A stretch of DNA of 64,000 nt, from contig CAWCNY010000002.1 in the NCBI GenBank assembly GCA_963797095.1, forward strand, positions 832,001-896,000, written 5' to 3'. The notes under the pieces are model-generated. The model was not told the DNA's origin. It ran no database searches and was given only the letters and a program-made list of their open reading frames with translations. The position numbers and the translations under genes are program-made. Positions 1 to 64,000 of this stretch are shown here, piece by piece. Each line of letters begins with the position of its first letter. Positions within the stretch are counted from its first letter, which is position 1. The DNA is from an uncultured Chloroflexia bacterium (GTDB lineage: Bacteria > Chloroflexota > Chloroflexia > QHBQ01 > JADMIH01).

Positions 1-812
1 AGAGGCTCGGTTACCTCGGCTCCGGGAGCGGTCGCGACGGTTTCTTGAGTGCCCTCGGCATCTCTCTGCAATTGATCCAGTTGCGCCTCGACAGCGTCGC
101 TGCGCTCGAACGATTGGAGGAAGGTGCTGTATTCGGGCGGGAGACCTTGCAAGGTGAGGGTTTGGAGGGCAGTGTCGGCTCCGAGGAAGAGGGCCACGCA
201 TGCCACTATGGTGAAGGCTCCGAACGCCTGCTTGATGAGGTTGGTACGCGGGCCTAGCTTGCGGGCACGTATCGCCAAACCGCGCCCGCCGTAAGCAAGC
301 AAGAGCATGGGGAGGGCGGTGCCGAGAGAGTAGGCCAGGGTGATCAAGATCGCCTGGGGTGTGAGGCCGACGGTGGCGGTGAGGCCGATCACGGAGGCCA
401 TGATGGGGCCAACGCAGGGCGCCCACAGGAGGCCAAGCCCACCGCCGATCAGGAGGCCGCCGTTGAAGCCGCCGCGATTGCGAGTGCCGGGGGCCAGCCG
501 TGTGAGGGGTGAGAGAAGGCGGTCGACGCGGTCGCCTAGGGCGGGTATAAGGAGGGTGAGGCCGAACAAGCCGAGGAGGACGATAGAGGCTATTCGCAGC
601 CAGGTGGCGGGTACGGCGAGCACTTCGGCGGCTGCGGTGACGGCCAACGTCACGACGGTGAAGGTGAGGGCGAGGCCGAGCACTATGCCAACCGGGCGCA
701 TCTTACCGCCACCGGTGGAGGTGGAGAGAAGGATGGGAAGGACGGGGAGGACGCAAGGCGAGATGATAGTCACCACGCCTGCCAGGAAGGCGAAAAGGAG
801 CAAAAGTTCCAT
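1..812 (-). CDS. Cytochrome c biogenesis CcdA/DipZ-family membrane protein (runs off the left edge)
   Basis: Manual translation from ATG at 812 gives MELLLLFAFLAGVVTIISPCVLPVLP...WAPCVGPIMASV. Both CcdA Pro-Cys motifs are present and the frame is open to position 1. Not in the ORF track. Confidence 0.88.
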   Translation of the reverse strand, partial: MELLLLFAFLAGVVTIISPCVLPVLPILLSTSTGGGKMRPVGIVLGLALTFTVVTLAVTAAAEVLAVPATWLRIASIVLLGLFGLTLLIPALGDRVDRLLSPLTRLAPGTRNRGGFNGGLLIGGGLGLLWAPCVGPIMASVIGLTATVGLTPQAILITLAYSLGTALPMLLLAYGGRGLAIRARKLGPRTNLIKQAFGAFTIVACVALFLGADTALQTLTLQGLPPEYSTFLQSFERSDAVEAQLDQLQRDAEGTQETVATAPGAEVTEP

Positions 813-868
813 GCTAATATCTTACCAGCATGGGGTTAACAAAATAAGAGAAGGATGTTACGAAAGTA

Positions 869-1570
869 TTACGGTTTCGCCCCGGCCTGTTTCAGGTTGC
901 GAACCTCGAACCTGTAGACTTGCAGGCCGTGACGCTCCCAGTAGGATTGGTAGCGCGATCTTACCTCAGGCTCGAAGCCTGTCAGGTAGCGTTCGGGATG
1001 TGTCTTCTCGAACCGAGTGTCCTTTTCGATCAAGGAGAGCATATCCTGGAAAAGCTCTTCCTTGTCGGTGACTATGCTCATTTTACCACCAGAGACGAGG
1101 GCGATGTGCATGATATCCAGAAATTCAGGGGTGAAGAGGCGGCGAGTGCGGTACTTGGGGTGGAGGTAGGGGTCGGGGAAATGCATGTAAACTGTATGAA
1201 GGGAGTCGGGAGGCATGAGAGGGTAGAGGCTCTGGATGGGGGCTTTGATGAAAAGGATGTTGTCAAGGGCGAGGGACCTGGCGTGAGCGACCGCCACCCA
1301 GAGCGATTTGAGGTTGATCTCGACCCCGAGGAAGTTGTGGCTGGGGTTGCGCTGGGCGAGCGAGCAGAGGTATTCGCCTGTGCTACACCCTATCTCCAAT
1401 TCGAGAGGGTGGTCGTTGCCGAAGAGTTGGGGGGAGGTTAGGCGGGGGAAGGTGTTAGTGTAGTGCCAGAGGTCGCCGGAGTTCCAGGCGCGCAGGTATC
1501 TAGAGGCGGTGGCATCGTCGGGCGGCGCGATGCGCACGTGGCGGATCAGAAAGGATTTGCGGGGAGGCAT
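869..1570 (-). CDS. trmB: tRNA (guanine-N7)-methyltransferase
   Basis: LEIGCSTG SAM motif, GVEI, HFPDPYLHPKYRTRRL, VTD motifs. Confidence 0.85.
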   Translation of the reverse strand: MPPRKSFLIRHVRIAPPDDATASRYLRAWNSGDLWHYTNTFPRLTSPQLFGNDHPLELEIGCSTGEYLCSLAQRNPSHNFLGVEINLKSLWVAVAHARSLALDNILFIKAPIQSLYPLMPPDSLHTVYMHFPDPYLHPKYRTRRLFTPEFLDIMHIALVSGGKMSIVTDKEELFQDMLSLIEKDTRFEKTHPERYLTGFEPEVRSRYQSYWERHGLQVYRFEVRNLKQAGAKP

Positions 1571-1639
1571 GGGGGATTTTGGATCTTAGATTGCGGATTT
1601 TGGATTTGTTCGTTGGCAACCCGCAGCGTAAATCCGGGG

Positions 1640-2329
1640 TCAGTTTTCGTATTCTTCTAGCCAGAGGCGCTTGTCCTGGGCTTTGAGGAGTTGGAGGAAG
1701 TTGATCGTGTAGTGGGCAACCAGGGGTAGGAGGAGGCCGCCGGACCAGACAAATAGGAGGCCGAGCCAGAGGCCGAGCAACCCGGTGATGAGGATGCCGA
1801 GGTTGCCCTGGGGTGAGTGCATGAGGCCGAACACAGCCGAGAATAGGATCAGCAAGAGGGGCACGGGAGCGGCCTGGCCGAGCGCACCGATCAGTAGCGA
1901 CCTGAAAAGTAGCTCTTCGAGGATGACGGCGAGGAAAAGGGCGGCGGGGACCAGCAGCCATTCGATGCGGTTGCGCGGCATGATGTTCTTCATCACGACG
2001 GGCGAGTAGATCTGTTTGCCCCACTTATCGATAGCAAAGACGGTCACCTGGTTGGCTATAAGCTGCGTCAGGAGGCCGATTATTATGCCCAGCCCGATGT
2101 CTTGCCAGCCGTTGTCGAAGGTCCAGCCGAGGCTTTTGAGCGGCACACCGCTAAGGAGGCCAAGTCCTATACAGGCCAGGACAAGCACACCCTTGACGAC
2201 GTTTTCGACCGGGGCAAGGAGCAGGTTTTCGGTGATCGGGATCGAACGCAGGAGCCTGCCGCTTTGATAGGTGGCCCAGGCAAGCCCAACTGTGAGAGCT
2301 AGTGACCCGAACACGAACAGCGGGAACAT
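1640..2329 (-). CDS. CPBP (CAAX/Abi) family intramembrane metalloprotease
   Basis: EELLFR, FGLMH and H-x3-N (HYTIN) motifs in a multi-TM protein. Confidence 0.88.
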   Translation of the reverse strand: MFPLFVFGSLALTVGLAWATYQSGRLLRSIPITENLLLAPVENVVKGVLVLACIGLGLLSGVPLKSLGWTFDNGWQDIGLGIIIGLLTQLIANQVTVFAIDKWGKQIYSPVVMKNIMPRNRIEWLLVPAALFLAVILEELLFRSLLIGALGQAAPVPLLLILFSAVFGLMHSPQGNLGILITGLLGLWLGLLFVWSGGLLLPLVAHYTINFLQLLKAQDKRLWLEEYEN

Positions 2330-2510
2330 ACGTATGTAATACTAGGTAGTATGACCGTTGTCAAGCAACCGCACGCGGGGAGGGCAATCGAGGAGGTCAG
2401 TGGAGAGATCAACCTGCTTATCAGTGCATGATTGGGGAATAACATACAGGCAGGCACATCGTCGGGCCTGCCTGTATGTTGGCTCTTATCTAGAGCGCAT
2501 CAAAGTCGGG

Positions 2511-2858
2511 TTAGCTGGCGTTTGGTTCGACCAGGAAAACCTCATAGGCCGATGCCAGGGCTACCAGCACACCAACAGCGATGCTCATCCACAAAGCCTC
2601 GGTCAAGGCGGTGAAGCCGAAAATGAAGGGCGCAGCAATTGCTGCCAATCCTGCCAGGCCGACCAGCCAGTACTCCCAATATTGATCTTCATCCTGGCTT
2701 ATGACCTTCCAGGCAGAGAGCACCAGTATGACCGCCCCGATGATTATGCTGGCCCACAGAGCACCGTCGTTATTGGTATAGTTGAATACCCAGGGCGCTA
2801 CTCCCAGTGCCAGTCCCAAAAGACCGGTGATCCAATACATCTTATTCATCTTAATCAT
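2511..2858 (-). CDS. SPW-repeat membrane protein
   Basis: Four TM helices in two repeats (APWVFNY / APFIFGF); GGAGGAG RBS. Confidence 0.75.
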   Translation of the reverse strand: MIKMNKMYWITGLLGLALGVAPWVFNYTNNDGALWASIIIGAVILVLSAWKVISQDEDQYWEYWLVGLAGLAAIAAPFIFGFTALTEALWMSIAVGVLVALASAYEVFLVEPNAS

Positions 2859-3029
2859 CTCCTCCCAATATTACTGAACAATGCGCTGTTGACTTAGCAC
2901 CGCTCATAGCTCATACATAGCGCGATATGATCCAGGCAAGCTCCAGCCGCGATCATTAACAGGAAGGAATTACTGTTCGGCGACCGGGGAAGCGCAACCT
3001 GTTGATGGGTCTTGAAAGCTGTCCGAAAC

Positions 3030-3128
3030 CTATGCGGCTGGGTGATGCTCTCCGCGCAGATTTCTGACAAAGAACACAGCCACCACTGTCACAAGTGCGA
3101 ACGCCATAACTCCCAGCACGATCTTCAT
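3030..3128 (-). CDS. Small single-TM protein (32 aa)
   Basis: AAGGAG RBS just before ATG at 3128; MKIVLGVMAFALVTVVAVFFVRNLRGEHHPAA. Confidence 0.55.
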   Translation of the reverse strand: MKIVLGVMAFALVTVVAVFFVRNLRGEHHPAA

Positions 3129-3313
3129 TTCATGCTCCTTTCCTGATGGCATGCCCGCGCAGGGTTTCGAAGGAATACAGGCAGAGCAAGCTATCAGAAA
3201 TCTACTAACCGCACCACATAATGAGATGACGCCAATCTTATCGTAGCGCATTTAGGTGAAGTAACAGGTAAATGCAGGTTGCAGGTTAGTAAAAGCGAGG
3301 GCGAGGCCGCGCT

Positions 3314-3802
3314 TTAGCCTGCAAAGTGGAGGGCTTCCTCCATGGAGAAGGTCGCTACGATCGGTTTGACAAGCCATTCATAATCGGCGAAGCGTACGCT
3401 CATGGTATCGGTATGGGTGCCTACCTGGAAGTAGATCGTCTTTTGCCGGGCCAGGTCTTTGTCGACATATACCGGCACATTGTAGATGTTGCCGAAGGGG
3501 GGCATCGCACCCACTTCGCAATCGGGGAAGAGGGCAGCAAACTCGACTTCCTCGGCCAGCCTTATGTCTCTTGAGCTAAGTATGCGGCCAATCTCCGGCA
3601 AGTGCACTCGCCCCGGAGCGGGTAGAACCAGCATCACCATCTTTCCATTGGCAACCAACATTACCACCTTGGCAACCAGGCGGCCAGGCAGGTGCTCGCT
3701 GGCAGCCACGTCCTGGGCAGTAAATGCGCTGGGGTGGTGTTGCACCTCGTAAGGCACCAGATTATCGCGCAGATACGTCTCTAATCTATCTTTGCACTTC
3801 AT
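3314..3802 (-). CDS. YbaK/ProX aminoacyl-tRNA deacylase-family protein
   Basis: VAKVV, CEVGAMPPFG motifs; AGGAGG RBS supports a start at 3802 (or 3808). Confidence 0.88.
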   Translation of the reverse strand: MKCKDRLETYLRDNLVPYEVQHHPSAFTAQDVAASEHLPGRLVAKVVMLVANGKMVMLVLPAPGRVHLPEIGRILSSRDIRLAEEVEFAALFPDCEVGAMPPFGNIYNVPVYVDKDLARQKTIYFQVGTHTDTMSVRFADYEWLVKPIVATFSMEEALHFAG

Positions 3803-4036
3803 TGTCATGCCTCCTTCTGAAAGCGGTAGAGTCATTCCACCGTGTACACTATAGCGCCCGAAGGTGGAACCGAAGGTAACGGCGGGTTACAGGCCGGTGA
3901 AAATTGCGGTGGAGATCGGCGGGTGCGAATCTCACTGATTTTTTTCCTATGTTTACCTGCGCTGTTACCTCGGTCTGCTACACTCACAGTGGAGGGATCC
4001 ACTTTCGCTCCTGCACCCATAAAAAGGAGGCACAAT

Positions 4037-6508
4037 ATGCGATCATCCTTACTAATCGGGCGGTTCGGGCCGCTGTCGGTGAGTTTGAACTATACATGGC
4101 TGTTTATCTCAGTGCTTGGCCTGTGGGGACTGGCGCTCGTGTGGCTCCCCGACAACTTCCCACAATGGTCGTCGGGCCTCTACTGGTTGGTGGCAATAGC
4201 TGTAATGGGCCTGTTCCTGCTCAGCTTGATCTTGCGCGAACTGGTGCGCGCCGCCATCGCGGGGTTCGACAGGCGCGGCATAACACTGTACCCATTTGGC
4301 GCTGCCACTCCCTACCGGCTGGATGAGATCGGAACGGGGCGGGCGTTGGTGTCGATGGTCGTGGCTCCCCTGTTCAATCTGGTGGCGGGCATAACGCTGT
4401 TGGTGTTGGCAGGAACCCTGGAAGGCGCAAGCGGTCTGGGCGAGCTTACATGGGCTATGTTGGTTCCGCTTGCGTGGCTCAACCTGTGGGTGGGGGTTAT
4501 CAATCTAATCCCCGGCATACCTTTCGATGGAGGCCGGGTGCTGACCAATACATTGTTCTGGTTTTCGGGGCAACGCGAACAGGGATTGGGCTTTACAAGG
4601 ACCGTGGGCGAGATCACATCGCTGGGACTGGTACTGCTTGGGGCCTGGATCGGACTCACTTCGCAGAACTGGATAGTGGCGCTTGCCCTCGTCGTGCTTG
4701 GCTGGGGCGCAAGAGAGGCCGAGGAGAAGGGGAAGCAACTGAGCATTTTGCGCACCGGGCTATCTGAGATAAAGGCGGGGGACATAATGGAGGAGGCCGC
4801 ACCTCAAGACCGAATCCCCGCCAACGCATCGGTAGCGCAGATGATGTATTCCCACCAATATTATGCTACCGACAAACCACTGCCGGTGATGAAGCGCGGT
4901 GATGAGGGTGGAGGAAGCGAAAAGATGGTGGGTGTGGTGACTCTGGCACAGGCCGAGGACTTATTGCAAGGGGATTGGCCTACTACGCCTGTGACATCTT
5001 TGATGTCTTCGCCCACGGAAGTAACATCACTCGCACCGGGTACACCTCTCGCCGAGGTGATTGAGCTCATAGAGAAACGAGGTACGAACGCGGACGAACA
5101 GGCCGCGGTGCCCGTTATCGCAGGTGGGGAGTTGCTGGGCAGCATTGACCCTGCCAGGTTGGCGGCATTTGAACAGGCGGAATTCGAGCTGGGAGCAGTC
5201 GAAGCGCCTCTCCCGGACGGAGACGGCGCTGGGTTCTTTGCCAGGATCAAGGGTGTACTGCCTGCTTTGACTGTACTGATCGCGCTTGCGATCCTGGGCA
5301 ATGTCGCGATCAGCTCTGATCCCTACAGCTTGCGCAATATAAGTAGGGCCGAGGCGGCGGCACCGATTGCGTTCGCGGATATGCTTCCGTCACCTGGGGC
5401 GCTCGTATCCGGTGACGTGATCAGCATTAACGCCATTGCGATCAGCGCGCAAACGATCACCACGGCTAGCCTCACGCTGGATGGGACCCCGCTGCCTGTG
5501 AGCCTGGCCGGGGCAAACCCGTACCAACAGGTCATAAGCGCACAGGCCCTTAGCCCCGGCGACGGGATTCATACGCTTGTGCTGGTGGTAGCCGATCGAA
5601 TTGGCAGGCTAGGGCGCACCGAATGGCAGTTCTGGGAGGGGGCGATTGGTACACCTACGCCAACGACCGCAGCAAGTGTCTCTACGCTCGAAATAGGAGG
5701 GCGCCAACCCGCGCCGGGTGGGCTTGTATTAGCCCAGAGTCCGGCGGAGAGCAGAATAGGGTTCGTTATCTCATGGGAAGAGCCAATAAGCGGGGTGCAA
5801 TTGCTCATTGATGGGATCGAAACACCTGCCGCCCTCGAGCCGGTTGCCGGCACAGGCAATCAATACAGAGTGACTGCCTCAACTGCCAACCTTACGGTGG
5901 GAAGCCACACAATCCGCGCCAATATCGCAGGGAATGGAGGCATCGTGTATGCCACCGATTGGACGTTTCAGGCTATCGTGCCCGACGACCAGAATGCCTA
6001 CTTTGAGCAAACCGGCTTGTTTGTCTCCGGCGCTTTCTATGATTTCTGGACAGCGAATGGCGGACTGGATATCTTCGGCTACCCAATCTCCGACCGAGTG
6101 AGCGAAACCGATCCGGACACAGGCGAGGTATACACAGCGCAGTATTTCGAGCGTGCTCGCTTCGAGTTGCACCCATCGCTCGGTAATACCGTGCTGCTCG
6201 GCAGGTTGGGCCTAAAAGTTCATATGCCGGACCCACCGGCCACCGCCAACCCTGACGCGAACTACTTCACAGAGACGGGGCATAACCTCTCCGGCCAATT
6301 CCTTGAGTTCTGGCAGACGCGAGGCGGTCTGGCAATCTTTGGCTACCCCATCAGCGAGGAGCTCACCGAAACCAGCCCTCAGGACGGCAACGAGTACGTT
6401 GTGCAGTATTTCGAGCGCGCCAAGTTCGAGCTTCACCCGGAGTTGGCAGGCACCCCTTATGAGGTGCAGATCGCGCAGCTTGGCACACTTGTTTACCAGA
6501 GCAGGTAG
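4037..6508 (+). CDS. Degenerate site-2 protease (M50) + CBS pair + TM + extracellular beta-sandwich domains + two Chloroflexota-type surface repeats
   Basis: AGGAGG RBS before ATG at 4037; NLIPGIPFDGGR motif intact but HExxH reads RELVR; CBS-like segments; two YFxxTG...GGLxIFGYPIS...QYFERAxFELHP repeats. Confidence 0.8.
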   Translation: MRSSLLIGRFGPLSVSLNYTWLFISVLGLWGLALVWLPDNFPQWSSGLYWLVAIAVMGLFLLSLILRELVRAAIAGFDRRGITLYPFGAATPYRLDEIGTGRALVSMVVAPLFNLVAGITLLVLAGTLEGASGLGELTWAMLVPLAWLNLWVGVINLIPGIPFDGGRVLTNTLFWFSGQREQGLGFTRTVGEITSLGLVLLGAWIGLTSQNWIVALALVVLGWGAREAEEKGKQLSILRTGLSEIKAGDIMEEAAPQDRIPANASVAQMMYSHQYYATDKPLPVMKRGDEGGGSEKMVGVVTLAQAEDLLQGDWPTTPVTSLMSSPTEVTSLAPGTPLAEVIELIEKRGTNADEQAAVPVIAGGELLGSIDPARLAAFEQAEFELGAVEAPLPDGDGAGFFARIKGVLPALTVLIALAILGNVAISSDPYSLRNISRAEAAAPIAFADMLPSPGALVSGDVISINAIAISAQTITTASLTLDGTPLPVSLAGANPYQQVISAQALSPGDGIHTLVLVVADRIGRLGRTEWQFWEGAIGTPTPTTAASVSTLEIGGRQPAPGGLVLAQSPAESRIGFVISWEEPISGVQLLIDGIETPAALEPVAGTGNQYRVTASTANLTVGSHTIRANIAGNGGIVYATDWTFQAIVPDDQNAYFEQTGLFVSGAFYDFWTANGGLDIFGYPISDRVSETDPDTGEVYTAQYFERARFELHPSLGNTVLLGRLGLKVHMPDPPATANPDANYFTETGHNLSGQFLEFWQTRGGLAIFGYPISEELTETSPQDGNEYVVQYFERAKFELHPELAGTPYEVQIAQLGTLVYQSR

Positions 6509-6577
6509 CTTAGAATGCATCCCACGATCCGGTTAGGATGCCCAACATGAGATATCCTGAAATCTAGGTGATTGCAG

Positions 6578-8380
6578 CTAAAGCGCCAGCTTCTCCAACC
6601 TATCCACGAACCCCTCAAACACCTCAAAAGCCTTCTCCACAGGCTCAGGCGAAGTCATATCCACCCCTGCCAGCTTCAACGCATCCAGCGGGAACACCGA
6701 CCCACCTGCCTTCAGGAAGTTCTTGTAATCCTCCGCCGCTTGCGGCCCCTGCGTCAGCACGCGCTGGGCAAGCGCATTAGCAGCCGAGATCCCTGTGGCG
6801 TACTGGTACACGTAGTAGTTTAGGTACATGTGGATCGAGAACTGCGCCCAGGTGATACCTACGCGCTCCTCATCCACTTCCACCTCCGGGCCATACCCCT
6901 CGCGGAACATGTCCGCCAGCAGCTTGATCATCCCGTCCGCCGTCAGCGGCTTTCCCTGCTCGATGCGCGTGTGTATCTCAAGCTCGAATCGCGCCAGGAT
7001 CGGCATAATAAAGAAGTAGCGATGGAAGTTATACATCGCCTCCTCTATTACCACGATCTGGAACTGCGGGTCGGGATTGCTCTTCAGCAGGTAATCGCGC
7101 ACCATCGCCTGGTTGAAGTTTGACGCCACCTCGGCCACGAACAGCCCATACCACGAATAGATAGGAGGCTGGTTCTTCCGCGTGAGATAGGAGTGCATCG
7201 AGTGCCCCAACTCGTGGGCCAGCGTGCTAACCGAAGTAAGCTTGTCGCTGTAGCTCATAAATATGAACGGGTTCGTCCCGAAAGCGCCGCTTGAATATGC
7301 GCCTGTGCGCTTCCCCTGGTTCGGGTAGATATCCACCCACCTGTCCTTCACAAGACCCTGCCGCATCGGAGCGGTGTACTCCTCCCCAAGGGGCGACATC
7401 CCCTTGCAGATGATCTCAACCGCTTCACTGTATGGCATATAAGGATCGCCCTTTGTCAGCGGCGCGAACACATCATAAGCATGCAGCATATCCAACCCCA
7501 GGATGCGGCGGCGCACGCTCCAGTAGCGGTTCCAGATAGGCAGCTTCCGCTTAGCCGTCTCCAGCATATTGTCATACACAGCCCTGGGAATATTGGCCCT
7601 GTGCAGAGCCGCCTCCACCGCCGTCTGGTAGTTATGAGCGCGAGCGTTGAACACGTCCTTCTTAACCCCACCGGTAATCAGGCTCGCGAATGTGTTCTTA
7701 TACCTGAGATACCCATCTGCGTACTGCTCCCATGCAGCTTTACGCACCTTGATATCCGCGTCGTGCAGCAGCGTCTCCATAGTGCCAGCCGCTACCTGCA
7801 CCTCGCCCTCGCTCGTCTGCACCTTGCCGTAATCGATCTCGGCGTCGGCCAGAATAGCATGTGTAGCCCGGAACAGGTCGAGCGGGTCGCCCGCCATCGC
7901 CAGCAAAGCCTCGATCTCAGGCGACCGCACGTGCCCTTCCCGCTTTCGCAGCACCTCGAAATAGTGCTCGTACTCCTTTAGCTCCGGTTTCTCCTGCATG
8001 AACTCCTGGATCTTCTCCTGCGGAATGTCGAGCAATTCCGGCTCCGCAAAAGCCGTGGCGGCCCCAAAGCGCGCCATCATCCCGCGCGCCTGGTCCCGCA
8101 TAGCAAGCCAATCCTGGTTGGCCGTGTCGGTGTCGCTCTGCATCGTGGAATAGACGAACACCTGGCTAGCCCTGATGAACTTCTCCTGGTAGTCGGCGAA
8201 CCACTCCATAAGCGTCTCAGCCGATTCGCCCAGCCGCCCCTTATACGCTGTAAGCGTAGGCAAACTCTCCAACACCTCGTCAAGCGCAGCGCGCCAATCA
8301 TCAGCACTAGCAAATATACTGGCAAGATTCCAGGTGTGCTCCTGTGGAACCTCGCTGCGTTTAGGCAATGCAATCGCCAT
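6578..8380 (-). CDS. pepF: Oligoendopeptidase F (M3B)
   Basis: GKRTGAYS, TLAHELGHSMH, FVAEVAS, YYVYQYATG motifs. Confidence 0.95.
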   Translation of the reverse strand: MAIALPKRSEVPQEHTWNLASIFASADDWRAALDEVLESLPTLTAYKGRLGESAETLMEWFADYQEKFIRASQVFVYSTMQSDTDTANQDWLAMRDQARGMMARFGAATAFAEPELLDIPQEKIQEFMQEKPELKEYEHYFEVLRKREGHVRSPEIEALLAMAGDPLDLFRATHAILADAEIDYGKVQTSEGEVQVAAGTMETLLHDADIKVRKAAWEQYADGYLRYKNTFASLITGGVKKDVFNARAHNYQTAVEAALHRANIPRAVYDNMLETAKRKLPIWNRYWSVRRRILGLDMLHAYDVFAPLTKGDPYMPYSEAVEIICKGMSPLGEEYTAPMRQGLVKDRWVDIYPNQGKRTGAYSSGAFGTNPFIFMSYSDKLTSVSTLAHELGHSMHSYLTRKNQPPIYSWYGLFVAEVASNFNQAMVRDYLLKSNPDPQFQIVVIEEAMYNFHRYFFIMPILARFELEIHTRIEQGKPLTADGMIKLLADMFREGYGPEVEVDEERVGITWAQFSIHMYLNYYVYQYATGISAANALAQRVLTQGPQAAEDYKNFLKAGGSVFPLDALKLAGVDMTSPEPVEKAFEVFEGFVDRLEKLAL

Positions 8381-8461
8381 ATATTTAGCCTCCCATCATT
8401 AGGAATGTTGAGATATTTATCTTACATACTCCCAAAAATGTCAATCAGTTCCAAGAATCAC

Positions 8462-8498
8462 AAAAGGGTGCCCCACAAAACCACTCGAGCACCCTTTT
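8462..8498. terminator. Likely intrinsic terminator downstream of tRNA-Ser
   Basis: AAAAGGGTGC...GCACCCTTTT inverted repeat with T tails on both strands. Confidence 0.55.
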
Positions 8499-8503
8499 CC
8501 CTG

Positions 8504-8587
8504 CGGAGAGAGTGGGATTCGAACCCACGGACCTCATCGGTCATCCGTTTTCAAGACGGACGCATTCGTCCACTCTGCCATCTCTCC
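8504..8587 (-). tRNA. tRNA-Ser (TGA), CCA not encoded
   Basis: GGAGAGA acceptor stem, anticodon arm TCCGT-CTTGAAA-ACGGA, long variable arm, GGTTCGAATCC T-loop. Confidence 0.95.
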
Positions 8588-8593
8588 ACACCA

Positions 8594-8622
8594 ATTCTAT
8601 CAAAAGCCGCCTACCCAGTCAA
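8594..8622 (-). promoter_or_regulatory. Sigma70-type promoter for tRNA-Ser
   Basis: TTGACT-N17-TAGAAT just upstream of the tRNA 5' end. Confidence 0.7.
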
Positions 8623-8641
8623 CACATAAGGGAGGATGCAA

Positions 8642-10115
8642 CAGGGCTGATGCAAAGTCATCTAGGCAGCCCCAGCAATAGATTGAGTGGGTACCAGACG
8701 CAAGTAGTGTGGCCGGTGGCGGCTGTGGGTGTGCGGGTGGCCATGGCGGTATTGATAAGACCATAGAGCGCGATCAAGGCGATAGTGGAAGGCACGCTGT
8801 GCAGCAGGTAGATTGGCAGCGCTGTCTGTTGCACAGCGTGCGTGGTGAACAACCAGCCCCACCACAACGCTATTGAGTGTAGCCATCACACGTGGGGCAC
8901 CACCCAATCTCACCTGAGAATGGTCTTCATCCAGGCTCACGTCCCTTCGGTGATGTAGACCATTCTCTATTCCCCAATGCTCTCTCACTACCTGTAGGAG
9001 CCTGTGTGGAGAGGCTGTCGTGCATGGCAGGCTGGTTACTCCATAATGCACTGTCTCACGTATCTGTCCCAGCCTGTCCTCCACTCGGCACTTGAGCTTG
9101 AACACTTGCTCCAGATAAGGCCAATCCGAGTAGCCTTTGAGCAGACTGCTCACCCATATCTGCCTCTCCTCCACTCGTCCATGTCCTTTGTTGGTGCTGC
9201 TTGCCCACTGCAGGTCGGCTGGCACAGGAAAGAGAGAGGCTTCAGTCTTGCTTGCGGGTGGCGGGTCGAACAGCAGACGGATATCTTCGAGCAACTGGGG
9301 CTGGTTATCCTTTACCTTCCACAGGTAGTCTCCCCCACCTTCTACCACCTCAACAGACAGGTTGCGCTGGGCAAACATTGGCTCTGCCAACATGGCGTCT
9401 CCTGTGATCACAGCACCATGCAGGTCGAGTTGAGCCAGTCCAGCAAAGTAGGAGCTACGGTTAGCTCGTTAGCCTTCTCTTGTACCTCTACCTGGGCCAG
9501 CACCACCCCTGCTTGTGGTAGGTAAGCGCACACCAGATGCACACCTTGCGTCTGCCCAAGTGGGATGGTATCTCGCAAGGTCTTGCCGTCTATGGCTATT
9601 ACAAGACCACCTCTGCGTCGGCGCTTCTTCTGTATACGTGCAGAGCACAAGCACAACTCCTTGAAGAACCCATTTACTGCCTTGTCCAACTCGCAAGGGT
9701 CGACAGCCGTGGCGAAGATGCGGCTCCATGTGGTGGGGTGTGGCAGGGTGCATCTTCCAAAGCCAAGCAGATCGCACAGTTGGCCGGAGCGCAGCCGCGC
9801 CCACTCTGCCACTGCTCTAAGCTTGCTGTGACCAGCCAGCTTGGCGAGCACTGCCACTGTGAGCACCACAGGCAGTGGGTAACGCACGCCTCTGGGACGG
9901 CGCAGGTCCTTTATGGTCTGGAACCGTTCAGCTAGAGCCTGCAAGCTGAAGGCAAACGGCTCATCGGGTAGTTGCACGTTCAAGGGCAGCATGGTACATT
10001 TCATGGCACATAGCACCTCTCTTAGGTTTGATGGTTGTTCGGTAACTCGCATCCTATCCTATGAAGGTGCTATTTGCTGCTCTTTCCTCACTATTCTGAC
10101 TTTGCATCAGCCCTG
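8642..10115 (-). mobile_element. ISAs1-family insertion sequence
   Basis: Perfect 19-bp TIR CAGGGCTGATGCAAAGTCA (8642-8660 / 10097-10115); 10-bp target duplication GAGGATGCAA (8632-8641 / 10116-10125). Confidence 0.93.
8662..10052 (-). pseudogene. ISAs1 transposase, frameshifted near 9430
   Basis: N-half (DLRRPRGVRYPL, IAIDGKTLR) and C-half (ITGDAM, VKDNQP, HGRVEER, HWGIENGLH) lie in different frames; the junction TGG CTC [AACTC] GAC CTG suggests a 5-nt insertion. Confidence 0.85.
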
Positions 10116-10155
10116 GAGGATGCAAAGTCGGTACTCGACACACCAAGATCGGATG

Positions 10156-10242
10156 TGTCATTCTGAACGACGTGAAGAATCTAAAATGCCAGGCACAGTA
10201 CCAGTCCAAGATCCCAGATTCTTCACGTCGTTCAGAATGACA
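10156..10242. repeat. REP-like hairpin with perfect 27-bp arms
   Basis: TGTCATTCTGAACGACGTGAAGAATCT (10156-10182) and its exact reverse complement (10216-10242). Confidence 0.9.
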
Positions 10243-10314
10243 AGGTGTAGATGGGCGGCGTTTCCCACCGCCTTAACTGACTTTGCATCCCCCCTGGTCA
10301 ACACACTCAAATCA

Positions 10315-10343
10315 TTGACACCTTACACCCCTGCTGGTATGAT
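10315..10343 (+). promoter_or_regulatory. Sigma70-type promoter
   Basis: TTGACA-N17-TATGAT upstream of the 10367 CDS. Confidence 0.72.
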
Positions 10344-10366
10344 CTATAGTAGGGAGGGATTGCCTT

Positions 10367-10987
10367 GTGATTACCAATGACGAACAAAACAACTCCGAAA
10401 CGGAGCCGGACGAACATACAGAAGATGATCTCGACACTCTCCAGCCACTGCTGGTGCTCGCGACCGCCTTGCTGGATACTGATCGCCTTCGGATCGTGGG
10501 CCTACTGGCCGGGGCCCATGCCAATCGCATGGAACTGGCCCAGGCAACCGGCCTCTCCCACAAAGAGCTACTGCATCACCTCGATACCCTCCAGAGCTTC
10601 GGCATAGTCAAGCTTCAGGAGCCCGCCCCCCGCGAGCCCGATCCCTACAGCCGCTACGAGCTAAACGCCGAGACCTTCAGGCAAGCCCGTCAAGCCATGG
10701 GCAAGTTCAAGGGCGTACGCAAGCGCCCCTCCGATACCAGGTTAATGATCCTGGAAACATTTATGCCTAACGGCAAGTTGACTGCTATGCCCTTGAAGCA
10801 ACCTCAGATAGTCACCATCCTCGAAGAGATAGCCCAGAAGTTCGACCCCGAAAGACAATACTCGGAGCGCGAAGTAAACGTAATATTAGAAGACGTCCAC
10901 GAAGACTACGTAACAATCCGCCGCTATCTGGTAGACTACGGCTACCTCAACCGCACCCGCGATGGCAGCGTCTATAGAAAGTCATAA
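10367..10987 (+). CDS. wHTH + DUF2087 domain protein
   Basis: N-terminal ArsR-like HTH (RLRIVGLL...LAQATGLS); C-terminal YSEREVN...DYVTIRRYLVDYG. Confidence 0.8.
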   Translation: MITNDEQNNSETEPDEHTEDDLDTLQPLLVLATALLDTDRLRIVGLLAGAHANRMELAQATGLSHKELLHHLDTLQSFGIVKLQEPAPREPDPYSRYELNAETFRQARQAMGKFKGVRKRPSDTRLMILETFMPNGKLTAMPLKQPQIVTILEEIAQKFDPERQYSEREVNVILEDVHEDYVTIRRYLVDYGYLNRTRDGSVYRKS

Positions 10988-11069
10988 CGAGTACCGAGTG
11001 CCGAGTACCACGAAGTACGCAATACGAAGTACGCAGTAAGCAGTAAAACCAGCGCCAACAGGATCACCA

Positions 11070-12050
11070 ATGGAAATAAAGCTAGCAAAAGAAATGGGCA
11101 TGTGCTTCGGGGTCAAGATGACCCTCGACCAGATCGATGATGCCATCAAAACCCGCGAAGGGATCGATACGCTCGGCACGCTCGTCCACAACCCTCAGCT
11201 TGTGGACAAACTGAGCGGCCAGCACATAGAAGTGGTGAACGGCCTTGAAGACGCCCGTAACAAGACCGTGGCGGTCACCGCCCACGGCGCGGCCCCCGAA
11301 GTATACCGCCGCGTGCAGGCCCAGGGCCTTGAACTGCTCGACACCACCTGCCCCCTCGTCACCCGCGTGCAGCAGCTTGCCAAAAAGCTCATGCAGGAAG
11401 GAGATTGGGTGATCGTCTACGGCGACGCTCCCCACCCCGAAGTCAAAGGCATCCTCGGCTGGGCCAACTCTATCTTCGACGAGCTACCCGAGGAAGGCGC
11501 AACAAGCGAAGACGGTGACAAGAAAGACACAAGCAAAGTGCGTAGCTGGAACGCCCGCCGCGCCATCTGCGCCAAGAGCATTGAAGAGATCGAGGCCGCC
11601 CTGGCCGCCGACGGCACCCCCGCCGCCAAGATACGCAAGATCGCCATCGTATCGCAGACCACCCAGAACACCGAGTGGTTCAAGGCCTTCGTGCGCGATG
11701 TGGTCTCGCGTTTCCTCGAATTCGGCTGCGAGGTCCACGCCCACAATACCATCTGCCTGCCCACCGCCAAACGCCAGCCCGCCGCCGTCGATCTCGCCAA
11801 AGAAGTAGACATAATGATCGTGGTCGGTGGCTACGAGTCGGCCAACACCCGCCATCTTCGCGATATCTCAGCCGAGTTCTGCCCCGCCTACCACATTGAG
11901 CGCCCTGAGCAGCTACATGAAGAGTGGTTCCACGGCGTCAAAACAGTGGGTGTAACAGCCGGAGCCTCCACCCCCGACTATGTAATCAAGGAAGTAGTAG
12001 ACGCCCTCGAAGCCCTCGATGAGCGCATGAAAGCCGCGCCCGCCTCCTAA
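11070..12050 (+). CDS. ispH: 4-hydroxy-3-methylbut-2-enyl diphosphate reductase
   Basis: CFGV, HN, AHG, TCP, HPE, QTT, TIC, SAN and AGASTP motifs. Confidence 0.95.
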   Translation: MEIKLAKEMGMCFGVKMTLDQIDDAIKTREGIDTLGTLVHNPQLVDKLSGQHIEVVNGLEDARNKTVAVTAHGAAPEVYRRVQAQGLELLDTTCPLVTRVQQLAKKLMQEGDWVIVYGDAPHPEVKGILGWANSIFDELPEEGATSEDGDKKDTSKVRSWNARRAICAKSIEEIEAALAADGTPAAKIRKIAIVSQTTQNTEWFKAFVRDVVSRFLEFGCEVHAHNTICLPTAKRQPAAVDLAKEVDIMIVVGGYESANTRHLRDISAEFCPAYHIERPEQLHEEWFHGVKTVGVTAGASTPDYVIKEVVDALEALDERMKAAPAS

Positions 12051-12059
12051 TACTACTTT

Positions 12060-12476
12060 TCATGATCCCGCTTGCGGGATCGCCCCAAGCTGCCTCAGCA
12101 TCCCCAGTTGATCCCAGTTATCCCAGTGCTCTGCGTACTTCCCGTTCTCCATGCGCACAATGTCGATCCCCGTCACCGACACCTTGTTGCCCGTCGGTGG
12201 TATCCCAAGTAGCTCACCTTTGTGCGTGGCCGCGAAAGACCAGCGCGCTACGCTCTTATCCCCCGACGTGATCAAGTCCTCAAGAGTAAAGTGCGCATCC
12301 GGGAAAGCGTTCAAAAGCATGGTGAAGAACTGCTTCGCCCCTTCACGCCCCGGTGGCACGCCCGGGCTGTGCTGAATATAGTGTGCCGCGATAATATCGT
12401 CTAGCGCATCGATATCCCCGCTATTCATAGCATCAATGAACCGCACTACCGGGTTCACATCTGTCGTAGCTACCAT
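12060..12476 (-). CDS. SnoaL-like ester cyclase
   Basis: AFPD, THKGELLGIPPTG, EHWDNWD motifs. Confidence 0.88.
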   Translation of the reverse strand: MVATTDVNPVVRFIDAMNSGDIDALDDIIAAHYIQHSPGVPPGREGAKQFFTMLLNAFPDAHFTLEDLITSGDKSVARWSFAATHKGELLGIPPTGNKVSVTGIDIVRMENGKYAEHWDNWDQLGMLRQLGAIPQAGS

Positions 12477-12507
12477 CTTGATATCCTCCTATCACTGTTA
12501 GCGTCTG

Positions 12508-12975
12508 CTAAACAGCAGCCCCCGTGCGATCTCCTTCAAGCAACCTTGCTTCCATCAGGACCTTCAAGTTCTCCAGGTCGGTCTGGAACTGCCTCTTTGC
12601 TGCCTTCTGGAAGATCGGCGCAGTCAGCTTGAAGAAGCCTCCTGTCTCCCCTTCCACTATCATGGTCACCTTCGTTCCCTCGCCCTTCGTCTCAAACGAA
12701 TAGTGGAACTCGAACGGGAACGGTCCCCCCTCCGACTTGAGCGAAAATCTCATGGGCGCATCATATTCGCTGATCACCGAATCTGATTCCACTGTCCGCC
12801 CCAGGAATCGCGTTGCCTGGTGGAATCTGCTGCCTGCCTGCACAGGCTCGCTCGTCAGCATTCTGCTGTCAATTACGCCGGATACCCACTGTTTCGTCTT
12901 ATAGACCCTGCTGATGGCATCAAACACTTCCTCTATCGGCCTGTTGATGGCGACACTTGCTTCCACGTAAATCAT
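12508..12975 (-). CDS. SRPBCC-family protein
   Basis: INRPIEEVF start and DLENLK end; AGGAG RBS before ATG at 12975. Confidence 0.8.
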   Translation of the reverse strand: MIYVEASVAINRPIEEVFDAISRVYKTKQWVSGVIDSRMLTSEPVQAGSRFHQATRFLGRTVESDSVISEYDAPMRFSLKSEGGPFPFEFHYSFETKGEGTKVTMIVEGETGGFFKLTAPIFQKAAKRQFQTDLENLKVLMEARLLEGDRTGAAV

Positions 12976-13145
12976 GACTTCTGTTCTCCTTGAAGATATC
13001 TGAGCTAAAAACAAAACGCCTCTGTGAGCCGCCGGCATTCACTACCGCCATTCTCAACAAAGGCATTTTGATCCTATCAGGTGTCCACCCGCAAGGTCAT
13101 ATTCTGCTCATTCTCTATTCAGTTGTATTCCACCAACCTACCCGT

Positions 13146-13640
13146 CTACATATGGCAGGACGACAGCCCGCGCTTCTCAAGGTACTGCTGGTGGTAATCC
13201 TCGGCGCGGTAGAACGGCCCGACCGCCACGATCTCAGTCACAATCGGCTTGCGCCACTTACCGCTAGCCTCAAGCGCCGCCTTCGATGCTCGTGCCTCCT
13301 CCTCCTGCTCAGGCGAATGGAAGAAGATAGCCGACCTGTACTGCGTTCCGATGTCCCAACCCTGGCGGTTCAGAGTGGTAGGGTTATGGTTGTCCCAGAA
13401 CACCCGCAACAGGTCTTCGTAAGACACTCTTGCGGGGTCGTAAGTGACCTCCACCACCTCGGCGTGCCCGGTCCGACCGGAGCAAACATCCTTATAAGTG
13501 GCATTAGGGTAGTTGCCCCCGCTATATCCGACAGCAGTAGCCACTACACCCTTGATCTGCCGAAAAGACGCCTCAACACCCCAGAAGCACCCTGCTCCAA
13601 ATGTAGCCTTCTGCAATGTACCGTTTATTGTATTCTCCAT
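13146..13640 (-). CDS. msrA: Peptide-methionine (S)-S-oxide reductase
   Basis: [25 protein letters not shown] motifs. Confidence 0.96.
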
Positions 13641-13663
13641 CTTCTAAATCTCCTATCTTACCC

Positions 13664-13776
13664 GGTAGTCGGTAGTCGGTAGTCGGAACTCAAATGCCTC
13701 TCAACCGACTACCGACTACCGACTACCGACTACCGACTACCGACTACCGACTACTGACTACTGACTACCGACTACC
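13664..13776. repeat. Inverted heptamer arrays (GGTAGTC)n ... (GACTACC)n
   Basis: About 3 units at 13664-13686 face about 10 units at 13704-13776. Confidence 0.9.
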
Positions 13777-14172
13777 ATCCCTATCCAACTTCAACGCCGC
13801 CGAATTGATGCAATACCGCAACCCTGTCGGTCGCGGGCCATCGTCGAATACATGCCCCAGGTGCGCATCGCATGTGCTGCACAGCACTTCGGTGCGCCGC
13901 ATCCAGAAGCTGTTGTCCGATTCCGTTTCCACGTTCTCCTCATTAATAGGCTTGTAGAAGCTGGGCCACCCGGTCCCCAACTCGAACTTCGCATCCGAGC
14001 TAAACAACTCCGCGCCGCAGCATACACACCTGTAAACTCCCTTGTCATGCGTGAAGGCATATTCGCCCGTAAAGGCGCGTTCTGTGCCCTTCTGGCGGGC
14101 GATCCGGTACTGCTCCGGCGTGAGCAACACTCTCCATTCGCGGTCACTCTTTACTATCTTACTCTTCTCCAT
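13765..14172 (-). CDS. msrB: Peptide-methionine (R)-S-oxide reductase
   Basis: GTERAF, GWPSF, HLGHVF, RYCINS and two CxxC zinc motifs. Confidence 0.96.
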
Positions 14173-14339
14173 ATAATTGCCTCCATAATTCGGACGTTAT
14201 AGTCCTCATAGTTATTGTATACCTTAATCATTACGCATCTATTGCGTACATTGGGGCATTATTACACTTTCGCACGCATTCAAAAACCGTGTGTAGAGGC
14301 GTTCTCTACCGCACCTGGCTGCGTCCCTAAATCGACCGC

Positions 14340-15248
14340 TCAAAGGATGAATTCACCCCGCCCCATGTAATGGCACTGCCCGCCGACGCGTGCCGCCGTG
14401 TACTCACCACCCTCGCTATCTACCTCTATATGAATATAGCTGGGGCGACCTATCTCCAGTCCCTGCTCGCTAACAATATGTGCGTCAGGCGCTGCTATCC
14501 CGTAATGGACAAGGTACGCACCCAGCGGGCCGCTTGCCGCCCCCGTCGCCGGGTCCTCCGTGATGCCCAGCCCCGGCGCGAACATCCGGCTGTGCACCGT
14601 CGATCCAGCCGTTTCCACCTCTTGCGTGAACGCGAATAGCCCATCCGCCTCGTACTGCTGCACCAATTGCCTGCAAGCCCCTGAGTTCAGACTTATTCCT
14701 TTGGTATCGGCCAACCTGTTTAACGGCACATACAGGAACGGCACGCCCGTCGAAACGACCTGCACAGGATACCGATCCGAAATAGCCTCTTCCGGCAGCG
14801 ATAACGCCTCCCGCACCAACACATGGTCCTCGATAATGGTCCCGAACTGAGGCTTCGGCTGCGTCATCCATATCATAGATGGCTCGTCCCCTTCACCGTC
14901 GTAATTTATCCTGACCGGGATGTCACCCACCACTTCCTCAAGCACCGCCAAAGTTGGATTGCCTGTCTTCGCAATAAGCCCCACTCGTGACAGCACATAG
15001 GTCGTGCCGACAGTGGGGTGCCCCGCCATCGGCAGTTCCTTGTCAGGCGTGAATATCTGCACCCGAAAATCGTTAGCCGCGTTCGAGGGCGGCAGCACAA
15101 AGGTTGTCTCCGACAGGTTTAGCTCTTTCGCCAGCCGTGGTCTCAACTCCGAAGGCACCTGCACCCCTTCCGTAAACACCGCAAGTTGGTTGCCTCCAAA
15201 CGCCCGCTCGGTAAACACATCTACTAAATGGTAAGGATAGCTCGACAT
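14340..15248 (-). CDS. PhzF-family isomerase
   Basis: [30 protein letters not shown] motifs. Confidence 0.92.
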
Positions 15249-15291
15249 TTGTTACTCCCTTCAACCCGCAATAGAAACCAGGAACCAGGCA

Positions 15292-16014
15292 CTACTTACT
15301 CGCCTCATACAATCCTACAGCTACCGCCACCGGGAGGTTCAGCGAATCGATCTTCGTGCTGTGTGGGATGGTGACAGGTGTACCGATCTCCCTGTACGTC
15401 TCAGGCAACCCTGCTGACTCGTTGCCGAAAATAAGCGTGAATGGCCGCTCAAGCCGTGCTGTACTCAATCTCACACTCTCTCCCGTCATAAAGGGATAAA
15501 GCCTCCGCGAAGCAATCCCATACACGGCTCTATAACCCTCAAAATCCTCAAAGTACTGGAAGTCAATATCAAACAGCGCTCCCATCGAGGCCCTCACCAC
15601 TCGCGGGTCAAAAATATCGGCGGCAGGTCGCACCAACCCCAGGTTAGTAACCCCAAACCCCACCATAGTGCGAATGATCGTGCCCAGGTTGCCCATATCC
15701 GAAGGGTTCACCAGCAGCACATGGTCGGCCTCGTCCTTCAGCCTGCTCTCATACTTGCGGAACACCCCCACCACATAAGCATTCTCTTTAGGAGCCAACC
15801 GCTCCACGGCCCTTGTATTGATCTCAAAAGCTATTCCACGCTTACTACACAGGTCGTCCAGCTTCGCCACGCCCTTGTTCCGCAGTCCCGCCTCGCTCAC
15901 CAGCACCCTGATCACAACATCCGGCCTGTGTTGCACCAACTCCACCGTAGGAAACACCCCAAACGTATACGAGTGCCCGAGCTCCTTCTTATACGATTTC
16001 AGCGGAACATCCAT
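15292..16014 (-). CDS. TrmH/SpoU RNA methyltransferase
   Basis: GNLGTIIRT, FGNESAGL, SLNLPVA motifs; start placed at MDVPLK. Confidence 0.88.
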   Translation of the reverse strand: MDVPLKSYKKELGHSYTFGVFPTVELVQHRPDVVIRVLVSEAGLRNKGVAKLDDLCSKRGIAFEINTRAVERLAPKENAYVVGVFRKYESRLKDEADHVLLVNPSDMGNLGTIIRTMVGFGVTNLGLVRPAADIFDPRVVRASMGALFDIDFQYFEDFEGYRAVYGIASRRLYPFMTGESVRLSTARLERPFTLIFGNESAGLPETYREIGTPVTIPHSTKIDSLNLPVAVAVGLYEASK

Positions 16015-16357
16015 AATCACCAACCGCCCCTCGCACAAAGTCACCACCCACCTAAGCGGTATAACGCACCCCAAAATGGGTGTCAAGCCTCACGCGTCCA
16101 GGCGATAGTCTTCTTCCAAAACAGACGGGCGACCCCTAATTCCTACGAACGCTGATCTTGTTCAACGTGAGTTATCCCGCATACGCAATTATTGCATATT
16201 CGAAGACGGGCATCCGGCTCCAAACATGAGACATCCAGAATTTTCGCCGAATGCTCGCAAATATATAATCTGGTTCTAAAAAGAGCAAAATGGGATGAGT
16301 CTTTGTGCGCGAAGGACATAACTTCAGCCCTGCGTTACAATACACCGGGAGGAACCC

Positions 16358-16900
16358 ATGACCAACTCGGGAAACATGGTCTCAGTTGACATAGGCAACA
16401 CTCGCTTCAACTGTCGCGCCGTAGCCGTCATCCTCGACCGCGCCGAGCAGCGCGTTCTGATCCACAGGGCCGAGATCGATGACTTTTGGGCGCTGCCTGG
16501 CGGCAGATTAGAAATAGGCGAAACATCCGCCGAAGCCCTTGTGCGAGAAATGCGCGAAGAACTGGGCGTCGAAGTACAAGTTGAGCGCCTTCTATGGGTA
16601 TCCGAAGAATTCTTCGAGTATGTAAACATCCAATGGCACGGCATCGCTTTCTACTACCTGGCGCGCCTCCCCTCCGACTGCCCCTTCTACGACCAGGACG
16701 TCTGGTCAGGTTCGGAAGACTTCGTGGAAGACATTTTTGTGCCCGAACACCTTCGCGCTGAAGTCAACCATCTGGAATTGATCTTCCAGTGGTACAACCG
16801 CTACCATCTGCACGACCTCAACCTCTACCCGCGCTTCCTCCAAGATCACCTGCGTAACCTACCTGCCTCGCCTGAGCATATCATCCGCAAAGGCGACTGA
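16358..16900 (+). CDS. NUDIX hydrolase
   Basis: GGRLEIGETSAEALVREMREELG Nudix box. Confidence 0.92.
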   Translation: MTNSGNMVSVDIGNTRFNCRAVAVILDRAEQRVLIHRAEIDDFWALPGGRLEIGETSAEALVREMREELGVEVQVERLLWVSEEFFEYVNIQWHGIAFYYLARLPSDCPFYDQDVWSGSEDFVEDIFVPEHLRAEVNHLELIFQWYNRYHLHDLNLYPRFLQDHLRNLPASPEHIIRKGD

Positions 16901-16938
16901 TCCCACAGGCAACAGCACGCTCTAGCCCGATTGCACAA

Positions 16939-16987
16939 GGGGTGCAGGGGTACTCCCCTGACAGGGGGATTGGGGGTGTCCCCCCAA
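16939..16987. repeat. GC-rich REP-like double hairpin
   Basis: CAGGGG-TACT-CCCCTG followed by TTGGGGG-TGT-CCCCCAA. Confidence 0.55.
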
Positions 16988-17058
16988 CTCTACTTCTTCT
17001 TATTGTAAGATTCATGAGGAGAGGTTGGAGTGGGGTCCTTGTCCCCAAAACCGTCCTT

Positions 17059-17123
17059 AAAGTACACCCCAAAACCTGTCCCGTTTTGCCCCACCAAAAG
17101 CATCAACTTAATGAGGGGAAGTC
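17059..17123 (+). repeat. Dispersed repeat, copy 1 of 3
   Basis: AAAGTACACCCCAAAACCTGTCCCGTTTTGCCCCACCA core; matches about 33633-33697 (minus) and 63195-63271. Confidence 0.85.
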
Positions 17124-17173
17124 CAACCACCCACCAACCACACCATCCGAAATCCGAATGAAGGATGTACTTA

Positions 17174-18315
17174 ACTCACCTTACGCAGCCAGGCGAACAG
17201 GTTGAAGTTGGCGGAAGGTATCAAAGGCAACCTGCATGGCACGCAAGTAGATAGTGCTCTTTAGAGCAAAGTGGTTGAGATGATTGGACAGCTTCAACAA
17301 TTCGAGCTTGACGTACCCACACAAAGAGGCAAACAAATGGTTGGTCTGGGTGCACACTGTGTGAGTTGGCGAGCGTTCCAAAGAAGCATTCTGCTTCAGC
17401 GACTTGTGATACTCTTCCACGTTCCACCGTCTCTGGTAGATTGTGGTGATTTGGTCGAAGGTGCATGTCACATCCGAGCACACCAGATACTGGGTGATTT
17501 GACCACCATCTTCGTTTGCGAAGAGTTGCTTGACCAATATCAAGGGGAAGTCTATCCCTTCAAGATAGACCGTCCGCACCTCACCCGTCTCCAGCGGCAC
17601 ACTGTCCACACGCATGTACCAACCCTGTCGTTTGTCTCCCTCGGTAAAGGCCACCTTGCGGTTGGTCTTGAGAGGCATGATGAAATCCCCCTCCAATTCG
17701 ACTTTGACGAAGCGCATATTGTCCGCCGAGGCATACCACACGTCATTGAGCACGAAGTTGAGTACGAAGCGGAACAACACTTGGTTGTGCTTGGCTTGCC
17801 GCAACAACGCCTGATAGTGCTCGTTCTTACTGACCGGATCACGCCGCTTGGTTTTGCCGTCTTTAGGGTCCACATACTGCTCGGTCTTTCTTACCAACCG
17901 AAAACCCACGGGCAGCGACACCTCCAACTCAGGCACATGGTACAAGGCCGAGAGGAAGTTTATCCCCTTGACCGTTGTGCCTTTGGAGTGGTCATAGTGC
18001 CAGGCGATGATGTCGTTCTCATCTGTGTACGGCTTCTCCGAGATGGAGTCGTCCACGATGATGCACCCATCTTCCTGCTCAACGGCTCGCACATGAGGCT
18101 TGACAAAATGCCACAGGTCAGCAGAGGTGAACTCTCCCTTGGAGAGGAAGCGTTGAATGGGGTCATGGCTCACGCTTCCACTCAGCAATGCGCTCAAGCC
18201 CGTGCCGGTGGTCAGACCGAAAGAGCTTATCAGGTAGTCAGTGTACAGATCAAGCAGTTCTTTGTTCGTCATCCCTTTAGTCTACCATTCAACACTTCGG
18301 CTGCGTAAGGTGAGT
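17174..18315 (-). mobile_element. IS701-family insertion sequence
   Basis: Perfect 17-bp TIR ACTCACCTTACGCAGCC / GGCTGCGTAAGGTGAGT enclosing the transposase. Confidence 0.88.
17181..18272 (-). CDS. IS701-family DDE transposase
   Basis: SHDxIxRFL, IIVDDS..EKPY, DVWY, Y.RRWNVEEYHKSLKQ motifs. Confidence 0.9.
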   Translation of the reverse strand: MTNKELLDLYTDYLISSFGLTTGTGLSALLSGSVSHDPIQRFLSKGEFTSADLWHFVKPHVRAVEQEDGCIIVDDSISEKPYTDENDIIAWHYDHSKGTTVKGINFLSALYHVPELEVSLPVGFRLVRKTEQYVDPKDGKTKRRDPVSKNEHYQALLRQAKHNQVLFRFVLNFVLNDVWYASADNMRFVKVELEGDFIMPLKTNRKVAFTEGDKRQGWYMRVDSVPLETGEVRTVYLEGIDFPLILVKQLFANEDGGQITQYLVCSDVTCTFDQITTIYQRRWNVEEYHKSLKQNASLERSPTHTVCTQTNHLFASLCGYVKLELLKLSNHLNHFALKSTIYLRAMQVAFDTFRQLQPVRLAA

Positions 18316-18337
18316 ACATAAGTACGCCTCATTCGAC

Positions 18338-21300
18338 CTAGATGGCGGTACGGGTAGCGTTCAACAAAGGCAGAGTCTGGACGGACGGATCGTGCGACTT
18401 GAGGTACTGAGCCATCTCCGTCGGCGGTAGCGGCGTAGCGAAGAAATACCCCTGACCCTGCTCGCAGCCCAGGGCGCGCAACTGCTCCACCTGCGCCTTC
18501 GTCTCGATCCCTTCGGCGGTGATACTCAATCTCAGCGCCTTGGCAAAACTGATCGCGGCATACACAACCGCCGTATCCTGGCGGTTCTTGCCCAGCCCCG
18601 ACACAAAGCTCCTGTCGAGCTTGATCGTATCCACCGGGAATCGCTTCAGATAGCTGAGCGAGGAGTAGCCTACGCCAAAGTCATCTAGGGCAAGCTTCAC
18701 GCCCAGCGCCTTCAGCTCCCGCAGCGTCTCCAACGTCTGGTCGGGGTCCTCGATGCCCACCGTCTCGGTGATCTCAAGCTTCAGGTTGTGCGGCGGCAAT
18801 CCGCTGATATCCAGCGCTCGCGCCACGTCCGCCACCAGGCCCGTGTGCCTGAACTGCCGTGCCGACACGTTCACGCACACAGTCAACTCCGTAGCGCTGT
18901 GGTACATCTGCTTCCATATCTGCGTCTGCGTGCAAGCCTCGCTGAGCACCCACCTGCCCAAAGGCATGATCAATGCGGTCTCTTCAGCCAGCGAAATGAA
19001 CTCAAGCGGCGATACTAGCCCGCGCTGCGGGTCTTGCCACCGGACAAGTGCTTCGATAGCTGCCACGTCGCCAGTCAACAGGTCAACCACAGGCTGGTAA
19101 TAGACGATCAACTCGTTGCGGTCAATAGCGCGTCGTAGCGCTATTTCAAGCTCAAGTCGTTTGAGCGCATACTGGTTCATGTCCTTGTCGAACACGGTGA
19201 CACGCGCCTTGCCGTTGGCTTTCGCCCTGTACACCGCTATGTCTGCGTTCCTGATCAACTCATCGGGTTGGAGGTCTTCGCCCTCGTTGAAGGCTATACC
19301 CACGCAACAGGCTATGCTGATCTCGTGCTGCTCAACAATGAAGGGTTCCTGGAGGTTCTTCTGAATTCGCTCGGCCACGGCCATAGCTACATCCGGGTCT
19401 TGCAGGTCTTCCAGGAGCAGCGTGAACTCGTCGCCACCGAACCTCGATACTATATCGAAAGGTCGGACCGACTCGCGCAGCCTTCCCGCTATCTCTATCA
19501 GCAACACATCGCCTGCCTGGTGGCCGAGGCTGTCATTGATCAGTTTGAAGTTGTCCAGGTCAACGAACATCACCGCCAGCATCGAGTTAGTTATCCTGGC
19601 TTCGTCCAGCGCATGCCCCAGGCGCTCGGAGAACAAGGCGCGATTGGGCAGGCTTGTGAGAGGGTCGTGTGATGCCTGGTGGATCAGCCGCTCTTCCAGG
19701 GCTTTGCGCTCGGTAATGTCGCGCATGTTCAAGATGATACCACCGACATTCGAGTCGCGCAGGTGATTGGTGGCTACGATCTCCACAAAGCGCCACGACT
19801 GGTCCATATGTCGCGTGCGCAGGATAGCCCGTCGCGCGTGGCCTGGGTTCTCCACAAGCTCGGCCAGCATCTGCCTGACCATGTCGGCATCCGCAGGGTG
19901 GAGGTTGTCGAATATGCTCAATCCCACCAGATTGCCTGTCTTGAAACCGAGCATAGGCTCTATAGAAGGACTTTGATAGCGTATCGAGCCATCCGAGTTG
20001 ATGATAGTGATAACATCCGCGGCGTTCTGTACCATAGCGCGGAATCGCTCCTCGCTCTTGCGGCGTGCTCGTTCCTCCTCGGCTTGCCTGCGCTCGGTGA
20101 GGTCGTGGGCGAGGAAACAGAGTACGTGGCTGCCGTTCCTGCGAATGGTAGCCGAGCTTTCCTCGACATCTACAGGCGTGCCGTTCTTGCGCAGGTACTT
20201 GCGCTCGACCTGCCGCGAGCGCCCTTCGTTCAGCACTTCGCGGATGTATTCGTCAATTTGAAGACCATCCTCCGCCAGCACGTCATAAATCGTGAGGTGC
20301 GCAATCTCGGCATCGGTGTAGCCGAGCAACTCGCGGAATGCGACGTTCGTTTCGATGAAATAGCCTGTAGCGGGGTCAACCAGGAACACGCTTTCTGCCG
20401 TTTGCTCTACCACCGCCCGGTAGCCCGCCTCGGTTTCCTTACGTCCCTGGCTGGCGTGCTCGAGCGCTTCCAGCATACCGTTGATCGCTCGTCCCATCCG
20501 GGCGATCTCGTCTTTACCGTCTATGGTCAGGCGGGCCAGTGGGTTGCCTCGCACTCCGATCTGCGTTACCTGCATGTTGAGCCGCGCCATGCGCGACAAT
20601 ATCACGCGCTCGATCAACAACAGAGCCAGCACCACAATCGCCACTATGATCGCTACCAGGGTGGCTATCAAATAGGAAACGGCATCGCGCCCATGCGCAT
20701 ATATGCTGCGAGGCTCCGTGACCGTCATCATAAGAGCAGGCTCACCGTAGAAGCTATTCAACATCCCTCTTGCCGTTATCGATTCTTCATCGATTGGCGT
20801 GATGATGGGCCCACCGTTGCCCACCAGCATATCTTTAAGGTTGCCATCGATTGCGGAAGCAGGGTCGAAAGTCAGCGTGAGGCGGGTGGTATCGGCCAGG
20901 CGATCTATTGTGTCGGCCCGCAAGAAGCGTCCCATGAGGAGCGTACCATGAGATGGTCCCTGCTCATCGTCGGTCAGGATAGGATATGTGACAAGCAGCA
21001 AAGGCCCATCTGGGAGCATCACGATCCCTCTGTTGGCCGTCAGCAGGTCTGAATACTTGAGGAGGGGGTCCTGGGCCATCTCAGGACGAGCGAAAGAGCC
21101 AGGTAGTGATTGCTGTGCAAAATTCGTGTAATCGTATGACTTGTCGGCTACGATAGCGCCTTGCTGGTCATAGATTATCACCACGTTCAGTCGGAAGTTC
21201 TGCATCAACTGTTCGGTGATGTTAGCATCCATGAAATCGGTATCGTGGCTGACGGCGAAGTTGTAGGTCTGGTCAGAGAAAGCATAGTCGTGCGCTACCC

Positions 21301-21649
21301 TTGCTATGGCGTCAATCTGGTTGTCGAACGCGTTCCTGGCGCGGTCGAAATCGGTGATCGCCTGCTCTGTCTCAAGACGTGCGAAGTTGTCGAGCAGGAA
21401 GGAGCGCACAGGGAGTACCAGGGTAAGCAGGAAACCGAGCAGGGCCGTGAGGATGATGAGGAAGGTTTTGGTGCGCATGGTGAGGCCGGTGCCCCACCAC
21501 CGGGCCAACCTTCCAGTCCTGGGCGAACCCTCCTGGAGATGTGAGGTGGTTAGCAGCCTCTTGGTTGTCCTGTTTTCGTCCTGAGTTTGTGTGGTGCCGG
21601 CGCTGCCCTGGTGAGTCATATTGCCAGGATGCGCTCTGTTGCCTTGCAT
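18338..21649 (-). CDS. CHASE4-HAMP-PAS-PAS-GGDEF-EAL diguanylate cyclase/phosphodiesterase
   Basis: Two TMs around a sensor domain, DEIARM HAMP, GGDEF, EALVRW, DDFGVGYSSL; start codon uncertain. Confidence 0.93.
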   Translation of the reverse strand: MQGNRAHPGNMTHQGSAGTTQTQDENRTTKRLLTTSHLQEGSPRTGRLARWWGTGLTMRTKTFLIILTALLGFLLTLVLPVRSFLLDNFARLETEQAITDFDRARNAFDNQIDAIARVAHDYAFSDQTYNFAVSHDTDFMDANITEQLMQNFRLNVVIIYDQQGAIVADKSYDYTNFAQQSLPGSFARPEMAQDPLLKYSDLLTANRGIVMLPDGPLLLVTYPILTDDEQGPSHGTLLMGRFLRADTIDRLADTTRLTLTFDPASAIDGNLKDMLVGNGGPIITPIDEESITARGMLNSFYGEPALMMTVTEPRSIYAHGRDAVSYLIATLVAIIVAIVVLALLLIERVILSRMARLNMQVTQIGVRGNPLARLTIDGKDEIARMGRAINGMLEALEHASQGRKETEAGYRAVVEQTAESVFLVDPATGYFIETNVAFRELLGYTDAEIAHLTIYDVLAEDGLQIDEYIREVLNEGRSRQVERKYLRKNGTPVDVEESSATIRRNGSHVLCFLAHDLTERRQAEEERARRKSEERFRAMVQNAADVITIINSDGSIRYQSPSIEPMLGFKTGNLVGLSIFDNLHPADADMVRQMLAELVENPGHARRAILRTRHMDQSWRFVEIVATNHLRDSNVGGIILNMRDITERKALEERLIHQASHDPLTSLPNRALFSERLGHALDEARITNSMLAVMFVDLDNFKLINDSLGHQAGDVLLIEIAGRLRESVRPFDIVSRFGGDEFTLLLEDLQDPDVAMAVAERIQKNLQEPFIVEQHEISIACCVGIAFNEGEDLQPDELIRNADIAVYRAKANGKARVTVFDKDMNQYALKRLELEIALRRAIDRNELIVYYQPVVDLLTGDVAAIEALVRWQDPQRGLVSPLEFISLAEETALIMPLGRWVLSEACTQTQIWKQMYHSATELTVCVNVSARQFRHTGLVADVARALDISGLPPHNLKLEITETVGIEDPDQTLETLRELKALGVKLALDDFGVGYSSLSYLKRFPVDTIKLDRSFVSGLGKNRQDTAVVYAAISFAKALRLSITAEGIETKAQVEQLRALGCEQGQGYFFATPLPPTEMAQYLKSHDPSVQTLPLLNATRTAI

Positions 21650-22030
21650 CGGTAGCTGACCTTACTCCTCGTTGAAGATTTGTCGGCATGTTGCCATTGC
21701 ACCGGCGCTACTGCGGGTTCATGCGCGTGAGGCCCCGGTAAGAGCAACAACCAAACGACAGGATGATGCCCGCTCCTACACCATAGCTAGAGTATTCGGA
21801 GCGGCAAGTATAGTCCGGCCATACGTAACAATGCTATCGCAATATAAGGCCGAGGGGAATAGGCAGGGGATACCAATTCGTAATGCCCACGGATGGACTT
21901 TGGTACTAACACCGCCTGCGTGTATAATCTCGAAGTCGGCAGTTGGTTGCCAGAACCAGGGACCAGGAACTAAAATCGTCCCCTGACTACCGGCTACCGG
22001 CCACTACCACCGACTACCAGGGACAATCAC

Positions 22031-23425
22031 TTGAGCAAGCAGTACGCAGTAAGCAGCACAGAATCGGCGCTCGCCACTCGTCACGTATCCTACCTTTCGT
22101 TACTGCTCTTCTATCTGCCGCTTGGCTTCAGCGGCCTCATGATGACGCTCGACCTGCCGGTGGTAAACGCCGTTCTCAACCGGATGCCCGACCCCGACAC
22201 GTCGGTGGCGGCCTTGCGGGTCGCCTTCTCTATAGCCCTTGTCTATGAGGCGTCGCATATTTCTATGATTGACATCTCAACGGCGCTGTCGGCTGATCGG
22301 CGTATGTTCGATATGCTGCGTCGCTTCTATGGGCTGGTCGCTCTTGTATTGCTGGTGGTGGTCTCAATCATCGCTTTCTCGCCCCTGTATGACCTGGTCG
22401 TGCGCGGCCTGATGAACATAGACGCTGGCGTTGCCGAGGCGGCGCGGCCCGCTTTCTGGGTCTTTCTGCTGTGGCCCATACCTATCGGCTGGCGGCGATT
22501 GTGCCAGGGGGCGCTGATCCGCCACGGCCACCCCAAGCCGGTGGGGGCTGGTGGTCTGGTGCGTCTTGGCTCGCTCGCCATTGGGCTGACGCTTTTCGGG
22601 TGGCTCGGCACGCAGGTGTGGCAGCTTGAGCCTGCGGCTATCGCGGTGCTCGCCATGCTGGTGAGCGTGACGGCGGAAGCGGTGGCGGTGCAAGGTTGGA
22701 CCAACAGGATCATAAACACCATGCCCGCCGAAACCCCTGGCACGGAAGCGCCTACCTTCGCCGAGATATGGCGCTTCTTCTTCCCTCTCGCGGGTACAGC
22801 CATCATGAACACCCTATCGAACCCCATCCTGACCTCCGGGATCGCCACCGCGGCCCTGGTGTGGGCCTCGCCCGATGGGCAGGTAGTTGACGTGGCGGCC
22901 TATTCTATCGCCTGGAGCATGGCTTTCCTGGTATTCGGCCCCACCCTCAGCATGACCCAGGCTTCCATAGCGTGGAGCAAGAGCAACGACCGGAGCGTAA
23001 GAGAGCGCGGGCCTCGCGTGGTGGTGAGTGTGGGGTTCGGCCTGGCCCTGTTGATCGCCGTCGCCTCCTTTACGCCCGTGACCCACTGGATATTTACCAG
23101 CCTCCTGATGGCCCCCGAACGGACGGCCCAGGTGGCCGAGGTGGTGGCCCGTCTCTTCGTACCGATGCCGATCCTCCATTCGATATCGTTCATGCTCAGG
23201 GGAAAGCTGATTGCGGCGGGCAAGCCAACCATAGTGCGCCGCGCGCAGGTCGTGGACCTGCTTGCGCTGCTGACCATGATCGTGATCGCCACCAACGGTC
23301 CTCTACCTTCGTGGCTGCACAGCCTGGCGGCTGCTCCTTTCGCGGCTGTCGCTTACGACCTGGTGTTGTGCGTTGATATCGGCATGCTTCTGTGGGCGCG
23401 GCGATCCGCAAACGCCCGATCCTGA
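22031..23425 (+). CDS. MATE/MOP-superfamily-like membrane transporter
   Basis: About 12 TM helices in two similar halves (FYLPL / FFFPLA). Confidence 0.7.
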   Translation: MSKQYAVSSTESALATRHVSYLSLLLFYLPLGFSGLMMTLDLPVVNAVLNRMPDPDTSVAALRVAFSIALVYEASHISMIDISTALSADRRMFDMLRRFYGLVALVLLVVVSIIAFSPLYDLVVRGLMNIDAGVAEAARPAFWVFLLWPIPIGWRRLCQGALIRHGHPKPVGAGGLVRLGSLAIGLTLFGWLGTQVWQLEPAAIAVLAMLVSVTAEAVAVQGWTNRIINTMPAETPGTEAPTFAEIWRFFFPLAGTAIMNTLSNPILTSGIATAALVWASPDGQVVDVAAYSIAWSMAFLVFGPTLSMTQASIAWSKSNDRSVRERGPRVVVSVGFGLALLIAVASFTPVTHWIFTSLLMAPERTAQVAEVVARLFVPMPILHSISFMLRGKLIAAGKPTIVRRAQVVDLLALLTMIVIATNGPLPSWLHSLAAAPFAAVAYDLVLCVDIGMLLWARRSANARS

Positions 23426-23467
23426 GATTGCGGCCTGAAGAATACTCGTCCGGAGGGCTAGCTGCTT

Positions 23468-24440
23468 ATGACATTCGACGAGATCATGGCTGAATTACAC
23501 AGCCTGGAGAGCAAGCACAACCGCCAGGGGATGGCCCGCTTCGGGATCAACCCTGCCCATGCCCTCGGTATTGCGGTGAGCGACCTGCGGCAGATAGGAC
23601 GCAATGTGCGGGGGAAGGACCACGCCCTTGCCGCTCAACTGTGGGATACCGGCATACACGAGGCGCGCATACTTGCCTCTATTGTCGAGGACCCAAACGC
23701 GGTCACATCTGAGCAGATGGAGCGATGGGTGGTTGGCTTTGACTCTGTGGGATGTGTGCGACCAGTGCTGCGGCAACCTCTTCTGGAAGACGCCATTTGC
23801 CTGGGATAAAGCGGTTGAGTGGAGCGAGCGCGAACGTGACTTCGAAAAGCGTGCCGGGTTCTCGCTGATGGCCTACCTGGCTGTACACGCCAAACGTGTG
23901 CCTGACGAGCGCTTCCTGCAACTGCTCCCGATCATCAGGCGCGAGGCGGGAGATAATCGCAACTTTGTGAGGAAAGCTGTGAATTGGGCGTTGCGCCAGA
24001 TCGGCAAGCGCGATAGCGTGCTCAATGAGGCGGCTATCGAAACGGCCAACGACATCCTCTCAGATGCCGAGGTCCAGGGCAAGCGCGGCGGTGGCAGGTG
24101 GGTAGCCTCGGACGCCCTCCGCGAGCTAACGAGCGAGCAGCTTCAGCGCAAGCTGGCAGGCAAGAAGCACCGTGACTACTTCGCGCCAAAAGATATGTTT
24201 GCGATAAGCGACCTTGCCCCCTATTTTGCCGATTTCTGGACCCAGTTCGGGAAGCAGGTCACAGGTAAAGCAGATCAGAAGGTCGCGACTCTATTTGTGG
24301 GAGGCATCAACGCACACATCCGGTTAGTACAGGACTACGACGACAAAAGCATGAGCGTCCAGGTCGATTACGACCCCCAAAGCGAGAGCGATATAGCCAC
24401 CTTCGGAACTTTCCTGACCGATATGGGGTTTGTCCTATAG
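23468..24440 (+). pseudogene. DNA alkylation repair (AlkD-like) protein with a +1 frameshift near 23747
   Basis: TTT GAC TCT G TGG GAT GTG TGC GAC: removing one base restores FDSWDVCDQ; RNFVRKAVNWALRQIGKR follows. Confidence 0.8.
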
Positions 24441-24442
24441 AG

Positions 24443-24540
24443 GACGAAAGACGAACGACTAAGACGACGGAGAAACAAAGAACCAGGAACTTGGAACCAG
24501 GAACTTGGAACCAGGAACTTGGAACCAGAAACTTGGAACT
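24443..24540. repeat. Heptamer array: GACGAA-type units followed by (GGAACCA GGAACTT)n
   Basis: About 4 copies of the 14-mer at 24480-24540. Confidence 0.9.
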
Positions 24541-24608
24541 CCTGGCCCGGCGACCACACCCACTCCCAAACGTTATACTATTGAGATGCTTGTTCGCCAC
24601 AAGCCTTT

Positions 24609-26159
24609 ATGCATGGTTTCAGGAGGAAAGGTACATTGGTCTTAAGTCAGAATAGGACGCGGAACAAAGCAGCCCAACCGGGCCGTTTACACATATCACG
24701 TATCACGTATCACATATCAATAATTGCAGTGTTGATCTCTCTCTTTGCGGCATCCTCGTCCGCAATAGCACGCTCGCAAGCGGCCCCAATCGTGCCCGAT
24801 AACCCTTACGGGGTGAACGTGTTCCTGGACAAAGAAGTTGAGGAATGGAAGATAGATGAGACCCTGCGTATGGTGCAGGAGGCCAACATCCCCTGGATCA
24901 AGCAGGAATTCCCCTGGCAGGAGATCGAGTTCCAGAAGGGTTACTTCTTCGACGACAAGTGGAACAAATCGTCCTGGGAGAAGTTCGACCGCATCGTCGA
25001 TTTAGCCGATAATTACGGCTTGAAAATAATAGCGCGCATAAGCCACCCGCCGGCATGGGCGCAGGCCACGGACGGCAGCGGACCTCTGAAGGACAACAAT
25101 GACCTGGTTGATTTCATCAACGCGCTTCTGGACCATTACCAGGGCCGTATCGAATACGTGCAGGTCTGGAACGAGCCAAATCTGTCGGCGGAGTGGGTTC
25201 CCGGCAAGGCAGTTGACCCCGCAGGCTACGCCCAGATGATGAAGAGCGTCTATCCGGCGGTGAAAGCCCAGCACCCCGATGTTACGATCCTGAGCGCGCC
25301 ACTGGCTATCACCCTGGAAGGGCCTGAGCTGCGCGGGAATATGGACGACCTGGACTACTGGAACGCCTTGTACGCTGCCGGAATCAAGGGCAACTTTGAC
25401 GTAGCTTCGGCGAACGCTTACGGTCTCGACCAACCACCTGAGGCCGAGCCTGCCCCCAAAGTGCTCAACTTCCGGCGCGTGGAATTGCTGCGCGATATCA
25501 TGGTCAACAACGGCGATGGCGACAGGGGCATATGGTTGAACGAATACGCCTGGAATGCCTCGCCTGAGTCGCTCTCCGAGGAAGAGAAGAACTACTGGCG
25601 GCATGTCAGCGAGGACACGCAGGCCCAATGGACCATACAGGGCGTGAACTACGCGCGCGAGTATTGGCCCTGGGTTGGGGTGATTTCGATATGGTATTTC
25701 CGGCAAGTGGGCGATGTGTCGCCCGACAAGGCCGAATACTACTTCCGAATGGTGAACCCAGATTTCACGACCGTGCCTGTCTACGACGCGGTCAAGGCCG
25801 ACGCCATGAAATACCCCGGCCCCGTATCTCCGGGTGTTACACCTACACCCACCCTTGTGCCATTAGAAACCCCAGCGCCTCCGACCTCCACCCCTGCACC
25901 CGTGCCCCCTACCTCTACCACCGCTCCCCTACAGCCGACGGCAACCCAGGTTACACCTACCATCACAAGCACCGTGGTAATCTCTCCCACCGCCACGAGA
26001 GCGGCCTCTCCCACAAGCACACCTCACCCATCCCCAACAGAGGTGGCAAGCGCAACCGGCGAGGGCTCTAACATCCTACTGCTGGTAATTGGCGGCCTAC
26101 TGGTGCTGGCGGGCCTGGGCGGCCTCGGCTATTACGCTATGAGGTCGAGGCGTGGGTAA
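24609..26159 (+). CDS. Secreted clan GH-A glycoside hydrolase (GH5/GH39-like) with Pro/Thr linker and C-terminal membrane anchor
   Basis: Signal-like N-terminus, WNEPN acid/base, WLNEY nucleophile, PT-rich stalk, TM + RSRR tail; start codon uncertain. Confidence 0.8.
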   Translation: MHGFRRKGTLVLSQNRTRNKAAQPGRLHISRITYHISIIAVLISLFAASSSAIARSQAAPIVPDNPYGVNVFLDKEVEEWKIDETLRMVQEANIPWIKQEFPWQEIEFQKGYFFDDKWNKSSWEKFDRIVDLADNYGLKIIARISHPPAWAQATDGSGPLKDNNDLVDFINALLDHYQGRIEYVQVWNEPNLSAEWVPGKAVDPAGYAQMMKSVYPAVKAQHPDVTILSAPLAITLEGPELRGNMDDLDYWNALYAAGIKGNFDVASANAYGLDQPPEAEPAPKVLNFRRVELLRDIMVNNGDGDRGIWLNEYAWNASPESLSEEEKNYWRHVSEDTQAQWTIQGVNYAREYWPWVGVISIWYFRQVGDVSPDKAEYYFRMVNPDFTTVPVYDAVKADAMKYPGPVSPGVTPTPTLVPLETPAPPTSTPAPVPPTSTTAPLQPTATQVTPTITSTVVISPTATRAASPTSTPHPSPTEVASATGEGSNILLLVIGGLLVLAGLGGLGYYAMRSRRG

Positions 26160-26254
26160 ACGTGATACGTGACCAACTGCGTACTGCGTATTTACTCGCC
26201 ACTCGCCACTCGCCACTCGCCCCATGACTTACGTTTTTATGTTACATTTTCTCT

Positions 26255-27136
26255 ATGCTGACTGTGCGGCCACTGGGGAACGATGACCTGGAAATGCTTA
26301 GAGGCTTGCTCGTGCAAGAGCCTAAGCATAACGTATTTCATTTGAGCGCCTTGCATGAGGTCGGACTCAGCGGCGGATCGTGGGCAGTGGGCGTGTTTCG
26401 GGGGTCCGACCTGGCGGGCACGGTAATGGCCTTGCGGGGCACTGGCGGAGTCTACCACACCCCCGGTGATGAAGAGGTCTTGCAGGAACTGGCGAATATC
26501 ATCTATGACCGTGTGCTAAACGGAAAGCTCGCCCTGCTGAGCGGCCATGCTTCGCAACTTGATCCCTTATTGACATTGGTCAACCGTTCGGTGAATGGAA
26601 GGCCCGATAGGTGCTATTTCAAAACCCTGGAACCGGATGACCTGACGCTGGCAGGCCAGGAGGACGAAGGAGCCTGGTTCGTGCCTGGCTTGTTCAGACC
26701 TCCGAGGCGCGCCGGTATGGGCGATATGGAGCGGCTGATCGATTTCTATCTGCACGGGTTTTATTCCCTGGCGCGGCTCCCCTCGCGAGAAGCCTGGCGA
26801 ACCAGACTCTCCGAGCAACTGGCCCTCCGCACACTATACTTGATCGAGAACACCGAGGGCGTTGTGGCTTCGGCTGCTCTCTCCAGCGCGGAAGGTGGCG
26901 GTGCGGCTATGCTGGGCGGGGTGGCGACCCTGGATACTTACCGGGGGATGGGGTTGTCTACCTGGTGCGTGGGAGCATTGTGCCAGGGGCTATTCGACGC
27001 CGGTATTGAAAAAATAGGGCTGTTCTACTTGAAGGATAATGACCCTGCCGGGCGAGTCTACGATAAATTGGGTTTTCACCCGGCTGGGGAGTGGCTGCTA
27101 GTGCCGATGGGCCTGGGTATATTGTTCGGAGGCTAA
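26255..27136 (+). CDS. GNAT-family acetyltransferase
   Basis: GGVATLDTYRGMGLS, NDPAGRVYDKLGF motifs. Confidence 0.85.
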   Translation: MLTVRPLGNDDLEMLRGLLVQEPKHNVFHLSALHEVGLSGGSWAVGVFRGSDLAGTVMALRGTGGVYHTPGDEEVLQELANIIYDRVLNGKLALLSGHASQLDPLLTLVNRSVNGRPDRCYFKTLEPDDLTLAGQEDEGAWFVPGLFRPPRRAGMGDMERLIDFYLHGFYSLARLPSREAWRTRLSEQLALRTLYLIENTEGVVASAALSSAEGGGAAMLGGVATLDTYRGMGLSTWCVGALCQGLFDAGIEKIGLFYLKDNDPAGRVYDKLGFHPAGEWLLVPMGLGILFGG

Positions 27137-27141
27137 TATCC

Positions 27142-28803
27142 CTAGCTTCCGCCTCCGGTCACCACGAACGAATGGATCGTGCCCTCGAACGGGTAGCGGG
27201 CCGGTTGCATCATCGTCCTCTCATTGGCTAGCGACCACTCGTACAATCCACTGAGCACCGACCCCTGGTCGGCTTTCGCCTTAGTTGCTCCATTCACCAT
27301 CAATGTAACCGTAGAACCCACTCGCTGCAGAACCACCGAATAGCGAGTACCCGGTTTCGCGATCACTCCACTGTTTAGCGTAGCGGTTGCACCATCGCTT
27401 CCCATAATCCTGGCCTTTATGGATGGATTATCGCCGGTTGCATCTATCTGAACAGTGATACCAGGCCCCATATTGTAGTTCGGACCGCCGATGTGCGCTA
27501 CCGCATTGATAGCTCCCTGGTTGATCTCTGCCGGTGTGAAGTCCACCTTGAAGGTCAGGTCGGTGAGGTAAGCACCTGCCAGATAGCTCGCTACCCCGCC
27601 ATCATTGGCACCCACCACCAATCCCCCTGACTCCCATTCATAAGGCGTTTGCAGGATAACAGGCGTTATGCCAAGCGCCACCCCGAATCCCCGCGTCATG
27701 TCGAGACGCACAAGGTCTGTGGAAGTCCTCCCGTCCGTTGGCGTGACGCGGTCCGGCAGGTCAAGGATGGCTAAGGGGTAAACGGCGCTATCTGTCTGTG
27801 CGAAAATGCGGTCATGCTGCCCCGGAACAGATACAAGATTCAGGTCGGATGCGCCCGTAATTGCCAGGTCACGATGGGCCTCAGGGTCAAAGAGCACAAC
27901 AGGATTCCCTATAGCTTTGCCCGTGTTAATATCCACCTCCACTATGCCACCTCTCCAGGTAACCTCAGGAGGCTCAAGCGTAGTAGATTTCCCGGTAAAG
28001 AATATCCATGACCTCCCGTCCGGGGTGAACGCAAGGTTGGGGTCGGGTCGCGACGCATTGGCCCAGGGGGGCGCGCCCGTATCGCCGAACACCCCACATC
28101 CGCAATCATGATAGCTGCCCGGCTTGTAATTGAGCTTCTCCCACGGCCCGGAGGGGCTGGATGCCCGTGCCAGCAGCAGCGGCGAGTTGTTCCACGTCTC
28201 AAAGCCCACTGCGTACCAGTAACCATTGGTGGGGTGTTTGCGAACCGCGAAGTCTACCATCGGAGCGTCAGAAGAACCAGGGAAAGCCGCATCCGCGAAG
28301 ACGAAGCCTGTTGGATCTGCATTGGTGCTCACCCAGTGCTCGGTCCATTTCTTAGTTGGGTTCACCCCCCACATATGCCAGGTGTCTCCATCTTTCACGA
28401 CAGTGGGGTAGCGTATCGGCGCTACCTGGCTGAACGCCGGTGGCCCCTTCACCAGGTCTTCAGGCGTGTCGCCAACATACACATCTATCCGTGCGGGTTC
28501 TTCGCTACCCGTTGCGAATAGATAATACTTGCCGTTGGAATAGATAAAGTCGCTTTCCTGGTAGCCGTTTGCGTTATTAGGCCCGCTTGGGTCGTATCCA
28601 TGCCCAATGATGGGTGGAATGGCGCGCGCCGGCAAATACCAGGTTCCCAATCGCGCCCGGTCCAGCAAGCTGTTGCCTGTCGATACCACACGCGCAGTGC
28701 TTGTGCCGAATCGCAACGGGATGATCCATACCATCAAGATGATCGCTCCCAGAATGAGGGTGATGGTTAATGCGGTGATCGGTATGCGTGCTTTAGTAAA
28801 CAT
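27142..28803 (-). CDS. Membrane-anchored beta-propeller (GH43-like) + LamG-like protein
   Basis: N-terminal TM, GKYYLFATG, ASSPSGPW, DPNL blades, C-terminal FEGTI beta-sandwich. Confidence 0.55.
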   Translation of the reverse strand: MFTKARIPITALTITLILGAIILMVWIIPLRFGTSTARVVSTGNSLLDRARLGTWYLPARAIPPIIGHGYDPSGPNNANGYQESDFIYSNGKYYLFATGSEEPARIDVYVGDTPEDLVKGPPAFSQVAPIRYPTVVKDGDTWHMWGVNPTKKWTEHWVSTNADPTGFVFADAAFPGSSDAPMVDFAVRKHPTNGYWYAVGFETWNNSPLLLARASSPSGPWEKLNYKPGSYHDCGCGVFGDTGAPPWANASRPDPNLAFTPDGRSWIFFTGKSTTLEPPEVTWRGGIVEVDINTGKAIGNPVVLFDPEAHRDLAITGASDLNLVSVPGQHDRIFAQTDSAVYPLAILDLPDRVTPTDGRTSTDLVRLDMTRGFGVALGITPVILQTPYEWESGGLVVGANDGGVASYLAGAYLTDLTFKVDFTPAEINQGAINAVAHIGGPNYNMGPGITVQIDATGDNPSIKARIMGSDGATATLNSGVIAKPGTRYSVVLQRVGSTVTLMVNGATKAKADQGSVLSGLYEWSLANERTMMQPARYPFEGTIHSFVVTGGGS

Positions 28804-28957
28804 CGTTGTTGGCACTTCCCTCCGATGGTAAATGTGCAATATGCAACAGTCACGCCTCACGTATCACGTTCTGTGCCATGCTCTGTTTAGCTTAGCTTCA
28901 TTAGATTAAAGGAGGGTGTGAGAAGAATTAAGATATGCTTAATCCTGCGCAAGGAAT

Positions 28958-28986
28958 GAGCCATATCGAATTTGCCGATATGGCTC
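28958..28986. terminator. Hairpin downstream of lepB, possible terminator
   Basis: GAGCCATATCG-N7-CGATATGGCTC. Confidence 0.5.
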
Positions 28987-29008
28987 TTGATGCTTCTTTA
29001 GCTTGTAG

Positions 29009-29806
29009 TTACTTCTTTATTTCGGCGTATGTTGGGTGAGGGAGGAAACCCCAATGGTCCTGGGGCCAGTAAGAAACAAACGCTGTGCCTACTATACTTT
29101 CAATAGTAATAGCGTGCTCAGGGAAGACGTGCGAGTCGCTGGAGTTGCGCCTGTTATCTCCCAGCACGAACACACGGTCTTTCTGGACTGTGAATGGCCC
29201 GAAGTTGTAGTCGGGCGTCTGCTTTATATACGGCTCGTCCAGTTTGACCCCATTGATGTACACCCCGCAGGCGCCGCAATCGCGCTCAGGGTTGCCAATG
29301 GGGTCGGGGTCGGCCTTGATCTCGACCGTTTCGCCCTCGACCGCTATCACCCGCTTGATGAAATCCTTATCCTCTATAGGCGCTTGAAAGACGATGATAT
29401 CGCCGCGCTGAGGCCCATGGAAGAGATAGCGCATATCAGGCTGGATGTCTTTGTTCAAGATCCGCGCCAGGAAATTGGCGTCGTAGCGATAATAAAGGCC
29501 GCTGTTTACAAGCAGGCGCTCCTCGGTGTGGAGCGTAGGGAGCATACTGTCGCCCTCGACCTTGAAGTTCTGGACGACCGAGCGCACCATGAAGAAAATA
29601 AGCAGGGTAATGAGAACCGTCTCGATAATATCGCGGACGGCGCTCTTGCCCATTCCTCTACCGGGATAAGCCAGGTCTTCGGATACACTATCGCTGTCAA
29701 AGTCGGGAACGTAAGGTAGGCGTTGTTCGGAATGCCACCACGTATCATTGTCACTTTCTATTCGCATCTTGATCTCTTTTTGTGCCGCGAGGAATTTGCT
29801 TTCCAT
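29009..29806 (-). CDS. lepB: Signal peptidase I
   Basis: GDSMLPTL, RGDIIVF, FIKRVI, GDNRRNSSDS motifs; start may be 29767. Confidence 0.94.
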   Translation of the reverse strand: MESKFLAAQKEIKMRIESDNDTWWHSEQRLPYVPDFDSDSVSEDLAYPGRGMGKSAVRDIIETVLITLLIFFMVRSVVQNFKVEGDSMLPTLHTEERLLVNSGLYYRYDANFLARILNKDIQPDMRYLFHGPQRGDIIVFQAPIEDKDFIKRVIAVEGETVEIKADPDPIGNPERDCGACGVYINGVKLDEPYIKQTPDYNFGPFTVQKDRVFVLGDNRRNSSDSHVFPEHAITIESIVGTAFVSYWPQDHWGFLPHPTYAEIKK

Positions 29807-29948
29807 TATATAGCATGGAACGGGCCAGGCCCTATATATAACGTAATTATATACGCTGAGTATTACATGCGCAATCGGCGGCTTGGTTGTACAATGAGCC
29901 CTGGATAGTACTCATGCCCGACTTGTGGGGTGAATGGGAGGGACAAAG

Positions 29949-31469
29949 ATGGTAAATAGAGTAATGGAAACGTATCCGGCCCCGCCGTTCCAGCCGGGGT
30001 TGGATTGGATCAATACGGGTGGAAAGGCGCTGACCTTAGAGGATTTGCGCGGGAAGCTGCTGTTGCTCGATTTCTGGACCTACGGTTGAATCAACTGCAT
30101 GCATATATTGCCGGTGGTGCACCGGCTTGAAGAAAAGTACGCAAATGATCTCACAGTAGTGGGGGTGCATGCCGGTAAGTTTATCGCCGAGAGGGTGACC
30201 GAGAACATCAGAACGGCCACGCGGCGGCTTGGGGTCGCTCACCCGGTAGTGAACGACAGGCATTTCAGAACGTGGCGATCCTATGGCGTGCAAGCATGGC
30301 CCACTGTAGTCTTAGTCAGCCCCGATGGGCAATATATCGGCCAGCATTCAGGCGAGTTTACCTTCGAGCAGTTCGACCAGATCATCGGCGGTCTGGCCCA
30401 GGCTTATCGACAGGAGGGCCTGTTGATCGATGGGCCTCTACACTTTCTTGTGGACCCTGATCCCACCCCATCTTCTCTATTGCGGTTTCCGGGCAAGGTG
30501 CTCGCCGATGCGGTAGGCGGGCGGCTATTTATCTCAGATACCGCCAACAACCGTGTGCTGGTAGCAGCTGTTAGTGAACCTGGCGGAGTTGCCACCATTG
30601 TGAGCGTGATAGGGGACGGGGTATCAGGATTTCAGGACGGAGCCCTTGCCGAGGCTCAACTGAACCACCCCGAAGGCCTCGCTTTGCAGGAGGATACGCT
30701 GTACGTCGCCGATAAGGAGAATCATTCGATCCGGGCGGCTAACCTGGCGCAAGGCACACTCGAAACTATCGCCGGGACCGGGCAGATCGGCTATAGCAGG
30801 GAAGGCGGGATGGGCCGCGATGTGGCCCTGAACTCGCCCTGGGACTTGCTTGAAAGCGACAACTATCTCTACATAGCCATGGCGGGCAGGCACCAGATAT
30901 GGAGGATGGTGCTCAGCACGGGGCGTGTGGACCCGTTTGTTGGGAGCGGACGCGAGAACATAGACGACAACCTGAACAGGAGCGCCACCCTTGCCCAACC
31001 CAGCGGGCTTACCACGGACGAACAGCGCCTCTTCTTCGCCGACAGCGAGTTGAGTGCGGTGCGGGCAGCCGATTTCTCGCCCGATGGCTACACACAAACT
31101 CTGGTAGGGAGCGGCCTGTTCGACTTCGGCGACAAGGAAGGCAAGACCCTCGAAGCTAAGTTGCAACACTGTCTTGGCGTAGCCTATTACGAGGGCGGCA
31201 TACTTATCGCTGACACATACAACAACAAGATCAAGAGACTTGACCTGAGTGCAAAGGAAATAATAACTCTCCTGGGTTCTGGGAAACCTGATCAGTTGTA
31301 CGAGCCTGGCGGCCTATCGATCTGGGATGGTCAGGACAGCGCACGACTGTACATCGCTGATACCAACAACCACCGTGTGCTGGTATCGGTGATCAACAGC
31401 GATGGTACACTATCTCCTCCATCGGTTGTGGAGATCATCTTTCCCGGTGCCACAAGCAACGAATCGTAA
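29949..31469 (+). CDS. Thioredoxin-like + NHL-repeat protein (NHLRC2/SOQ1-like), probable selenoprotein with UxxC
   Basis: ATG at 29949 after GGGAGG reads ...[17 protein letters not shown](30087-30089)-INCMH in frame with the 30099 ORF; NHL repeats ([25 protein letters not shown]). Confidence 0.88.
30110..30126 (+). promoter_or_regulatory. Candidate bacterial SECIS hairpin
   Basis: GCCGGT-GGTGC-ACCGGC with a G-first loop about 27 nt after the UGA. Confidence 0.55.
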
Positions 31470-31484
31470 GATTACATCCAGGAG

Positions 31485-32090
31485 TTAGTGCGCGGCGATC
31501 CCCAACCAGATCGCGTCGATCACGGATTGGAGCCATTGATCGTCTTCAGCCTGCCCCGCGATATGGCGTGCGAAGATTGAGCCCGCAATCATCTGGGTAA
31601 TAACTTCAACCTGTATATCGGATCGTACATCTCCGCGCTCGATCCCCCTGCGAAGTATGTCTGACATCGCTTCCATGCGTGGGTAGATGACCAGGCTCCG
31701 GAAAAGCTCAATCAGTTCTGGATCTTCGCGCTCTTTGACCAACACAGTGCCGAGCATTGAATAGAGATTACGCGCTTTCAGTATCCTATGAAATTGGCCC
31801 ACAAACTTGTAGAGGTCGGCACGCACATCGCCCGAATCTGCATAGGTCTCCAAAGTGTTAGCAAGCGACGACACGGCAGCCACCACAAGTTCACGCTTGC
31901 CGGGGTAGCGCCTGTAGATGGTGGTTTTGCCCACCCCTGCGGCTGCGGCCACCCCTTCCATAGACATAGCATCATACCCCTGCTCAACGAGCAACTGGAG
32001 GGTGGTTTGGAGGATGGCCTGGTCGGCCTCGGAGCTCCGAGGCCGACCCGCTGTTTTCTGGGTGATCGTGGTCATGTTGTAGTATATCAA
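31485..32090 (-). CDS. TetR/AcrR-family regulator
   Basis: GRPRS..., GVGKTTIYRRY HTH. Confidence 0.93.
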   Translation of the reverse strand: MIYYNMTTITQKTAGRPRSSEADQAILQTTLQLLVEQGYDAMSMEGVAAAAGVGKTTIYRRYPGKRELVVAAVSSLANTLETYADSGDVRADLYKFVGQFHRILKARNLYSMLGTVLVKEREDPELIELFRSLVIYPRMEAMSDILRRGIERGDVRSDIQVEVITQMIAGSIFARHIAGQAEDDQWLQSVIDAIWLGIAAH

Positions 32091-32105
32091 CTTCCGATCT
32101 GCTAA

Positions 32106-33272
32106 TCATACAGAATGTACAGGCTGGGGTGGTCGCTGGCGGCTAGGTATGAACGAGAGGCGTGCAATTCCTCCAGCGAAGATGAGCAATCCTGCCCCCG
32201 CCAGGAGAGCCAGCCCAAGCGTCATATCGGGTGTGGTGCTCCCACCGATCAGGATGTTGCGGATGCCTTCCACCATGTAGCGCAACGGCGAGAAATCGGC
32301 CAGCCAGCGTACAACATCTGGAGCGAACGACGGCGGGTACGAAGCGCCTGACACGGGCTGCTGTACGAAAAGCCCGATCAGGCCGAGCGCTGCTCCAAGC
32401 TCCAGTCCGAACAGCCTTATCATTCCCTGGACAAGCCATGCCGAAGCCAGCAATCCGATCCAGAGGAAGGCGGCCAATCCCACGAAGTCGATGTCCCAGC
32501 GCCACATGAAGAGCGCGATATCAAGGGTAATAACCACTGCCACGATAAGCGCGCCAATCGCGCTCACGCCCAGCTCAACCAACCCTCCTTGCATCGCGCT
32601 GACCCCCTGCGTGCGGCGCAAACTAGCGCCCGCCCGAGATAGCAAAACAGAGAAGGCAAGTGTAGCGATCCAGATAGGCAGCACCAGCACGGCAGGGATC
32701 ACCGAGAATCGGAAATCTGCGGCTGTAGCTACCGTGGCAACCACCGTCGTTACCAGCGGCTGCGAGGGCTGCCCGCCCAGCATCCCAGGCAGGGAAGCAT
32801 CCAGATTTGCGGATAGCTGGCTGGCGATATTGGTCATGAACAGGCCAGTGAATTGATCGCTGGCGTCCGACTTGACTATCGTTATCTGCACAGGCTGGTG
32901 GGCTTGCAAGTCGCGGGTCATGTTCTCAGGGAAGATTATGCCGCCCGATACATGGCGCGAGAGCACGGCGTTTCTCAGGTCGGCCTCCGTGGTATATTGA
33001 ACGGCCTGGACGGGGATCTGATTGTGCAGGCCCCCCGCCAGTTGCCCGCCAACTGACACTGTGCCCTGGGGAGTCTGGACGCCTGCATCAAGAACAGTGA
33101 TACCAATGCTCACCTTATCGATCTGCGTCGATGGATCGACGGCCAGGGTTAGCGCGAAGAAAAGAAACAGGGTCGGTATTATTACCCAGACAGCGATAGC
33201 GAGCTTCGCCTCGCGCTGGGCAAAGAGCATACGAAGAGCGGACATTTGTGAACCTCCTGCGAGTAATTTCAT
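32106..33272 (-). CDS. ABC-2/YhgE-Pip-like membrane protein
   Basis: N-terminal TM, extracellular loop, five C-terminal TMs, SPLRYMVEGIR motif. Confidence 0.7.
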   Translation of the reverse strand: MKLLAGGSQMSALRMLFAQREAKLAIAVWVIIPTLFLFFALTLAVDPSTQIDKVSIGITVLDAGVQTPQGTVSVGGQLAGGLHNQIPVQAVQYTTEADLRNAVLSRHVSGGIIFPENMTRDLQAHQPVQITIVKSDASDQFTGLFMTNIASQLSANLDASLPGMLGGQPSQPLVTTVVATVATAADFRFSVIPAVLVLPIWIATLAFSVLLSRAGASLRRTQGVSAMQGGLVELGVSAIGALIVAVVITLDIALFMWRWDIDFVGLAAFLWIGLLASAWLVQGMIRLFGLELGAALGLIGLFVQQPVSGASYPPSFAPDVVRWLADFSPLRYMVEGIRNILIGGSTTPDMTLGLALLAGAGLLIFAGGIARLSFIPSRQRPPQPVHSV

Positions 33273-33285
33273 TGACGATCATGAA

Positions 33286-33335
33286 ACGAAACGACACTGT
33301 ATCGTAACTATATACCAAATCGTATCACCTGTCAA
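33286..33335 (-). promoter_or_regulatory. Sigma70 promoter with an adjacent TetR-type operator
   Basis: TTGACA-N17-TATAGT (33335-33307); imperfect palindrome ACGAAAC-N6-GTATCGT (33286-33305) over the predicted transcription start. Confidence 0.65.
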
Positions 33336-33632
33336 GAGGTTCAAAGCACCAATTTCAGCCCTTTTCTCAGCCAGGAACCAGGAACCAGGAATTTGGAACT
33401 TGGACCTCATGAAGAAACCACCCGAATGGCCCTTGTAAAGCATCAATTCCGCCCGCATTATTAGTACAAATATTCTAAATTCATGCACGGGGGCCTATGA
33501 CATTTGATTACGTCACATTTGTGAATACCACAATTGGGCTAACAGGCGTCTGCTCGATGGGCCGAGAAAATACCTCAAGGAGAACTTATGAGCCACAAGC
33601 TGCCCAACGGGACTTGCTTTGGATTTGCTCTA

Positions 33633-33697
33633 GACTTGCCCTCACTTACTAAATGGCATTGGTGGGACAAAACTGGACAGGTTTTGGGGTGTACTTT
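33633..33697 (-). repeat. Dispersed repeat, copy 2 of 3
   Basis: Reverse complement reads AAAGTACACCCCAAAACCTGTCCAGTTTTGTCCCACCAATGCCATTTAGTAAGTGAGGGCAAGTC. Confidence 0.85.
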
Positions 33698-33821
33698 GGT
33701 ACAGTTTTAGGGTCTTTCGGACAAGGAGGCGGCTCGGGTCGCGTAGAGGGCTAGAGTAGTGTAATATAGGCGCGATGGCATACGATGTTTGCCGGATTTC
33801 CTATGCAAGAAGGAGAGAAGC

Positions 33822-34493
33822 ATGATTAGCCAGGCCCCTAGAGACACAGGTTCGCATAAGGCTTTGCTGCCCTATGAGATAGATTCGGAACAACGCCGCG
33901 TATATGACCGGCGGGTTGCGACGTGGCCTCTGAGGCTGGCAAGTATATTGATTGGTATTCTCTGGCTGACCAACATGGGCTGGCGGCTGCCCTGGAACGA
34001 TTTTGTGACGCCTGGCGAGCAGGTGAACGGAGCGGAAGTAAACACAGTGCAAACCGATAAGCAGCCGGGGCCATTCGTGGATAACGGCAATGGCCTTTAT
34101 CACTGGCTGACGCTGATGGCGCAATATGGCAACAATGGGCCGGTGCCGGGGTTTGGAGATGCGATCAAGAATGTGGTGCTGCCCAACTGGCGGCTCTTCG
34201 GGTGGATCAGCTTCTTCTGGGAGGGCGCAATCGTGGTCTCTTTAATCCTGGGCTTGCTCAGCAGAGTTGGAGGGTTCCTCAGCCTGATCCATGGTGCGAT
34301 CCTCTACCTGGGGGTAGGGCAGGTGCCTGGGCAGTGGACATGGTCCTATGTAATGTTAGCCGCATTCGGATTCGTCTTTATGTTTACGGGGGCTGGGAGG
34401 TTCCTCGGGCTGGACCAGTTGATCCGGCCCAAGCTGCGCGAGTTGATGGGGATGGGGCGCGAGGGACTGAGATGGCTGTATACGTTGACGTGA
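33822..34493 (+). CDS. DoxX/TQO small subunit (DoxD)-like membrane protein
   Basis: LRL..ILIG, E..I..SLILGL, GAGRFLGLD motifs; AAGGAG RBS. Confidence 0.7.
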   Translation: MISQAPRDTGSHKALLPYEIDSEQRRVYDRRVATWPLRLASILIGILWLTNMGWRLPWNDFVTPGEQVNGAEVNTVQTDKQPGPFVDNGNGLYHWLTLMAQYGNNGPVPGFGDAIKNVVLPNWRLFGWISFFWEGAIVVSLILGLLSRVGGFLSLIHGAILYLGVGQVPGQWTWSYVMLAAFGFVFMFTGAGRFLGLDQLIRPKLRELMGMGREGLRWLYTLT

Positions 34494-34636
34494 TCATATG
34501 ACGAGTAACGAGTGACGAGGAGCTATCGACTACCGGCTACTGGCCCGAAAGTTGCAAAGTAAGCGCGCATATCTCTGTGTTATAATATTGTGCTTGTTGG
34601 GCGTAATTGGGCACAGATTCTAAAGGAGGGAAATCT

Positions 34637-35476
34637 ATGATCTACATGCAGAAAGCAAAAAAGGGCGTTCTGGCGGCGCTGCTGGTAGGAGTTGGCGTGC
34701 TCGGCCTCGCCGGGTGTGGCGACACCCCCACCGCCACGCCGATCGCTCCCACGGCCACTACTGCTAGCTCTACGGGAGATGTAGCAGCTACAGCCACGAC
34801 CGGCGTTATGGAAGAGCCTACTGCTACCACTGATACCAGCATGACGGAAGAGCCAACCGCTACAACAGGTACGTCTGGCACAGGTGGTGGAGAGGCTATG
34901 GACCTGCTCACCAGATCGGCTGATGCCATGAAGAACCTCAAGAGCTACCATATGTCGATGCAGCTTGAAAGCGCTGGCACAACCACCTCTATCGAAGGCG
35001 ATGTGGAGCTACCTGACAAGTACCGGCTAAATATCGATGCGGGCGGCGGCGTGAGTACCGAGACCATCATTGTAGGAGGCTCCAGCTATACCAAAATGCC
35101 GGGTACAGACCAGTACGTAGCGTCTCCGTTCAACTCCTCACTTCTGGACGCGGCTAATACATCCGATATTGCCGATGTGGCTCAGAATGCCACGGTGGTA
35201 GGAGATGAGACGCTGGATGGCGTAGACACCACACATGTCAAGTACAGCGCCAACGATCCGACCGGCACAAGTGGCGCTACGGGCGATGTAGATGCGTGGA
35301 TTGAGAAGTCGACAGGATACATCCACCAGTATAAAGTCTCATCCAGCGCCGCTGGGGTATCGTCTACGACCACTGTAATGTACTCGAAGTTCAATGAGAC
35401 CATAGATCCTCCAATCGAGAAGCCGGACAATGTAATGGATCCTGGTAACCTTGTGCCTACTGTCTCCGTTCCGTAA
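34637..35476 (+). CDS. LppX/LprAFG-like lipoprotein
   Basis: Lipobox LAGC, Thr-rich linker, GDETLDGVDTTH, YSKFNE..I..P. Confidence 0.72.
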   Translation: MIYMQKAKKGVLAALLVGVGVLGLAGCGDTPTATPIAPTATTASSTGDVAATATTGVMEEPTATTDTSMTEEPTATTGTSGTGGGEAMDLLTRSADAMKNLKSYHMSMQLESAGTTTSIEGDVELPDKYRLNIDAGGGVSTETIIVGGSSYTKMPGTDQYVASPFNSSLLDAANTSDIADVAQNATVVGDETLDGVDTTHVKYSANDPTGTSGATGDVDAWIEKSTGYIHQYKVSSSAAGVSSTTTVMYSKFNETIDPPIEKPDNVMDPGNLVPTVSVP

Positions 35477-35499
35477 TCCGCACAGAGCTAGCAACTAAT

Positions 35500-35532
35500 A
35501 AGAAAGCGGGCCGCCTGCGCGCCCGCTTTCTT
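35500..35532. terminator. Bidirectional intrinsic terminator
   Basis: AAGAAAGCGGGC...GCCCGCTTTCTT between convergent genes. Confidence 0.75.
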
Positions 35533-35553
35533 CCTTTTCCATCACTCTCTATT

Positions 35554-37818
35554 TCAATCACTTTGCTGCGGTGCCTCCAATGGCTCCAGGGGCAGCATGA
35601 AATAGAATCCGCTCCCTTTGCCCTCCTCCGACTCAACCCAGATCCGGCCCCCGTGGCGGCTCACTATTTCATGTGAAATATAGAGGCCGAGACCAAGCCC
35701 GCTGAAGGCTGTTGTTGCGACGTTGCGCGCCCGGAAGAAGCGCATAAACACCTGGCTTTGTTGGTCGGCAGGGATGCCCAAACCGTAATCGCGTACCGAG
35801 ACTTTGGCCCTGTTGCCGCCATCTTCGGGTACTACGCTTACTTCTATCCGGCGACTCTCGCCTGAGTATTTGATGGCGTTCTGGATCAGGTTCGTGATTA
35901 CCTGCTCGATGCGGATCCGGTCACCGAATACCGGCGCATTTCTCAAAGGGGTATCGAGCACTATAGTGAAGTCGGGGGCGGTAGGCGCAAGGTCTTCGAC
36001 AGTGCCCTGGACTAGCTCTCGCAGGTCGAAGTGTTCGTAATGAAGCGGAAGAGTATCGCTTTGTATCCGGGAAACCTCAAGCATCTCGTTGATAAGCCTG
36101 GTAAGCCTGTTGGCTTGCTCGTCAATAGTGCCCAGTATGCGGCGAAGCCTTTCGTCGCTTTGTGAGCCTGCCATGCGGAGGGCGAGCTGCGAATAGCCTT
36201 TGATGGTGGTTGTAGGTGTCTTTAGCTCATGCGAGGCCAGCGCGAGGAGGGCATCTTTTTGCTTATCCAATTCGTGCCGCTCGGTAACGTCGATCACAGC
36301 GTTGAGCATGCCCACCACCGCTCCTGAGGCATCAAGCACCGGCCTGAGGTAAATATCGCGATAATAGGTGGTTTCGTCACCTGGGATAGAGTACGGGATA
36401 TCGCTCAGGTCAACCGCTTCGCCTGCCAGCGCTTTATCGTAATAGACACGCCGCTCGGCAAATGCGGGGGCCAGATCATAAAGCACTTTGCCCTGGGCCC
36501 CAATATCCACATTGGTCATACGCGCCCATTCGGTGTTCAGGCTGAGGACCCGGGTCTCTTTGTCGAGAAGAGCCAGCCCAATCGGCATACCTTCGACCAT
36601 TGTTTCCAGGATAGCGCGCTGCGACTCCGTTTGTTCGCGCACCTCGTCTTCAAGTTGCTTGCGCTGGCTCACATCCATCGTGACACCGCGCATACCTATT
36701 GGGTTGCCCTGCTCGTCTTTTATTACGACGTCGGTCGCTTCGACCCACAATGTGCGGCCATCCTTTGTGACCCACCGGAATCTGTTGGTGCCCCCGCCTG
36801 TTTTGTAATTATCGGCGGCGTTCCTGGCTGCCTCTTCTTTATCATCGGGGTGGACGATTGTGAGCCAGAAATTGGGCGTCGCGTGCCACTCTTCGCTGGT
36901 GTAGCCAAGCAATCTCTCAACATACGGGCTTACGAAGTCGATCCTCTGGGTAGCCTCATCGGGTTTGCCCCATGCCTCCCACACAACGCCCGGTACGCTT
37001 GCCATGAGGTCGTTCAGGCGTCTACGTTCGCGTTCCACCTGGACCAGGAGTGTCGCGTTGGCTTGCTCCGCTTCCCTACGTTGAGTTATATCGCGAAAGA
37101 CCATGATCACCCCTGTGATACGGCCTTTGAGGTCGTAAATAGGCGCGGCGCTGTCATCGATGGGCCGCTCGGTGCCCTCCCTGGAGACCAGGATTGTGTG
37201 GTTGGCAAGGCCCATTACCTTATGTTCCCTGAGCACATGTTTGACCGGGTTCTCGGCTGGTGTTCGGGTGTTTTCGTTGATGATGTTGAGAACTTCGCCC
37301 ACCTGCCTGCCCACGGCATCCTGTCGGCTCCAGCCTGTAAGAGTTTCCGCTATGCCGTTTATGAAGGTGATTCGCCCTTCGATGTCCGTGGCGAGGGCTG
37401 CGTCGCCGATACTCGATAGAGTGGCCTCAAGTGTTGCACGTTCCTCGTAGACTCTGTTATCAGCTTGCCTGCGAGCATAGCTCAACCCGTTGATAATTAG
37501 GGTAACCAGCACAAACAGGAACAACTGCAAGTTTGCATCGGGATTGCCCAGCACGAAAGAGTTGTAGGGTGGCAGGAAGAAGTACTCAGCAACTACAGCA
37601 CAGAGGGCGGTGGAGAACAATCCAGGGCCAAGCCCGCCAAGCCAGGCGCTGAGGGCAACCGCCGCGAAGAAGGGTAGAAAAGGGATCTTGTAGGCGAGAT
37701 CGCCAATCGAGAGATGGAAGATCAGTGCAATCGCTACGGACGCACCCGCCAGGCCATAACCCAAGGCTGGGTTCAAATTGCCAAAACGCAGCCAAATTGC
37801 ACGGGAAGTTAGGCTCAT
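35554..37818 (-). CDS. Membrane PAS-domain sensor histidine kinase (DUF4118-like TM region)
   Basis: SHELKTP H-box, NAIKY, DYGLGI, GLGLGL, three PAS domains. Confidence 0.93.
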   Translation of the reverse strand: MSLTSRAIWLRFGNLNPALGYGLAGASVAIALIFHLSIGDLAYKIPFLPFFAAVALSAWLGGLGPGLFSTALCAVVAEYFFLPPYNSFVLGNPDANLQLFLFVLVTLIINGLSYARRQADNRVYEERATLEATLSSIGDAALATDIEGRITFINGIAETLTGWSRQDAVGRQVGEVLNIINENTRTPAENPVKHVLREHKVMGLANHTILVSREGTERPIDDSAAPIYDLKGRITGVIMVFRDITQRREAEQANATLLVQVERERRRLNDLMASVPGVVWEAWGKPDEATQRIDFVSPYVERLLGYTSEEWHATPNFWLTIVHPDDKEEAARNAADNYKTGGGTNRFRWVTKDGRTLWVEATDVVIKDEQGNPIGMRGVTMDVSQRKQLEDEVREQTESQRAILETMVEGMPIGLALLDKETRVLSLNTEWARMTNVDIGAQGKVLYDLAPAFAERRVYYDKALAGEAVDLSDIPYSIPGDETTYYRDIYLRPVLDASGAVVGMLNAVIDVTERHELDKQKDALLALASHELKTPTTTIKGYSQLALRMAGSQSDERLRRILGTIDEQANRLTRLINEMLEVSRIQSDTLPLHYEHFDLRELVQGTVEDLAPTAPDFTIVLDTPLRNAPVFGDRIRIEQVITNLIQNAIKYSGESRRIEVSVVPEDGGNRAKVSVRDYGLGIPADQQSQVFMRFFRARNVATTAFSGLGLGLYISHEIVSRHGGRIWVESEEGKGSGFYFMLPLEPLEAPQQSD

Positions 37819-38061
37819 TATGTTCCTTCTACATCAAGAGGTCGTGAAGCATGTGTCGCGATTGTGCAGCGATCTGATGATATCGTGATGCCTCTGCATC
37901 CAGGAACGTAAAAAAGACAGGATCGATACCGTGCGGCATACAACAGGCCTGTGCCTGATCGTCATTGCATTTTAGGTATTTGTGCTATTAGTATACGGCT
38001 ATTGTCAATGGGGAGCAGTTCGGATGGGGCGGTTATGCTGCGACCCATCACGAGCAAGCCT

Positions 38062-38562
38062 CTAGACGAGGGTAGCCCGCCCGGCGTCGATCTCCACCTC
38101 GGCTTCTATCTCGACGGGCATATCGAAGGGTAGCTCGGCTACGCCGATTGCAGCGCGGGCATGCTGTCCAACGTAGGGACCATAAAGCTCCACGATAAGG
38201 TCGGAAAAGCCGTTGATAACCGCTGTAGTGCGATTGAAGCCGGGGGCGGCGTTGACCATCCCGAACACGCGCAGCCAGGCGCTTACGCGATCCAGGTCGC
38301 CCAATTCGCGCTTGAGACTGCCGAGGATGGCAAGGGCAGTGAGCCTGGCGGCATTGTAAGCTTGCTCGATTGTGATGTCGGCCCCGACTTTACCGAATGG
38401 CCCGGCGATGGAGCCGTCCTGGGCCTGGGGGCCGTGTCCGGCGATGTACACCCGGTTGCCGCGCACGCGCACCCAACGGAAGGGGAGTTGTAGCCCGGCG
38501 GGAGGAGTGAACGCCTCCGGTAGGACCAGCCCCAACTGTTCCAGATGATTCTCGATCTTCAT
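38062..38562 (-). CDS. RidA-family protein
   Basis: NGFSDL, HARAAIGVAELP, VEIE motifs. Confidence 0.9.
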   Translation of the reverse strand: MKIENHLEQLGLVLPEAFTPPAGLQLPFRWVRVRGNRVYIAGHGPQAQDGSIAGPFGKVGADITIEQAYNAARLTALAILGSLKRELGDLDRVSAWLRVFGMVNAAPGFNRTTAVINGFSDLIVELYGPYVGQHARAAIGVAELPFDMPVEIEAEVEIDAGRATLV

Positions 38563-38736
38563 TCGTGTGTTCCTTTGATTCCGCTTATGTTGATGTATCC
38601 TTTGCTCGCATTGATCTTTGCGCTGTCAGTATATACGCAATGGGTGAGCATGGGTTATCATCTTGTGGGCAGCGTTTATGGTTTGCAACAAAAAAGCCGT
38701 TTGTAACGCATCTCAGCATTAACAACCGGCTGTGGG

Positions 38737-38809
38737 AGCGGGGAAAGGGGCTCGAACCCTCAACATCCAGCTTGGAAGGCTAGCACTCTGCCAATTGAGT
38801 TATCCCCGC
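38737..38809 (-). tRNA. tRNA-Gly (TCC)
   Basis: GCGGGGA acceptor stem, CTAGC-CTTCCAA-GCTGG anticodon arm, GGTTCGAGCC. Confidence 0.95.
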
Positions 38810-38820
38810 GTGGCCCACCA

Positions 38821-38884
38821 ATTATAGCGTATGGGGGGATGCTATGTCAATCGCTTGACACTGCTGAGCGCTATCTGTTACACT
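38821..38884. promoter_or_regulatory. Divergent sigma70 promoters for tRNA-Gly and tRNA-Glu
   Basis: Minus strand TTGACA-N18-TATAAT; plus strand TTGACA-N18-TACACT. Confidence 0.65.
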
Positions 38885-38904
38885 ATGAGACGGACGTGTA
38901 CCGG

Positions 38905-38981
38905 GGCGCATTCGTCTAGAGGCCTAGGACACCTCCCTCTCAAGGAGGAGACCAGGGGTTCGAATCCCCTATGCGCTACCA
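38905..38981 (+). tRNA. tRNA-Glu (CTC), CCA encoded
   Basis: GGCGCAT acceptor stem, CCTCC-CTCTCAA-GGAGG anticodon arm, GGTTCGAATCC, ACCA end. Confidence 0.95.
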
Positions 38982-39015
38982 GAAAGCCCCGCTCAGGCGG
39001 GGTTTCTTCGTTTCT
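38982..39015 (+). terminator. Terminator after tRNA-Glu
   Basis: GAAAGCCCCGC-TCAG-GCGGGGTTTC followed by T-rich tail. Confidence 0.75.
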
Positions 39016-39093
39016 TCGGGTCCAGCGCCGGTCATTGACAACGGCCTTGTTTCCCATACCTACTCCCAGCGATATTTATCGTTGGAGGCTTGT

Positions 39094-39897
39094 ATGATAG
39101 ATCGCCAGGTACGCACACAACTCTACTTGAAATACAGCAAAGCAAGCCAATTACCTCTCATGGTATTGGCCTTGTTGATGATCCCTCTATTGCTCGCCCC
39201 CGAATTGTTTGAACTCACTACCAATCAACTCAACTTCATAGATGACCTCGATTGGTTCATCTATGCCTGTTTCGCAACTGATTTTGTCATAAAGATCTAT
39301 CTTGCGCCCTCAATCCGCGAGCACCTGCGCGATAACTGGCTCGATGTTGTAATCGTTGCCTTACCCTTACTCCGACCGCTCAGGTTATTACAGAGCGCCA
39401 GGTTGTTACGTTTGTTGCGGGCCATGCGTCTTGTAGTCTTCGCCGCCGAAGGAACCAGCAAATTGAAGTCGATCCTGGCACGCAGGGGTTTTAGTACCGT
39501 TCTGGGTATTACTATGGTGGTTGTGGTCCTGTGTGCCGCGCTGGTCTATGCTTTCGAGCGTTCGGAAGAGGGCACTATTCAAAGTTTCGGTGATGCTCTC
39601 TGGTGGGCGCTTGCTACTGTAACCACGGTCGGGTATGGCGATGCTGTGCCACACACTCCTGAGGGCAGGGGCATCGCGATCTTCCTTATGCTGGCAGGTA
39701 TTGCCTTCTATAGTATTCTTACCGCAAATATCGCAGCCTTCTTTGTGGGGGCTGATGACGAACATGCCAACAAAGATATGGAGCTAAAACTAGATCTTAT
39801 TCTGCGACGCTTAGACCTTATCGAAGCGTCAATGAACGCGCCTGCCAGGGAGGATGGCGGGTCGAACGATCCTGAAAACAAAGAGCTATCATCATGA
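39094..39897 (+). CDS. 6-TM voltage-gated-type potassium channel
   Basis: S4-like LRPLRLL..RLLRLLR, TTVGYGD selectivity filter; GGAGG RBS. Confidence 0.92.
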   Translation: MIDRQVRTQLYLKYSKASQLPLMVLALLMIPLLLAPELFELTTNQLNFIDDLDWFIYACFATDFVIKIYLAPSIREHLRDNWLDVVIVALPLLRPLRLLQSARLLRLLRAMRLVVFAAEGTSKLKSILARRGFSTVLGITMVVVVLCAALVYAFERSEEGTIQSFGDALWWALATVTTVGYGDAVPHTPEGRGIAIFLMLAGIAFYSILTANIAAFFVGADDEHANKDMELKLDLILRRLDLIEASMNAPAREDGGSNDPENKELSS

Positions 39898-39977
39898 TGG
39901 CCTCATTCTAGCGGCTTGCAGGTAGCGGTTGGGGTGGAATGCCTGTATAGGTTACAATGCTTCCGGGAGGGTGTTAC

Positions 39978-40742
39978 ATGGAAGTGAGATTGCTCGGCGC
40001 TCACCAGGGGCAAAGCCGTGAGATCGGGTTTATGTCGATCCTGGTGGATGGGAAGCTGGCGATAGACGCCGGGGGGCTGACCACTGCCCTTACATTGGAG
40101 GAGCAAGAGGGTATCGAGGCTATGCTGGTCACGCACCGGCACTTCGACCACATCAAGGATCTGGTGGGGTTGGCTCATAACAACTGGCAGGTACGAAGCC
40201 TGAACATTTATTGTATAGACGATGTGCGCTCAGCTTTGCGGGCGCATATTTTCAATGATGTGTTGTGGCCCACCATGAGCGTGCAGATGGGACCTCTGTA
40301 TCCACTTACATGGCACAGAGTGGAGATTGGTGTGCCGTTCGAGGTGGTGGGCTATAAGGTGACCGCCATAGAGATGTCGCATACGGTGCCGACGGTGGGG
40401 TATTTTGTAGAACGGGGCGGCAGCAGTTTCTTCTACACGGCGGATACGCGTGGTGATGGCGATCCATCGTGGGCGGGCATAAGGCCCGATCTGCTGATCT
40501 CTGAGACGACGATGGCGAGCGCGAACGAAATGATCGCATATGCCGCCGGGCACATGACGCCGCTATCGCTGGGACGTGAGTTGCGGGCCTTCAAGGAGCA
40601 AGAGGGATATTACCCGAAAACCGTGTGCGTGCACATCAACCCGCACCAGGAGCCGGATGTTGTGCCGGAACTGGGGGCGCTGGCGAAGGAACTAGACGCC
40701 GATATCACGCCGGGGCGCGAAGGTATGGTTTTCAACCTGTGA
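39978..40742 (+). CDS. MBL-fold metallohydrolase (class II cAMP phosphodiesterase-like)
   Basis: THRHFDHIKDL, HTVPT, YTADT, GHMTP motifs. Confidence 0.82.
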   Translation: MEVRLLGAHQGQSREIGFMSILVDGKLAIDAGGLTTALTLEEQEGIEAMLVTHRHFDHIKDLVGLAHNNWQVRSLNIYCIDDVRSALRAHIFNDVLWPTMSVQMGPLYPLTWHRVEIGVPFEVVGYKVTAIEMSHTVPTVGYFVERGGSSFFYTADTRGDGDPSWAGIRPDLLISETTMASANEMIAYAAGHMTPLSLGRELRAFKEQEGYYPKTVCVHINPHQEPDVVPELGALAKELDADITPGREGMVFNL

Positions 40743-40796
40743 CGATGGACGATAGTTCCAAGTTCCAACTATTGACTACCGACCACCGACCTCGCC

Positions 40797-42101
40797 CTAA
40801 ATCACTCTTGCTCGTATTCTTGCTGAGGCCCAGTCCATCGCGATAACTACTATGGCGATAGCCCAAACTACGGTAGCCGCTTTGTGGTAGTCGCTAATGT
40901 TGATATATTGGATCAGCAGGAAACCAACCCCGCCGCCTCCCACGAAACCTATGATCGTGGAGGCGCGCACATTTCTGTCCCACATATATAGTGTGAACGC
41001 TATGAACTGCGGGATAAACTGCGGGATGACCGCGTACTGAATCACCTGTATGCGATTCGCACCGGTAGCCGTGATTGCTTCCAGTGGGCCGGGATCGATT
41101 GCCTCGATTGCTTCCGAGTAGAATTTACCCAGAGATGCTATGGCGTAGACCATAAGCGCCAGCACGCCCGCGAAGGGGCCTAGACCCACTGTGGCCGCAA
41201 AGATTACTCCCAGGATCAGCGACTCGATTGAACGCAGGATGTTGAATATCGTGCGAGCAATGGTATAAATGGCTGTTCCCCAGAAAGTATGTGGCATCAG
41301 GTTGCGGGCGGCCAGGAAGCTCAAAGGCAAGCTTATGACAATAGCAAAACTGGTTGCCATCAGCGCCAGGAAGATCGTTTCGATGATCTTCTGAACTACC
41401 AGATTAAAAGTGTCGCTAAGGTAGATGTTGCCGAAGCTCCAATTCTGAGTAACAGCGAGCGTATTAGGGAAACTGAATGAGTTCACAACGCGGTCGCTCT
41501 CGCTTGGGACCTGTACTTCAGTGCTGAAGTTGCCACTAGCGTCCGCTGTGAATGTTCCAATGCTTTGTGTGAATGCGTTGGTGCCTGTGCTTTGCCAGAG
41601 TATTTTGCCCTCGGTGTTGGGCCGGAACCCTTTGCCCGTAATGGTCAGGGTCTGACCCGGCATCACCTGGTCCGTGGATGTGGTAAGTGTTACGCTGTAG
41701 GTCTCCTCATCATTGATATCCGTTGCCTGGCTGTTCGCATCGCCTGCCCTCTGGATTATGGGGCTTACTGAGGTCTCGACGTTACCCTGGTTTACCTGCG
41801 CGGGTGGGGTTTCGACACCTACAATCGGTAGTGATACCTGTAGCTGCTTCTGATCTTGTGCGATCACGTCAGGCTGTACTAGTTCACCCAACCTGCGCGT
41901 CAACTCAGGCCACTTGGCTATAAGGGTAGGAGGATCTATCTGGGCGACCTTCCAGCCTACCACATGAGCTGCTACGATCACGATCACGAGTATCAAGGCA
42001 AACCATGAACGCAGGAAGAAGGGCCTGGGAGGTTTGACCACAGGCTGTGTGGTATCGGGCATGTTGCTCTGCCTGGTTAGCGGTTTGTCCACTGTTGCCA
42101 T
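40797..42101 (-). CDS. phnE: Phosphonate/phosphate-ester ABC permease with a large extracytoplasmic insertion
   Basis: GLGPFAGVLAL, KFYSEAIE, NVRASTIIGFVGGGG motifs. Confidence 0.85.
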   Translation of the reverse strand: MATVDKPLTRQSNMPDTTQPVVKPPRPFFLRSWFALILVIVIVAAHVVGWKVAQIDPPTLIAKWPELTRRLGELVQPDVIAQDQKQLQVSLPIVGVETPPAQVNQGNVETSVSPIIQRAGDANSQATDINDEETYSVTLTTSTDQVMPGQTLTITGKGFRPNTEGKILWQSTGTNAFTQSIGTFTADASGNFSTEVQVPSESDRVVNSFSFPNTLAVTQNWSFGNIYLSDTFNLVVQKIIETIFLALMATSFAIVISLPLSFLAARNLMPHTFWGTAIYTIARTIFNILRSIESLILGVIFAATVGLGPFAGVLALMVYAIASLGKFYSEAIEAIDPGPLEAITATGANRIQVIQYAVIPQFIPQFIAFTLYMWDRNVRASTIIGFVGGGGVGFLLIQYINISDYHKAATVVWAIAIVVIAMDWASARIRARVI

Positions 42102-42155
42102 GCTTCAACCTCCGGTTTGACGAAGTATGAATAAGCCTCTCATCTGCAACCTTCG

Positions 42156-42977
42156 TCAGCGAATAGTGCTTGCCATGCTCCTATCGGGTGCGACTTTGCC
42201 GTCGCCTGGGCCGATCTCCACTTCCACCGCATCTTCTCCGTAGATATCGCGGAACTTCTTTTCATCGATTTCGAGGGCGGGGCCATCGAACACGATATGC
42301 CCGCCTTCGCCATCGTTGCGGAGGGCGATCACGCGGTCGGCGTAGCGGCGGGCAAGCGACAGGAAGTGGAGATTGCAGAGGACCGTGATACCATCCTCCT
42401 TGTTGATCTGCTCAAGGTACTTCATCACCGAGTGCGAGGTAGCAGGGTCAAGCGAGGCCACCGGCTCATCGGCGAGCATATAGCGGGGGTTCTGCATGAG
42501 GGCGCGGGCGATGCCTACACGCTGCTGCTGGCCGCCCGATAGCTGGTCGGCGCGGTTCCAGGCTTTCTGCGGAATGCCCACACGCGTGAGGTTATGCATC
42601 GCCATCGTGTAGTCTTCCTGTGAGAAGCGATGAAAGAGCGAAGGGAGGGTCTGTTTGTAGCCAAGCCTGCCCGACAGCACGTTGGTTATAACCGAAGATC
42701 GCCTGACCAGATTGAACTGCTGGAAAATCATCCCTATCTTGAGGCGTATCTTGCGGATCTGCGCGGCATTGGCCCCGGTAACGTTTTCGCCATCGATCAT
42801 GACGCGCCCGGAGGTCGGCTTGATGAGGCCGTTGATACAGCGCAAAAGGGTGGATTTGCCTGAGCCGGACAGACCTATGATCACGAGGAATTGGCCGTCC
42901 GGAATGTCGAGGTTGATATTGTGCAGCGCCCTGGTGCCATCGTCGTAGGTCTTGCTGAGATTTTCGATCTTGATCAT
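42156..42977 (-). CDS. phnC: Phosphonate ABC transporter ATPase
   Basis: [39 protein letters not shown] motifs. Confidence 0.92.
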
Positions 42978-43064
42978 AGCGCCTCCATAGCAAAGCGAAA
43001 CGCTGAAGCGCGCCCCAAAAGGGCGGGCTTATTCGCACCATATGATACCACAAAGATCAAGGTT

Positions 43065-43197
43065 GGTAGTCGGTAGTCGGTAGTCAGAGGATAACTGACG
43101 AGTGACGAGTGACGAGCGACAAGTGACGAGTGACAGGAACTTGGAACCAGGAACTTGGAACTTGGAACTATAGTCCGACTACCGACTACCGACTACC
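43065..43197. repeat. Composite heptamer array
   Basis: (GGTAGTC)3 - (GACGAGT)n - (GGAACTT/GGAACCA)n - (GACTACC)3. Confidence 0.9.
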
Positions 43198-43896
43198 AGT
43201 GAACTCCTGCCAGGCGAACTCTATGTTTCGCAAGTGGTCTTCTACAAAGGGGTAGTCTTCATAAACATCGCGGGCTACAGACAGAACACGGTCGAGTGGT
43301 AGGCGGGCGGCCAGCGACGTTAGGACGTGGCGGACGAGATTCTGGGTGTACTCGCGGTCGGCGGCTATGCGCGAGCGTATCTCCCGCTTGCCCTGGGCCG
43401 GTGATCCCCGTTGAGGGAGCTCAAGCCTGGTATCGAACGTTTCTATTGTTTCCAGAGCTTGCAGGTAGCTATCCGCGCCTCCATCGAGGAGTGGTATATA
43501 ACCGGCAGAGAGCAGGCCCCCGCAAAGAAGGATGCGCGCCTTTTTGTGGTATACCCCGATCCGGTTGGGCGAGAGAGATGCGGTTTCCCAGCCCGACACA
43601 GGTGGTGGCAGCAGAGGCGCGCTTGCGCTTGAGACTGGCGTAATGACGATGGCATTGGGCCAACGCAGGCGCGCAGGGTGGTCGCCCGGCTCCTCAGTGA
43701 AGAGGAGCGCGCCGATTCCGCGCTCCATATCCCCGGCAAACTTGCCAAGTGCATCAATTTCAATGGTCAGGTCGCCGGGATCAACTACCACCAAAGGTCC
43801 ATCGCCCTCGACATCGAGAAGCACAGCGATATTACGCTCGTTATCGCTGTTGTGTAACGCCCATAGGCCGGGTGCGAGTTCGGTGCTCTGGATCAT
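43186..43896 (-). CDS. Degenerate MBL-fold protein
   Basis: VVDPG and LLFTEEPGDH in place of THxHxDH. Confidence 0.55.
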   Translation of the reverse strand: MIQSTELAPGLWALHNSDNERNIAVLLDVEGDGPLVVVDPGDLTIEIDALGKFAGDMERGIGALLFTEEPGDHPARLRWPNAIVITPVSSASAPLLPPPVSGWETASLSPNRIGVYHKKARILLCGGLLSAGYIPLLDGGADSYLQALETIETFDTRLELPQRGSPAQGKREIRSRIAADREYTQNLVRHVLTSLAARLPLDRVLSVARDVYEDYPFVEDHLRNIEFAWQEFTGSR

Positions 43897-43955
43897 GAAA
43901 GTGTGGAGTGCGGAGTGCGAAGTTCGGAATGGGATGCTTTGTACTCCGCATTCAT

Positions 43956-46001
43956 TTATTGCTTTCGCCTGGTGACAATATCTACCGTGCTGTACTTCTT
44001 GACAACCGTATCCGGAAGGGGGTTCTGGCGGAGCACTGCACCCGGCGGAACGCTCTCGGTGGGATCGTCCTCCTCGGTGATCGAGCCTACTTTGAGACCC
44101 GCCAACTCCAGGCGCTGGATCGCGAGATCCATATCTACAATACCGATCAGGTTCGGAACTGTGGCGGTCACGCCCATGCTGACCACCATGGTCACATTGC
44201 CTCCGGGATAAACCACTTCGCCCGCCGCGGGATCGGTCTTGATTACCGCACCTTCAGCGATAGTGTCGCTCCCTTTCTGGCTGACCTTCACGATCAGGCC
44301 TGTGCTTTCGAGCAAGGCTCGCGCCTCGTTGGCGTCTGTATTGGCGAGGTCGGGCAGAGCGAAGCCGGGCGGACCGCTGCTCACGCGCACGGTGATAATC
44401 CTGGTTTGCTGGTAAACCGCGTCGGGTGGAGGGTCCTGCTGGGCCACTATATCGGCGGGGTACTCAATGCTCTCGATGCGCCCGATCTCAAGCAGCACAA
44501 AGCCCTTTTGCTTGGCAAGCACTGCCGCATCCTTCACATTGAGTCCGAGCAGCCTGGGTACAGCCACCGAGATAGGCGTGTTGGTGGCCGTGGGGGTCGA
44601 TGTGGGCGTGGCGGTAGCCGTGGGCGTGGCGGTGTTAGTGGGTGTGGCGGTGGGCACGGTGGGTGTGGGGGTTGGGCTTGGGATCACCACTTCGCTAGGC
44701 GTGACCAGGTTCACGATCTGCGGGAAAAAGATGGCGATACCCCCTCCCAGGAGGGCCAGCCCGAAGAGGAGGAAGAGCGCGATGGCGGCTGGACTGCAAC
44801 CAATGCCCGCGCCCTGCACGCGCACAGCGCTTGGGCGGATCGCCATCGAAGTGGGGCCGCCCAGGGCGCTCATGTTGCGGGCAGCCGCGCTTGCTCCACC
44901 GTTGCCAGCGCCTAACGGGATCGGGTAAGCGCCTCTCGACAGGCTGCCGGTCCTAAGCGAGCCTGTGTTGCCCCTGAGTGAACCCGTCGAGCCTCTGAGG
45001 CTGTTGGTGGCGGCTCCCTGGCCCGCCAATTGGCCTCTGACCACATGTGTGCCTGCGCCCGTAATGTTGGGGCGGGCTTGCGGGACGCTGAGGCCGATCT
45101 CCTGGGTGGTTTGCTGGCCGGATAGCTGGAGGCTGCGAAGCGAGCGCTCCATCTCGGCGGCGCTGCCGTAGCGCTGGATCGGATCTTTGGCGAGGGCTTT
45201 GAGCACTATCGCTTCCAGGCGTAAGGGCACGTTGGGGTTGAGAGTGCGGGGTGAGGGTGGCGGCTCACTGATGTGCTTGTAGGCCAGCCCCACCGCGTTT
45301 TCGCTCTCGAACGGGAGCCTGCCAGTGATCATCTCGAAGAGGGTGACGCCCAGCGCGTAAATATCCGATTGCGGCGTGACCCGCTCGCCTTTGGCCTGTT
45401 CGGGCGAGAAATAGTTGGCGGTTCCCAGGGCCGTGCCCGCGTCGGTGAGGCTGAGGTCGGACACGCTCTTGGCGATGCCGAAGTCGGTCACCTTGACGGT
45501 GCCATCGCCCGTGATGAGGATGTTCTGGGGCTTGATATCGCGGTGGATCAGGCCGCTGCGGTGGGCGTATTCGAGGCCGGCGAGAATCTGGGCCGCGATA
45601 TTTACCGCCCGCTCAAGGGGGAGGGGTGCGCCTGGGGTCTTATTGAGCAACTCTTTGAGGCTTTGCCCGGCCACGAACTCCATCACGATGTAATGGGTGT
45701 CGCCATCCTGGCCCACGTCATATACGGAGACGATGTTGGGGTGGGTGAGGTTGGCGGCGGCCTGGGCTTCGCGGCGGAAACGGGCCACGAATGGCGCGTC
45801 TTCAGCATACTGCTCGCGCAGGATCTTGACGGCCACGATCCGGCCCAGGATGTTATCGCGGGCTTTGTAGACGGTAGCCATCCCGCCACCGCCCACCGGG
45901 GCTATGAGGGAATAGCGCCCGTTGAGGACGCGACCGTTTCCACCTTTTGCCGGTTGCCTGTCGCCGGATAGACCGCTTGCGCCGTTATTTGCAGATACCA
46001 A
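43956..46001 (-). CDS. pknB: PASTA-domain Ser/Thr protein kinase (PknB/Stk1-like)
   Basis: GGGGMATVY, VAVK, HRDIKPQN, DFGIA, SPEQA, TM, three PASTA repeats. Confidence 0.92.
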   Translation of the reverse strand: MVSANNGASGLSGDRQPAKGGNGRVLNGRYSLIAPVGGGGMATVYKARDNILGRIVAVKILREQYAEDAPFVARFRREAQAAANLTHPNIVSVYDVGQDGDTHYIVMEFVAGQSLKELLNKTPGAPLPLERAVNIAAQILAGLEYAHRSGLIHRDIKPQNILITGDGTVKVTDFGIAKSVSDLSLTDAGTALGTANYFSPEQAKGERVTPQSDIYALGVTLFEMITGRLPFESENAVGLAYKHISEPPPSPRTLNPNVPLRLEAIVLKALAKDPIQRYGSAAEMERSLRSLQLSGQQTTQEIGLSVPQARPNITGAGTHVVRGQLAGQGAATNSLRGSTGSLRGNTGSLRTGSLSRGAYPIPLGAGNGGASAAARNMSALGGPTSMAIRPSAVRVQGAGIGCSPAAIALFLLFGLALLGGGIAIFFPQIVNLVTPSEVVIPSPTPTPTVPTATPTNTATPTATATPTSTPTATNTPISVAVPRLLGLNVKDAAVLAKQKGFVLLEIGRIESIEYPADIVAQQDPPPDAVYQQTRIITVRVSSGPPGFALPDLANTDANEARALLESTGLIVKVSQKGSDTIAEGAVIKTDPAAGEVVYPGGNVTMVVSMGVTATVPNLIGIVDMDLAIQRLELAGLKVGSITEEDDPTESVPPGAVLRQNPLPDTVVKKYSTVDIVTRRKQ

Positions 46002-46198
46002 GAGATTGCCTTTTGTCCCGGAATGCTGGGGCGATGCGCCCGTCCCCGTGTTTGCTGCTCCTCAGGACTCTATCGTAATCATAAACGCAGGCAAAAGTGA
46101 ATTATCCACATCGTCGGGGACAGTGACGCCTGGCGATTAATTGTAAGGCAGCGCAGGTGGGTTGTCAAACGGGGCAGTACGGAAAATTGCGTAGTGCA

Positions 46199-46747
46199 CT
46201 AGAGGATCTTGTCCAGCGTTTGTGCCACCGCTGCCGTCGCCAGCCCATAGGCTACATGCGCACCCAGTGTATGCGCGTGAAGCTCAGGCGGGGAAGAGGT
46301 CGGCCCTTCCGCGAGGCCGAGCAGAGGCACCGCCAGTTCATCACCGAGGCCCCACAACCCCACCGCCAGCGCGAGGCCACCGAGCAGATCGGGTATACGA
46401 GCCGAGCCGCGCACCGCGCCATAAAGGGCGGCCATCGACAGGCCGAACGCCCAATGTACTTCTGTGCTCAGCGTCGTTTTGGTTTCCTTCGTTTTAGGCT
46501 CTTTGCCTGTCACACCCTTGTATATGATACGGCCCGCAGCCTCGGTCGAGCCTTCGCCCTCCTTGTGCTGTTGTCCTACAAGCGAGATATCGTCCAGCGG
46601 GCCAGGCTCCTTGTTGCTTTCCTGGCGCGGGTCCTTGCCTGTGATAGCGTTTATCGCCTGCCAGTAACCTTTCATCGCCTGGATGCCCGCCGCCCCACCG
46701 ACCGCACCCAACACCAATCCCTTCCATCTATTTACTTGCTCGCCCAT
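46199..46747 (-). CDS. Membrane protein, DUF1440-like
   Basis: VHWAFG, GLWGLGDELAVP.LGL, AHVAYG motifs. Confidence 0.6.
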   Translation of the reverse strand: MGEQVNRWKGLVLGAVGGAAGIQAMKGYWQAINAITGKDPRQESNKEPGPLDDISLVGQQHKEGEGSTEAAGRIIYKGVTGKEPKTKETKTTLSTEVHWAFGLSMAALYGAVRGSARIPDLLGGLALAVGLWGLGDELAVPLLGLAEGPTSSPPELHAHTLGAHVAYGLATAAVAQTLDKIL

Positions 46748-47026
46748 ATAATCCCGCCTTTCGCAATCTAGACTTTCGCGCCCACTCCCTTGATATAGCA
46801 ACTGTCGTACCATGCACAGAAGGAGTATTGAGGCATTTGCAGGCGCTATTCGCGACCTGGCGGCCTGATCCTTGCTTAAAATTTGGTATTGCGCATGTTG
46901 CAAAAGCGTGTAAAATGGTGGGGATATCTTCCCCATTCACTTTTTCGTCGCAAGAATCATTTGTAACTCCCGCCTTATTGCAGCCATAGCGCTGTTATTC
47001 AAGTCTATTTACTCAGGAGAACGCAC

Positions 47027-49180
47027 GTGGCAACCCAGACCAAAGAAGAAGCAACATATTACGGCATGGACATCGCACAGCTATCGATCAACACAATCAG
47101 AACCCTCTCAATGGACGCTGTGCAGAAAGCCAATTCGGGCCACCCCGGCACACCGATGGCGAACGCGCCTCTGGCCTACCTACTCTATACCGAGACGATG
47201 CGCCATAACCCCCGCGACCCTCACTGGCAGAACCGCGACCGCTTTATTTTGTCGGCAGGGCACGCCTCAATGCTCCTCTACTCCATCCTATATTTGACGG
47301 GCTACGATTTGAGCCTGGAGGAGCTAAAGAACTTCCGCCAGTGGGGCAGCAAAACGCCAGGCCACCCCGAATACCACGACACGCCCGGAGTGGAGACCAC
47401 CACCGGGCCTCTCGGTCAGGGCTTCGGCAACGGAGTAGGCATGGCCCTCGCCGAGCGCTGGCTGCGCGAGCGTTTCAACAAGGATGGCTTCCCCATCGTG
47501 GACCACTACACCTACGCCCTCTGCTCCGACGGCGACCTCATGGAGGGCGTGGCCTCCGAAGCCGCGTCCATCGCGGGCTTCCTCAAGCTGGGCAAGCTGA
47601 TCTATTTCTACGACGATAACACCATCACCATCGACGGCCACACCGATCTAGCCTTCAGTGAGGACGTGGGTAAGCGCTTCGAGGCATATGGCTGGCATGT
47701 GCAGCACGTAGACGATGCCAACGACCTGAATGCTCTCCGCAAGTCGATCAAGGTGGCGCAGGGCGTGGATGACCAACCCTCGCTTGTCATCGTCAAATCG
47801 ATCATCGCCTACGGCTCGCCCAACAAAGCCAACACCTCGGAGGCGCACGGCTCGCCGCTCGGCAAGGACGAGGTCATCCTGACCAAGCAGAACCTCGGCT
47901 GGCCCTGGGAGGAGCCTTTCTATGTGCCCGACGAGGCGCTGCAATATTGCAGACAGGCGATCCTGCGCGGCGAGCAGGAGCAGGAATCGTGGGAAGACCT
48001 GATGAAGCGCTACAAGGCCGAGTTCCCGGAGGCAGCCCGCGAGTACAAGCTATTTATGTCGGGTGGCCTGCCCGACGGCTGGGACGATGACCTTCCCACT
48101 TTCGGCCCTGAGAAGGGTCCAATGGCTACCCGCACCTCGTCGGGGCAGACGGTGAACGTTGTGGCTAAGAAGGTGCTCAATCTTGTGGCCGGGGCAGCAG
48201 ACCTCTATCCCTCAACGGATGTATATATAAAGGAAGGAGGCGACCTGAGAGGCGATAATTTCATGGCCCGCAATGCCCACTATGGCATCCGCGAGCATGG
48301 CATGGGGGCTATCCTCCAGGGAATCGCGCTGCATAAGGGCATGATAGCTTTCGGCTCGACCTTCCTCATCTTCTACGACTATATGCGCCCTCCCCTGCGG
48401 TTGGCAGGCATCATGAAGAATCCGTTGCTCATGGTCTACACACACGACAGTATAGGGTTAGGGGAGGATGGACCCACCCACCAGCCTGTAGAGCAGCTTT
48501 CGGGCCTGCGGTCGGTGCCCAACATGTGGATGATCCGCCCCGCCGACGCCAACGAAAGCGTCTACTCCTGGCGGGCAGCCCTAATGCGGCGCGATGGCCC
48601 TACCTGCCTGGTCATGTCCCGCCAGAAGGTGCCCATCTTCGACCGGGCCAGGTATGCCGGTGCCGAGGGCGTCATGCGCGGCGCGTATGTGCTGTCGGAG
48701 GCTAAGGGCGGCAAGCCCGACCTGATATTGATCGGCACGGGCACCGAGGTGCAGTGGGCCATTGGCGCTCAGCCTGTATTGGAGGGGCAGGGGATCAAGA
48801 CACGTGTGGTCTCCATGCCTTGCTGGGAATTATTCGAGGAACAGGACAAATCATACCGGGAGGAGGTGTTGCCGCCTGACGTGAAGAAACGGATCGCTCT
48901 CGAGGCAGCGTCGCCGATGGGATGGCATAAATGGGTAGGGGATGAGGGCGATATCATAGGCGTTGAAACCTATGGCGCGTCCGCCCCCGCCGAGATCATA
49001 TTCCAGAAATACGGGTTCTCCGTCGAAAACGTGGTAGAGCACGCGCTGGCTCTGTTCGGCAAAGGAAGCACAGGAGAGCGCCCCGCCCAATCAGGCAAAT
49101 CGGCCTCCCACGAGCGTGATCTGGAGAGGAAAGGCAAGACACAGACGGAGATGGAGACGCCTGCGGAGAAGCAGAGTTAG
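47027..49180 (+). CDS. tkt: Transketolase
   Basis: [38 protein letters not shown] motifs. Confidence 0.97.
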
Positions 49181-49197
49181 CGCCAAAGGAGATAATT

Positions 49198-52056
49198 ATG
49201 GGAAAAACCACACTACATAAGTTGTTCGAGTTGGGGCAAAGCCCCTGGCTTGATAACATCACGCGCGGGATGATCAAGTCAGGGGCTTTGCAGGAGTTTA
49301 TCAACAAAGGAATCGTAGGGGTGACGGCCAACCCCACGATTTTCGAGAAAGCTCTGGCAGGCTCAAGCGACTACGATATGGCCATAAGCGACCTGTTTCG
49401 CCAGAACAAATCGGCCCGCGACATCTATCATTCCCTTCTGATAGGGGATGTGAGCGCCGCCGCCAACCTCTTCCGGCCTGTATATGACAGGACCAACGGC
49501 CTGGACGGCTTCATCTCCATCGAGGTGGACCCCGATATCGCCGCCGACACCGCGACCACCATCAAACAGGCACTTGAGTTCTTTGCGACGGTCAACCGTC
49601 CCAATATCTTCGTGAAGGTGCCCGCCACACCTGAAGGGTTGCCGGCTATCGAGGAACTGCTCTACCAGGGCGTGAATATCAATATCACTCTCATCTTCTC
49701 GGTCGAAGTGCACAAGCAGGTGATGGAGGCCTATCTGAGCGCGCTTGAGCGCCGGGTTGAGGAGGGCAAGCCTGTGGACAAGATCGCGTCGGTCGCTTCG
49801 TTCTTCGTGAGCCGCGTCGATACGAAAGTCGACAAAATGCTTCAGATCCTCCTCGACAATGAGAGCGACCCCTCCTGGCGGCAGACCATCTCCTCACTGA
49901 TGGGCACCGCAGCCGTCAACAACAGCAAGATGGCGTACCAGGAGTTCCTCAAGATGTTTGGGACCGAGCGGTTCGAGCGCCTGAAAGATCACGGCGCGCG
50001 CGTGCAGCGTCCTCTCTGGGCGTCCACATCCACCAAGAACCCGGCATACAACGATGTGATGTATGTGGAGGATTTGATCGGCCCGGACACGGTCAACACT
50101 ATGCCCGACCAGACCATCGCCTCCTTTCTGGATCACGGCAAGGTCGAGCGCACGATCGATCGCGACCTCGACAAGGCCCGCGAGCAGCTTGAGCAGCTTG
50201 AGCGCCTGGGCATTTCGATGAAGCGAGTGACCGACGAATTGACCGTTGAGGGCGTGGAGTCGTTCAGCAAGAGCTTTGATACCCTGGAAGCGGGGATCGA
50301 GAGCAAACGCGAGCAATTGATGTCCGGTGCTGCCGCTGGAGGTCAGTCCAGCCTGGGGGGGCTTGAGCCGCAGGTCCGCGAGGGCCTGCGGCGCGCCCAA
50401 ACTGAGAACTTGACGACCCGTATCTGGGAGCATGATGCCTCGCTCTGGAAACAGGACGAGGCATCATGGAAGATAATCAGCAACCGCCTCGGCTGGCTCA
50501 GAGTGATCTCTATAATGCAGGCTAATGCCCGCGAAGTGAAGGCATTTGCCCAAGAGGTACACGATGCGGGTTTCACCTCGGTGGTGTTGCTCGGCATGGG
50601 CGGTTCGTCTCTCGCGCCTGAGGTGATCAATCGGGTGTTCGGCCCTGAAGAAGGCTGGCCCCGCTTCTTCATGCTCGATTCTACCAACCCAGGCACCATA
50701 GAGGCTATCGAGAGACGGATCGACCCAGCCAAAACGCTCTTTCTCGTTTCGACCAAGTCGGGCGGCACGATAGAGACGCTCAGCTTCTATCACTACTTCC
50801 GCGAGAAGGTCGAATCCACGAAGGGCGCGCGTGCCGGGGAGAACTTCGTCGCCATTACCGACCCCGGCACCTCTCTTGAGAAGCTGGCGAAGGACGCCGG
50901 GTTCCGCCGTACCTTCCTCAACATGCCCGACATCGGCGGGCGTTACTCCGCGCTTTCCTATTTCGGCATTGTGCCCGCCGCGTTGATGGGACACGATATA
51001 GAAGCTATCTTGGCCTCGGCTTCTGTCATGGCTGAAAGCTGCGCCGAACCTACGCCGGGCGACAACTGCGGCGTATGGCTTGGCGTGGTCATGGGTGTGG
51101 CCTGTCAGGTTGGGCGTGACAAGCTCACTATCTTCACATCGCCCGACCTGGACAGCTATGGATTATGGGCCGAGCAGTTGATCGCTGAAAGTACAGGCAA
51201 AGAGGGTCGCGGCCTGGTGCCTGTGGCCGGTGAGCCTGTTGGTAGGCCATCGGCCTACGGGCGTGACCGTCTCTTTGTCTACCTGGCGCTGGATGGGGTG
51301 GTCGATGTGCACCAGGAGCACGACATACACAAATTGGAGGCGGCGGGCCACCCGGTGGTACAACTCTTGATGGCAAGCAAAGGCGACCTGGGAGCTGAGT
51401 TCTTCAGGTGGCAGCTTGCGACGGCGGTGGCCGGTCATTTCATCGGGATCGACCCGTTTGACGAGCCGAACGTGCAGGAGAGCAAGGACAATACAGGGAA
51501 CCTCCTCGCAACTTATGAGAAAGAAGGCAAATTGCCCCAGGTATGGCCTCTGGTGTCCGATGGTATTTCGCTCTACGGTGATGGCGAGGCCCTGGCGCGT
51601 GCCGGGTCTGAGGGCACGCTGGAGAGCGCGCTTCACGCCTTTTTCAGCACCGTCAGGGCAGGCGATTATGTGTCGATCCTGGCGTATATGCCCACCACGG
51701 GCGAGCATGAAGAGTTGTTCCAGGATACGCGTGTGAGCATTCGAGATACGTTGCGAGTAGCTACCACCTTCGGTTACGGCCCGCGTTATCTTCACTCTAC
51801 AGGCCAGTTGCATAAGGGTGGGCCAAACAAAGGTGCATACATCCAGGTGACATGCGAGCCGCGCCGCGACCTTCCCATTCCAGGCCGGCCTTTCTCGTTC
51901 GGCACGCTCATCAAGGCCCAGGCGATGGGCGACTTCCAATCTTTGGAGAAGCATGGGCGGCGCGCCATCCGCCTCCATATTACAGGCGATCACGGCGAGG
52001 GTGTAGAGCGCATAAGGGAGGCGATCAAGGACTCCCTGGCGGGTTTGGGAATATAA
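49198..52056 (+). CDS. tal-pgi: Bifunctional transaldolase / glucose-6-phosphate isomerase
   Basis: TANPTIF, LWASTSTK, then GMGGSSL, GGRYS, QLIAESTGK, HSTGQLHKGG. Confidence 0.94.
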   Translation: MGKTTLHKLFELGQSPWLDNITRGMIKSGALQEFINKGIVGVTANPTIFEKALAGSSDYDMAISDLFRQNKSARDIYHSLLIGDVSAAANLFRPVYDRTNGLDGFISIEVDPDIAADTATTIKQALEFFATVNRPNIFVKVPATPEGLPAIEELLYQGVNINITLIFSVEVHKQVMEAYLSALERRVEEGKPVDKIASVASFFVSRVDTKVDKMLQILLDNESDPSWRQTISSLMGTAAVNNSKMAYQEFLKMFGTERFERLKDHGARVQRPLWASTSTKNPAYNDVMYVEDLIGPDTVNTMPDQTIASFLDHGKVERTIDRDLDKAREQLEQLERLGISMKRVTDELTVEGVESFSKSFDTLEAGIESKREQLMSGAAAGGQSSLGGLEPQVREGLRRAQTENLTTRIWEHDASLWKQDEASWKIISNRLGWLRVISIMQANAREVKAFAQEVHDAGFTSVVLLGMGGSSLAPEVINRVFGPEEGWPRFFMLDSTNPGTIEAIERRIDPAKTLFLVSTKSGGTIETLSFYHYFREKVESTKGARAGENFVAITDPGTSLEKLAKDAGFRRTFLNMPDIGGRYSALSYFGIVPAALMGHDIEAILASASVMAESCAEPTPGDNCGVWLGVVMGVACQVGRDKLTIFTSPDLDSYGLWAEQLIAESTGKEGRGLVPVAGEPVGRPSAYGRDRLFVYLALDGVVDVHQEHDIHKLEAAGHPVVQLLMASKGDLGAEFFRWQLATAVAGHFIGIDPFDEPNVQESKDNTGNLLATYEKEGKLPQVWPLVSDGISLYGDGEALARAGSEGTLESALHAFFSTVRAGDYVSILAYMPTTGEHEELFQDTRVSIRDTLRVATTFGYGPRYLHSTGQLHKGGPNKGAYIQVTCEPRRDLPIPGRPFSFGTLIKAQAMGDFQSLEKHGRRAIRLHITGDHGEGVERIREAIKDSLAGLGI

Positions 52057-52069
52057 AGCAAGGATACTC

Positions 52070-52617
52070 ATGAGTTCTGTAGCCCATCGATTACTCACAG
52101 CCGAAGATTTCCGGCATCTATCCGGAAGCGAGCATAAAGAGCTTATACGCGGGGAGGTGGTTGAAACTGTGCCCCCAGGCAAAGATCATGGCACGATTGC
52201 TCTTGCCATAGGCACTTTGCTACGCCTATGGGCCAGGCAGGGCGTAGGTGGCAAGGTAGGTGTCGAATCAGGCTTTATCCTGGCTCGCGATCCCGATACT
52301 GTGCGTGGGCCGGATGTATACTATGGAAGCCCCAGCCGAGTGACTTCAGATAGTAAAACCAATGCCTTCTGGACTATTGCGCCCGATCTGGCCGTCGAGG
52401 TTGTCTCCCCAGCGAGACAGCAGATGAGATTCGGGAGGAAGTGCGTGACCTCCCGACAGCAGGAACACCTCTCGTGTGGGTAGTTTATCTTCGCACTCAC
52501 GAAGTTGTAGCTCATACTTCGGATTGCCTGGCGAGAACCTACGGTCAGGAGGACCTCCTTGAATTGGCCGATCTGTTGCCAGGGTCTTCATGTAAGGTGG
52601 CTGAATTGTTCGAATAA
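52070..52617 (+). pseudogene. Uma2/PDDEXK endonuclease-family gene with a -1 frameshift
   Basis: PDV, PDLAVEVVSP, then one C missing in the run at 52407-52410; the shifted frame gives SETADEIREEV...VWVV...VAELFE and stop at 52617. Confidence 0.8.
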
Positions 52618-52670
52618 TTTATATCGCCCCGCGGTCAAAACCGCGAAAAATCTTCTTGAGGAGCAAACAT

Positions 52671-53825
52671 ATGGAACTAGGTTTTATTGGACTGGGCAAA
52701 ATGGGTGCGAACATGGTGCACCGCCTCCTTCTTGGCGGCCATCGCGTGGTAGCTTACAATCGCTCGCCCGACAAGACCAGGGAAGCCGCCGAACTGGGGG
52801 CTGTGGCGACCTTTTCGGTTGAAGAGCTGATAGACAACCTGCAAGAGACGCCCAAGGCAGTGTGGATCATGGTTCCTGCGGGTGACGCCACCACCCAGCA
52901 GATACAGCACCTCATCCCACTGATGAAGGCAGGCGATATCATCATTGACGGCGGCAACTCCAACTTTCGCGATTCTATAGCGCGCTCCAAGATGCTTGCC
53001 GAGCACGACATGCACTTTGTAGATGTGGGCACCTCAGGCGGCATCTGGGGATTGAAAATCGGCTACTGCATGATGATCGGAGGCGAGCGCGCTATCTTCG
53101 AGCACCTGCGCCCCCTATTCTCGACCCTCGCTCCCAACGAAGACGGTTACGACTATTTCGGCATGCACGGCGCAGGCCATTTCACCAAGATGGTGCACAA
53201 CGGCATCGAGTACGGCATGATGCAGGCCTACGGCGAGGGCTTCGAGATCATCAAAAACAGCGATTATAATGTGGACCTTGCCCGCCTGTCGCGTATATGG
53301 AACAACGGTAGCGTGATCCGTTCGTGGCTCCTTGAGCTGGCCGAGCGCGCCTTCGAGCAGGAAGGAAACGATCTCGCAGAGATCAGGGGCTATGTCGAGG
53401 ACTCAGGCGAGGGTCGCTGGACTGTCCTCGAAGCGATCAACCAGTCTGTGCCAGCCCCCGTGATCACTCTCTCCCTGATGGCGCGCTTTATCTCGCGCCA
53501 GGAGGAGTCGTTCAGCGCTCAGGTGGCCGCCGCTCTCCGCAATCAGTTCGGCGGGCACGCTGTACGTATAGCCGAAGCCATCGAGTTGCAGGTGGCAGCC
53601 GAGGCGATGAAATCAATCGCCCCATCTACACCGGGCGTTTCTGCTTCAACCGGCGATTCCTCGCGTGAAGAGGCTGGCGAGGCCGTGATGCAGAAGACTC
53701 AGGCAGCCGAAGATGCCGCCGAGAAAATGCCTGATGCCGGCAAGGTTGTGGAGGCTCTTCAGGGCACGGCGCAAGATATCTACCGGAGCAACACAGAGAA
53801 GGGGACGAACCCCTCCGATAAATAG
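52671..53825 (+). CDS. gnd: Decarboxylating 6-phosphogluconate dehydrogenase (short type) with C-terminal extension
   Basis: GLGKMG, DGGNS, GAGHFTKMVHNGIEYG, DSGEGRW, FGGH motifs. Confidence 0.94.
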   Translation: MELGFIGLGKMGANMVHRLLLGGHRVVAYNRSPDKTREAAELGAVATFSVEELIDNLQETPKAVWIMVPAGDATTQQIQHLIPLMKAGDIIIDGGNSNFRDSIARSKMLAEHDMHFVDVGTSGGIWGLKIGYCMMIGGERAIFEHLRPLFSTLAPNEDGYDYFGMHGAGHFTKMVHNGIEYGMMQAYGEGFEIIKNSDYNVDLARLSRIWNNGSVIRSWLLELAERAFEQEGNDLAEIRGYVEDSGEGRWTVLEAINQSVPAPVITLSLMARFISRQEESFSAQVAAALRNQFGGHAVRIAEAIELQVAAEAMKSIAPSTPGVSASTGDSSREEAGEAVMQKTQAAEDAAEKMPDAGKVVEALQGTAQDIYRSNTEKGTNPSDK

Positions 53826-53872
53826 CGGGCAAGCCTCATCTCCCTTAATCATCTTCAGTGTAAGGAACTAAG

Positions 53873-54400
53873 ATGTCGCATACTATCGAGACTTTCAGGT
53901 CGATGCTGGCGCCGTTGCCCGCATACTGGATCTTTCTCGCCGAAAGTGTGCCTGATGATCTCATCCGGCGCCCTGCTGCCGAGGGCGAGTGGTCGGCCTT
54001 ACAATGCCTCAGCCACCTGCTCGATACCGAACGGATGGTGTTCCCGGCACGTGTGCGTGTCTTCCTCTCCGGAGGCGACTCTTTTGCTGCTTTCGATCCG
54101 GACGAGGAAGGCACGGATTACTCGCAAATGTCAGCCCCACAGGTAGCGCAGGAGTTCGCACGCTACAGGCGCGAGAACCTGCAACTCCTTGGGCAGGTAC
54201 AACCCCAGCACCTGTTGCAGGAAGCCCGCCACTCCGAACTGGGTATGGTCACTCTTGAAGAAATGCTCAATGAGTGGGTCGCACACGACCTCAACCACAC
54301 CGTCCAGGCCGAGCGCGCCCTGATGCAAGCCTTCATTCCAGGCTCAGGCCCCTGGAGGCACTATTTTAGGGATCATGATATAGAGATGGACGATAGGTGA
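53873..54400 (+). CDS. DinB-family protein
   Basis: WSALQCLSHL, HDLNH motifs. Confidence 0.85.
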   Translation: MSHTIETFRSMLAPLPAYWIFLAESVPDDLIRRPAAEGEWSALQCLSHLLDTERMVFPARVRVFLSGGDSFAAFDPDEEGTDYSQMSAPQVAQEFARYRRENLQLLGQVQPQHLLQEARHSELGMVTLEEMLNEWVAHDLNHTVQAERALMQAFIPGSGPWRHYFRDHDIEMDDR

Positions 54401-54495
54401 CGAGTGACGAGTGACGAGTGACGAGTGACGAGTGACCAGGAACAAGGAACAAGGAACTAGGAACTAGGAACTAGAGTCCAACTCCGACTACCAGG
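54398..54495. repeat. Composite heptamer array
   Basis: (GACGAGT)5 followed by (GGAACAA/GGAACTA)n and CCGACTACC. Confidence 0.9.
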
Positions 54496-54530
54496 AACAA
54501 TCGTCCACTGTCCAAAGTGAAGGAAATACC

Positions 54531-56150
54531 ATGGTATCGCTTCTAGCACCTCCTATAGTTGAGAACCCCCTGCGCGAGGGACTGCGCATGCGGCGCACCC
54601 CCAACCCCTGCATCTTTGTGCTGTTCGGCATCACCGGCGACCTAGCACATCGCAAGCTCCTTCCCGCCCTCTATAACCTGTCGGTGGAGCGGAGGCTGCC
54701 GCCCAACTTCACCATCGTGGGCTTCGCGCGCCGCGCGTATACCGACGAAGAGATACGCAAAGAACTGAAGGCTTCGGTCCAGAAGTATGCGCGCAATAAG
54801 CCTTCCGAGCGCCCGGGAGTGTGGAACTCGTTCGCAGAAGGCATATTCTATGTTCAATCGAACTTCGATGACCTGGAGGGCTACAAGAAGCTTGAGCGTC
54901 GCCTCTCAGAGATCGACAAACAGCGCGGCACGCTTGGCAACCGCCTCTACTACCTTTCCACGCCGCCCGACTTCTATCCCACAATCGTGCAGCAATTGGG
55001 GGCGGCGGGCCTTTCCAACACTCGCCCGGTCTCCATTGCCGATGGCACAAGCAACGGTGCGGGCGGCCTCTTTATGCCCCTGGAGACCGAGGGATCCTGG
55101 CGGCGCATCGTGGTAGAAAAGCCTTTCGGCCACGACCTGCCAAGCGCCCACCAGCTAAATCGCCAGATCAGCGAGGTCTTCCACGAGGAGCAAATCTACC
55201 GTATCGACCACTACCTGGGCAAAGAGACGGTTCAGAATATCCTGGTGTTCCGCTTCGCCAACGGCATCTGGGAGCCTATCTGGAGCCGGCGCTATATAGA
55301 CAGCGTGCAAATAACAGTGGCCGAGAACCTGGGCGTTGAGGATCGAGCCTCCTACTATGAGACCGCGGGCGCTCTGCGCGATATGCTTCAGAACCACATG
55401 ATGCAGTTGCTAACCCTGGTCGCGATGGAGCCTCCAGCTTCGTTCGATGCCCAGTCGGTGCGCGACGAAAAAGCCAAAGTATTGCGGTCTATCAAGCCAT
55501 TCACCCCCGCAGAAGTAGCTCATAATACGGTGCGCGGGCAGTATGGGCCGGGGTCGATCTTCGGCAAGCCTGTGCCCGGCTACCGCCAGGAGGCCAACAT
55601 CCCGCCCGATTCGGACACCGAAACTTTCGTGGCTGCGCGCTTCTTCGTAGATAATTGGCGTTGGTCGGGCGTGCCGTTCTATCTGCGCCACGGTAAGCGC
55701 CTGCCCAAGCGTGCCACCGAGATCGCGATCCAGTTCAGGCCCGCGCCCCTTGCCCTCTTCCAGCACACCGCCGCCGACGAGTTGCAGCCGAACGTGCTTG
55801 TGCTCCATATCCAGCCGGACGAAGGCATCTCGATCAAGTTCGAGTCGAAGCTGCCAGGCCAGGATATCCGCCTGCGTTCCGTTGATATGAACTTCAATTA
55901 TGGTACCTCATTCGGTATAGAAACACCCGACGCGTATGAACGGCTATTATGGGATGCGATGATCGGCGACTCGACGCTCTTTACCAGGCGCGACGAGGTC
56001 GAACTGATGTGGACGCTTGCCACCTCTATCCTCGAAGGATGGAAGCGCATCCCACCGCCCACTTTCCCCAACTATAGAGCGGGCAGTTGGGGCCCAAGCG
56101 TAGCCGATGATCTGATAGCCCGCGATGGAAGGCAGTGGAGGCGTGTGTAA
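54531..56150 (+). CDS. zwf: Glucose-6-phosphate 1-dehydrogenase
   Basis: GITGDL, EKPFG, RIDHYLGKE, DMLQNH motifs. Confidence 0.97.
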   Translation: MVSLLAPPIVENPLREGLRMRRTPNPCIFVLFGITGDLAHRKLLPALYNLSVERRLPPNFTIVGFARRAYTDEEIRKELKASVQKYARNKPSERPGVWNSFAEGIFYVQSNFDDLEGYKKLERRLSEIDKQRGTLGNRLYYLSTPPDFYPTIVQQLGAAGLSNTRPVSIADGTSNGAGGLFMPLETEGSWRRIVVEKPFGHDLPSAHQLNRQISEVFHEEQIYRIDHYLGKETVQNILVFRFANGIWEPIWSRRYIDSVQITVAENLGVEDRASYYETAGALRDMLQNHMMQLLTLVAMEPPASFDAQSVRDEKAKVLRSIKPFTPAEVAHNTVRGQYGPGSIFGKPVPGYRQEANIPPDSDTETFVAARFFVDNWRWSGVPFYLRHGKRLPKRATEIAIQFRPAPLALFQHTAADELQPNVLVLHIQPDEGISIKFESKLPGQDIRLRSVDMNFNYGTSFGIETPDAYERLLWDAMIGDSTLFTRRDEVELMWTLATSILEGWKRIPPPTFPNYRAGSWGPSVADDLIARDGRQWRRV

Positions 56151-57553
56151 TGTCTGACTCTAAAGCAACCCACGTTGCCGAACCCAAAGAGCCTGCCGAT
56201 GCAGACCAGGTAATAGATAAAGACCCAATTACCTTCGAGGAAAGCTCCTCAACAATAGATTCGGGCGCGCCGATCCCCGTGGCGGTTGAGTACGTTGATT
56301 CTCAACTAACCGAGTTGTGGCGCGATGTGGCCGAGGCAGCGCAAGCTAAGGGCGGCACACAGGCCGTGACTACCGCGCAAGTGCTCAACCTTGCCATACG
56401 TGCCAACTCCTATAAATCCGCTAACCAGTACGTTGACGCCGTCGAGCAGATCACAGGCCGCCACCCTTGCCGCGTGATCGCTGTGACCACCGACCCCGAC
56501 GAGCCCGATTTGCCGGTGCAGGCTTGGGTTTCTATCCACTGCCAGTTGCCCCCCACCGGTGGGCGGCAGGTCTGTTCTGAACAGGTGACGGTGGCCGCCG
56601 GTGGCGACTCGACGCGCCGCTTGCCCGCCGCCGTTATACCGCTCCTCCTGCCCGACCTGCCCGTCTTCCTCTGGTGGCCCGAAGGCGACCCGTTTGACGA
56701 CTATATCTTCCGCAACCTGGCCGACTCGACCACACGCCTCATTATCGATACATCCGCGTTCGAGAACCCGGAGGGTGCCCTCGCCAAGCTGGCGTCGCAA
56801 GGCAGAAGCCAGTGGCCCAAGATCGCAGTCAGCGATATGAACTGGGGCCGTCTCACTCCCTGGCGTGAGATGGTGGCTTCTTTCTTCGACCCGCCTGCTA
56901 TTCGTCCCTACCTCGACCACATCTCTCATGTGAGGATCGAGTATGCTCAGCCTATTGACCGGCACTCCCATGTGAATCGCTCCCAGGCGCTCATGATGGC
57001 TGGATGGCTTGCGAGCAGGCTCGATTGGGAGTCGATGGAGAATGCCTATAAGCTGAGCCATAGCGAGATCAGCCATATACCAAAGGCTGCTCTTACCCTG
57101 AAGGCCGGGAAGCGCACGGTCACCATGGATCTGCATGCCGTGGACTGGAAAGGCACCTGCCCAGGCGAACTTTTCTCCATCACCCTTGAGATCGCGGGTG
57201 ATCACCCCGGCGATCCACCTGCTGCCACCTTCACGCTGAAACTGAGCGACCAGCAGGAGTCGTGCGCCGTATCCACTGTCGAGCTACCCGATTCCGAACC
57301 CACCAGCCGCATCATTCAGCTGAGGCCCCTCGAAGTGACCGACCTGCTGGATGATGAACTGGAGATTTACAGCCGCGATACAGTCTACGAAGAGAGCCTG
57401 GCGATGGTAGGAGCGTTCATCAGGGGCACTCGCCATTCCACCAGGTCAACGGTGATGAGCCACAAAGTGCCGAGCGGCGAACCGATCAGCGCCGCCCAGG
57501 CTCAACAGCAGCGCGGCTCGCGACCTCAGAGGCCCCATCGTCCCGGTGGATGA
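56150..57553 (+). CDS. opcA: G6PDH assembly protein OpcA
   Basis: HPCRVI, CSEQV, PDLPVFLWW, DMNWGRLTPWR; ATG overlaps the zwf stop. Confidence 0.9.
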   Translation: MSDSKATHVAEPKEPADADQVIDKDPITFEESSSTIDSGAPIPVAVEYVDSQLTELWRDVAEAAQAKGGTQAVTTAQVLNLAIRANSYKSANQYVDAVEQITGRHPCRVIAVTTDPDEPDLPVQAWVSIHCQLPPTGGRQVCSEQVTVAAGGDSTRRLPAAVIPLLLPDLPVFLWWPEGDPFDDYIFRNLADSTTRLIIDTSAFENPEGALAKLASQGRSQWPKIAVSDMNWGRLTPWREMVASFFDPPAIRPYLDHISHVRIEYAQPIDRHSHVNRSQALMMAGWLASRLDWESMENAYKLSHSEISHIPKAALTLKAGKRTVTMDLHAVDWKGTCPGELFSITLEIAGDHPGDPPAATFTLKLSDQQESCAVSTVELPDSEPTSRIIQLRPLEVTDLLDDELEIYSRDTVYEESLAMVGAFIRGTRHSTRSTVMSHKVPSGEPISAAQAQQQRGSRPQRPHRPGG

Positions 57554-57623
57554 ACGGGCAATTCAAAATGTTGGACGCAAAACTTACCGCGTAAGGCGAA
57601 ATCTTGCGGCATACCTCCAGATT

Positions 57624-58094
57624 ATGATAGAAGATACCCGTCCTATGTTGGAAAAAACCGCCACGCGCTCGATCCTCATAAATGCGCCCGCGTCTCAGGT
57701 GTGGGCGGTGCTTACAGACCTGGATCTGGTCAAGCAGTGGCACTCCCCCGAAGGTACAGCGTACATAAACACCACCTGGGAGGTGGGCAGTCCGATCCTA
57801 TTTGAAGGGATGTGGCACAAGATCAGGCTTCGAGACAAAGGGACGGTCTTGCAGTTCCAGCCGGAAAAGACGCTTCAATACAGCTATTACAGCAAACTAT
57901 CCCGGCTGCCTGATGCTCCCGAAAGCTACTCCGTAACCGAGCTTGAGTTGACCCCACAAGACAATGGCACGTTGCTAACGGTAACCCTGAGCCACTTCGC
58001 CCAGGAATCAGGCTACGGTCACGCCAGATTCTACTGGACTACGGCCTTGCACCGCATCAAACAACTGGTCGAGAATGGATCAACCGAAACCTAA
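57624..58094 (+). CDS. SRPBCC/AHSA1-like protein
   Basis: INAPASQVWAVLTD, WEVGSPI motifs; start codon uncertain. Confidence 0.78.
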   Translation: MIEDTRPMLEKTATRSILINAPASQVWAVLTDLDLVKQWHSPEGTAYINTTWEVGSPILFEGMWHKIRLRDKGTVLQFQPEKTLQYSYYSKLSRLPDAPESYSVTELELTPQDNGTLLTVTLSHFAQESGYGHARFYWTTALHRIKQLVENGSTET

Positions 58095-58852
58095 TGCCAA
58101 CTACAACCGTCCAAATCATAGACTCCCCTGCTGACATAGCGCGTGCCGCAGCCGAGCGATTTGTGCTGCTCGCCAATTCTTCCACCGCCGGCGGCAACGA
58201 ATTCAGCGTGGCCCTTTCGGGTGGCTCCACTCCCAAATTGCTCTACGATCTCCTTACCTCCACCGAGTTCCGCGACGATGTACCCTGGCAACACCTGCGC
58301 TTCTTCTTCGGCGACGAACGTTGGGTGCCTCACACCGACCCCCAGAGCAACTTCAAGCTCGCAAACGACTATCTCTTTAAGCCCCTCAACATCTCGCACA
58401 CAAACGTATACCCGGTGCCAACCAGTGGCGACCCCGACAGTGCAGCCTCTCATTACGAGACTACCCTCCGCTCGGCCTTAGACCTCAACAAAGGCGAAGT
58501 GCCGCGCTTCGACCTGATATTCCTCGGCATGGGCGATGAGGGGCACACCGCCTCTCTTTTCCCTCACACCAACGTGCTCCATGAGAACGATAGGCTGGTG
58601 TCTGCCACCTTCGTGCCCAAACTGGATGCAAACCGGATCACTCTCACCCCTCTTACCCTCAATGCAGCCCACCAGACTATCCTCATGGTAGGCGGCGCGG
58701 GTAAAGCCGAAGCTCTCCACCAGGTGTTAGAGGGCGAGTACAACCCCGATGAATACCCAGCCCAACTCCTGCGGAACTCGCTGGGGCAGGTGACCTGGCT
58801 GGTAGACAAAGCCGCCGCTTCCTCATTAGAAGGCGACTACCCGGGAGTATAA
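58094..58852 (+). CDS. pgl: 6-phosphogluconolactonase
   Basis: LSGGSTP, GDERWVP, SNF, LGMGDEGHTASLFP motifs. Confidence 0.96.
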   Translation: MPTTTVQIIDSPADIARAAAERFVLLANSSTAGGNEFSVALSGGSTPKLLYDLLTSTEFRDDVPWQHLRFFFGDERWVPHTDPQSNFKLANDYLFKPLNISHTNVYPVPTSGDPDSAASHYETTLRSALDLNKGEVPRFDLIFLGMGDEGHTASLFPHTNVLHENDRLVSATFVPKLDANRITLTPLTLNAAHQTILMVGGAGKAEALHQVLEGEYNPDEYPAQLLRNSLGQVTWLVDKAAASSLEGDYPGV

Positions 58853-59535
58853 TGCATTACACCACACGCCCAATACACATAGTTCCCTCCATTCTCTCCG
58901 CCGACTTTGCTCGCCTGGGCGACCAGGTGCGCGAGGCCGAGGCTGCCGGTGCCGGGCGCATCCAGGTGGACGTAATGGACGGCCACTTCGTGCCCAACAT
59001 CACCGTTGGCCCTCTCATCATCGAGGCGATCCGCCCACATTGCACTATCCCAATCGAAGCGCACCTGATGATCGAGCACCCTGAGCTATATATCCCACAG
59101 TTCGCGAAGGCCGGGGCCGATTACATTCTCGTTCACGTCGAAACCTCGCCCCACCTGCACCGCACCATCCAGCAGATACGCGACGAAGGCAAAGGCGCGG
59201 GCGTTGTTCTGAACCCGGCCACCCCCCTTGTTGCCCTCGAAGAAATCCTCATCTACGTCGATATGGTGCTTGTAATGACGGTCAACCCCGGCTTCGGCGG
59301 GCAGGAGTTCATCGAGTCGATGTTGCCCAAGATACGCCGCTTGCGCGCCATGCTCGACGAGCATAACCCCGATTGCGATATAGAGGTAGACGGGGGCATT
59401 CACGAAACCACCATCGCCGATGCCGTCCATGCTGGGGCCAATCTCCTTGTCGCAGGCTCCGCCGTCTACAGCGCCCTCGAAGGCGTGGCTGCCGCCATGT
59501 CTCGCTTGCGCGCGGCCATCGACCAACCTCTCTGA
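58852..59535 (+). CDS. rpe: Ribulose-phosphate 3-epimerase
   Basis: PSILSADF, DVMDGHFVPN, MTVNPGFGGQ, EVDGG motifs. Confidence 0.97.
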   Translation: MHYTTRPIHIVPSILSADFARLGDQVREAEAAGAGRIQVDVMDGHFVPNITVGPLIIEAIRPHCTIPIEAHLMIEHPELYIPQFAKAGADYILVHVETSPHLHRTIQQIRDEGKGAGVVLNPATPLVALEEILIYVDMVLVMTVNPGFGGQEFIESMLPKIRRLRAMLDEHNPDCDIEVDGGIHETTIADAVHAGANLLVAGSAVYSALEGVAAAMSRLRAAIDQPL

Positions 59536-59672
59536 GAACAGCACAGGTAGATGCAAAGCTGGCTCGAGGTCGCGAAGTCGATCTCCTATTATAATTGAAC
59601 ATTACCTTCGCGCTCCTCGTTCACCTTCGCATCTTCGTGCACAAATAACAACCTCCAGGAAGGATTCTTTAC

Positions 59673-61475
59673 ATGACCACCTCTACTCAAACCCTGCCTC
59701 ATTGGGACATGACCCCCATTTTCCCCGCGCTCGACTCGTCTGAGTTCGATACCGCCTTCAAATCGCTCATCGGCCAGATCGATGATCTCACTGCCCTCTT
59801 TGATCGCTACAGCGTGAGCAGGCAGGAGCCTGCCCCCCTCGATGATGCCACCGTGTCCCACTTCGATGCGGTAATCACGCAATGGAACACCCTCTTGGAG
59901 AATTACCGCACCTTGAGCGCCTACATCCACTGCCATCTTGCCACCAACACCCGCGATAGTCTCGCGCAGAATCGCTACAGCGAGATGCAAGGCCAGGCTG
60001 TGCGCATAAACTTGCTTGGCGCTCGCTGGACCGCCTGGGTTGGCTCTCTCGACATCGACGCCCTGATCTCTCGTTCCCGGCAGGCGCGGGACCATGCCTT
60101 TAACCTGCGCAAAACTTCCGAGCGTGCCCGTCACCTAATGTCGCCCGCCGAAGAAACCCTGGCAGCCGAGCTTTACCCTAGCGGCGGGGGCGCATGGGAG
60201 AAACTGCACATCAGCTTCACTTCGCAACTGAGCGTGACTATCGACAACGATGGCGAACCCCAGGCCCTCCCTATAAGTGCCATCCGCAACCTTGCCTTCG
60301 ACCGCGACCGCGATGTGCGCCGCAGTGCCTACAAAGCCGAGCTTGCCGCCTGGGAGCGCGCCGAGGTGCCTGTTGCCGCCGCTCTCAACAGCGTGAAGGG
60401 CGAGGTCGCAACTCTATCGCGCAAGCGCGGTTGGGCCTCGCCTCTCGATGAAGCCATCTTCGACAGCAACATCGACCGCCCCACCCTCGACGCGATGCTC
60501 GGTGCGGCCCGCGAGTCGTTTCCTCACTTCCGCCGCTACTTGCGTGCTAAGGCTCGCGCCCTCGGCCTCGAACGTCTCGCCTGGTACGACATCTTCGCCC
60601 CCGTTGGCGAGAGCACCGGTGTGTGGGAATACTCCGACGCTATGCGCTTCATAGTCGAGCAATTCGGCTCCTATTCTCTCCGCCTCGGCTCATTCGCCGA
60701 GCGCGCCTTCAACGAAAACTGGATCGATGCCGAGCCTCGCGTCGGCAAGCGCGACGGCGCTTTCTGCATTCCCCTTCGCCGCGACGAATTGCGTGTCTTC
60801 GCCAACTTCAAGCCCTCCTACGGCGGCATGAGCACCCTCGCACACGAGCTGGGGCACGCCTACCACAACCTCAACAAAGCCGAACGCACCACCCTCCAGA
60901 AGAACACCCCAATGACCCTCGCCGAGACCGCTTCGATCTTCTGCGAAACCATCGTTCGCAACGCTGCCCTCCAGGTTGCCACTTCCCAGGAGCAACTGAC
61001 CATCCTCGAAGCCTCCTTACAGGACTCCTGCCAGGTAGTAGTTGACATAACAAGCAGGTTCCTCTTCGAGAGTCGTGTGTTCGACAAGCGCAAAGAGCGA
61101 GAGCTTACCGCCGACGAGTTTTGCGCCCTCATGCTCGAAGCCCAGAAAGAGACCTACGGCGATGGCCTCGACCCCGACGCTTTGCACCGCTACATGTGGG
61201 CCGTCAAACCCCACTACTACCGCGTCGGCCTATCCTTCTACAACTTCCCCTACATGTTCGGTCTTCTCTTCGGTCTCGGCCTCTACGCGCAGTATCGCCA
61301 GGACCCCGAAACCTTCCAGCGCAACTACGACGACCTCCTATCCTCCACCGGCCTCGACGACGCGGCGGGCCTGGCCTCGCGCTTCGGCATAGACATCCAC
61401 ACCCCCGACTTCTGGCGTGCAAGCCTCGATATCATCCGCCAGGATATAGACAAGTTCGAGGCCCTGGTGGGCTGA
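59673..61475 (+). CDS. M3B oligoendopeptidase (PepF-like, second paralog)
   Basis: GKRDGAFC, TLAHELGHAYH, LAETAS, FYNFPY motifs. Confidence 0.93.
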   Translation: MTTSTQTLPHWDMTPIFPALDSSEFDTAFKSLIGQIDDLTALFDRYSVSRQEPAPLDDATVSHFDAVITQWNTLLENYRTLSAYIHCHLATNTRDSLAQNRYSEMQGQAVRINLLGARWTAWVGSLDIDALISRSRQARDHAFNLRKTSERARHLMSPAEETLAAELYPSGGGAWEKLHISFTSQLSVTIDNDGEPQALPISAIRNLAFDRDRDVRRSAYKAELAAWERAEVPVAAALNSVKGEVATLSRKRGWASPLDEAIFDSNIDRPTLDAMLGAARESFPHFRRYLRAKARALGLERLAWYDIFAPVGESTGVWEYSDAMRFIVEQFGSYSLRLGSFAERAFNENWIDAEPRVGKRDGAFCIPLRRDELRVFANFKPSYGGMSTLAHELGHAYHNLNKAERTTLQKNTPMTLAETASIFCETIVRNAALQVATSQEQLTILEASLQDSCQVVVDITSRFLFESRVFDKRKERELTADEFCALMLEAQKETYGDGLDPDALHRYMWAVKPHYYRVGLSFYNFPYMFGLLFGLGLYAQYRQDPETFQRNYDDLLSSTGLDDAAGLASRFGIDIHTPDFWRASLDIIRQDIDKFEALVG

Positions 61476-61476
61476 T

Positions 61477-61872
61477 ATGAGCAGCAAGTGTCGAGACTCT
61501 TACGAGAAACTGCGCGACTTCGCGCTTGGGCTGCCCGAAGCGTTTGAAGATCACCCCTGGGGCGAGAACGTGGTCAAAGTCAATAAGAAGGTCTTCGTCT
61601 TCTTCGGTCTTCCTGAGAGCCTGGACGAACGGCTCCTTTTGGTCGTAAAGCTGCCGCGCACGGGCGAATACGCCCTCGATATGCCCTTCGTCAAGCCGAG
61701 CGGCTATGGCCTCGGCAAGCACGGGTGGGTCAACATCCAGCTGGGCCCCGACGATGATCTGCCAATGGATCTCCTGTTGGAATGGGTGGAGGAAAGCTAT
61801 CGCGCGGTAGCTCCCAAACGTCTTGTTGCGCGACTCGAAGAAACAAGGAGTGAGGATGATCTCTATTCGTAA
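61477..61872 (+). CDS. MmcQ/YjbR-family protein
   Basis: EDHPWG, KVNKKVF, GWV, ESYRAVAPK motifs. Confidence 0.85.
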   Translation: MSSKCRDSYEKLRDFALGLPEAFEDHPWGENVVKVNKKVFVFFGLPESLDERLLLVVKLPRTGEYALDMPFVKPSGYGLGKHGWVNIQLGPDDDLPMDLLLEWVEESYRAVAPKRLVARLEETRSEDDLYS

Positions 61873-62049
61873 AGCGTTTCCTCTCTGTATGCTCCCCCTT
61901 CAACCCCCTGGACTCCTGATCCCAATCCCATCGTAGGGTGAAGCATAGCTAGCCCTCTTTAGCCCCAGGCATCATTCCGCACTCCGCACTCCGCACTCCG
62001 CACTCCCCATTTCGCACTCCCCATTTCGCACGTTGGAGCATGTTCATAA

Positions 62050-63186
62050 TTGGAGCAACAACCAATGCCCGCGCCCCAATTCATCCCAGGTCTGGAACTC
62101 AGCAAACGCTTCTACCAAGAAGCGGTTTTCCCCATACTCAATGAGCACTTCCCCAACCTTCCCTACGCTGCTGCCCGCGTAGGCCACGGCAGCGAGGTGC
62201 TCGGCTTCGACACCCCAATGTCCACCGATCACAACTGGGGACCCTCCTTGCAGATCTTCCTGCGCGATCAAGATGCCGCGCTCGCTCCCCAGATCACCGA
62301 GGTGCTGAGCCACAATCTCCCCTACGTCTTCTACGGCTATGCAACCCACTTCATCAACTCAACTCTCGAACCGGGCAAAGGCACCGTACACCAGGAAATC
62401 AAGTCCGAAGGCCCGATCAACCACATGGTCTACACAGGCACTCTCCGCGCTTTCATCCAGGACGACCTAGCCTACGACCTCGACGATCCCCTTACGCCCG
62501 CCGACTGGCTCACCTTCCCCTCGCAAAAGCTACGCACCCTCACTGCCGGTGCGGTCTATCGCGACGATACCGGCGACCTGACGGCCCTTCGCCAGCGCCT
62601 CGCCTGGTATCCTCATGACGTTTGGCTCTACCTGCTGGCCGCCGGTTGGAAGCGCATCTCCCAGGAAGAACACCTCATGCCGCGTGCAGGCTATGTCGGC
62701 GACGAACTGGGTTCAGCCCTCATAGGCTCCCGCCTTGTGCGCGATCTCATGACCCTCTGCTTCCTCATGGAGCGCCGCTACGCCCCCTACCCCAAGTGGT
62801 TCGGCACCGCCTTCAAGCAGCTAAAGTGCGCCCCCGCCCTCACCCCCGCCCTCTGGTGTTCCCAGATCGCTCCCACCTGGCAGGAGCGCGAAACTGGCCT
62901 GAGCGAAGCCTACGAATACATCACCCGCGCCCACAACGCGCTGGGGATCACGCCACCTCTCCCCACCACCGTGTCGCACTTCTTCGGACGCCCCTTCAAC
63001 GTGATCTACGGCGAAAAATGCGTCGACATCATCCTGTCGCAACTCACCGACCCCGCCGTCAAGCTAATAGCCTCCTCAACCCTCATCGGCAGCCTCGACC
63101 AGTTCAGCGACAGCACAGATCTGCGCGAAGATACCCACCGCCGCAAGCGCCTGCTATCTCTCTATAGAGACGACCTACCCCAATAA
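62050..63186 (+). CDS. DUF4037-domain (nucleotidyltransferase-like) protein
   Basis: GSEVLGFD..STDHNWGP, WYPHDVW, APYPKW motifs. Confidence 0.85.
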   Translation: MEQQPMPAPQFIPGLELSKRFYQEAVFPILNEHFPNLPYAAARVGHGSEVLGFDTPMSTDHNWGPSLQIFLRDQDAALAPQITEVLSHNLPYVFYGYATHFINSTLEPGKGTVHQEIKSEGPINHMVYTGTLRAFIQDDLAYDLDDPLTPADWLTFPSQKLRTLTAGAVYRDDTGDLTALRQRLAWYPHDVWLYLLAAGWKRISQEEHLMPRAGYVGDELGSALIGSRLVRDLMTLCFLMERRYAPYPKWFGTAFKQLKCAPALTPALWCSQIAPTWQERETGLSEAYEYITRAHNALGITPPLPTTVSHFFGRPFNVIYGEKCVDIILSQLTDPAVKLIASSTLIGSLDQFSDSTDLREDTHRRKRLLSLYRDDLPQ

Positions 63187-63194
63187 TTCACCCG

Positions 63195-63271
63195 AAAGTA
63201 CACTCCAAAACCTGTCCCGTTTTGCCCCACCATTGTCATTTACCCCACCATTGTCATTTAGTATATGAGGG
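63195..63271 (+). repeat. Dispersed repeat, copy 3 of 3, with an internal 18-bp duplication
   Basis: AAAGTACACTCCAAAACCTGTCCCGTTTTG(CCCCACCATTGTCATTTA)2GTATATGAGGG. Confidence 0.85.
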
Positions 63272-63426
63272 AGATATACACGGCAATTCCTGCAAGGCAG
63301 CCTAGATCGATCAAAATACAATATCTCGTCCCGGAATAACCCTCAACTGGAACAATCCTTGCTTGATCATCGTCAGATAACTGTTGACAATCAACGAACT
63401 GAGCTACAGACAGGAGGCTTCACACT

Positions 63427-64000
63427 ATGCAACGATTGCTCAGATACATAGCAGCGTTTTCCCTGCTGGCCATCGGCCTTTTTTCAGTGGTAAGTCTGGC
63501 CCACGCCCAGACCGGCCCTTCCCTCGGTATCGCCGGTGAGGGATGGCATCTCACCCAGATACAGCGCTCTGCAGGCAATTCAACCGACACCTCGGACGTA
63601 ACCATCACCATCAACTTCGACGACCAGTGGCAAGCTTCAGGCCACAGCACCTGCAACAGCTACGGTGCTTCCTACCAGCAAGGCGCTGACAACTCGCTGA
63701 CCTTTAGCGACTTCCTCCAGACCTTCCGCGCCTGCGTCGATACCCGTCTTATGGGCCTGGAAAACGAATACTTCGCGGCCCTCCAGAATGTCACATCCTA
63801 CAACCTGAATAATGACACCCTACAGTTGTTCTATAACGGCGGCAACAGCGTGCTAACCTTCGAGCCGACCCCGGTTCCCGGCACAACCGGCACGACCGGC
63901 GGTACAACGATTGGGATGCCTCAGACCGGCCTCGGCGTCGCCGATATCACACCTTCCGTGATCTTCGGTGTGTCGCTCCTATTGCTTGGAGCAAGTCTGC
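63427..64000 (+). CDS. Secreted META/HslJ-domain protein with MPQTG sorting tail (runs off the right edge)
   Basis: Manual translation: signal peptide ending AHA, SGHSTCNSYGASY, TFRAC..E..YF.AL, then GMPQTG and a hydrophobic segment; AGGAGG RBS. Not in the ORF track. Confidence 0.82.
   Translation, partial: MQRLLRYIAAFSLLAIGLFSVVSLAHAQTGPSLGIAGEGWHLTQIQRSAGNSTDTSDVTITINFDDQWQASGHSTCNSYGASYQQGADNSLTFSDFLQTFRACVDTRLMGLENEYFAALQNVTSYNLNNDTLQLFYNGGNSVLTFEPTPVPGTTGTTGGTTIGMPQTGLGVADITPSVIFGVSLLLLGASL

Follow-up and report, generated by a model that had tools for sequence, protein, structure and literature searches.

Does the in-frame TGA codon near the 5' end of a thioredoxin-like gene in an uncultured Chloroflexia bacterium terminate translation, or does it encode selenocysteine (Sec)? 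The codon is located at positions 30087-30089 of the window, the whole 64,000-nucleotide stretch of DNA that was analysed. All features described here are on the + strand. A Shine-Dalgarno-like GGAGG, read off the sequence at 29937-29941, is followed by a 7-nt spacer and an ATG start codon at 29949-29951. Codon 47 from this ATG is the TGA. The surrounding motif is FWTYG-U-INC, in which the TGA takes the position of the first Cys of a CxxC. Beyond the TGA, the frame reads I-N-C-M-H and continues to the stop codon at 31467-31469. With TGA translated as Sec (U), the full coding sequence at 29949-31469 has 506 residues with U47, and this copy contains no further stop or frameshift. The first-pass annotation had described an ATG preceded by a ribosome-binding site, a TGA continued in frame by INCMH and a product of 506 residues, and all of these are present in the DNA.

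The gene is stored in a shorter form. As the same annotation had pointed out, the list of open reading frames (translation table 11) starts it at ATG 30099, giving a truncated frame of 456 residues at 30099-31469. This ATG encodes Met51, immediately after U47-I48-N49-C50, and the truncated frame is missing strand β1 and the entire UxxC motif. The window's own database record (P0002) is also 456 residues long, and the relatives P0013 and P0056 begin exactly at the residue aligned with Met51. Truncation by standard pipelines, which had been anticipated, is thus found in the public records. Gene callers shorten the gene because of the internal TGA. Orthologs align across the TGA, beginning at residues 1-10. 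The region 29949-31469 is a single gene.

The product consists of two domains. A thioredoxin-like (Trx-like) domain of the TlpA/ResA type spans approximately residues 11-155 (29979-30413), as defined by Pfam, the alignment with SOQ1 and the secondary structure of a structure model. Its best Pfam redox match is Thioredoxin_8 (PF13905; residues 35-128, E = 9.3e-14). A six-bladed NHL β-propeller follows at approximately residues 175-482 (30471-31394; Pfam NHL, E = 2.2e-21). The model (pLDDT 89.8, pTM 0.88) contains 24 strands between residues 181 and 497, which fits six blades of four strands each, and places residue 47 between strand 37-43 and helix 48-52. Residues W117-P118-T119 form the cis-Pro loop. 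Alignment A3 shows no variation at W117, P118 or C50, the last being the predicted resolving Cys of the UxxC motif (TGC, 30096-30098). No NCBIfam model reaches its cut-off (ResA, 50.4 bits with a cut-off of 170; TlpA, 30.6 with a cut-off of 230), and no N-terminal hydrophobic stretch is visible by eye in the translation. Judged by the curated models and by the lack of a visible signal or anchor, the protein is not a member of the TlpA/ResA/CcmG extracytoplasmic reductases.

The protein resembles the lumenal Trx-like and NHL region of Arabidopsis SOQ1 (7DJJ, E = 2.2e-105 over residues 11-475) and human NHLRC2 (6GC1 and 6G7W; for 6GC1, E = 3e-89 over residues 10-480). The whole-chain TM-score of the model is 0.89 to both 7DJK and 6GC1. 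The sequence identity is 38% in the SOQ1 superposition, with an rmsd of 2.4 Å, and 36% in that of NHLRC2. The NHLRC2/SOQ1-like assignment made in the first pass therefore holds by sequence and by predicted fold. DFWTY-C-C-INC-MH in SOQ1 aligns with DFWTY-G-U-INC-MH in the window protein, and WPT is aligned as well. Unlike the window protein, SOQ1 has Cys in place of Sec, and the first Cys of its CC doublet is located where the window protein has Gly46. The SOQ1 chain of 667 residues is matched by the window protein at residues 8-491 only. SOQ1 further carries a HAD domain at its N-terminus, a membrane helix and, at its C-terminus, a domain (CTD) with a second Cys pair.

The CTD is present in both SOQ1 and NHLRC2, whereas the window protein is without it. 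For the CTD, a profile was made from 31 longer homologs of bacteria. It recovers 31 of the other 35 proteins of alignment A3 and has no match at E ≤ 10 in the six-frame translation of the genome that contains the window (93% complete). Because the protein chain ends about 24 residues past the propeller and the CTD is unmatched, we regard the window protein as a two-domain short form. The CCINC motif of NHLRC2 is described in the available text of PMC6107167 as located at the N-terminus of helix α1, facing the propeller cleft. In our model, residue 47 is at the equivalent position. The C-terminal Trx-like domain of Mycobacterium tuberculosis DipZ (2HYX, 5CYY) is also similar (E = 1.7e-23, residues 11-177). 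Of the structural homologs that the available portion of PMC6107167 names, it has the motif nearest to CCINC, SCINC. Unlike the window protein, it belongs to an electron-transfer protein of the membrane, has no NHL propeller and has Cys instead of Sec.

The regions flanking the TGA show the same pattern of sequence change. Amino-acid identity is 72.3% in the 37 upstream codons, compared with 70.4% and 75.7% in two downstream blocks. Differences in the upstream codons are distributed 266/170/517 over the three codon positions, and 387 of the changed codons are synonymous versus 266 non-synonymous. The excess at the third position is observed in all three blocks, the upstream one and both of those downstream of the TGA. 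By these comparisons, codons on both sides of the TGA evolve as coding sequence.

Relatives have either TGA or a Cys codon at the column of the first CxxC Cys. TGA is found in 27 of 30 related loci, drawn from 61 related genomes, and TGC or TGT in the other three. Omitting three loci of unpublished genomes leaves 24 with TGA and 3 with Cys. In a sample of 201 genomes drawn evenly from the phylum, 35 contain an ortholog (threshold E ≤ 1e-70); a single TGA is found in 24 of these and no TGA in the other 11. Among the 32 phylum loci that were fetched, the TGA is at this column in 22 of 22 TGA forms, and a Cys codon takes its place in all 10 others. The Cys-codon orthologs (three of the relatives, 10 from the phylum sample) have a single open frame across the site. 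TGA thus alternates with TGC or TGT at exactly this column, as the check proposed in the first-pass annotation had envisaged. In the tree, the Cys forms are nested within the predicted Sec forms: two Cys loci (L023 and L024) are sister to the window and L022 (97*), inside a genus clade (100*) that comprises 20 Sec and 2 Cys loci. Public genomes carry the TGA form in at least 119 stretches, spread over several phyla that include Chloroflexota, Gemmatimonadota, NC10/Methylomirabilales, Actinomycetota, Armatimonadota and Planctomycetota. INC is preceded by G-U in the window and by C-U or G-U in relatives. Separately, six loci carry a DFMTY variant before the active site.

Bacterial SECIS elements of the Escherichia coli fdhF type are short, GC-rich hairpins within the coding sequence, located soon after the UGA and carrying an apical G-U. 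A candidate is found here at 30110-30126. The stem begins 20 nt past the last base of the TGA and is formed by GCCGGTG (30110-30116) and CACCGGC (30120-30126), closed by a GUG loop (30117-30119). The first-pass annotation had drawn the same element as a GCCGGT/ACCGGC stem of 6 bp with a 5-nt loop. Judged from the single sequence, this hairpin is only suggestive. Folding of 60 nt of the window alone gives z = -1.29, and an equally good or better fold is obtained for 24 of 200 shuffles. Chance hairpins were defined by a perfect stem of at least 6 bp with at least 4 GC pairs, a loop of 3-5 nt and a start at +18 to +25. They occur at a rate of about 1.9%, both at random positions (3780/200000) and after TGA triplets of the genome (3252/168279).

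That the hairpin is more than chance follows from the comparative data, not from the lone sequence. Across 18 sequences of the genus, 85.7% of cells are paired and 14.3% unpaired, compared with 23.8-49.2% paired when the partners are slid. Compensatory changes are found at two pairs (GC in 8, UA in 6 and CG in 2 sequences at one; CG in 12 and UA in 6 at the other). The covariation score of the genus is reached by 0 of 500 shuffles, and RNAalifold independently predicts the identical helix. Several members of the genus have mismatched, weakened hairpins (-4.6 to -6.5 kcal/mol). Covariation is observed in the order/class set as well.

Outside the genus, a different hairpin of 7-8 bp with an AGUU or GUU loop is found at +20/+21. 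It is present in 21 of 22 TGA forms of the phylum sample versus 0 of 10 Cys forms. L199, a TGA form, has a disrupted upstream frame and no hairpin under the chance criteria. In family f31, the TGA and Cys forms both encode AQLR in this region, and only the codons of the TGA form pair. A perfect stem of at least 6 bp is found in 69 of 80 TGA-motif loci across phyla; 49 of the stems start at +21, and 57 have an AGUU loop. Several of the 11 loci without such a stem have bulged or larger-loop hairpins. Among these 11, a clear hairpin is absent from L096 and from four Trx-only forms (L071, L084, L110 and L120).

The hairpin is thus a candidate SECIS, kept with compensatory changes in the TGA forms and missing in the Cys forms, by comparison of the aligned loci. 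The earlier description of a SECIS-like hairpin 3' of the UGA is supported by this conservation and covariation. Like the fdhF-type elements, the hairpins are GC-rich and located downstream of the UGA, with GUG or AGUU in the loop. Unlike them, the sequence is unrelated and no curated Rfam model matches. A search of 29900-30300 at E ≤ 10 returned no SECIS family and two chance-level matches to microRNA and snoRNA models. A second difference is that one family contains two hairpin designs, AGUU at +21 in most phyla and GUG at +23 in the genus.

The first-pass annotation had called for a search of the genome for selA, selB, selD and tRNA-Sec, and all four were found above the curated cut-offs. 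The tRNA-Sec has the anticodon TCA and scores 69.1 bits. SelA scores 468 bits, SelB 323.5 bits (352 including neighbours in frame) and SelD 324.6 bits. The SelD gene has one in-frame TGA of its own, and the hairpin after it is of matching design, with 7 bp, 6 GC pairs and a GUG loop. SelA is present in 155 of the 201 phylum genomes, including 24 of 24 with the TGA form and 11 of 11 with the Cys form. This co-occurrence fits Sec insertion but discriminates poorly, because genomes with Cys forms have SelA too. One genome with the TGA form (G058, 96% complete) has SelB and tRNA-Sec, and SelA was not found in it.

Could the TGA be a true stop that separates a 46-residue leader peptide from a 456-residue protein starting at ATG 30099? 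The gene is stored so in the table 11 list, in the window's record and in those of close relatives. However, a product starting at Met51 would be without strand β1 and both redox residues. In-frame conservation extends over the 37 upstream codons, where change is dominated by the third position as in the downstream codons, and in 3 orthologs of the relatives set and 10 of the phylum sample a Cys codon joins the two parts in one open frame. We consider this arrangement very improbable. A lone in-frame stop in one assembly would normally suggest a pseudogene or an assembly or sequencing error, and the read data are silent at the site. The single sequencing run found, from soil-metagenome DNA, contains a third of the sampled words, and its two contigs cover 29901-30067 and 30185-30337 only, so that the TGA falls outside them. 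Recurrence argues strongly the other way. The TGA is at the same column in 27 of the 30 related loci and in 22 further genomes of the phylum sample, the form is spread over the public genome stretches counted above, and the window copy is otherwise intact. Decay or error is the least probable of the explanations considered here, with a chance that is close to negligible.

An explanation that keeps the full-length protein is selenium-free read-through of the UGA. Trp or Cys would be inserted by a near-cognate tRNA, and the hairpin would do no more than slow the ribosome. Hairpin-stimulated read-through of UGA does occur in bacteria. Against this, the genome keeps a full dedicated Sec machinery, the codon is located at the nucleophilic Cys of the CxxC and alternates only with Cys codons, and the hairpin is similar to that following the TGA of the genome's SelD gene. 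Selenium-free decoding is therefore as improbable as a true stop, and we strongly favor Sec insertion at the UGA.

We thus propose, with high confidence, that the gene encodes a cytoplasmic selenoprotein of 506 residues, in which a hairpin-driven UGA specifies Sec47 and a Sec47/Cys50 redox centre faces the NHL propeller. The mRNA hairpin at 30110-30126 would recruit SelB carrying Sec-tRNA(Sec), and the UGA at 30087-30089 would be decoded as Sec instead of stop. Sec47 is predicted to be at the N-terminus of helix α1 in the TlpA/ResA-type thioredoxin fold. Together with Cys50, it would form a UxxC redox centre facing the six-bladed propeller, as CCINC does in NHLRC2/SOQ1. Sec47 would be the attacking nucleophile and form a selenenylsulfide with Cys50 or with the substrate, and a cellular reductant would recycle it. 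The propeller most likely holds a protein substrate, and the reaction may be reduction of a disulfide, sulfenate or sulfoxide on it. The protein is probably cytoplasmic, given that no N-terminal hydrophobic stretch is visible. The earlier prediction of a Sec-containing redox protein is supported by the sel genes, the alternation, the hairpin and the family match.

The gene is almost certainly of a familiar kind, a Trx-fold UxxC selenoprotein in which TGA encodes Sec at the active site. Like the known members of this group, it has a Thioredoxin_8 domain, a UxxC motif (U47-x-x-C50) and a hairpin just past the UGA. Bacterial families of this type are tabulated in the available parts of two selenoproteome reviews (PMC9312934 and PMC13188914), and include 'Thiol-disulfide isomerase-like protein' (Thioredoxin_8/cd02966), Prx-like thiol:disulfide oxidoreductase and Sec-thioredoxin. 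The first of these was initially listed from the Sargasso Sea with four UXXC sequences, according to the accessible portion of PMC1088965, and its comparison with the window protein is based on the family tables and descriptions. The word NHL occurs in none of these three papers, and their available portions describe no fusion to a propeller. Literature linking selenocysteine with NHLRC2, SOQ1 or the NHL repeat, covered at the level of titles and abstract openings, includes no bacterial Sec-containing NHL protein.

Natural alternation of Sec and Cys at the first position of a CxxC marks a catalytic redox residue. The alternation observed here therefore supports a redox view of the NHLRC2/SOQ1 family, and the bacterial Sec form offers a model enzyme for a family of unsettled chemistry. 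Evidence on the other side comes from human NHLRC2, variants of which lead to the fatal childhood disease FINCA. It was inactive in an insulin reduction assay, and its CCINC was suggested not to be involved in thiol-disulfide exchange (PMC6107167, in the available text). For SOQ1, the accessible part of a preprint (10.1101/2024.11.01.621559) argues for redox activity and reports a redox-active Cys pair in the Trx-like domain. It assigns methionine sulfoxide reductase chemistry to the CTD, the domain missing from the window protein, which also counts against the proposed function.

A more speculative reading, which we think rather unlikely to hold, extends the proposed mechanism. The two-domain Sec forms may be self-sufficient enzymes. 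The propeller would bind a protein, and Sec47 would attack one of its oxidised residues, for example a methionine sulfoxide, sulfenate or disulfide. With no CTD available to receive electrons, Sec47 would act on the substrate directly, and selenium would offset the lack of a second redox centre. In that case, the CxxC of NHLRC2/SOQ1 would be a genuine catalytic site and not merely a relay, and among the family members the bacterial Sec enzyme would have the highest activity and be the easiest to use in a search for the family's substrate. A smaller point of this reading is that the genus swapped the widespread AGUU-loop SECIS for a GUG-loop hairpin shifted by about 2 nt, changing PQLRK to PVVHR or PAVRR. 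The swap would represent SECIS turnover within a coding sequence. Two distinct SECIS hairpins do occupy this site in the family, and the encoded amino acids change in step with the RNA.

The surroundings of the gene include a divergent S26 signal peptidase, a convergent TetR regulator, an ABC-2 permease and a GNAT acetyltransferase. They provide no functional lead, and no conserved neighbours are apparent. Conserved neighbouring genes were likewise not found for bacterial homologs of NHLRC2, according to the available text of PMC6107167. Scans of 29700-31700 detected no promoter-like sites and two terminator-like sites, compared with 1.6 expected, both inside the coding sequence. No RNA run is listed among the sequencing runs matching the window. 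The listed relatives are named 'YncE beta-propeller', 'YvrE lactonase' or 'alkyl hydroperoxide reductase', and a dedicated family model would correct many records.

The gene at 29949-31469 (+ strand) is a genuine, mis-annotated selenoprotein gene with predicted selenocysteine (Sec) insertion. Its full coding sequence begins with an ATG at 29949, downstream of a Shine-Dalgarno-like GGAGG read from the sequence (29937-29941, + strand), and ends with the stop codon at 31467-31469. With the in-frame TGA at 30087-30089 (+ strand) translated as a residue, U47, it encodes 506 residues. The TGA is located in the motif FWTYG-U-INC, and the frame resumes with I-N-C-M-H. All these elements had been proposed in the first-pass annotation and are present in the sequence. 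The ORF list under table 11 contains a shorter ORF of 456 aa that starts with the ATG at 30099 (+ strand), as had also been pointed out. This ATG encodes Met51, directly after the motif. The expected truncation by annotation pipelines is found in the protein collection, where the window's own record is the 456-aa form. Among the matches listed, query coverage is no more than 90% for most close relatives and reaches 98-100% in P0003-P0006 alone. The start residue of two relatives that were checked aligns exactly with Met51; one of them is named 'alkyl hydroperoxide reductase [Chloroflexia bacterium]'. No NCBIfam model scores above its own cut-off for the window protein.

When 61 related genomes, the window's own included, were searched in six frames, nearly all full-length orthologs listed contained exactly one in-frame TGA. 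Among the 30 relative loci examined, the first Cys position of the CxxC motif is TGA in 27 and TGC or TGT in three, two of the latter in the window's genus and one in its class. The TGA context is DF[WM]TY[GC]-U-INC. Leaving out three unpublished genomes with one TGA locus each (G016, G021 and G022) gives 24 TGA and three Cys forms. Of 201 phylum genomes sampled evenly, 35 contain an ortholog (E ≤ 1e-70), 24 with one TGA and 11 with none. These counts take in two unpublished genomes (G202 and G095), and the remaining 32 loci were fetched. The TGA is at the same column in all 22 TGA forms, and a Cys codon is found there in all 10 others. The predicted alternation between TGA and TGC among homologs is therefore observed in both sets, 27 versus 3 and 22 versus 10. 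One of these 22 TGA forms, L199 (G067:C88), has a disrupted upstream frame in which the conserved strand is not read. It contains no hairpin by the criteria described below, and its state may reflect decay of the gene copy or a frameshift in the assembly.

Substitution patterns in 26 orthologs indicate that both sides of the TGA are coding. The 37 upstream codons share 72.3% amino-acid identity. Their differences are dominated by third positions (266/170/517 by codon position), and 387 of the changed codons are synonymous versus 266 non-synonymous. Two blocks downstream of the TGA evolve like the upstream block. A start codon is located at the equivalent place in most orthologs.

A hairpin, GCCGGUG/GUG/CACCGGC, begins 20 nt past the TGA (30110-30126, + strand), downstream of it as the first-pass annotation had described. 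The local fold has a z of -1.29, and equal or better folds are found in 24 of 200 shuffles. Hairpins with a perfect stem of at least 6 bp, at least 4 GC pairs, a loop of 3-5 nt and a start at +18 to +25 are found by chance at about 1.9% of sites in this genome (3780 of 200000 random positions, 3252 of 168279 TGA triplets). By itself, the window hairpin is hardly beyond chance, and the case for it comes from comparative data, not the single sequence. In 18 sequences from the genus, unpublished genomes excluded, the seven pairs are formed in 85.7% of cells, a share that drops to 23.8-49.2% if the 3' partners are shifted by one to three columns. Compensatory changes are found at two pairs (GC 8, UA 6, CG 2; and CG 12, UA 6), and none of 500 shuffles reached the observed covariation score. 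Unguided RNAalifold returned the same helix as the sole consensus structure. Four genus hairpins (L028, L029, L031 and L032) are weak, with mismatches and energies of -4.6 to -6.5 kcal/mol. In the three Cys forms among the relatives the hairpin is absent, and the folds are -3.8 to -5.3 kcal/mol.

Outside the genus, the hairpin differs in sequence and register. It reads yyyCCGC-AGUU-GCGGrrr, starts at +20 or +21 and encodes PQLR. Hairpins of 7-8 bp are found in 21 of the 22 TGA forms in the phylum sample, including CCCC/GGGG and CCUC/GAGG variants, versus an equivalent in none of the 10 Cys forms. This distribution and the covariation in the genus bear out the earlier description of the hairpin as SECIS-like. 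The best stems in the Cys forms are 4 bp, except one of 6 bp with two GC pairs and a 6-nt loop at +17. In family f31, the TGA form and the Cys form both encode AQLR, and only the TGA form uses pairing codons. Across phyla, a perfect stem of 6 bp or more is found in 69 of 80 loci. At the corresponding position, several of the remaining 11 form hairpins with a bulge or a larger loop; among these 11, no clear hairpin is found in L096 or the thioredoxin-only L071, L084, L110 and L120. The gene family thus contains two hairpin designs (L021-L050 versus L044-L050 and L051-L130). Most phyla have an AGUU loop at +21 and the peptide PQLRK, whereas the window's genus has a GUG or 5-nt loop at +23 and the peptide PVVHR or PAVRR. 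The two designs share pairing between CCG, the codon of Pro55, and a CGG codon for Arg; the latter is located one codon further downstream in the genus. What sets the genus apart is that its SECIS hairpin has been replaced by one with a GUG loop, similar to the hairpin of the genome's own SelD gene.

The window's genome (6.02 Mb, 8 contigs, 93% complete) encodes the Sec machinery whose presence the first-pass annotation had proposed to check. We found tRNA-Sec (69.1 bits, cut-off 47; anticodon TCA also by ARAGORN), SelA (468 bits), SelB (323.5 bits, or 352 with a C-terminal piece added) and SelD (324.6 bits). The SelD gene contains one in-frame TGA, which is followed after 26 nt by a 7-bp hairpin. 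With 6 GC pairs and a GUG loop, this hairpin is of the same design as that in the window. This gene, beyond the window on the same genome's contig C2 (L018:1531-1576), is itself a candidate selenoprotein gene. A tRNA-Ser with anticodon TGA in the window (8503-8587, - strand) gives a sub-threshold match of 36.2 bits to the tRNA-Sec model.

SelA is found in 155 of the 201 phylum genomes, including all 24 with a TGA form and all 11 with a Cys form. Its co-occurrence is consistent with the Sec reading and does not discriminate. Orthologs are found in none of the 46 phylum genomes lacking a SelA match, and all 35 ortholog genomes are SelA-positive, in counts uncorrected for kinship. Two relatives with TGA forms, G058 (96% complete) and G040 (51% complete), have no SelA match at E ≤ 1e-20; G040 has a weak one. 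Both encode SelB (360 and 351 bits, respectively) and tRNA-Sec (62.7 and 53.8 bits).

With each GTDB species represented by one genome, the motif with TGA is found in at least 119 stretches. Many of the 80 titled loci are from Dehalococcoidia and Chloroflexia; others are from SAR202, Thermomicrobia, Gemmatimonadota, NC10/Methylomirabilales, Actinomycetota, Armatimonadota and Planctomycetota. Sixty-eight match the query through both domains, six run off the fetched DNA, and six are thioredoxin-only or of other architecture. Six shorter Chloroflexota loci (L084, L110, L120, L071, L090 and L053) carry DFWTYx-TGA-INC without the NHL propeller. The first three read DFWTYI-U-INCRR; proteins of this type may form a separate thioredoxin-only Sec family, or may not contain Sec at all.

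For a quick IQ-TREE, the trait column was masked in 42 proteins, among them 15 from the 80 cross-phylum loci and none from unpublished loci. In this tree, the two genus Cys forms are sister to the window protein and its nearest relative (support 97). They are nested in clades of 8 (99) and 22 (100) in which the rest are all Sec forms. The third Cys form has a Sec form as its sister (99), and the topology requires a minimum of two switches between Sec and Cys. The tree is unrooted; with a root placed outside the genus, Cys would be the derived state within it, and its hairpin would have decayed.

The protein belongs to the NHLRC2/SOQ1-type oxidoreductases, as a two-domain member in the Sec form; its reaction is predicted. 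Pfam identified NHL repeats (2.2e-21) and Thioredoxin_8 (9.3e-14). Among solved structures, its sequence is closest to the lumenal region of SOQ1 (7DJJ, E = 2.2e-105, over residues 11-475), followed by human NHLRC2 (6GC1, E = 3e-89). An AlphaFold model from a 36-sequence alignment (pLDDT 89.8, pTM 0.88) contains a strand at 37-43, residues 44-47, a helix at 48-52 and then 24 propeller strands. It superposes on 7DJK and 6GC1 with a TM-score of 0.89, so that sequence and fold agree with the family assignment made at first pass. The second Cys in YCCINC of SOQ1 aligns to U47, and the WPT cis-Pro loop is also aligned. Unlike SOQ1 and NHLRC2, the window protein ends just past the propeller, and therefore does not contain their C-terminal domain (CTD). 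Bacterial Cys forms that are longer, at about 620-700 aa, contain a CTD with a Cys pair. A CTD profile has no matches in the window's genome.

SelB with Sec-tRNA(Sec) would bind the hairpin and decode the UGA. In the protein, Sec47 is predicted to be the nucleophile of the UxxC center, resolved by Cys50, and the propeller probably presents a protein substrate to Sec47. In the accessible text of the NHLRC2 structure paper, insulin-reductase activity is reported as absent and thiol-disulfide exchange is doubted (PMC6107167). A 2024 preprint, in its accessible part, describes a redox-active Cys pair in the thioredoxin-like domain of SOQ1 passing electrons to the CTD, and reduction of methionine sulfoxide in LCNP by the SOQ1 lumenal domains (10.1101/2024.11.01.621559). 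Since the CTD is absent from the window protein, it may act on its substrate directly or through an unrecognized partner.

Thioredoxin-fold families with a UxxC motif are listed in the accessible text of two selenoproteome reviews (PMC9312934, PMC13188914) and of the Sargasso Sea study (PMC1088965), and 'NHL' does not occur in that text. One of the listed families, a Thioredoxin_8 'thiol-disulfide isomerase-like protein', may be the family described here. Among literature titles, none relevant links NHLRC2, SOQ1 or 'NHL repeat' to selenocysteine.

Two further open frames are located nearby. An ORF of 572 aa (27142-28860, - strand) matches no Pfam family at E ≤ 0.001. Adjoining the window on the left, a 639-aa open frame without in-frame stops (G000:C2:830929-831936, - strand) contains two tandem thioredoxin-like domains. 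These match query residues 11-152 with E = 5.7e-30 and 7.9e-25, and are Cys-type paralogs next door to the window.
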